From positions 43,436,036 to 43,500,035 of the forward strand of contig JBHNWI010000380.1 in NCBI GenBank assembly GCA_048127485.1: DNA of 64,000 nucleotides, written 5' to 3'. This document shows, one piece after another, positions 1-64,000 of the stretch (positions within the stretch are counted from its first letter, which is position 1; every line of letters starts with the position of its first letter). A program made the translations under genes and the position numbers. Below the pieces are notes generated by a model that worked only from the letters and a program-made list of their open reading frames with translations, was not told the DNA's origin and did no database searches. This stretch comes from Solemya velum. Taxonomy: Eukaryota.

Positions 1-10349: not shown

Positions 10350-10797
10350 AACTTTAGTAAAATAAAAAAATCTCGGCCATTTGAATTTTTAACGTACATT
10401 GGAATTCATGGCCCTTGCGAGAATAGCAAAATTTAGAAGTTACGAAAAGTAAATTGTTCGTTTGATTAATTAATTAAATTATATAGTGGCGGTCCGCCAC
10501 TAAATGTTAAGCCCTGCCCATATTCTGATAGGAGTCTGCGCAATTTGTTTATTTTGATTTGCTCTGTGAACGTTACTCTCTTTGCGCATGCGTTCGTCAT
10601 GAAACACCGCCTCCAAGATGGCGCGCAGCGAAGACTGACAGCTGGAAAGCATATTTTCTGGCGACTCTAAGAAAGTGTTCCGATGATAAATTTTGTTTCT
10701 TAAAAGTATACATCATATTTTTTTGATGTCTTTAATAAAAAAATAAAAAGAAATGATCGATTCGTAACCTTAAAGTTATAAGGAATACCCCTTTAAG
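10319..10797. mobile_element. MITE-like non-autonomous DNA transposon (~480 bp) with ~26-bp terminal inverted repeats, inserted in Gypsy gag. Flanks fit either a TTAA or a TA target-site duplication.
   Basis: 10319-10345 'ttaaaggggtattccttataacttta' is the exact reverse complement of 10771-10797 'taaagttataaggaataccccttta'. The interior is AT-rich and non-coding. 'TTAA' (or TA) immediately flanks both TIRs. Confidence 0.7.
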
Positions 10798-11648
10798 AGT
10801 GCGTCGGAAGCAGTTCCTTTTAATGATTTTCTTAACGCAAGTAAGATTGAATTGTTTGGGTAACCTTCAATTATCAGTGACCTTACCTCATGCCGCCACT
10901 GTTGATACGGGACCTCTCCCTTTCCATCGTCACCCGAAATCTGGGACAATCTGCAGATACTTCCGTACGGAACAGTGTGTGCAGCGAGATCCGGCGTCCA
11001 CTGCCGTTCAATGTTTCTCGGATTTTCCCTGGGAGGCATGACGTTTAGTTCCTGCTTAAGATCGCTATGGTTGTATTCCCTATGTTGGGTGAAAGACTCT
11101 GTGGGAAAAGGTCCGGCGCGATCACGAAGCCGATGAGAGTATTCTTCATCGTCGAGGCGCGTTCCTGGAGCGGTACTTTCGCGTTTCAATGGCCTAAGTG
11201 AAAAATTATTGTGCCCGTCACTGAAACTTTCGCGTGACGTACTATTCGGAAACGTATTATCTTTAACTAACAAGGTATCAGACCCTACCAAAGTCAAAAG
11301 TTCGGCTAGCTTATCTCGCGATAATCCCGAAATGGTTTCTGCTAAACTCTTGACATCGGTATCGGATCTCTCCACGCCTAGTTCTTGGACCTTAGCTCGC
11401 TGTTCAGAGTTCAATAATTGAACTGAAATAACATTTCCGTTTAAAACATGACCATCAAAATTCAATGCTCTGCTAACACTGCGAGAATTTTGGAATTTTA
11501 CACAGCATTCCGATGAATGATCATAATCGGGTACATATATTTGACTCACCTCAGTTTTTGTGTTGAAAAATGCAGCCAGCTCTTCTTCATCAATTGGTGG
11601 TTGGAGTCCAGTAACCCAAACAGAAGTCTCCATCTTGTAATAACCCAC
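10776..11648 (-). CDS. Gypsy gag N-terminal part. Its C-terminal residues (LKGYSL*) run into the MITE TIR and terminate there.
   Basis: METSVWVTGL…WRHEVRSLIIEGYPNNSILLALRKSLKGTASDALLKG; ATG at 11630. Confidence 0.55.
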   Translation of the reverse strand: MGYYKMETSVWVTGLQPPIDEEELAAFFNTKTEVSQIYVPDYDHSSECCVKFQNSRSVSRALNFDGHVLNGNVISVQLLNSEQRAKVQELGVERSDTDVKSLAETISGLSRDKLAELLTLVGSDTLLVKDNTFPNSTSRESFSDGHNNFSLRPLKRESTAPGTRLDDEEYSHRLRDRAGPFPTESFTQHREYNHSDLKQELNVMPPRENPRNIERQWTPDLAAHTVPYGSICRLSQISGDDGKGEVPYQQWRHEVRSLIIEGYPNNSILLALRKSLKGTASDALLKGYSL

Positions 11649-12586
11649 TTACCGGGGTTATCAATACAATAACTCAGTAAGCTACTTCCTACAATCTATA
11701 GTAATCCACCTAACCTACAAGATCAAAAACTAATCTACAATACGACAAAGTAACTATGTCGCGATTTAAGAATTGTAGAATATTCTGATTTTATCAGTTA
11801 CAACAGACCGTTTATAAGAGAAAAAATTTCGACTGAAGAAGTTAGTGACAGCTAGTGAATGAGTGTGTATGAATATGGCATAGCCATGTGCTGTTTATGA
11901 TTCAATGTTCAATGATGGATGATAGTTCACATATGACATGAATATACTAAAGTACACAAATTTTAGAAAAATCTAACTACAAACTTAAACCTAATTATGT
12001 ATACAAAACTGTCAAGTATTAACAAACAAAATTATTAACTATAGTGATTAACTATTCCATTAATCTTATCTAAGATTAACTACACACAAATCTCTCATAC
12101 ATGGATCCCTCATTCAATCTCTCACACAAAAGTATAATGTCCAATAACTATCTAAGCGCAGCGCAAATGCATTTCATAAGTTCAGTTTTTATTTACAAGA
12201 CAATACGAATTCGCACACAGACACAAATGTAGTTTCGGTAAGGGAATTCCCTCGAATCTCCAATCCGGAAACACGTGACACAAAACAAATTTGAATAGTT
12301 TCACCATCGATGGATTTCCACATTCACTCGATCAAATCAAATAAATCAGTGAACGATCAGAGTGTAGTACGTGCGTACGCCGATGAAGTTTCCTCGTACT
12401 TCTCAGTTAGAATTTTGAATCCAACCTAGTCCGTACGGGTATCAGCATCTAGTAGGCTGTTGTTCTGTTTCCCTTCCTTATCCCACCAGGGATGCCATTT
12501 TATGTAGCGGGGTTAAGCCGCTTTCCAGTCGGGATACGGGATAAGTGGAATGACAACAAGCTCAGACTCAGTTTTATTTCCAAAAT

Positions 12587-12670
12587 CTGTAAAATATATA
12601 TAATATTACTAGGATGTCCGGAGTTGTCCATTCGGTGGATGTTGGACCCACAAGAACCAAATCCGGAATA
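12587..12670. repeat. 84-bp direct repeat, copy 1 (partner at 13490-13573)
   Basis: The identical 84-mer ctgtaaaatatatataatattactaggatgtccggagttgtccattcggtggatgttggacccacaagaaccaaatccggaata occurs twice, 903 bp apart. Confidence 0.85.
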
Positions 12671-13489
12671 ATCAATACAATTACAATAAATAGAATACAA
12701 TTACAATATAATACAATAACAATAGAATATACAATTTATGACAAGACGTGAATACATATCCTTAACTCTAGACCTGGTTTGGTTTATATCAACCCAAAAC
12801 AATAAATAAAAACTGCAACAACTCATGTTTACGGTTGAACACAATTTGATTGTATTCCTCAATCATATATGTTGAGCAGTGAAACATTATATCAAACTAT
12901 GTCTACAACAATAAGAAATGAATTATTACGGCTATGATATGATGCATTTATGAATGGAGATGGAACGAATATAAGTTTGAATGACAATATATATGACAGT
13001 GCATTGTGCATGGACGTGCGATAAATATTAGATGGCCGCTTAGATGAAATCCCAGTATAACACGCTCGCACGTTGGTGACAATCGCTCAGTATAGCGAGT
13101 TGGCACCTGCGAATACAGCATGTTTAAGTGCTGCACAATATAAGGTCACAGCGATATAATATGGGAAGAGAAGCTTTAGTACAAACAACAAAGTAGAATC
13201 AATTATCGGAGAATATCAGTTGAACGAAGCTTGTGCGATGTTTTTACGATTCGACGCAAGTGAAAATAACATTTTGGAAAGTATGGTCGATCGCGCCTAC
13301 AAACTACAAGCGTAAAAACAAGCAAGACCGATATGACTAAAGTTACGATATGAACATCCTATTCTTCGTATCGTACTAACTACTCGATAATATATAACAA
13401 AAGTGTTTACATACATAACTAATCTTTGATATACTAGATAGGTCGACGGGACCGATGTATACTATATAATCTTATACTTATCCACTTAC

Positions 13490-13573
13490 CTGTAAAATAT
13501 ATATAATATTACTAGGATGTCCGGAGTTGTCCATTCGGTGGATGTTGGACCCACAAGAACCAAATCCGGAATA
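13490..13573. repeat. 84-bp direct repeat, copy 2
   Basis: Identical to 12587-12670. Confidence 0.85.
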
Positions 13574-13842
13574 GTGGATAAAGGAGACAGTGCTCACGAA
13601 GACAACTTTTCCCGCGTCGACACGTTCCCGTCATTCTGTGCGCAAGACGGAAATAACCGAGTACGCCCGAAATCGTCCGGTTTGCGCACACGAATAGAGA
13701 TGATAAAAAATAACTGCGATACATGTATGTTTATTATGGATTGGGATAAGAAAAGAATTAAACACATAAATACGGGTATAAATACACCACTACACTAATA
13801 TACCCAAGTCCCGTCATTCTATTTGGGGGAATTGCCCCGGAA

Positions 13843-13886
13843 TGGACGGACGCCCGGACGCCCGGACGCCCGGACGCCCGGACTCC
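13843..13886. repeat. (GCCCGGAC)n octanucleotide tandem repeat, ~5 units, followed by (CA)-rich cacacacagacacac
   Basis: Direct reading of 13841-13915. Confidence 0.8.
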
Positions 13887-14179
13887 CTGACACACACAGA
13901 CACACGGAAACTTCGTAATCTGGGGGTATAAATGCCATGGGAAACATTTAGCAGTCACATAAGAAAAATGTAATGAAGCCCACCTAGTATGGCTTTTCGC
14001 GTCATCAAATTGATATCTACACTTGCCATCAATTAGACGACTGTCAGTAACAACACACTTGTTGACCTATGGGGTATTTATTACCAGTTTCAAGAACACC
14101 TCATTCTGATAGTAACATTCAGGTGCGCAATTTTGCACACTGAATCAGTCGTTTTAATGACAATCGGAATCGTTCGCAG

Positions 14180-14440
14180 ATGATGCAATTAATCAAAAGA
14201 AGTAGAGGATATACGCATAATGTTTGCATAGGGCGTCGCTTAGAGCGACTTGTCTCACTGTATCCCCTATATTCGGTCTCGGGACAAAGAGAGACCCACG
14301 CACCGCCGTTTCGTGGAATTATTTTTAACATTGGGCTTATGGCGAGCGCAGCCGTATTCCGGGGGCCGGTCTGACGGCGAATAAAACACATGTACATATA
14401 CCTGATTGTTTTTCTGTTATCTATTTTACGTATATACATC
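14180..14440 (-). repeat. Fragment of tRNA-derived SINE-like family 'SINE-T' (minus orientation), with a further piece at 14905-14940
   Basis: 14235-14290 matches the reverse complement of 17885-17940. 14908-14935 matches the reverse complement of 17860-17890. Confidence 0.45.
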
Positions 14441-14734
14441 CTTACACAATCATATATCTAAGTAGAAAGCCATAAATATGTCGATAACTGCATTTTTCTA
14501 GCGTAGAGGGGGATTCCGTAAAAATAGATGACGTCAGTTTCGAAGGCCTCGTCCTGTTGCATTGTAACTTGTAAACACGGCTGATTGAAAACAAATTGGG
14601 GAAGCCCAGGCCCCTTTCCCCAGAAATAGCGAGAAAGTGTCACGTGACGCGGATTCAATGTTCAAACCAATATGGCGGACAGAAACCATCGAGTCGATAA
14701 AACTTTGCTCTTTCAGTGGGCGGAACACGTTTAT

Positions 14735-15868
14735 TTAGTGAATGGCAGTTACTATAGCAGTGGATACGAGTTCAGTAACAATCACTGAGGTGACGTACGT
14801 ATGAAACCGTTGTCTGTTGAAAGTTGTGCTGCCAAAAATCGCGGCGGGTTGACGGCGGGGTGCTGCGACTGAATAATGAAAGTAAATAATAGGTGCATGA
14901 GTCTGTTTCTGAGAAAACAATCGTGACAGACTGGTCGGTCTAGGCGTCGCTATGTCTTGTGGTATAATTTGCTGTTCATATATCGGCGATAAAGCGAAGC
15001 AGACTGCCAGAATGCAGGCTGGTATCTCTACCATTAGCACTAGGGTGATGATACAGGTGATGCATTTGGTGGTGAATCGACACTTCTGATCCTGTACGCT
15101 ATCTTCATCTCTGCGAAACTGCATGGATTTTCGCTTTTTAGCCATTTTGCCAATAGTATAGAACATGTGAAAGTTCAGTATTATAAGAATTAGGCATGGT
15201 ATAAATTGGACTATTATCGCTCTTACCATGAAGTAGATCTTATAAAACAACCATTTCTCAATCCGATACCATTCTGCTTCATCTACTTTGCAACCAGTTG
15301 CTGTGTCTATGCGCGTTCCCGTCGAGATAGATACTGGACTGTACGTCTTCTCAACAAACCGCATGATATGAAGAGCCAGAGAGAGGGTATAGATGGCACC
15401 AATGGTTATGGAACATGTGAACTTAGTACAAATCCGTTTTGCAGAAAATGGTTTATTTACAGCAATGTATCTTTGAACGGCTAGCAAAACGTGAAGCCAT
15501 ATCGATGCTGGCTTCGTGACAGTTGGAATATACAACGCAAAATAATCCCACAAAACGCAAAGTTCAAAAAGAAATTTGCTCCGATTATCGAAAGTGAACA
15601 TATATATAAAGACCGGGGCAGGAACAGCAGCGGTAAGGGTGGTGTTAATCGCCAATGTCATGAGAGTCATTTTTGTCGCAGAATCGCAGTGTTTTTCCGA
15701 GCCGATAACTCTCAGGAACAAGAAAACTAAAACCAAAGTAATCACTAAGACAACTGGTAAACAATATCCGTATAATGGAACGGCGAACTCCAAATCATAC
15801 CAATCTGATATTGAAATTGCCCGATGAGGTGATTCGGTTATGGGGGTTGCATTCAAATTCTGTACCAC
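14735..15868 (-). CDS. Rhodopsin-family (class A) GPCR-like coding segment spanning TM1-TM6. It is either an exon of a multi-exon gene or a truncated pseudogene. The C-terminal ~75 codons (14735-14960) look repeat-derived rather than TM7.
   Basis: N-terminal NAT glycosylation site. Six hydrophobic helices. QRY at the TM3 end (LLAVQRYIAV, a DRY analogue). Basic IL3 (KKRKSMQFRRDE). There is no in-frame ATG before TM1: the upstream in-frame codon is TAA, and the track's 'M' is GTG. There is no NPxxY/TM7. Part of a tRNA-derived SINE-like family I call SINE-T occupies 14905-14940. Confidence 0.5.
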   Translation of the reverse strand: MVQNLNATPITESPHRAISISDWYDLEFAVPLYGYCLPVVLVITLVLVFLFLRVIGSEKHCDSATKMTLMTLAINTTLTAAVPAPVFIYMFTFDNRSKFLFELCVLWDYFALYIPTVTKPASIWLHVLLAVQRYIAVNKPFSAKRICTKFTCSITIGAIYTLSLALHIMRFVEKTYSPVSISTGTRIDTATGCKVDEAEWYRIEKWLFYKIYFMVRAIIVQFIPCLILIILNFHMFYTIGKMAKKRKSMQFRRDEDSVQDQKCRFTTKCITCIITLVLMVEIPACILAVCFALSPIYEQQIIPQDIATPRPTSLSRLFSQKQTHAPIIYFHYSVAAPRRQPAAIFGSTTFNRQRFHTYVTSVIVTELVSTAIVTAIH

Positions 15869-16599
15869 TTAAGGACTACAAATATGAGGTTGTTTATAAA
15901 TATCAAGAACATTTCCGACAGTGTTTGTTGGAGAGTTACACGGGGGATCAACCGAGTTTAAAATCGCTCAAACTCAAATCTGTGTCAAATCGGATGCTGA
16001 CCTGAGATGACCTTGTTTACAATCAGGTCCGCGCTAGACGTTGAGACAGTCAATCTTCCCAAAAACAAAACACACCCAGTTTGACTGCAACCTTTATTTT
16101 TCTACAAATTTCTTAATCCGTTCTCGTTTAAAATCGATATTTACACACAGAATAATTAATTAATTAATTAAATAATTTGAAGAAAAAAAAATCTAAAAAA
16201 GTCCGGCAAAACACCTAAGGTGGCTTGCTTGACATTAAACTACAATCAAACCAACCAACCAAGTCAATGCAGTCATTTGGTACTTCAAAGTGGACAATCT
16301 ACCTTCGTTCACCTCTGATTCAATTGTGAAGGGATAGCTTTATTCACTGACCCATCACTGGGTATTCTGGATAATAAATTTACTGGATTTATTGAAACTG
16401 TCTTCATTTATCTGAACTGGGCATATGTGTGATTTTGTGAAAACACTGGAACTGCTTGAATTTCGGTTTGCAGAAGACTGCTCACATTCAGTGTGGAAAG
16501 GGCCCTTTACATTATTTTCATTGTATTACAGAACTGAAATTAAATTGCAGTGTTTTCATAATAGGTTTATTAAATCAAATTGATCGTATTTTTTGTTGG

Positions 16600-16990
16600 C
16601 GTCAATATTGTGTGTTTGTGTGGTTTATGTACAAGCCAAGCAGTCATATATACGAACGCAACTGTATATTATATCGAGAGAACAGGTTGAATCACAACTT
16701 TTTAGTTGAAGAGATTGAGTCAGACTGAACTGGCGACAATACCCCTTTTCTTAAATCGAATAGGCTTCTCGGATGTTTATCTTATCTTGCCAGGGCGACT
16801 GACTCAGACACGGCCCGCCGCTTATATTCCCATATGACGGACGACATATCACTCGATGGCTGGAAAGACCTCTGGAAATTTGATTTGGAAGCGAAGTCCA
16901 AACCTTGCCAGGGATTAAACCCGGGACCTTCAGATTGCGAAGCAAGTTTTGTTACCGTTATGCTAGGCGTCTTTAGATGTTCTGGTTCAC
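16600..16990 (-). mobile_element. SINE-T copy (tRNA-derived SINE-like). Head near 16990 with a tRNA-like T-arm; tail with the '…acagacatatatacgaa…' motif near 16620-16700.
   Basis: 16920-16960 reverse-complemented gives …ctgaaggtcccgggtttaatccctggc…, which is T-arm-like. The tail is shared with 51640-51720, 17970-18060 and 18150-18240. Confidence 0.45.
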
Positions 16991-17719
16991 CTCAATGAAT
17001 AGTTTATACTTCAACACACCGCCAATACAACTCTTTCTGAATGACTGCATCATTATCAAATAATCGGGTCACCATTAAGAACCACTCTATTCCAAGCAGA
17101 ATATTAAAAAGGCTCAGATTTTCCTTCCTGCTTCTTTAACATGTTCAATGCTAGGTTTGCACAGACATGCTATTTTATAATGTGTGCGTTGAATTGATGC
17201 CTGCGTTGCTATGTCCATACGGACATCCGTTGTCAATACACAATTCTGTGATGTTTGACAATTTAATTGAGACATTTTTCAAATATCAGATATGTTCTAT
17301 ATAGGTATGCCGCTGATATCTAGCTGATACAAAATCCTCGCCTATATAGTTCATGAAGATTTGATGTTTCTATAATCTTTGAGGGATTTGTCGTATTGAA
17401 TATTCCGTGACAGCCAAAATTACTGTCACACGGCTCATCCTTTTTGAATGAAGGAATCGAATATTTCATTGTTCCCAAACTTCATCCTAATAATTATTTG
17501 AACAGATTGCACGAGTATAATAAACTTTACAGAATAAGTCATATATGCATTTTGATCTCAAATTGCATTCCGTTCCATAATTTCCAGCTGGCATGTCATC
17601 TTCAATTGTTTTTGGGGGGAAGCATATACAGAAGAAGGAGCCAAATCATAAGCAAAAGACGTAAATCGGTGAACCGTGGACAGACTGACACAAAAGAGAA
17701 TAAAACCGAACTGTCATCA

Positions 17720-18060
17720 GAGCGGTAGGGGCGTTAACCCGATGTCAGTATAATGTGAATGGGGGGATGTCATGTGGTATGCGTGTGGTATGCGTATAGC
17801 ATTCTGGTGTGACATCACCTTAAAGAGTGACATGAGTCCGCACTGTCGCAAGTAGACAAGATACAAGACCGACCAGTCTGTCACGATTGATTTCCCGGGA
17901 CCGAATATAGGGGACACAGTGAGACAGGTCGCTCTAACAAGATACTCACACTCGCATACACTTGCAAACACAGTTGTGATTCAACATGTTGTGAAGATAT
18001 AATACATATATACAGTTGTGTTCGTATATATGTCTGTGTAGCTGGCACATATGAGCTTAA
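17720..18060 (+). mobile_element. SINE-T copy, 5'-truncated (lacks tRNA head), plus orientation
   Basis: Its reverse complement aligns with 51640-51800 (…gcaagtgt.tg.gagt.tgagta…catatgtgccag.tacacagacatatatac…). Confidence 0.5.
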
Positions 18061-18149
18061 GTCTTAGGCACCATTAATCTAACCAAACAAACAAAGACAA
18101 AGCAAGATCGGTTGTTCCTGTTTGTATAGTAAATGTGCCCTTTGATTTA

Positions 18150-18240
18150 AGCCCATATGTGTCAAGCACACAGACATATATACGAATACAACTTTATATT
18201 AAGTCGACACAACACGTTAAATCACAACTATTTGTGCAAC
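18150..18240 (-). repeat. SINE-T tail fragment. It forms an inverted pair with 17970-18060 around an ~90-bp spacer.
   Basis: cttaagcccatatgtgtcaagcacacagacatatatacgaatacaac… is the reverse complement of 17970-18060. Confidence 0.55.
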
Positions 18241-20244
18241 CTAAAGACCTCTGAAAATTGGATTCGGTAACGAATCGGTTGCTCTAGAAAAGCAATCATC
18301 ACCTGCTTCACATGCGGTATTCGTCATGCCAGACTTCTGGCCAAATTTTTTCAGTTTGTCAGATCAGGTCAAATTTAACGGAAGAGAGCTGCAGCATACT
18401 GAGATATGCGCTCATATTTCAAAAACGATGCTTGATCTGAGAAATCTTTCACTTGGTGTTCGATTTGGATCAGTCCAGCGAACAGTAAAATTATGTTGAT
18501 CTGTTGGCATACTAGTCCTTTCTTCTCCTGCGCGTGGACATTCATCATACTCAGATATGCAATCAAATCGCCCCGGTAAAGTCTGTTGTAATTTCAAGGT
18601 CACGTTTGGTTCCCCATAGTTCTATTTGAGCCATATTTCCTTCTGGCGGGCTTGGAAAATGTAAGGAGTTGGACTGTCCTGTGAGTTTTGCTCTGTGGTT
18701 TGACAGTCTGATGCGCGTAGATACTCGTCACAATGTGAAATTTTTGGGCGCTTAAAATGACGCAACTATCTGCAGCGGGCAGTCCTCATCGGAAAAAGGT
18801 CTTCTGTGGAACCCTAGATGAGATTGACCCGGTCTTACTCTTTCAATGAGAACTGGTGTGAATGATCGCTATTGCCTGCATGGTTTACTCCAACGTGCTG
18901 TCTGTTCTGATGAAAGTGTCTGCCCTTTAAATCCCATGAATTCCACAATGAGATGTTAAGCGATGCGAAAGAAGTCGTGACAACAAGACAAAAGCAAACA
19001 AGTAGATGTGAAACTACTGAAGTCTGATGCCGGATACCTCGAAGGAGTCTGTAGATCTACTTTTATTTCCCGCAGATCTGTTCGTAAGCTTTGTTGCTCA
19101 TTCCAGGAGAGCCTTGCTGTCCGAAAAGATTTTGCTTGATTGTGGCACGATCTCAAATGCCTGCAGTAGTGCTGTAGTTTTTGCTCTTATCTCTCAATTT
19201 GTGGAGGCTTTTGGAGTGAATCTCACACCGGTGTGTATAGTGAAAATACTCCACCGGCGTGTCTGAGTTCTTTTGGATATTCCGCGATTAGTTAAAGATT
19301 TGAAGTGTTTGCATCTTGCAGATAGACTTTGGTTCATGGTAATTCCATTTGCGATACCATGTTGTCTTGGTTATCATGCTCCTACATTTATGAAAGCTGC
19401 ATTCGGATCCTTTGGGACCAAGGACACAATAGAGGCCTATTGAGGCAATTGTTGGAGTTTTAGACTGTATTCGCATGTTGGCCACCTTGACACAGTGCTG
19501 AGAGAGCGTGGTAGTGCTTCTTTGAATAAATCTGTAGCCGTTTTGGATCTATAACGCTTCCCTCTCCTAAAAAATAATTGTTGTCATAGCTTGTTCAACG
19601 TTGAGCGTAGTGGTATTTCATGCGAACTTCCCTGGATCTCTGAGACCATCAGTGGACCGATTTTCTTTTTGAAATTGATATGCTCCATAATCACGATATT
19701 CTCCGTGGCCTGCATTGCTGCTGCCAGGTATGTAGCACTCTCCCAGAGCATCACTCATCATGTAGGGTATTAAAGCGATAACTCTCATGACAACATGGAG
19801 GACTGAGATCCGCTAAATACTGTGTCAGTCACCAGCACTCTATAGTCCAGCGCCTGGAACAGGGTTCGGATGCGGATACGGCTAAGCAGGTAAATGGATT
19901 GGATCTGGAATCGCGGAATACCCCTATGAGATAACACCGCCACGGCGGGCATACCATCAGTTTCATGAGCATCTATATAGAGTTGATGGGAGTTTTCAAT
20001 CATCAGGATCGCATTCGGATTCCCTCATCACTAAGACACGGTGCCCGAATGCACTCCATTATGTGCACCAGGGCGGATATCAATCAATGATGTGAAGAGC
20101 TAAGTCATCCATCTTCTGGTTTGAACTCCCCAGCTTTCGCTGCTCTCGAGACAATTACAGTCACTCCAACGCTATGGCTCCTTGTCAACCACGTGCACCA
20201 CCCACACCACCTGCTTACTGTTTAGACCCATTCCAATGTGTTTG

Positions 20245-20520
20245 TGTGGGCACTTTTCACTACAAATGATGGCTTCGTGCCTCTCACATCTCAACGTTCC
20301 GGGTTCGAGCCCCGTTGCCGTTGGTGACAGAGTTTGTTTCAAGCAAAACCCTGTTTCAACGGCAGAATCTCCCTGGACTTGCTTGTGAGAAAGTTGTCGG
20401 TGACTTGCGGAAGGTCGCAGGTTTTTTCCGTCTTCTTCTACACCTTCCTGCACCTTGCATGGCTTTAATGGCCATAATTTTGCTGAACAAATCATGCTCA
20501 CCTCACTACAAAGGAATTCG
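20245..20520 (+). mobile_element. SINE-S copy: a second tRNA-derived SINE-like family, 5'-truncated
   Basis: cctctcacatctcaacgttccgggttcgagccccgttgccgttggtg…cctggacttgcttgtgagaaag…caaatcatgctcacctcac aligns to the reverse complement of 54225-54470. Confidence 0.55.
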
Positions 20521-21736
20521 CAAATGTCTGTTTCTTGGGAGATACCTGGCCAAAGTTGAGACAGCTGCCGGCATCCGGTCTGGTTGATTAGCTTCACCGT
20601 AGTGTACATTTGTACATGCTGACCTCTAATGGTAGTCAGGAGGCCATGGTCTTGGACACCAGAGGATTCCTGCAACAATGAGGCGTGCATCATCGCCTAT
20701 CATCGATTCCTTTCCCTCACAGTAATTGTCTAGTTGAGATAGGTATCACGAATTGGACGATGAGTGCCCCCAGTGACGTTCACCCGTCTTTTCTTAGCCG
20801 CAGGCTAGCCTTATTTCATCATCGACACGCCATTATGAATATCTTTCAGCAACCCATTGATAGCGGAAACAGCCGGTAGTCGAGTTTGGCCAGATTCCCA
20901 GAGAACTGAGACCGGAGTGAATGGTACATTTTGCAAGTGTAAATTGGGTTCTATCATGACCAATGAATAATTTATGCGTGTGATATTATTGTGTCGTCCG
21001 TAACTTTCCGTGGCCCAAAGCACATATTCTAAAATAGGAATGTACGCGACCGGTGAATATTTTTGGCTTATTTGAATGGTATTACTTGTGGAAACGCATC
21101 TTAAAGTAAAATGGGTTGTATTATGTACCTAATATTTGTTTTTTATGTTGAGAAGAATCTTCCATGGGGCTCCCCCGCCACGCGACCGTTTTCCAGCCAC
21201 AGCGTTTGGCTGCCGGGCAGACCAGAGGTCATAGTTCACAGGACTCGATTTCCTAAATGGATATGTGCATCGGCCCTTATATTTAGTGCACAGAGCCATT
21301 TGCTTTTCATACATTTTCCATAGGGTGGTCGCGTACGCTCTTCAGGCAAAACCGTGCGCGCTGGGGGCGCAACACTGCGTCTGCGATCAATACTTTCATA
21401 TTCACTTGTATCGGGTCTACTTTCTGGATTACTGACAACACTGGGCTTAACGGTGAACTTGGCGACGTTGCTTTCCAACCTACACAACAGGAACACCCCC
21501 GACAGATACAAAACTTCTCCCAGTTCTATAGGTGTCATAATGATCCCAATACCTTTATAACTGGTTTCTATAAACTATACGACGCATGGTGTGGTACCAA
21601 ATCTCTGGGAGAAGGTTTGCGATACCGATACACGAAGATAGTCGAGCAACATTCAACACGACACGACGTTAGGACTACTGTAGTCAGAATCCAAATACAA
21701 ACCCGCTCAGACCAGCACTGGGAATTTGATTGAAGT

Positions 21737-34907
<13,171 letters not shown>

Positions 34908-35116
34908 TGATAATCATATAGGATCCCTCGTCCCAACAGAACAGTAACAGATGAAAATCGGCCACAGCCTAGGCAGATTTGAATAAGCCATTCCCATCTG
35001 CTGATCCAGCTGTGACCTTCAGTTCCCTATCCTCACCACTACCTGTCAGACCTGCTATCATGCTTCATTGACAGCCCACTACTCTCAACACATCTACTAT
35101 ACCAGTGGTAACACAC

Positions 35117-35160
35117 TCCCCCCCCCAAAAAAAAAAAAAAATTAAAAAAAAAAAACAATC
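35117..35160. repeat. Poly(C)9–poly(A)15…(A)12 homopolymer tract
   Basis: Direct reading. Confidence 0.9.
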
Positions 35161-36170
35161 GCCACCAATGTATCACAACAGACGTGAAACTCAGATCTTC
35201 CAGTTGGAGGAACAAAACCACATTGACTCGGTGTTTACGTTCATACTGTGTGGCAGAAATTAGACCCTGGTCGTGAGGCAAGCTTGCTATCCTATGAAGG
35301 CCCATATTATGTTTATGTGTGTCATGCTTTAACCGCCATCGCCCCCTCCTAAAATAACGATTAAGTTTAATGTGACACTGTTAATATTGATGCGCAGACA
35401 TATTATTTACGAAGCAGAACTTGTCTGTCTCCTCACGGCTTTACGTTAGTATAGACAGATGAAATTCATTCTACTCCGATCAAGGATGTCGGTATTGACA
35501 TTGTTAATTTTGGGGCAGTACCATACTGCCATGATAAAACAGTTATCTAGAACATTGTGATCCATTAATAGACTTGTAAGTTATATACCAATTCACTGGA
35601 TTTGACCACATGATTAACATGACGGGTGCCCCATGCTGGCCAGGAGGTGTTCACCCTTCAAGAGCACCTGGCTTCGCGTGTTATTCCGTTCACTTGTTTA
35701 TTTGGTCTTGTTGTTCGCTCTTTTTATTTTTGTCTAATGAGTTAAATTAGTACTTCTAAGTTCTTACACTCTGCTTACAAGCCTAGGCCAATGGATTATA
35801 GATATGCATATCAAAATAATAAAATTAAAATTATTTTTAATTTTAATTTTAATTTTTTGAAGTGGATCTAAGCATCAACTTACCAGTGTGAATGAACAGT
35901 CTGTGAATTACAATGAATTATATGTTGTTAGAGTTGCTCCCCTTTACCTATTTCCCCCAGAATGTTGATAACTGGAAATGTTATAAATTCACGTTGTTGA
36001 ACAAAGCCGTTGTAATAAATCAAAACAGAAGATGTATGTGCATCAATGATATCAATGGTAATATTCAATTTTGAGCATAACATTGATATTTTCGTTTTCA
36101 ATTTTCAATATGGTTTCACACATTGCGCATGCGTAGTAGACGATTTCGGCATCTATGCCAAGTCTGAAAA

Positions 36171-36319
36171 ATGGCGGAGACTAAACGGAAATACCAACCA
36201 ATTTCAAAGGGCTCAAAACATACAATTTTAGTAGAGGAAGCTATAAATGATGCTTTGATCGTTTGCTTGGAAGTTGGTACCAAGTTATTTAGGGGTGTTT
36301 TGTTGGATGTAAACAAGAG
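36171..36319 (+). CDS. PWWP2A: PWWP2A-like gene, candidate first coding exon (MAETKRKYQPISKGSKHTILVEEAINDALIVCLEVGTKLFRGVLLDVNK + 2 nt), ending at donor GAG|GTAATC
   Basis: aaaaATGG start context. The exon ends in phase 2, which matches the frame of the downstream large exon: the acceptor ttttttctattgcag|A at 36459/36460 gives '…VNKR-NLPHGVCFPF…'. The motif resembles the vertebrate PWWP2A segment …IIEDALVVSFRFGEKLFSGVLMDLSKRFGPHG… as I recall it. Confidence 0.6.
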
Positions 36320-36459
36320 GTAATCTGAATATTACATCTGTATTCCGAACAATTTTTCATATTTTTTTATTTTCATCACTCAAAATGACACAATATCACA
36401 CTAAATATTCGCCATTTTCACCCAATATTCAGTGGTGTGTTTCATTTTTTCTATTGCAG

Positions 36460-37948
36460 AAATCTCCCCCATGGTGTCTGCTTCCCTTTTGACAACAAGC
36501 AAAACGGAAAACCCGGAACTAGATCCGCTGCTTCTAAAGATAAGTCGGATACCCCCTCGTCTCAAGATGTGGATATTCCGTCTTCAGTTCTCCGACACAC
36601 ATATCATCAAGACCCGTCACATATGGGAGCAGCAGCACAAAAATACGCTTCAAAATCTTTCAGAAACAATTATAAAGATAAAACTGTGAGAAATATACGC
36701 TTGAGACCACGTCAAACTCTTTGTAGCAAGTGTAAGTCTGCATGTATTGATGGTGAAAAAGGGCCAGTTTCTGTTACAAACAAACAAACAAAAAACAATT
36801 CTACCCCAAAACAACGTCAGAATTCAACCAACCATCAAAAACACTCATACATGTCTCCTGGGTATAGAAACAACCATCATACGAGTCCGATCCAAACAAG
36901 AGCCAAAGAATCTTGTGCGACAGTTCTCACGCGACAAACTCTAGCATCATATCATCCTAAAAAAAGACGTAAAATGTTGTTATCTCGTTCAGTATCTCTT
37001 CCTGTTATAAAAGCTGATGTCAGGAAAAAGAATGAAAGATCATTCTCAGAAATTACAGACAAGATATATGAAAAAATGGATGCAGAAAAAACTGTGGAGA
37101 ATGGTGTTTCTATGGATACAAACGGTGTTGATGAAAAGATTGAAAATGAAGTTATGTCATTAGAAAGTGATCTCATATCTGTTTTCATTGATAAAACTAA
37201 AGATTCAGTGGATGGTGAAAAAAACGAAAACTGCATGGTTTCTGTGAAATTAGCAAATTGCTCATCAGATGATGCAGACAACAACCATCAGTCTGAAAAT
37301 TGTGAACAGCCAACACAGACACTATCTCGTATTCAGGCATGCAATGTTGACAATATTGAAAGTAGTGATCTTTCGCCTGTTGTAAAGCTAGACAAATCAT
37401 CAGTGCCAGTAACTAAAGCAACTCCTTTCATTAAAATATCTATTGGGGAGGGAACTGTACTGAAAATTCCTCCCCGCTTACATGAAGAAGCAGAAGAAAC
37501 TGATGCAGACCCTGTTTCTGAGGTGAACGGTGTGGAAAAAGAACAGAATGATGAGAATTATACAAATCATAAGAAGCTAAGAAAAGCTATGAAAAAAGCT
37601 AAAGAACGTGAGAAGTATAAAGAAGGGAATACGAATCCCAATTCTAATCAGACTATAATTACAACATCTAGTCATCATCGCAAACACAAAAGGAAACATA
37701 AACACAAACATTCAGCTCCCCTTCCGCTGACTGAACCCAGTGAAAGTAAAGAGGCAGGAAGCATAGAAGATGCTAATGAAGAAAATGATCCTGAATTCAG
37801 GTGTTTAGCTGAAATGAAGATCCGTCGTCTCTCGATAATGAAATGGCTTTACAGAGGCCTCGTTTGTTATATACTTGGAGGCAACATAAAGGACTGTCTC
37901 CCAGACAAGATCCTAACACTAGTGGTGACTGTAGCATTGAACCAATAA
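36460..37948 (+). CDS. PWWP2A: PWWP2A-like large exon, first part: a Lys/Ser/Asn-rich low-complexity region with a KRK/His-Lys nuclear-type basic stretch. It ends at an in-frame TAA (37946-37948).
   Basis: A strong acceptor precedes the exon. The 503-aa open frame contains IRLRPRQTLCSKCKSAC, cf. the PWWP2A motif KLRPRQVLCDKCK, and KRKHKHKHS. Confidence 0.65.
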
Positions 37949-38662
37949 AAAAAAGATTTCAAATTACCATGCAGTGAGAAGACTGATTCAAGCATACCTA
38001 ACTCACCTCTGATTGGAGCTCATGAAAATACTTTTGAACCGATATCTGCTCTTGAAACTAACCTGGTTCCAAATCTACTGGAGGAACACCCTCCTCGTTC
38101 TCCTCTTGATGTTGACAGTTATTCGCTCATCAGTGATGCATCCGAACCAAATCAAAATTGTTTTTCTGATACTGATTTTCTGAACTGTGTTGACATTGCA
38201 GACACCAATGATTTCAATGGTGATGATGATGACGATTCTCACGAAAATGGTCCCCCAGGTGATTCTAGTGCATTTGATTCAATCCGCCCACTTATGATGA
38301 AAATTCAAACTAGGAATGTGACTGGATGTGACACAGCTGATGGACGAACAATAAATGTTGGTGATATTGTTTGGGGTAAAATTCAAGGGTTTCCATGGTG
38401 GCCAGGAAGGGTTCTCTCAATATCTATGAGACAGAAAGATAAAGGAGTTGTGATACAGCAGTTGGCTCATATATCATGGTTTGGGTCATCCACAATGTCC
38501 CATATACAGTGCTCAGATTTATTCCCATTCTTAGAGGACTTCAAATTAAGATACAATAAAAAGAAAAAAGGGACGTATAAAAATGCAATAAAGCAAGCCA
38601 CCATTGCAGCACAGAGTATCACGAATGTTCATCATATTGACTTTAGTGAATTTGACCTTTGA
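37949..38662 (+). CDS. PWWP2A: PWWP2A-like large exon, second part. It is in the same frame, directly after the single TAA, and carries a C-terminal PWWP domain with the stop at 38660-38662.
   Basis: TADGRTINVGDIVWGKIQGFPWWPGRVLSISMRQKDKGVVIQQLAHISWFGSSTMSHIQCSDLFPFLEDFKLRYNKKKKGTYKNAIKQA is a canonical PWWP fold sequence, very close to the PWWP2A/B PWWP domain. Confidence 0.75.
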   Translation, partial: KKDFKLPCSEKTDSSIPNSPLIGAHENTFEPISALETNLVPNLLEEHPPRSPLDVDSYSLISDASEPNQNCFSDTDFLNCVDIADTNDFNGDDDDDSHENGPPGDSSAFDSIRPLMMKIQTRNVTGCDTADGRTINVGDIVWGKIQGFPWWPGRVLSISMRQKDKGVVIQQLAHISWFGSSTMSHIQCSDLFPFLEDFKLRYNKKKKGTYKNAIKQATIAAQSITNVHHIDFSEFDL

Positions 38663-41600
38663 CCTCCTGAAATGTTTACATTTCATCTCTAAATTTTTAA
38701 TATAAAACTGGTAAGTTCCAATTTTACTAGTACGGTTTAGACAGACCATATGATATAGCAATATTTAGAATGTAAGTTTAAGGATAAAGTCATTGTTGCA
38801 CATAAACAAGAGAAGTTTAAATGTTTTTGGGGTTTTTTTTGGCAGTAGCAACCTAAACAAGTAGTTAAAGTCTCTTGTAAAAAAAAAAAAAAACATAGAT
38901 TTTATAATTCTTTCTTTAGTGTTTGTTGTACAAATATGGTCTGACTCAGCCTTTAACTCTTTATCTTTAATATACCACATAAGACAAACATTAAAAGTGT
39001 AAACCAATTTTTACTAGTTTACAAGTTTAGCATTCTTCGGTGGAGTAAAATTTTGTTGAAGCTTAATTGGAAGCATTTACATGATATAGCTTGGGCTCTC
39101 ATATTTGTATATTTCCAGAAGATTAAAAATGCAATATATGATTATCAATGTGTCGGGTGACCCATGAATGACACTGGAGGTACATGCATGTGTATCATTA
39201 TCTAGTGTGGTAACAAAGTATACAAATGTAGATACTTCTCTAGGTGAGAAGCAAACCCCACTTTCTATAGATAACGAATGCCAAGGTCTATGACATGAAA
39301 GCTAAATTACAGACCTTGACTTATGAAGATGTCATGAACTATGCAGAGATTATCCTTAACCTCATTTTGTTAACTACCCCACATTCAAATCTGTTTGATC
39401 CATTGTGTTGTATTCAAACATACCATTTTGAGTGACACCTCGAGTCCTATCACCAAGAGTTGATGGAAACGGTGAACATTAATATATTATTCTTACCTAG
39501 CTACAGTTTCAAAAATCGGAGTCAGAAGAGGGAAACAGATATTTTTTTAATGTGGCTTTATTCATTTTTTTTTACTTTTTCAGTTTTACTTTGTGAAAGA
39601 AGATGCAGGAATTGCCATTGTGTTTTCAAGAGGAGAAACTCTGAATAATCGTTGAGAAATTGTCCCATATGCATGAGCTAATAGGAGAACAAAAGTGCTC
39701 ATTTTCATGTTCTCAATGTATGGTTATTATAAAATGTACATTACCGGTATACACTGACGGCTACTAAATATATTCCAGAACATTACAGTGTGCATGCATC
39801 CGCATGGTGAACTGAAGCATTCTCATTTTGAATTCATCACTTGTTATAATCCATAATTCTCCCAATATGTTGTCCAACAACTGAACTCTTTTAGAAGTGA
39901 GGAGTGGTCTATACTGACAATGATGGTTTCTTGTCACTGCCTGGTAGCATTTTCTAGTGGTCAAAACAAACCCCCATTTAGAAAATAATTGACATCTATG
40001 TGATGCATGATTTGACTATGGTCACAGAAAGAAAAAAAACGGGCATTCTTATAATTGAACTAGACACATTGGTGACAGAATGCTGTGAAGAATTGATATT
40101 TGACAAGTAAGTGAAAAGAAGGAGGATGTGATCCATTTCAATTTTTTTTTGGAATTTGTTCACCTTCATTCAGAAAAAAGATTTGGTGTATATGCAACAT
40201 GTAGGACTGTTCAGTGAAAATATGGTGCGTTGGAAACAAGACAATACTGAAGTTTGCATTCATTGAAAATCCTTACCCTATACTTACAGTAAGTGGGCTA
40301 ATATGAGCCAAACTCATCGGAAATCAAAGACTTTTACAGACTGATTTGGTCACAAGAAGATACATGTAGTTTCTTCATATTTATAGCCCTAATTCGATTT
40401 TCAGCTGATAATGTCATTACATTGAATTTGTTTGATTTTGAAGCATGGTAGTTTTATATAAAATGTACTTAATATTTGTCACAAGAATGTGTTGCCTGGT
40501 ATATCTGTATGTAGCTACATGTGCATGTATATACATGTATATAACAATGTACAGGCCCTTCAAACAGTATACCTGGTATAGATAACATGTCTAATGTTAG
40601 GGTAATGAGTAGGTCACAATGAGCTTCACATTTGGTTTTTTAAGCAATAGCATTTTTTATAGAATTTAGAATTATATGTTCAAGTATAAACAGCATATCT
40701 GGTATAAATTCGTTCTTCCAGTATTTATCCCATTTATATTTCTCTTATGAATAACAAATTTCTTACACAATCAGAAGAATTCAACAAACAAATGATTTAA
40801 GTACATGTAATTGGTTGATTAGTTAGATTCTAATAATTTGAATCTACGGTCATTTACTGGCTAGATTTACATCCCTTTAAATCATCAACTCTTTGATGTG
40901 TGGCTGATTTAATGTCTTAGGAGAAAGTATCATATGATATGCTAATTGAGACTGTTTTGGAGAACAATCCCCCACACAGTCTGTTAAAAAAAAATGGCAA
41001 CATCACTTAGCATATCATGTGGTACCTTGGCCTTGACATTCATATGATAAGATCGAGTGGATTATCGAGACGATAACTTGTAAGATCTGATTTTTATAGA
41101 TTATGAAAAATTATGAATTGAGCTAAGTGTAATGAGGGACACCTGACAGTCAGACACCAGAATACCACTTTTAAGGATTTTTGGTTTGTCCTGGCCAGAG
41201 TTTAAACTCCAATCTCAGAGTCACATAGCCACGGTGCTGGTCTCAATTAGAAAGAACTCAATAGGGTACTATCAGTATCCGATAGGCACCAAAGGCTTAT
41301 CTAGGGCTTTGATTATAATGTTGTCTTTTGGAGGCCAGAAGGTATTCAGCCATCTACGCAATGTCATGTGAAAGAATTATTTGTGTCTCTTTTTCACCAT
41401 TATTCAAAATTGACGAAAATTTTGTTCAACATGTTGAAGGGAAAATATATATCACACATTGATCAGAAGAATCATCAATTCCTATGTCAATTTTCTCATA
41501 ATTTATTAAATGGAAACAGATCCTTTCTCTCCAAAAAATATATAATAAATTCTCTTGATTTTTAAAACATTGAATTCTTTGTTAGATATCCACTCTCCAT

Positions 41601-43350
41601 GTGATAAGTTTTCGTCATTTATCATCCAAACTCACTTTGAATGGATTGGAAATACGTTCTTGTGATGATGTAAATATGTCTAACCTAAACTACACTTATC
41701 TGTCTAGATATTTGTCAGAATTGATTCATAGCACTCAGCTAAGACTTTGAATATTGAAATTATGATTTATACTCAAGTAAGTTGATTTAATGCAAATAGA
41801 GTTCATTTATTATACACCCCAATATATAAGATGATAATGCTTCAAAATATATTTATGTGCTTACAACTAGTCACAAAAATTTGTTGAATATATTTCATGG
41901 AATGTTTTATTGTTACTGAGATGTCATCTGATGAATATTATATGCATTGAAGGATTTGTGTGAGAATCATTGAGTGTAACAGTACTCTTATTGACGAAAG
42001 TCACTGACTATCAATCCCCAAAATATCAATTATTTCATATGAACATGATGACTGCTGTTGTGAAAGTTTCGAGTACACCAAAACATCATGCTTAACATTG
42101 ACTGATACTGAGGATACATGCGCTTCCAAAAATAAATTATGGTAAGGAACCAGGTGTTGCCTTCCTCCCATGAAGATTTCTTGCAAAAGATGAGGGATGT
42201 GAATAATATACATAAAATTTTAACTCGACTACGATTTCTACTTAATTACCATTTTTTGTTTTATACTGTTACTGTACTTCCCAGGTGAACATAGAGGGAA
42301 TGAAACTGATGTATTCTTCTCTCTCCCTCGATTCCCCCACCCCTGAGCCCACCCACGATTATTGTCTTCCTTTTATTCAATCATACCTTTCTTCTGACTT
42401 CTAATGCTTTGTCTATGTAAATCAAGAACATTATGCCTTCACACACACCCACAAAAAAAACCATACATTTATTATATAACATCATTTGTCATACTTAAAG
42501 TGTCATGGCAAATGTTTTTGTTCAGCTGAACCCATGTCTTAATTCAAGTTGTATGTTAAGATGGGGAAATATATTTAATTTCATATTTTTGCCCAGTGGT
42601 GGATATCAGATTTGACACTTGGCACTTCTTTCTAGTTTTACTTGGGCTCTTTTTTCTTATGTCATTTAAATGTATCTGAAAATTTCAGTTGTTTTCAGTG
42701 TACAGTCACTTACAGCGAAGTGTTGACCCTCCCAATTAGCATGTTTGTTCTGAAAGTATGTGTACATAAGGTTTTATTTAAGGTAAACAGAAATCGTCAG
42801 TCCCATGTGCTGTAGTTCATCAACTATGAAGAACAACTATATGGAGATTTTTTCAAATTCCCCGATGTATAAAGATCCAGCAAAACATTTGAACTTCATA
42901 AAAGTATAGCTTTCAAAAGGCTTTGAAATTAAACTTCATAAAAATTTATATGCTTGAAAATAAATTAAAAAAAATTTAATTCAATGTAATTACATTATAC
43001 TGGTTGAGTGAGTTTTAAGTGACATTGATAAATATTTAAGGGAGATTCCCCTTGCTTCCACAAGCTCATCGGAATAACGAAAGAATGCAGTTATGTCATA
43101 CATTTAAAGAAGGAAATTGTTTTTCCGAAGATGATATTAGCTCTTGAAAATCCTCTTCCAGTAATATGTATGAACTATATTCTCATTAATTACATTGTCT
43201 TCGAATGTAGATGGTATATATAATCAAGGAATTGTTTATCTACTTCACAATCAATAACTAGCTATTTTCCAGCTGAAAATGACAATACACATCCCTATAA
43301 GATATGAAATTTGTTTACTATCATGAGTTCAAGTTAATGAATGAATAAAA

Positions 43351-43389
43351 ATGTTTCATCTCGTAGAGTATGAGATGAAACTTTTTTTT
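43351..43389 (+). other. Perfect 10-bp stem / 9-nt loop hairpin (gtttcatctc…gagatgaaac) followed by a T9 run, embedded in a larger imperfect palindrome (43320-43420)
   Basis: Direct reading. It resembles a Pol III-type terminator or foldback repeat; no associated gene was identified. Confidence 0.4.
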
Positions 43390-46300
43390 TATTTATCCAT
43401 GAACTTGAACTTGAAGACTAGACCCATAATCCTAAATAAATAAAGGTTGTACTAACCGAGAATACACAGGACCATTGAGATGTGACAGTTGGAGTACTGT
43501 CAGACATTGTTATTTCCAAAAACATTGATATACATGTTTTCTACAATTTAATGAGCAAGATGATGCAAAAATACACACGCATAAAAATTGAGTGTAAAAC
43601 CCCAACAGGATCATACAAATTTGCCTTATCCTCAGTATGAATAATTCGATGTAAATGGTATAGGACCTTATGTACAATGCTAATTGTATTTATAATGCTC
43701 ATCAAACCTTATATATATAGAAGTTTTATATAATGGTTGGACCAATGTGGAGGGGGAGATAATTTATCTGGGCCCTAAATATGGGTCATAGGGTTCTGAC
43801 TGTTTCATAATATCATTTTCAGAATATTCTGAAATTAGTTAAAAACCTAGAAAATTTGACATTGTATACAGTTCCTGCAAGCATGTTCGATATTATTTAT
43901 TTTCTTTCGATCAATTTTCAAATTCTGAGACAGATTTTTGCCATATGGGGAAGAGGCCACATCACACTTTGATGTAAGAATTTTCATTGTTTTAGCAAGG
44001 ATTTCTTTTTTATTTGAAGTTACAAAATCTCTATTGATAGATCAAAATGAAAATCAGTTTACTGTTTAGGATAGATTGATGTCCAATTTACTGGTTCTAG
44101 TCTGAATTAATTATATTGTTGTTTCAATATTGCTTCATCACATTTTTATTGACAAAGTAGATTCTATTATATTTTTGAGGTTTTACCAAAAGCATTTCAT
44201 GTGCATAGACTGTTGTTTACAGTCTGAATCATTTTTAAATAACATTGTTTTATTTTCATTTTGGACATTTCCAAATCAAGTGTCACTCCTTGGGTAATAT
44301 GCATGCGGAAGAATAGTAGTAATTTTTATATCAACATAATTTGATAGTAATACATTCGATGCTAAATGTAACAATTTCAAAGTGACTACTGGAAAATTGA
44401 ATAGACATTTACTGGGAGAACAGTCAATTCCTGTTTAATGTACCTCCTAATCAATATTACAGGCTTCCTTTCTGAATTAAACAATACCATATATACATGT
44501 ACAATCAAACCTGTATTCAACAGACACTGAAGGGAGCCAAGAATAGTGCCTGTATAGGGCCTATCGCTATTTGCTACAAGTACATAAATAAAATAAGTTG
44601 GTAATTATGAGTGGTCGATATGATCACTTCTGAATGCTGATTTTTCAATTGTAATTGATAACATTGCCTGGTATTATTATATTTTGAACACTGCACATCT
44701 CCTCAATGTAACTGCGACATTTCATTCCCCGTAGATCCATTTGTTCCTGTCATGTTCAACTTGTGTAACTGTTATAACTCGTGTACGATTACACTTTCAC
44801 CTTAGACTGCAATATTGCAACAAGGGAAATTCATAGGTTCTATTTGAGTCTTTCCCTTATACACTTCGAGACTAAACATAAAAAGGAGGTGTGTGATTAA
44901 GATGTTACCATTTCATATTTCCATAAGGCGTTACAATAGACATTTTAATTGTTTTTCAAATTTGCATAGTGTCTTTCAGCACTATTTTTCTTGTCTTTCG
45001 GTATAGCTTCTTTAAAATGTTACAAGCCTTCATGATCTGTTGCTGCCTTGGTATTCAAACCACTGCCTTGGCTATAAATAGAAGTAGGCATACTGGAGCC
45101 ACCAATTATATTAAACTTTTGTCAAGTTCATGCCAGAGGGCCAAGAAAAACAGTTGAAACTTTTGAATTTCCATCACCTCACCATAATAAAACTTATTAT
45201 TTGATATGCATACATCAATGCATTGTTTGAGATCTTTCCACACTAGCATGGGATTTACAAACAAGAATGGTGTGGAGTTGTAAGATCTTTAATTCATTTC
45301 TTTTAAAAAGAGTTGTTAAGGCTAACAAATTTAAAGTGATAACAAAAGCATTTGTTCTCATACTATACAAGAATTTGGGAAGATAGGATTCATTAGTTGA
45401 TTCTATCAAAAATAGTGGGTCTGTTTTTATTTTCTACATAATGGGACATGTGTGAGCTGCTTTGTTAGGAACTTAACACATCAATTAAGAACAAAGTCAG
45501 TTCTACAGCAGCGTTCACTAAAGCACGAAAACTTGTTTCTTCTTCATTGAAAAAACATCATCTAATTTGATCAAGGCAATTGTGTACACAATGTACTCTG
45601 CATGGCCAGTCTCCTGAATAAATAAATCGATATATGCCTGTATTAGGAAAGCCAACTCTGAAATTGCCATTCAGCATTGGCTGCAAATTGAAGAACCAGA
45701 GTTGTGTCAAGTTGTAATATCTTGATTAAAATAATCCCATCTTCCATAAAACAATTATTCAAGCATTTTGGAATATAAAAAATATGAAGTTCTAAATTGT
45801 GATATCTGTTTCGCTCTTTAGGGAAGTAAAATGGTGCATATATACACATGTAACTTAATTAATTAATCAATTAATATTCCAAAATCACTAATTAGATGAG
45901 GAAGGCTGTGTACAGTAATGGTAAATGGGGATATATGAATAATTTCTTTACAGCTTTCAATAGAGAAATATAAGTGGAAGGAATAATACTACAAATGTAA
46001 GCGTCAGTCCCTCTCCTTTTAAAATCATGGGCCAATTTTTGAAATGCACAGGTGTGAAGTTAATGTAACAGTCAGGTTAGAGCCATTCTAGAGACAGGAA
46101 TTTCAGTGTACAGTAACATATATATAGTAAGTAATAATCAAAATTCTACTCAATCGAACAATGACGGCAACATACCACTGTTTTGTCAGGGACTTCTAAT
46201 AGATATATATTCTCTTACAAGTCCTGGTTTTGATTATTTATATTTTTGATTCAACTTTGGCTTGCATATTGAAGCAGTCATGTCACGATTGTCAATGAAA

Positions 46301-49300
46301 TGCTAGCAGCTATCGAATCTTATTCTTCACTTGTACTGTGGAGTAAATCTTTAATGGACAGATCTAAGCACACCATAGTTATGTAGGGAGGGATGGAAAT
46401 GCATGACTTGGCTCCAATGGAGACAATAGTGCTACATTGTTGGTGGTTCTAATTGACAGCAGAGATGATTGATTACATTGTTGATTTATTCTGCTTTTGA
46501 TCTTGTACTGGTACAGGGCTTGATTGTATGGAAATGTTGTAGGAAAGCTAGTTTTCTTGCTTGACTGCACAACACTGTACATCACATTGATACTATCCAG
46601 TTAAAACTTTGTCCATCTCTTCTGTAGCATTGACCATATACTTCACTTTAGAACAGACATCAAATGATCGAATACCTCTCTCGATTTCCCATCCAACTCA
46701 AGGAAACATTTCGACTTTTGCCCCAACATATTGTTCTGTCCCATACAAGAGTCCAATAGACTTCTTTTGTCCATTTTTACCATACTCAATGCTGACCTGG
46801 TTTCTATCTATTTTCCAAGCTTGTGTACTTTATGCTCCAGAGAAATAGTAGTTTTTTACTTGAAGATAAGGTTCAAAGGAACTAGAGCTCTTACAAGATA
46901 GTTAATCACTCTTCTCAGACTGTGAATAACAGAGTTATGAACCCTTTTTCCCCATCTTGTTTGCTTCTTGTCTGCAGGATAACATGATCAAATATTTACT
47001 GATTGACTGCAAACTTTGCATATAGATTCATCTGCAGGAGTGTTACAGTTAAATGTCCATAACATAATCCCACTATGACTTTTTATTGAACACACTGAGC
47101 ACAACATCCCACTATACTGCCAATTTCTGTTGGTCTTGAGCATGGCCAGACTAAAGAGGCCCACTGTACACCACTATTTCCAATTTATGTCTCTACATTT
47201 ATAATACCCGCAGTTTATTTTTATGTCACGGTAGGTTATGCTGCCCTCGGTAGCCAGATCTTCTTATTTTCTAAATTGCCACACATCTCCATCAGGTAAC
47301 AATTCAAACTATTATATGAATTCCATTGACCAGAATGCCCCAAAATGGATCTGCTTATGAATGTTTATAATCTAAAATCATGAATACTCCTATGATTGGC
47401 ATTAGAATGCTCTACTCTCCACTTCAAAAAAAGTGAATTACTACTGGTAATCTCATTAATTTAGAGCTTTCATTTTGCTGTTATCGGCTGGGACACTCCA
47501 TTAGGATACTAGAGTGCATGACTGTTAAGGTCATGTTCTGGTGAACTTTACATTGACCAATCAGAATACAACTTTACAGCCACTGGAAAACCATCTAAAC
47601 ATCATAATTTCTAATGTAGCAACCTATACAGCATGAGGGATACTGAAAGATGCACCCACAGGCATGAGTTTGTCCCTCTTATCCCAACAAAAACATATAT
47701 CCCCGAGAATTCTATGTATATTATCTTTATATTTATGTTCACAGTGACAACAAAAGGAAGCGATGTGATGGTATTTACCCAAACCTATGGGGAGTCAACT
47801 AATATCATCATTCTCTCATTAAGTCTCCCGGTCTATGTATGAGTTTGGTAGTCAGCTCTCGCCTCACAAGTTGAAACATCGTCAAAATAGCTATACATTC
47901 TTTGCCGTCAATGAGTGTATGAATATTTTTGTTTTATGCTTGTTCCATCTCTGATATCGAACAGATCAAGAGTTTTCTGAATCAGTTTTCCACTGAGTCA
48001 TCTTTCATTGCCATACTGGTACTACAAAATTGAACGAGAGAAAATGACGTCATATGCTAATAGCAAAACTTCACCAGAACATAACCCCTAAAAGGCCACT
48101 CTAGCTTATAACGTAGCAAAATGGAAGATCTTGTTTTATTGAGATTGGTACTACTGGCACACCATTATGCTTCATATATAGTAACTGTCACAAAATAATT
48201 CCATTTATCTTTCACAATCTATTCGTTGTATGATTTTATTTTATTTTAATTACTCAATGAATTAATTCATAGAGAGTTGTATGTACAATAGAATTACTGA
48301 ATGTGGAAAAGTATTGTGCCAAAGCTGCAGTTACTCTGATAATAAGTATAGTGTATGCCGTACTCTTTGTCTCGCGACTGCAGGAATGACTGAATAATAA
48401 TTCAATTTTCCAAGATCTTGATTCACACAACACATACATTCTGGTAGGTATGAGAGATAAAGTGACATTCAACATGTTCAAAGTTGTAAAATGTATTCAT
48501 GATTAAAGAAAGAGTTTAGGAGGACTGCATCATATCAAACAGCTTAAATATGTTGATTATATATACAGTATATGTTTCGTCTCTATGTGATATTTTTGTT
48601 TGTAATCATTTGTGGTATATCTGTTCAATAATTCACATTTACAACCATTGGTTTCTCTGATTTGCTTTCATTTTTCACCATGTCATGCTTGAAGTCTGAC
48701 AGTAATGAATGCATCTGCCATACTGAACTGAATATTCCATTATACAATGTGTTTTCCATACTCAATTTTAAAAGGTCAGTATCTTTATTGTAGGATGTAA
48801 TCATTTGAAGACAAAACACTTTCTCCCTATAATTATATGGAGAACTTTGAAATATCTAAGTCAGCATATCGTACATATTCATTATTAAAAACATTTTATT
48901 TCTGTGATTTTGAGACAAATTCTAGGCAATATGCCAAACTAATTGAATTATATGTTGCCGAGTCTTTTCCATATGTGATAACAGTGCTTTTTCAAGTTAC
49001 AGTACAATGTTAGCATTATATTATTTTCATCACCATAGTTGATTTCCTTTGTTGTTGAACATGTATTTTTGTATTCATAGAAGTTGGAAAAATATTGATA
49101 AATTTAACCATGATAATGAAGAAGAATTTGAATTTTTCAGCAAAGTCGGACTATAAAATTTAATATATAATCCAGATTACTATCTGAGTGCTTTTGTTTC
49201 TTAATTTTTCCCTGTACATTTGAGGCTGACCACCGAATGAATTTCACAATTCTGAACCTGAAGAACAGGTCACAATATATTCCTACATCATGTACTCATT

Positions 49301-51629
49301 TCTACAACTAAACCATTTCTTAAGTTTGTACTTTTGTGACCAATGGTATATTAAAACTGTTCAAGTACATACCCACCCTACTTGTTTTGCCAATAGTTTG
49401 ATAAAATAACGGATAGGAAGTGTTCTCAACTCATTCAAGTTTTTTAAGTATATTCTTTACCTAACAAGTATTTGAAGGCATATTATACCATGTACATGTA
49501 TATGTTAATTGACAGAAGCCAGCTGTCTGACTTCTATTAGTTAACATATACAACGAAGTTGTAATCCTGAATGAGGATATTTATTGTTTGCAGACTTGTG
49601 TGGGTTATAGTGCTCAGAGTTTTAGGCATGATGGTCACAGTACATGTGTTATCTATTACTACATGTATATAAATTATATAAGCAACTCAAACAATTTTCT
49701 CAAAATTGTTCCATAAATTGACAAGAAAAGGGTTGTCTAAATCTCATCTGATTATAAAAGGTCTACTGTCGTAGTGATTTTAATTTGGCTATTGTGGTAC
49801 CAGTTAGAAAACAACTATCACCACCACAATGATTACTCCAATGTTCTCTCTATATGCCCCTGTCTGAGTTTATGGGTTTTAGAGTATAGGGCAATGTCTC
49901 ACCCTATCAGGTTGTAGATGACAACTAATAGAACACATTCACAGAAAAAAAAAATCATACTCATTTTCCTATAGCTGAGTGGCATTAAACTAACACCCCT
50001 GTCTGCCAGCAAATCCACAACCATCATCAATATTTCTCACCCCTCCAGGGAAATAATATCCCTGGACCCCTCCCTTAAAAATTGGCATACAAATCCCTTT
50101 GTTGTGTTGAATAGACAGTAAACAGCCCTGATCAAAAATGCCTTCTCATTCATATGCGGCTTCCAGGTTCACCCATTGTTATTCTCGTCACCAGTCATGC
50201 CCATTGCTCACCCTAGCATTTCGTAAAAGCCGACCATAAGGATCAGCACAGAAAAAATACTTGCATACACACAGTCCTGTATGGCTGAAAGATTGCTAAA
50301 AAAACCATTAAACCCATTCATTCAATCAACCAACCAACCATCACCAGTCCGCACAAACAGATATGTTGCAGAGTATAATGAATGATATGATAGAGTGCTA
50401 TATTCAATATTTTTATTTTTACACAGTTTTCATTTTGTGTGAATGTTCAGAGATGTTGCATTTCATTCCATCATGAAGACTTTGCATTGTTATATCAACC
50501 ATGTACAGATTATGTACAGAGATTCATGTATAATGTGTACAATTTGTATAATTGTATGTACATAAGAATGGAGAGCATATGAGGGCCTTATCATAATTAA
50601 ATTTGTCTCATTTCCTTAAGATATATGTTTAAAGATGTTTTTTTCATGTGGAAAAAATAGTCTTACATTGTTTAAGAATAACCATTGAATGCTAAATTTT
50701 TATTCCCTTCAAATATATACATTGAAAATTTTTGTCTCCTATTATCAGTAGTACTTTCAGCTAAGTCAAGGATCTTGAGTCTGAGCATGTGGCTTTGGGA
50801 TATAACAAACAATACTTTCATCTGCAGATATGGTTTGGTCTACTCCATCACTCTTTGCAAACATAGATGTATTTGTGTAAAATTTCATTTGATCCAGATG
50901 TTGTGTCATAAAAAATTCTAAGGTGGAAGCTTGAACTGAAATGGATGCTGATTTGTACAAATTACTTTGTCGGACTAAGAAGTGCGATACATAATTTAGA
51001 TTCTGATGACCAGTAGAAATAAGTTTTTGCAAATGTTGATGACTGAAAATCCGATGCCAGACCAACCCAAACAAAAGTACCAAGGACATAGCATCCATCT
51101 GTCTATTTTGAAGATGATTTTGTGAAAGCAGCATATTAGCTTCAGATATACAGGTTTTACTACATCTATATGCATACCACTGCGATAGAGATAGATACCA
51201 TGTGGTCGGGAATATGCCACTCTGGTGATAACTATTTTGAATGATATCACATTACCTGCTGAATGGTTTATAGCCACTTGCAAAAAATTTAGAGTGTACA
51301 CTGGAATTGAGTTGTCTTTAAACACATTTTTGTCCAGACATCTACAGTATTGCAAAAACGTTGATCTTACCCAACATGAATCTGTGCTCCTATTTTAATT
51401 TGAACTATACCCTTTTTTTGGATTGGCAAAAACATTGTTTCAACAATATGCTAAAAACAACCAATTTGAACAAGGCTCAACAAATACTGTTTTACAAGAG
51501 TTATGCCCCTTTTTATGGGTAAGCATGTTTGAAAAGCAACCCCACTTCATATTCACCATTTTTATCCTCCCTCCTGTTTCAACCAACATGGTACATGCCT
51601 GTGCATGGTTGGTTAGTTGTTGGATTATT

Positions 51630-51960
51630 GGCACCTTAGACTTAAGCCCATATGTGCCAGATACACAGACATATATACAAATACAACTGTATATTATATT
51701 TTTACAACATGTGAAATCGCACCCGCGTATGCAAGTGTTTGTGAGTATGAGTAACATGTCTGCTTGACATATTGCATACCACATCACATACTGACACAAG
51801 TTAAACCAGCCCTTGCGCTAACCTTAATGTTGGATGCCTAATGGACAGCAGCAAGGAATACCAATTTTTAAAACTTGTTTTGTCCCAGATGGGGTTCGAA
51901 CCCCTGAACTTCCAGTTGCCCTATCCACAAGGCCGCAGGTTTGGTTGTGCCTGTGCATTC
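51630..51960 (-). mobile_element. SINE-T copy with a tRNA-like head (…caggggttcgaaccccatctggg…) at 51885-51960 and the characteristic tail at 51640-51720
   Basis: The GGGGTTCGAACCCC T-arm-like palindrome. The body and tail are shared with the 16600-16990 and 17720-18060 copies. Confidence 0.5.
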
Positions 51961-52684
51961 TTCTGGAGGTTTCTGGAGCATATTTCACATACTGTCATAT
52001 AGGATGAGGAAACTTAGTTGGTACATTCAGTGAAGATGATATTGCATTATAAAATGTGGTTTCTAGAGTATTTCTCCAATACTATTCCATGCAGTTGGTA
52101 TGTTGGTACATCTATGGACTTGTCATTCTTTCACAACATTATTGGTCAGAGGCCCAATTACTGGTCCTACCCCTTCACCCAATTATTGGTCAGATGTCAA
52201 ACTACAGGTCACGCCATCATGTATCCATACATAAGTGTAATTATATTAGTACTGTAAATACCTAACAACATGCATTCTCATTTATTTCTTCAACTAAGTG
52301 AGGTGTACACATGAAGCTGATGCTTTGAGTTTCATCACATTTTTCTTCAAACTGAAGTTTTATGAATGCAGACCTTATATAATATTAAGTAAGTAGTGTT
52401 ACCATGGATTTATTTCCTTTTTGGCCAAATCATGTTTCAGAAGCGTAACCCTCTCCTACCAGATCATTTTCCAGCTGTATTGATATCAAAATTACAATTT
52501 TCACATACAGGTATGTAAAACAGAACTTTATCTCTTATACTTATACAGTCTTTCCAAGAGAGCTATATATAACCTATTTTGCTAGAAAATGGACTTTCAT
52601 AAAAAATAGCTTTGCAGAAAGAGCAAACATTCCATCTGTATACTTTCGACACAACCCTAATCAAACCTGTAGTTGCTGCCACAT

Positions 52685-52995
52685 CCACATGTTATTCAAC
52701 ATGCAAGGGGGAGGCGATTATTTGTTTTAGAGGCATGCGTTCAATCCCTATTGGGACATTATGCCCCTGTCCGTGCGGAATGGTGGAGGAAGAACACATG
52801 TAAAAACATGGTAAGAACCACCACACACTCACCAGGTCACGGACAACCTTCCCACAATCAAGCCCGGTCCATTCCACTCAGTGAAGTTTTAAGGCCGGAG
52901 CCAGACGAATGAATTCGGACGGTAGGAAGCAAGAGGTCTCGACGCCAGATGCCTAGACCACTCGTCTAGCAAGGGCCCACATGCAAGGGGCATAA
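52685..52995 (-). mobile_element. SINE-S copy (tRNA-derived head near 52900-52995). It shares a 3' domain with the 54225-54500 copy but has a different head.
   Basis: The reverse complement begins …gcccttgctagacgagtggtctaggcatctggcgtcgagacc…ccgtccgaattcattcg… (tRNA-like D and T arms). The 3' part, …cgcacggacaggggcataatgtcccaat…gcatgcctctaaaacaaataatcg, matches the other copy. Confidence 0.5.
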
Positions 52996-54224
52996 GTGTG
53001 TTGATTCTAGATGTTCTTCCCTTTTCTTATGGGTGCTGTATTCAGATAATTGTAGTGTTACCTGAACATAAATCTAAGGTGTATAAGACATAAAAATCGA
53101 AAATTTAGTTTTTAACAGTATAGAATGTATTCAACCATTGTATTGTGATTGGTCTACCAGTATATGGAAATTTTTTTTTATTTTTTAAATTGCTCTCAAA
53201 TCTTTTTTTGCACTCAAATATTGGTAGAATAAAAAATGACAAATGGTTAGAACCCATTACATTCATGCTTTGTGTGAGTGTCATTTTCCACCTGCATCAT
53301 GTGTCAATGGTTCTTTAGTCCTCGAGCATTCAGATTTCTGTACAAAATTATCGATTATTTGATGTAGTATGATGACCCTTCACTGGAGTTCCCTTGGTCT
53401 GACTAGAAAAGTCTGAATATCAAAAAGTGTGATTACCATGCAGGTTCAACAGTAGTTTATTCTGATAGAATTTTAGTGTAGAAATTTTAGAAATCAAGTG
53501 AATGAATGATTTCATTCACTCAACTGCTTATTGGCATTTTTATTTTTCGTTCATTTCAGGTTTTAAAAATATAAAATATGGAGTTTGGTCTAGTCATTTG
53601 TTATGTAACCAATATTGTTATGTCTGCATAGAGTTCTCATAAATTATGCAATCATGGATCAATTTATGAAAAACGACCCCAGCGGTCAAGAATGTGATTA
53701 CCAATCTATCATTTTAGGGTTGTGTACCTGTATGAACAAAATTGAAAAGTGAAAATTTAGAATTAATCTTTATTGTACATGTATATACCAGTAGTTTGTT
53801 ACTATCATAGTAATACTCCCAATTACTTAACAATTATAAACCAAGTTCATGCTAGAAGAAAAACATACAGGATACAGAACAAAAATGAAATAGACTACAT
53901 GATTGTATACAGATGATGACGTGTTACATTATACATTATACAATGTACAATTTTTCTTGCATTTAAAGAAACCAGTTATATGGAATATAAAAAACCTTTG
54001 TGTCAATAAACATCAGGGGTATACACTTACTATATTCATATACATGTACTAATAAGCCAGGCATGTGTGTTAGCAAAGTGAACTGGGCTGTTGATACTTC
54101 AACCAACACCCAACTCTTGTCAGTCCCATGTGCTTTCTTTTTCATTTCTCATCCAATTTTGCTTTCTTTGTGGCTAGACCGAGATCTTGTGTTCAACCAT
54201 TCTCTAATTTTCGAAGCCACCTGA

Positions 54225-54500
54225 ATGAGTGAGTGAGATGATTTGTTTTAGAGGCTTGTTAAGCACAATTCGGGATATATGAACCCCTGTCGGTGCGAGT
54301 AGCAGGGGGAAGAAACCGTCTAAAAGTAGACAGAAAGAATCTGCAACTATCTACAAGCCACTGACAGCTCTCTCACAAGCAAGCCCAGGACGACTCCACT
54401 GTTGAAACATTTTTTGCCACCAACGGGGCTCAAACCCGGAATGCTGAGATGTGAGAGGCTCTGGAATTAGATGCCGAATGCAGCGCCTTATCTCCTCGGC
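54225..54500 (-). mobile_element. SINE-S copy with a tRNA-Ser-like head
   Basis: The reverse complement begins ggccgaggagataaggcg…ccgggtttgagccccg, cf. tRNA-Ser GGCCGAGTGGTTAAGGCG…GGTTCGAATCC. The body and tail match 20245-20520 and 52685-52900. Confidence 0.55.
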
Positions 54501-57500
54501 CATGGAGGCTTGAAGAAATATGGACTACTTAGCCAGTATTATTCCCGTGAAATTCATTTTTTTATGTGAGAGTGAAATAAAAATTGTATAACTTCCCTCA
54601 CAAGTGGTTAGTTTCTCATCAATGCATCTGCGCTAAAACACAAAAAACAGCCCAAAATACACATAACATAGATATGATAATGTCACATAAAAATGAGATC
54701 ACACATTTCTGAAGAGCTGACCTTTCATCATGCTCGTACACTCTGAATCTAGTAAGTATCAAGAGGAATCTGTATGGGTAGCTGATATTACTTGACTAGA
54801 ACACAATGAGTACAGTTTTTAACAGAAAAAAAAATTGTATTTGGTATACACAAGCTTTACGGGAATGTAATAGTCCAATATCAAATATGCTATTACAGAG
54901 CCAGCTCTCGGATTATTCATGTTATTGTCAAAATCATCGTACAACAAACTCTCTGAGAATCACAAACTGCCACAATAAAATTTGATTTTATCATCACAAA
55001 TGTGTCCATTGATATTCACTTTCCACCCTGACTGAAATTTACTGAGTAGGAACCAGTGGCCGGGTCTTGCTTCATTTGAAAATTATCTGTAGATAGACCA
55101 AATGGTTTCAGTACCATATTTCCCAAATCTTTCAATTTACCTGAAAAGAGCGAAAATAAAGGGATATAGTATTACTAAAACTAACTCTGCTATTAGTTGA
55201 GTAGTTACTTTGTTGCTAATATGACTAGGTTTGTACACAGACTAATGGATATTGTAAAACAAGCTATTATACAGTTGGATTGGATTGGAGTTTTCTGGTA
55301 CTGCTGCTAACCGAGAATTGCGTCTATTCACTAGTAATGCGTGGGATACATAGAGATAAATGCACTTTCCAGAGATTTCGCAGAATAGCGGGAAACATGT
55401 GTCTTAGCAATTAGGCAAACGATTGGCAGGGCTCGTCTCCGGGAAAGACACAGTTTGCGCATTGATTCGTGCGAAAAATTAGGCACAAGTTTTTAGGGGC
55501 TCTTTGCATAAATTTTTTTGTACCAGGTATATTACAAGTTTGTTAGAAAATGTTCTATAATGTTATTATTTTTTTCGATGGTCAGGTTCGAGGCTTTCTT
55601 CTGAGACAGCATGTGCTTTTTAAGACACCAGATACAGGTTTCCTCTCTTTTCAAGGGAGGTTTTCCTGGGCCATTGCCTGCTGTCGATGGTGGAGATATA
55701 TGTGTTTTATGAATATTTTTATGCCAGATGAATAAGAGATTGTTCTCGTATCTTGTTGTCATGCGACATGTGAGTGTTGTAGAGATAATCCATTGTTTTC
55801 CTCAGAGCCAATAAAGCGGCTTCTATTTGCACATATTTGGTGTTATATATTAGTGTAGTATAGACAAGACGATTTTTTTCTGACAGTTGATCTTTATCGG
55901 TGTCTACTTTTTTCCTCAACATTACATGGAGATAGTCAATTGATGGTGAATCTTTCATGTAAGTGTTTGTAACTAAAAATCAGGTTGGCTTGGCTGTTTG
56001 GCTCAGTACATACAAGTCATGTACATGTATTAGATAGCAACACATCACCCTTACCCAACATCTCCGTTTTCAGCTTCTCATTTCTTTCTTTTATTTCCTC
56101 TGGAAGTCTCTGAAATTTGTTGAAAAGAGAGTACTAACTAACTTCATTTTGATTAACAATATTAATCATCTACTGTAACACTCTAGTTGTAAACAAACTA
56201 TAATTGTTTACATACTGAACCACAAAAGGAATGTCGGTGATGTATGTACCATATGGAGGTGGTTATTTACAAATATCTCAAGAAAATAATTGGAATGTCA
56301 AATAAAAGTTAGATTTCAACACAATTTATTATGCTGTGTATGAGGAATGTTTCTACACATTTCCCACGAGGCGTCAGCAGAACAGATCAAAATGGTGGCT
56401 TTTCCGGTATTTTGTGTAGCTCCCACAGACATTGATCACTTCAACACATCTGTATATGGAGTGCACCAGGCAGTTGATGAAGGCCATGGAGATGTGGGTT
56501 TTTGGATCTCATCCCAATAAGTGTTCTGTTGGATTTAAATCGAGACTGAGTGTGGGTCAGAGTATGGTTCAGCTATTGTGATGCTGGAGGACGTTTCTTG
56601 TCGCTTTGGCTGTGTGGAGTCAGGCATTGTCCTGCTTGAATAAGTGATTTTTGTGATGAGTGGAATAAGGTATAATGCGAGGTCTCAGGACTATGTTGCG
56701 AAGAGCTGTAGTGCCATTACAAGTGGCTGATTTGTCAATTTTCGCAAGGCATGGTAACTCTATGATGATAGTCATTAGCACTGTTTTTTGTGCGGAGTTG
56801 CTCTTGCAGACGGTAGATCAATCTTACATTGACAGCGAAAGCATTTGCAACTATCTCTGCATTCTGATCAGTTTGCAGTCTCCCAATTGCTTGTTGACTC
56901 TCGTTTGTCAATAGTCATAGCATGATTGTCGGTTGTAGTAATGAATGCAAACTGAGCAGTAGTGTATGCCATTTTATTTTGTAGCTACCATGGATTGCAC
57001 ATGCAGTTTGATTTCTATGAGAATTGTTTGCAACCTTGTCCCACTACTCTTGGTGGTGGTGGTTGTAGGGTTTGATTGAAGAAATGTACCTGGAGCTTTC
57101 AATTTGCAAGAGATATAAAATAATATAATAATAATTGAACATTTCTAGCTAGAAACTGAAACAGCTAGATTCCTGTATAATTTTTATTTTTGCACTAATA
57201 TGATAGTGTGTTTAGAAAAGGTATTCTATTACCAAGTAAAGAGTCAATTGGAACCTACAACTCAAGAGTATACCAATCAGTGTTGTTCAAAATTGCCAAA
57301 CAGAAATGTTCAAGACAATACTTCCAAATACTTATGTCTAGATTTATGGAAGGAGATAGTAATCAATTGTCACCACCGTCCGTAAATGACATCTATCATA
57401 TCCCTCACAAGGTCTAGAGCCAACAAAATGATCAAATAGCAGTAAAACAGTCTCTAAACAGTTAATGTCCATATAAGCACTTGTTAATCAATGTCAATAA

Positions 57501-58200
57501 TTGAAATGAGGCTTAACATCATTTTCAACAATCTTTCTGCTATACAGGGCAGTGTGTGTGTGTTTCTGCACAAGTTCTTCTGTGCTTTGTCTTCATTTTC
57601 GAAGTCGGACATCCAGGTCTCTGTCATGTGCCACGCCCAATTCTGTTGACGCCATATTAGTTTGAAGGGAACCTTATGCTTTGGTTGTGTATTTCTTATA
57701 AGGGAGTGACCATATTTTTTGCAATTAGAACACTTATTACTTAGAAGATGAAAGGCAGCTTTTCTGGCCAGCACTCAAGAAAACTTTGACCTGAATGGAT
57801 GGTAAACTGGCCTACACAACCATGTGTCAACTATCAGCTGAGGTATACTAATTATCAAGGTTATCTAGAAGTTTATCGCCATTTGCATGTAGATTCATGT
57901 CATGATGATTGACAGTTCACAATATTTCAAAATTAGATCACATTGCATCAAAATTGTTACAATCACAGGGAAAAAGACTGACGTTTCTCCTCAGTGAAGA
58001 GTGATTTGGCACATAGTCTAATGAAAGTCTATTCGTGACATAATAAATTATTGTTCTGTGAATACAAGATCAAAAGTAGTTTATCCTTCATGACCAAAAT
58101 TTTCAGTGTATTGATGCAAAATCATATCCATCCAAAGGGAAGTGCAGAGAACCAAATGTTTTAAATATTGATCGGTTGAAAAATTAATCTCAAAGCTCAC

Positions 58201-58386
58201 AAGACAAGCTGCTCTGGCAGCATACTGCGATGGGTCCATCTCCAAAATCTTCTGGTAATCCCCCAAAGCATCTTCTAGCTTTTCATTCTTCTCATACAAC
58301 TCTGCCCGTCGCATTAATGCTTTCAGATAAAGTGGGTTCAGATCGAGAGCACTAGTACTGTCTTTGATGGCCTCTTCATACAGCTC
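58201..58386 (-). CDS. TTC1: TTC1 orthologue exon covering TPR2/TPR3 (ELYEEAIKDSTSALDLNPLYLKALMRRAELYEKNEKLEDALGDYQKILEMDPSQYAARAACL). Acceptor tttcag|GAG at 58387-92, donor CTT|GTGAGC at 58200.
   Basis: RRAELYEKNEKLEDALGDYQKILEMDPS closely matches, as I recall it, human TTC1 RRAELYEKTDKLDEALEDYKSILEKDPS. 62 codons, phase 0/0. Confidence 0.75.
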
Positions 58387-59549
58387 CTGAAATAACAACA
58401 ATCATTCCATTAAGATTGTCAATCGGTTTGGAAAATATGAATTATTGTGTATCATGTATTGTATTATATATATGAGAAATGCATTCAGCAGTTCACTAAT
58501 ATAAAGTGTGAACTATAAAAACTAATGCACATCTGATGTGATCATGTTCACTCAATCAATACCCCTATCAAGTATAGCCATACCAAATAAAAGTCATAAT
58601 AAATGTCGTAAAAATAACAAACAGAAGAATCAGTGATTCTCACAGAGAAACCAGTGTCTGGTCAAATCCTTTTAAGAAAAAAGATAATATTGTGTAATGG
58701 CTGAAAGTATGAAAAAGGCAAAAACTCTGCCAATAATTGAGGGAGTAGTATGCCTGATGAATATACACAATTACGTATGATGATGATGATAACTGTAAAG
58801 TTTTAACAAAAACTAAATAGAACTGAGGGACCAGTTGTCTTGAAAAGATGAGAAGGCTAAAACTATGACAAGGGCAAGAACTCACGAACAGCACACCTGA
58901 TGAATGTGGCTAGGTAAGATGGTCATGATAACATTATTATGAACAGAACTGAGCGACTAATGTTTAAAAAAATTGCATCTACAGACAAGTACCAGATGCA
59001 ACATGTTCACCACTCTTTACTGTATTTTCTTGAAAGAAGAATTAATCTCCATTAAATGAGGCATAGAGAATCATATTTAACTTGAAATTGAGGATTACCA
59101 TAACACATGGATCTTCTTGACTTTGTGTGTATCAAAACTGAACAAAATATTTGAACTGCGAAAAATGAATGGTGTAGTTTTCATTAGCAATTCATGTATG
59201 TTATTACTAACTAATACTGTTATTCCACAGAAAAAACTCCTGCTAAATATTAAGCTAGGGTTCTCCAATATGTTCAGAGCCCTTGTGTATTTTTAAAAAA
59301 CAAGATCACACCTATCTGTCAACCCGATAATAACACAAGTCACAGATGCAGGCTCCAGGTCATTGTTTAATGACTCTTCCCATGAAAATCTAATATAAAG
59401 TACATTTTAGCCTTAGGTTACACAGTAACATGGTAAATGTGATAATTTGTTTCAAACTTGCCAATCTGCATACATTCAATTAAATCTCATTTAAACATGA
59501 TGAAAGATGACTGAAATTTATTATATTCTCGGTACTAGCGTATGTTTAC

Positions 59550-59723
59550 CATTCTCATTTTGCAGGCTGCTCTGTTCGAAAACATGATAGACCGGTCTTT
59601 CTTAAAGGATAAAGGACAGAGTTTTAAAGCTCGTGTGTAATGTTTTCGGGCTTCCTTATACGATGCTTCCTTGAAAAGTTTGTTCCCCTCCTCTTTTTCT
59701 TCCTGAGCCTGTTTCTGCAGCTC
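59550..59723 (-). CDS. TTC1: TTC1 orthologue exon covering TPR1/TPR2 (ELQKQAQEEKEEGNKLFKEASYKEARKHYTRALKLCPLSFKKDRSIMFSNRAACKMRM). Donor ATG|GTAAAC.
   Basis: Matches, as I recall it, human TTC1 …LKEEGNEQFKKGDYIEAESSYSRALEMCP…ERSILFSNRAAARMKQ. 58 codons, phase 0/0. It joins the neighbouring exons cleanly. Confidence 0.7.
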
Positions 59724-60425
59724 CTTTAATTTAAAGAAGAATTCATATATGTGTCAATAGTCACTGAGTATGAAACTTAGAAGACTGCAATATCATGCAT
59801 AAATATTCTTTTTTTTTAAATGATAATCTGTATTATTAAAAAAATGTATTATATTTGAAAAACAACAATAATCTTGAGCACATCCAGAATTATATGCATA
59901 TATATGTGTCTGCAGGGTGATAAATGGCAACACCATGACCCTGAAGAGAATTTCACTAAACACACAAATGCATTTAGGTAACACATAAAAAACAACAGAA
60001 ACATATTAGCTGACCCATAGTAAGCCATTCAAAATTAATCAGCCTAAGCCAATCAATTAGAACATATAGTTATGCATACAAATTTCGAAGAGGTTGATGC
60101 AAGCAATGATTCACCACTCCATGTAGATAGAATGTTACCATTTACATAATAATGTTAGGGATTTAGTGACCAAATAACAATTAGAATGTATATATGTGAC
60201 AGCATTACTGAACTGAAAAAAATGGAGTAATGGGGGTTGTATGTTGGTTTTGAGGCCTGCACATTTGGACAGGTCATAAAATATGAAAACATTTATTTGG
60301 GAATGCAATGCAGAAAATCATTTGCATACACTCCCTATATAGCGGAAAGATTTCTGGGAAAAAATATAATTTTTAATTTAAACCCATTTAATAACTCTAA
60401 TTCAACTATTGTTTTGAATACTTAC

Positions 60426-60971
60426 TTTCTTTTCTTCCTCAGTCATTTTATCCTCCTGCTGTTTCCTGTGTTCTTCATCATCGTCCTCTTCACCTTCATC
60501 AGCAGAATGGTAGGACCCCTCATCTTCAGTATCTGTGCTAGATATGCTCCCCTCTACATCATTAATAATGTCTTTACAAAAATCTGCACTACAATCGTCA
60601 TCACAATCTTTTACAATTACAGTTTCTGTAATTTTGCTTTTTTCAGTGTCAACTGTTATCAAATTTGATGTATCTTCAGAAACAGATTTATTAGCTCCTT
60701 CATCACATTCCAATTTTATTTTTGTGTGCTCGATGTCTGAATCAATGTGGAAATTATTATCCGTTACTTGTGTTCCTGTTTTCTCACTTCCATCAATGTG
60801 AATATCAATATAGTCTGCAGAGTTGCCTCCCCTTTTTACTGAGCTACATGTCGATACATTAGTCTGAACTCCCTCTGTCTCTGCAGTTCGAGATTTTTCA
60901 GATTCATCTACTCCAACTTCCTGAAAAGATCTTCCTAACTTCTCAACTGCATCTTCATAAATCTCTGCCAT
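60426..60971 (-). CDS. TTC1: TTC1 orthologue first coding exon: acidic, Asp/Glu/Ser-rich N-terminal region. It starts at ATG 60971 (aaggATGG) and ends at donor AAA|GTAAGT.
   Basis: MAEIYEDAVEKLGRSFQEV…DEGSYHSADEGEEDDDEEHRKQQEDKMTEEEKK. There is a perfect GTAAGT donor at 60420-60425. The acidic N-terminus is characteristic of TTC1. Confidence 0.65.
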
Positions 60972-61092
60972 CCTTCCTCCCACTTTTTTGGCAACTGTAA
61001 TGGGATAAGTGACATACATGCAATACCATGTAAATAATATACAACTGATACATATACATGTACATGCTTGTATATTGATGTTACCTATATTA

Positions 61093-61497
61093 ACAGGGTC
61101 TGAATTTCTGTGAGAATCTGATTAGATTCATGCAAATAATACAGTGGTTGGGAAGGAAGGGGGCCATGGGCCATGGGCTATTTGTGCATTGCTTCAGAAA
61201 ATGGCCCATTGAAAAGTGAAAAAGTTATATGATTTATATAAGGAATGGCCCATTCAAATTTTGGAAAACCACCAAAGGCATGAAAATAGCTCAATGAGTA
61301 AAATGGCCTTCCCAATCACTGATAATACTATACTCCATCATAACATTTAAACATATTTCCAAAAACATGTTTGCCTGAATATATAAAACTAAAAGCTCCT
61401 TTCTGTGCCTCCAGAATCCCTTTGAATCAAGACGATTCTGTGGATTCTCGCAGCAAGTTCTGCAAGAATCTAAATTAGATTCTCATAGAATTTTATG
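61093..61497. mobile_element. MITE-like element (~400 bp) with ~30-bp imperfect TIRs (ttctgtgagaatctgattagattcatgca / tgcaagaatctaaattagattctcatagaa), lying ~120 bp upstream of the TTC1 start codon
   Basis: An inverted-repeat match was found by eye. The interior contains repeated 'atggcccatt/ggccatgggc' motifs. Confidence 0.45.
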
Positions 61498-62696
61498 AAA
61501 ATCATATCCTGCTTTATCCACTAAACCTGGTCCATATGGGCTTCACAGCCTAATATATGCCATAAATCAACCAAGTGCAGCCTTGCGAATCAGCGGTAGC
61601 ATTCAGCAATGCCATGATTGCTGGTGTGATTGCTGTTTACTTCATCCATAAGCCTGACTGCAAATAGCGTATGACCACCTGGAATGGCAAAAAAACTATT
61701 GGTCTCTTGTGTCTGATTTTGTTTGGACATTCACAATGGTCATAGGAGTGTGTGGAGGGAGCCAGGACAAAGATACAGCTTGAGCTTGGTGGCAGAGCTT
61801 GAGGAGGCAGTGTGATGGTATGGGGGTGGGATATTATTAGCGGGTTGTACAGAAATGGTAGCCATTAGGAATTGAATACTGAATGCTCTCCGATATTGGG
61901 ATGAAATTCTTAACCCAGTTGTGAGGTTCTTTGCAGGTGCAATTGGTCCATAGTTCATTTCAATAGATGATAATGCCCATCCTCACATGGCTCATGTGGT
62001 TAATGAGTACCAAGAACGGGGGAATATTGAGAGATAGAATGGCCTGCTGGATATTCATTAGGTTTTGGCAATGTGAAATGCTAACTTTGTTTCCATATGG
62101 ACATTAATTTATCTCTTGTTCAACACAAAAAATAATCAACAGTGAACACATAATAATAAATAGAGAGATGAAATGTATGGTTGCATCTGAGTATGAATTT
62201 GTTAGAATTCCCAATGCCCATATTGTTCTTGGTGTTTAAGCGGAATACAGCTTTATCTGTCCATCTGGGTGATGGAGAAAGCTCTGGTGTTTGAAAGTTA
62301 GTCTTCATATCTTCTGGAATGTTCTTGGTGGGTTAATTCAACTATATCGCTGTGTACCAATAATAGACATTATATGTGCTGCATATTTTGTTTTTAACAT
62401 GTACATAATAAATATATTGATCTAATTTAGTGATTAGCCTACCTTCATACAGAAATATATTTATAATTATGGATAGTAGCTGTGAGTTATATTTTCATTG
62501 TTGATCCAAATTACAACAGAGCCTGGGATTAGGTCAATTTATTGAATAAAAATCGCACAATGAGCCCTACAGTACAAATAAAATATATGTAGCCAGATAG
62601 GCAGTAATTATAACAATCTGACCCCACAACCTACATAACAACACTAACACACATACATGATCATTAGGCCTACATAGTAGTAGTAGTACTATTACT

Positions 62697-62820
62697 AGTC
62701 CGCTAAAACTGCCCTCATATCAACGGCTCCCGATGCTCACCTAGTATGATTATACTAGTTGAGTATCGGGAGCCGTTGATTATGCCTGATACGAGGGCAG
62801 TTTTAGCAGACTAGGCCTAT
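62697..62820. repeat. Near-perfect ~120-bp palindrome (foldback/MITE-like). The arms are gtccgctaaaactgccctcatatcaacggctcccgatgctc and its reverse complement, around a palindromic loop ctagtatgattatactag.
   Basis: Direct reading. The flanks 'actattactag' / 'ctaggcctatactattag' are also related. Confidence 0.7.
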
Positions 62821-63559
62821 ACTATTAGTATTAGATCTACCACTGATTACCACATTTCAGATTCAGAATGTAGCACAAATATCCCTATGAACAGATTTCT
62901 ATGAATCAATAGGCCTACTATTCTATGGTAAATTGTGAGATCTGTTAAAGATATTGTTAACAGTGACAGCCCATTTTACATTAGTCGTCAATCATGTAGT
63001 TATAAGTTGAGTCAGATCCAGTACTGTAAAATGAAACAGAAAGTGGCTGGCTGGACAAGTTCCGCTTTGCTTAATAAAAGTAAAACACAAACCGTAAGCG
63101 GAGATGGATGTGACATTTCTTATTCTGATTACTTTAGATTCCCATTGAAGATAGTGCATGGAAAAGACCCCGCAAACCTAACTTACTTAACTTAACACGC
63201 AATTCAATGACTTAATTAAAATTGCATTCAAAGGAACAAAAATATCAATCTAAATTTATTTCCACCGACTCCAAGCTATGTAAAGAGAATAAACAAGATT
63301 TTTTTCTCAGTTTCTGCTAGCGCTTTCGCCGCTTCTACTGCTCTTCGGGCAGATTTATTCAACTGATGTGGAACCATGATGTCAATAGAGGTTATTGTTC
63401 CATACACAGGAACTGCACCCAAGGATAACAATATCTATATATACATACATATAATAAACATTGTGTCAAAAGGGTATCTAGGGGAAATTATGTATATAAA
63501 TTATTAGCAAAATATCGCCACTGAAATTCAGCTAGGATTCTCAAAAACTCCCCTTTCTC

Positions 63560-63636
63560 CATCGTCGGTAACCCACGGCCGATGATCATGATGAAGTGAG
63601 AAACGTAACGTAATCGGCCGTGGGTTACCGACGATG
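63560..63636. mobile_element. Miniature 77-bp inverted-repeat element: two perfect 24-bp TIRs (catcgtcggtaacccacggccgat / atcggccgtgggttaccgacgatg) around a 29-bp core. A 9-bp TSD ccctttctc flanks it (63551-63559 and 63637-63645).
   Basis: An exact reverse-complement TIR pair and an exact 9-bp direct duplication immediately outside both TIRs. Confidence 0.75.
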
Positions 63637-63852
63637 CCCTTTCTCTGACTTAACGAGATTTTCATAAAAACCACTTCTTGTGTTTCTAAAGGCAGATACT
63701 ACATGGAATACATGCAAACTATTGGGTAAACGACGGGGTATCCAAAAACTTTTGTGATGAGTATTAATTGGTTGATATATATTAATTTGCACAATCATAT
63801 TGAGATAATGTTCATTCAATATAATATTATTTCAAAACGATTGCACAACTAA

Positions 63853-64000
63853 GGATGGGTGGATGGATGGATGGATGGATGGATGGATGGATGGATGGAT
63901 GGATGGATGGATGGATGGATGGATGGATGGATGGATGGATGGATGGATGGATGGATGGATGGATGCATGGATGCATGGATGGATGGGATGGATGATGTGG
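63853..64000. repeat. (GGAT)n / (ATGG)n microsatellite, ~35 units, degenerating at the window edge
   Basis: Direct reading. Confidence 0.95.

Follow-up and report, generated by a model that had tools for sequence, protein, structure and literature searches.

The 64-kb stretch of DNA analysed here (hereafter the window) comes from Solemya velum, a protobranch bivalve, and contains both host genes and several kinds of repeats (Table 1). A minus-strand ORF (60402-61019) includes the first coding exon of KAL5017636.1, annotated as "hypothetical protein ScPMuIL_007225 [Solemya velum]", a TTC1-like TPR protein to which it is identical residue for residue. It is this exon that identifies the host, the best matches of the GPCR (33%) and the LINE (47%) having been uninformative about the taxon. 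The 77-bp element that is the subject of this report lies 2.6 kb 5' of the TTC1-like start codon, in AT-rich non-coding DNA whose flanks are unique within the window. The sole overlapping contig from another individual (Logan contig L002, run SRR5025426, 915 bp) is 98.5% identical at the TTC1-like exons and ends 2.4 kb short of the element. Its predicted residues differ from those of the window at 4 of 205 positions, which indicates high heterozygosity. Exact look-ups in the assembly index returned no record for five small ORFs beside or across the element and the exon-1 ORF, for 14 further window ORFs or alternative starts, or for the LINE and LTR ORFs of the window.

Several other features were recorded in the same DNA. 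The uninterrupted LINE ORF2 carries endonuclease, reverse transcriptase and RNase H domains; its nearest database proteins are ~47% identical, one of them filed under the MAG of a lucinid-clam symbiont, presumably as host contamination. A pol fragment of an LTR-retrotransposon is also present. An intronless ORF encodes a rhodopsin-type GPCR that is ~33% identical to arthropod sex-peptide/MIP receptors, and one arm of a perfect 24-nt inverted repeat falls inside this ORF, with the other 2.9 kb off. A perfect 26-nt inverted repeat delimits a candidate MITE of ~478 bp, whose TTAA target would suit the piggyBac or Kolobok type. The 13-kb tandem array comprises ~717 copies of an 18-bp unit at 85% matches and is very strongly skewed between strands, at about -0.44 for GC and +0.33 for AT. 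As it is open in several frames, it could be either a minisatellite or a giant hexapeptide-repeat exon. Closer to the element, at a distance of 0.7 kb, an imperfect palindrome of ~160 bp (74% self-complementary over 170 nt) is possibly another decayed foldback or MITE, and a microsatellite beginning 217 bp downstream of the element runs nearly to the end of the window.

Table 1. Positions of the 77-bp element, its flanks and other features of the window (1-based, window coordinates).
Feature	Position	Strand	Remarks
Left TSD copy, CCCTTTCTC	63551-63559	.	Exact 9-mer directly abutting the element
Left TIR, CATCGTCGGTAACCCACGGCCGAT	63560-63583	+	AcademH-type terminus, 5'-C; 20-21/24 against the termini of AcademH-1_CGi, -6_CVi and -8_CVi
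29-nt core, minus-strand reading TACGTTACGTTTCTCACTTCATCATGATC	63584-63612	-	Reads as native subterminal spacer of the right-hand end
Right TIR, ATCGGCCGTGGGTTACCGACGATG on the plus strand, 3'-G terminus	63613-63636	-	63636 is the last base similar to the second locus
Right TSD copy, CCCTTTCTC	63637-63645	.	Exact 9-mer directly abutting the element
TTC1-like TPR gene exons (ScPMuIL_007225)	60426-60971 and 58081-58401	-	KAL5017636.1
LINE ORF2	2026-5919	-	1297 aa
Perfect 26-nt inverted repeat	10319-10344 / 10771-10796		Starts TTAAAGGGG; 426 nt between arms
Rhodopsin-type GPCR ORF	14735-15868	-	
Perfect 24-nt inverted repeat	14918-14941 / 17866-17889		
Tandem array	21892-34840		18-bp unit CAGTCCTGACACACCAGC
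Imperfect palindrome	62675-62833		
(GGAT)35 microsatellite	63853-63994		

Structure and boundaries of the 77-bp element

Read in order, positions 63551-63645 comprise CCCTTTCTC / CATCGTCGGTAACCCACGGCCGAT / GATCATGATGAAGTGAGAAACGTAACGTA / ATCGGCCGTGGGTTACCGACGATG / CCCTTTCTC. A repeat finder delimited the element itself as 63560-63636 (77 bp), with two 24-nt arms that are 100% complementary and 29 nt between them. The flanking 9-mer CCCTTTCTC occurs only twice in the 64-kb window when both strands are counted, and both occurrences abut the element. This duplication is not extendable on either side (c versus g upstream, c versus t downstream), and agreement of the flanks at 9/9 fixed positions would be expected by chance with a probability of ~4e-6. 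Four perfect inverted repeats measuring 13 nt or more were found within 5 kb in the window, and only the 63560/63636 pair has a flanking direct repeat of at least 2 bp. Allowing 3 mismatches, or as many as 6 substitutions, brought up no further match to the 24-mer elsewhere in the window, and none of 100 shuffles contained one.

The outer limits of the element could also be set without reference to the duplication. Similarity to a second Solemya locus, represented by contigs L001 and L003 and described below, stops at the outer base of the 24-mer, which fixes both the boundary and the 9-bp length of the TSD independently of the TSD itself. Coding capacity is absent, the longest ORF through the element being a chance ORF of 48 aa. 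At 77 bp the non-coding element falls within the size range of MITEs (< ~800 bp), and it has the TIRs (24/24) and flanking TSD (9/9) expected of them. An earlier note on this DNA had described perfect 24-bp TIRs with an exact 9-bp TSD and had called the whole a miniature transposon. The repeats hold to the base, far beyond chance, and the element is a non-coding cut-and-paste insertion with genuine TIRs and a genuine 9-bp TSD.

A second family member at an unrelated locus

An exact scan of a metagenome collection with the 24-mer gave one match, in contig JYMV01006665.1 (L001), which represents an unrelated Solemya locus. There, 26 of 27 nt are shared with the window, and no similarity extends past the outermost base of the 24-mer. 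Using the ORFs of L001, the second locus was obtained from other assemblies (L003-L012, including two long contigs of 287 kb and 284 kb). The 24-mer is present once in each of the six contigs that cover the site (L001, L003, L004, L005, L008, and L010).

The second copy is an element of 330 bp (L003 7750-8079) in which the 24-mer is intact at one end and the other end is decayed. At a distance of 330 bp inward of the 24-mer, the sequence reads ...GTTGACCGACGGTG / ACAAGTATT. When reverse-complemented, this decayed end (CACCGTCGGTCAAC) aligns with the 13 outermost nt of the terminus if one mismatch and one indel are allowed, and the flanks of the copy (ACGAATATT / ACAAGTATT) constitute a 9-bp TSD with 7/9 positions alike. 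When the 12.5 kb downstream were shuffled 3000 times, a terminus-like match arose at a rate of 0.29 per shuffle, while one combined with a 7/9 flank match never did (0/3000). The decayed terminus and the flanks together therefore show that the 330-bp element at the second locus, though decayed, is complete and has a 9-bp TSD. The alternative that it is a one-ended remnant was rejected on account of the decayed right end and the 7/9 TSD 330 bp away. The same structure was found in six haplotypes whose surrounding 1.2 kb differs by 0.1-2%, so the second copy is older than the window copy and fixed in that sample.

Direct comparison of the 77-bp and 330-bp elements revealed unrelated interiors, with the ends alone common to both. 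The 29-nt core showed weak similarity to the subterminal region of the second copy (p about 0.03-0.08), a relationship that emerged clearly only by way of oyster consensus sequences (see below). The 330-bp copy also has the subterminal CATCACCCGTG motif. By the earlier note, a larger low-copy palindrome without other copies would have counted against a transposon; one further family member does lie at an unrelated locus. Neither the TIR string nor accession JYMV01 turned up in the literature.

In the DNA examined, no autonomous S. velum element bearing these ends came to light, and a six-frame Pfam scan of 3.6 kb beside the second copy found no domain and no transposase. A 628-aa ORF in L004 was considered as a transposase and rejected as low-complexity (weak Cornifin-like match). 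This ORF is included in ~2.3 kb (L004 10845-12731) that has no counterpart in L003, an insertion or repeat-expansion polymorphism between the two Solemya assemblies. The locus also contains a minisatellite (L003 8340-8750, corresponding to L001 about 2650-3030) with TGTGTGACGACAAAACA-like units of ~17-19 bp. Its length varies between assemblies and accounts for most of the apparent divergence among L001, L003, and L004.

Superfamily, origin and rival explanations

AcademH transposons produce TSDs of 9-10 bp in animals and have 5'-pyrimidine...3'-purine termini, with many families described in oysters and non-autonomous relatives in scallop (Kojima 2020, PMC7165386). In that study, non-autonomous families were assigned by similarity of the terminal regions together with TSD length (PMC7165386). 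The Solemya elements have both kinds of property. Their TSDs are 9 bp long (9/9 in the window copy, 7/9 over 9 bp in the second copy), and the ends of the 77-bp element are 5'-C...G-3'. Anchored at the very end, the terminus CATCGTCGGTAACCCACGG... agrees at 20-21 of 24 positions with the exact termini of AcademH-1_CGi, AcademH-6_CVi, and AcademH-8_CVi, as read from consensus sequences in machine-read PDF text with visible reading errors. These consensus sequences start catcgtcggtgacccacgtgtgat, catcgtcggaaacccacggg, and catcgtcggaaccacggttgat, respectively, and one further family ends ...aaccgtgggtttccgacgatg (PMC7165386 supplement). A genomic copy of AcademH-8_CVi is displayed with the 9-bp TSD ACCTAAATC (PMC7165386). 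With its position fixed, a match of 20/24 or better has a chance probability of ~3e-9. As the 9-mer by which the oyster families were located is expected ~5 times by chance in the supplement text, the weight of this comparison is carried by the exact terminal position and the extension to 20-21/24.

The core supplied a further point of comparison. In reverse complement, its similarity score to the AcademH-8_CVi spacer was reached in 2 of 5000 shuffles and that to the AcademH-1_CGi spacer in 12 of 5000, while the forward orientation gave no significant similarity to the oyster spacers. The left end, or filler at the junction, could account for at most ~5 nt of the core (GATCA). In the 330-bp Solemya copy, the oyster subterminal motif CATCACCCGTGGG recurs as CATCACCCGTGTG. 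The matching termini and spacer, taken with the 9-bp TSD, point to AcademH (Academ) and not Mutator as the superfamily. Judged from its sequence, the 77-bp element is very probably an insertion of a tiny non-autonomous transposon (MITE) of the AcademH lineage in S. velum.

The arrangement of these parts suggests how so short an element could have arisen. In oyster AcademH elements, each end is a module in which the terminus is followed by a spacer of ~25 nt and then by a short stretch of the terminus repeated in inverted orientation (CCCACGG...CCGTGGG). The 77-bp element comprises the terminus and spacer of the right-hand module (TACGTTACGTTTCTCACTTCATCA), five nucleotides, and then the complete opposite terminus. 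This layout marks it as the product of extreme internal deletion, in which both 24-bp ends and a single spacer have been retained, and we infer an origin by internal deletion from an autonomous AcademH element of 7-10 kb. Part of the opposite TIR would be repeated directly by the subterminal inverted copy of one end, an arrangement that could promote deletions of this kind, and short palindromes abound at the junction GATGATCATGATG. With both ends that a transposase would recognise and ~24 nt of native spacer from one of them, the element could have been mobilised by an AcademH DDE transposase supplied from another part of the genome. Such an enzyme would bind both ends and excise the element, which would then be joined into a target opened by cuts staggered by 9 bp, and their repair would yield the CCCTTTCTC duplication. 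We lean towards mobilisation in trans as a 77-bp unit.

A different history is possible, though we think it the less probable one, in which a longer or full-length AcademH element inserted, made the TSD, and then shrank in situ to 77 bp through abortive gap repair after excision or slippage between short repeats. The two family members, with common ends and unrelated interiors, are as expected of independent deletion derivatives, and the junction contains short palindromes and repeats able to mediate deletion. A second 77-bp copy was seen neither in the window nor in the metagenome collection or the second-locus assemblies, but these collections hold very little Solemya DNA, which makes the absence of further copies weak evidence. 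Against shrinkage in place, oyster AcademH derivatives of 82-87 bp are present at 27-146 copies with 97-99% identity (PMC7165386), copy numbers which imply that forms this small are mobilised in the AcademH lineage. The human element Made1, of another superfamily, sets one more precedent for this size at 80 bp (PMC1784062). A change of role after insertion, in which the element was co-opted as a gene for a hairpin RNA such as a miRNA-like precursor, is highly improbable. Its predicted RNA fold is a perfect 24-bp stem (-50.9 kcal/mol, z = -8.0), and the mir-548 family arose in this manner from Made1 (PMC1784062). Yet a strong hairpin is the automatic consequence of perfect TIRs, and an Rfam scan of the whole window matched no family. 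A 29-nt loop on a 24-bp stem is also atypical for animal pre-miRNAs. No function beyond that of a transposon relic is indicated.

Other superfamilies and other sources of the DNA fare less well than the AcademH lineage. The earlier note had favoured Mutator/MULE, considered against hAT only. A 9-bp TSD is reportedly typical of Mutator and fits the ~9 bp (8-11) of Mutator/MULE elements. TSDs of 4-10 bp are given for MuDR/IS256 (PMC10045372), and MULEs are present in all surveyed mollusc genomes (PMC10294476). However, the 9-bp TSD is equally well explained by AcademH and, being common to both, does not discriminate, while the termini and the spacer in the core match oyster AcademH families specifically. 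Mutator ends also usually start with G, where this element has C. The Mutator/MULE call is thus not supported, and a MITE of that derivation is very unlikely. For Merlin, the TSD of 8-9 bp and TIRs from 24 bp up both fit the element, but the conserved terminal 5'-GG (PMC8101967) is replaced by 5'-CA, and Merlin is rare in bivalves, where Academ is among the richest DDE superfamilies (PMC10294476). hAT and P elements make 8-bp TSDs, against 9 bp in both family members here. The hAT terminal motif is YARNG; CATCG agrees with it at 4/5 positions and has T where R is needed. We regard a Merlin-, hAT- or P-type MITE as extremely unlikely. Finally, Solemya harbours intracellular bacteria and many bacterial IS families make 9-bp TSDs, as would suit an insertion-sequence fragment from a gill symbiont. 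The exact 24-mer and the terminal 20-mer had 0 matches among 185,579 bacterial and archaeal species (one genome each), and neither plasmids and phages (blastn) nor viral contigs (exact 24-mer) contained a match, so that a bacterial or viral origin was rejected. Because the same terminus recurs at the second locus, in host-like DNA and in seven independent assemblies, an assembly artefact is unlikely as well. Symbiont fragment or artefact, this explanation retains next to no probability.

Age, meaning and related elements

The earlier note had taken the perfect TIRs and TSD for signs of a very recent insertion. Across the 24 TIR pairs and 9 TSD pairs of the 77-bp AcademH-type element (33 bp), there are 0 differences, which bounds the per-lineage divergence only weakly, at < ~4.5% (95%). 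An undamaged TIR does not by itself prove youth, since the older, fixed 330-bp copy has retained one complete 24-mer. The 7/9 TSD of that copy and its loss of the inner part of the far-end TIR make the window copy clearly the younger. The family has inserted at least twice, at different times.

The earlier note had also suggested a currently active transposase; that the 77-bp element should still be moving today, as a polymorphic insertion, seems unlikely. No empty-site allele, which would read CTCAAAAACTCCCCTTTCTCTGACTTAACGAG with a single CCCTTTCTC, was retrieved through the assembly-index look-ups. Should the element be mobile and polymorphic today, the minimal cis-requirements of AcademH would be a 24-bp TIR and ~24 nt of one subterminal spacer. 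Together with an intact autonomous S. velum copy, it would then provide the minimal donor with which to reconstitute a first AcademH transposition system. To our knowledge, the AcademH lineage has never been experimentally shown to be active, and an active element would offer a compact substrate for a transposase family without an experimental system.

Beyond annotation, the significance of the element is small: it is an ordinary member of a lineage described in 2020, in a new host. AcademH, documented among bivalves in oysters and scallop so far, would be extended to a protobranch, with the CATCGTCGG...ACCCACGG terminus and the subterminal spacer conserved from oysters to that group. The element also counsels caution in classification based on TSDs, as a 9-bp TSD in bivalves should suggest AcademH as readily as Mutator.

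Among known systems, MULE MITEs and Foldback elements resemble the 77-bp element in their 9-bp TSD and in a structure dominated by TIRs. MULE TIRs are usually longer, however, and start with G in place of C. Made1 (human, Hsmar1-derived, 80 bp) is likewise near-palindromic, with two TIRs, a very short core, and a stable hairpin if transcribed. It differs in belonging to Tc1/mariner, in duplicating a TA target, in having TIRs of 37 bp around a core of 6 bp, and in being a documented miRNA source.

The closest relatives in sequence are the oyster elements AcademH-8_CVi and AcademH-6_CVi (Crassostrea virginica) and AcademH-1_CGi (C. gigas). They have in common with the Solemya element the terminus CATCGTCGG(T/A)(A/G)ACCCACGG..GAT, 5'-C...G-3' ends, a similar subterminal spacer, and bivalve hosts, and the AcademH-8_CVi TSD is of the same length. 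The inner 4-5 nt of the Solemya TIR differ from the oyster termini, and its protobranch host lies outside the earlier study (PMC7165386). The oyster elements are autonomous, 7-10 kb long, and encode a DDE transposase and an SF2 helicase, whereas the 77-bp element has no coding capacity.

In size and organisation, the nearest counterparts are the short non-autonomous oyster families of the same lineage, which consist of two TIRs and a few nucleotides, measure ~80 bp, and have TSDs of roughly 9-10 bp. These families are multicopy, whereas two family members were seen in S. velum. The termini of AcademH-2N1_CGi and AcademH-2N1_CVi (caatctgattaa... and cagtcctgactaa..., respectively) differ from that of the Solemya element, and AcademH-N1_CGi is likened to it by size and lineage and not by its sequence. 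The earlier note had considered the element unusually small. Non-autonomous AcademH families of 82, 83, and 87 bp are, however, already catalogued in oysters: AcademH-2N1_CGi (82 bp, 27 full-length copies), AcademH-2N1_CVi (83 bp, 75 full-length copies, 99% identity), and AcademH-N1_CGi / DNA9-8_CGi (87 bp, 146 full-length copies) (PMC7165386).
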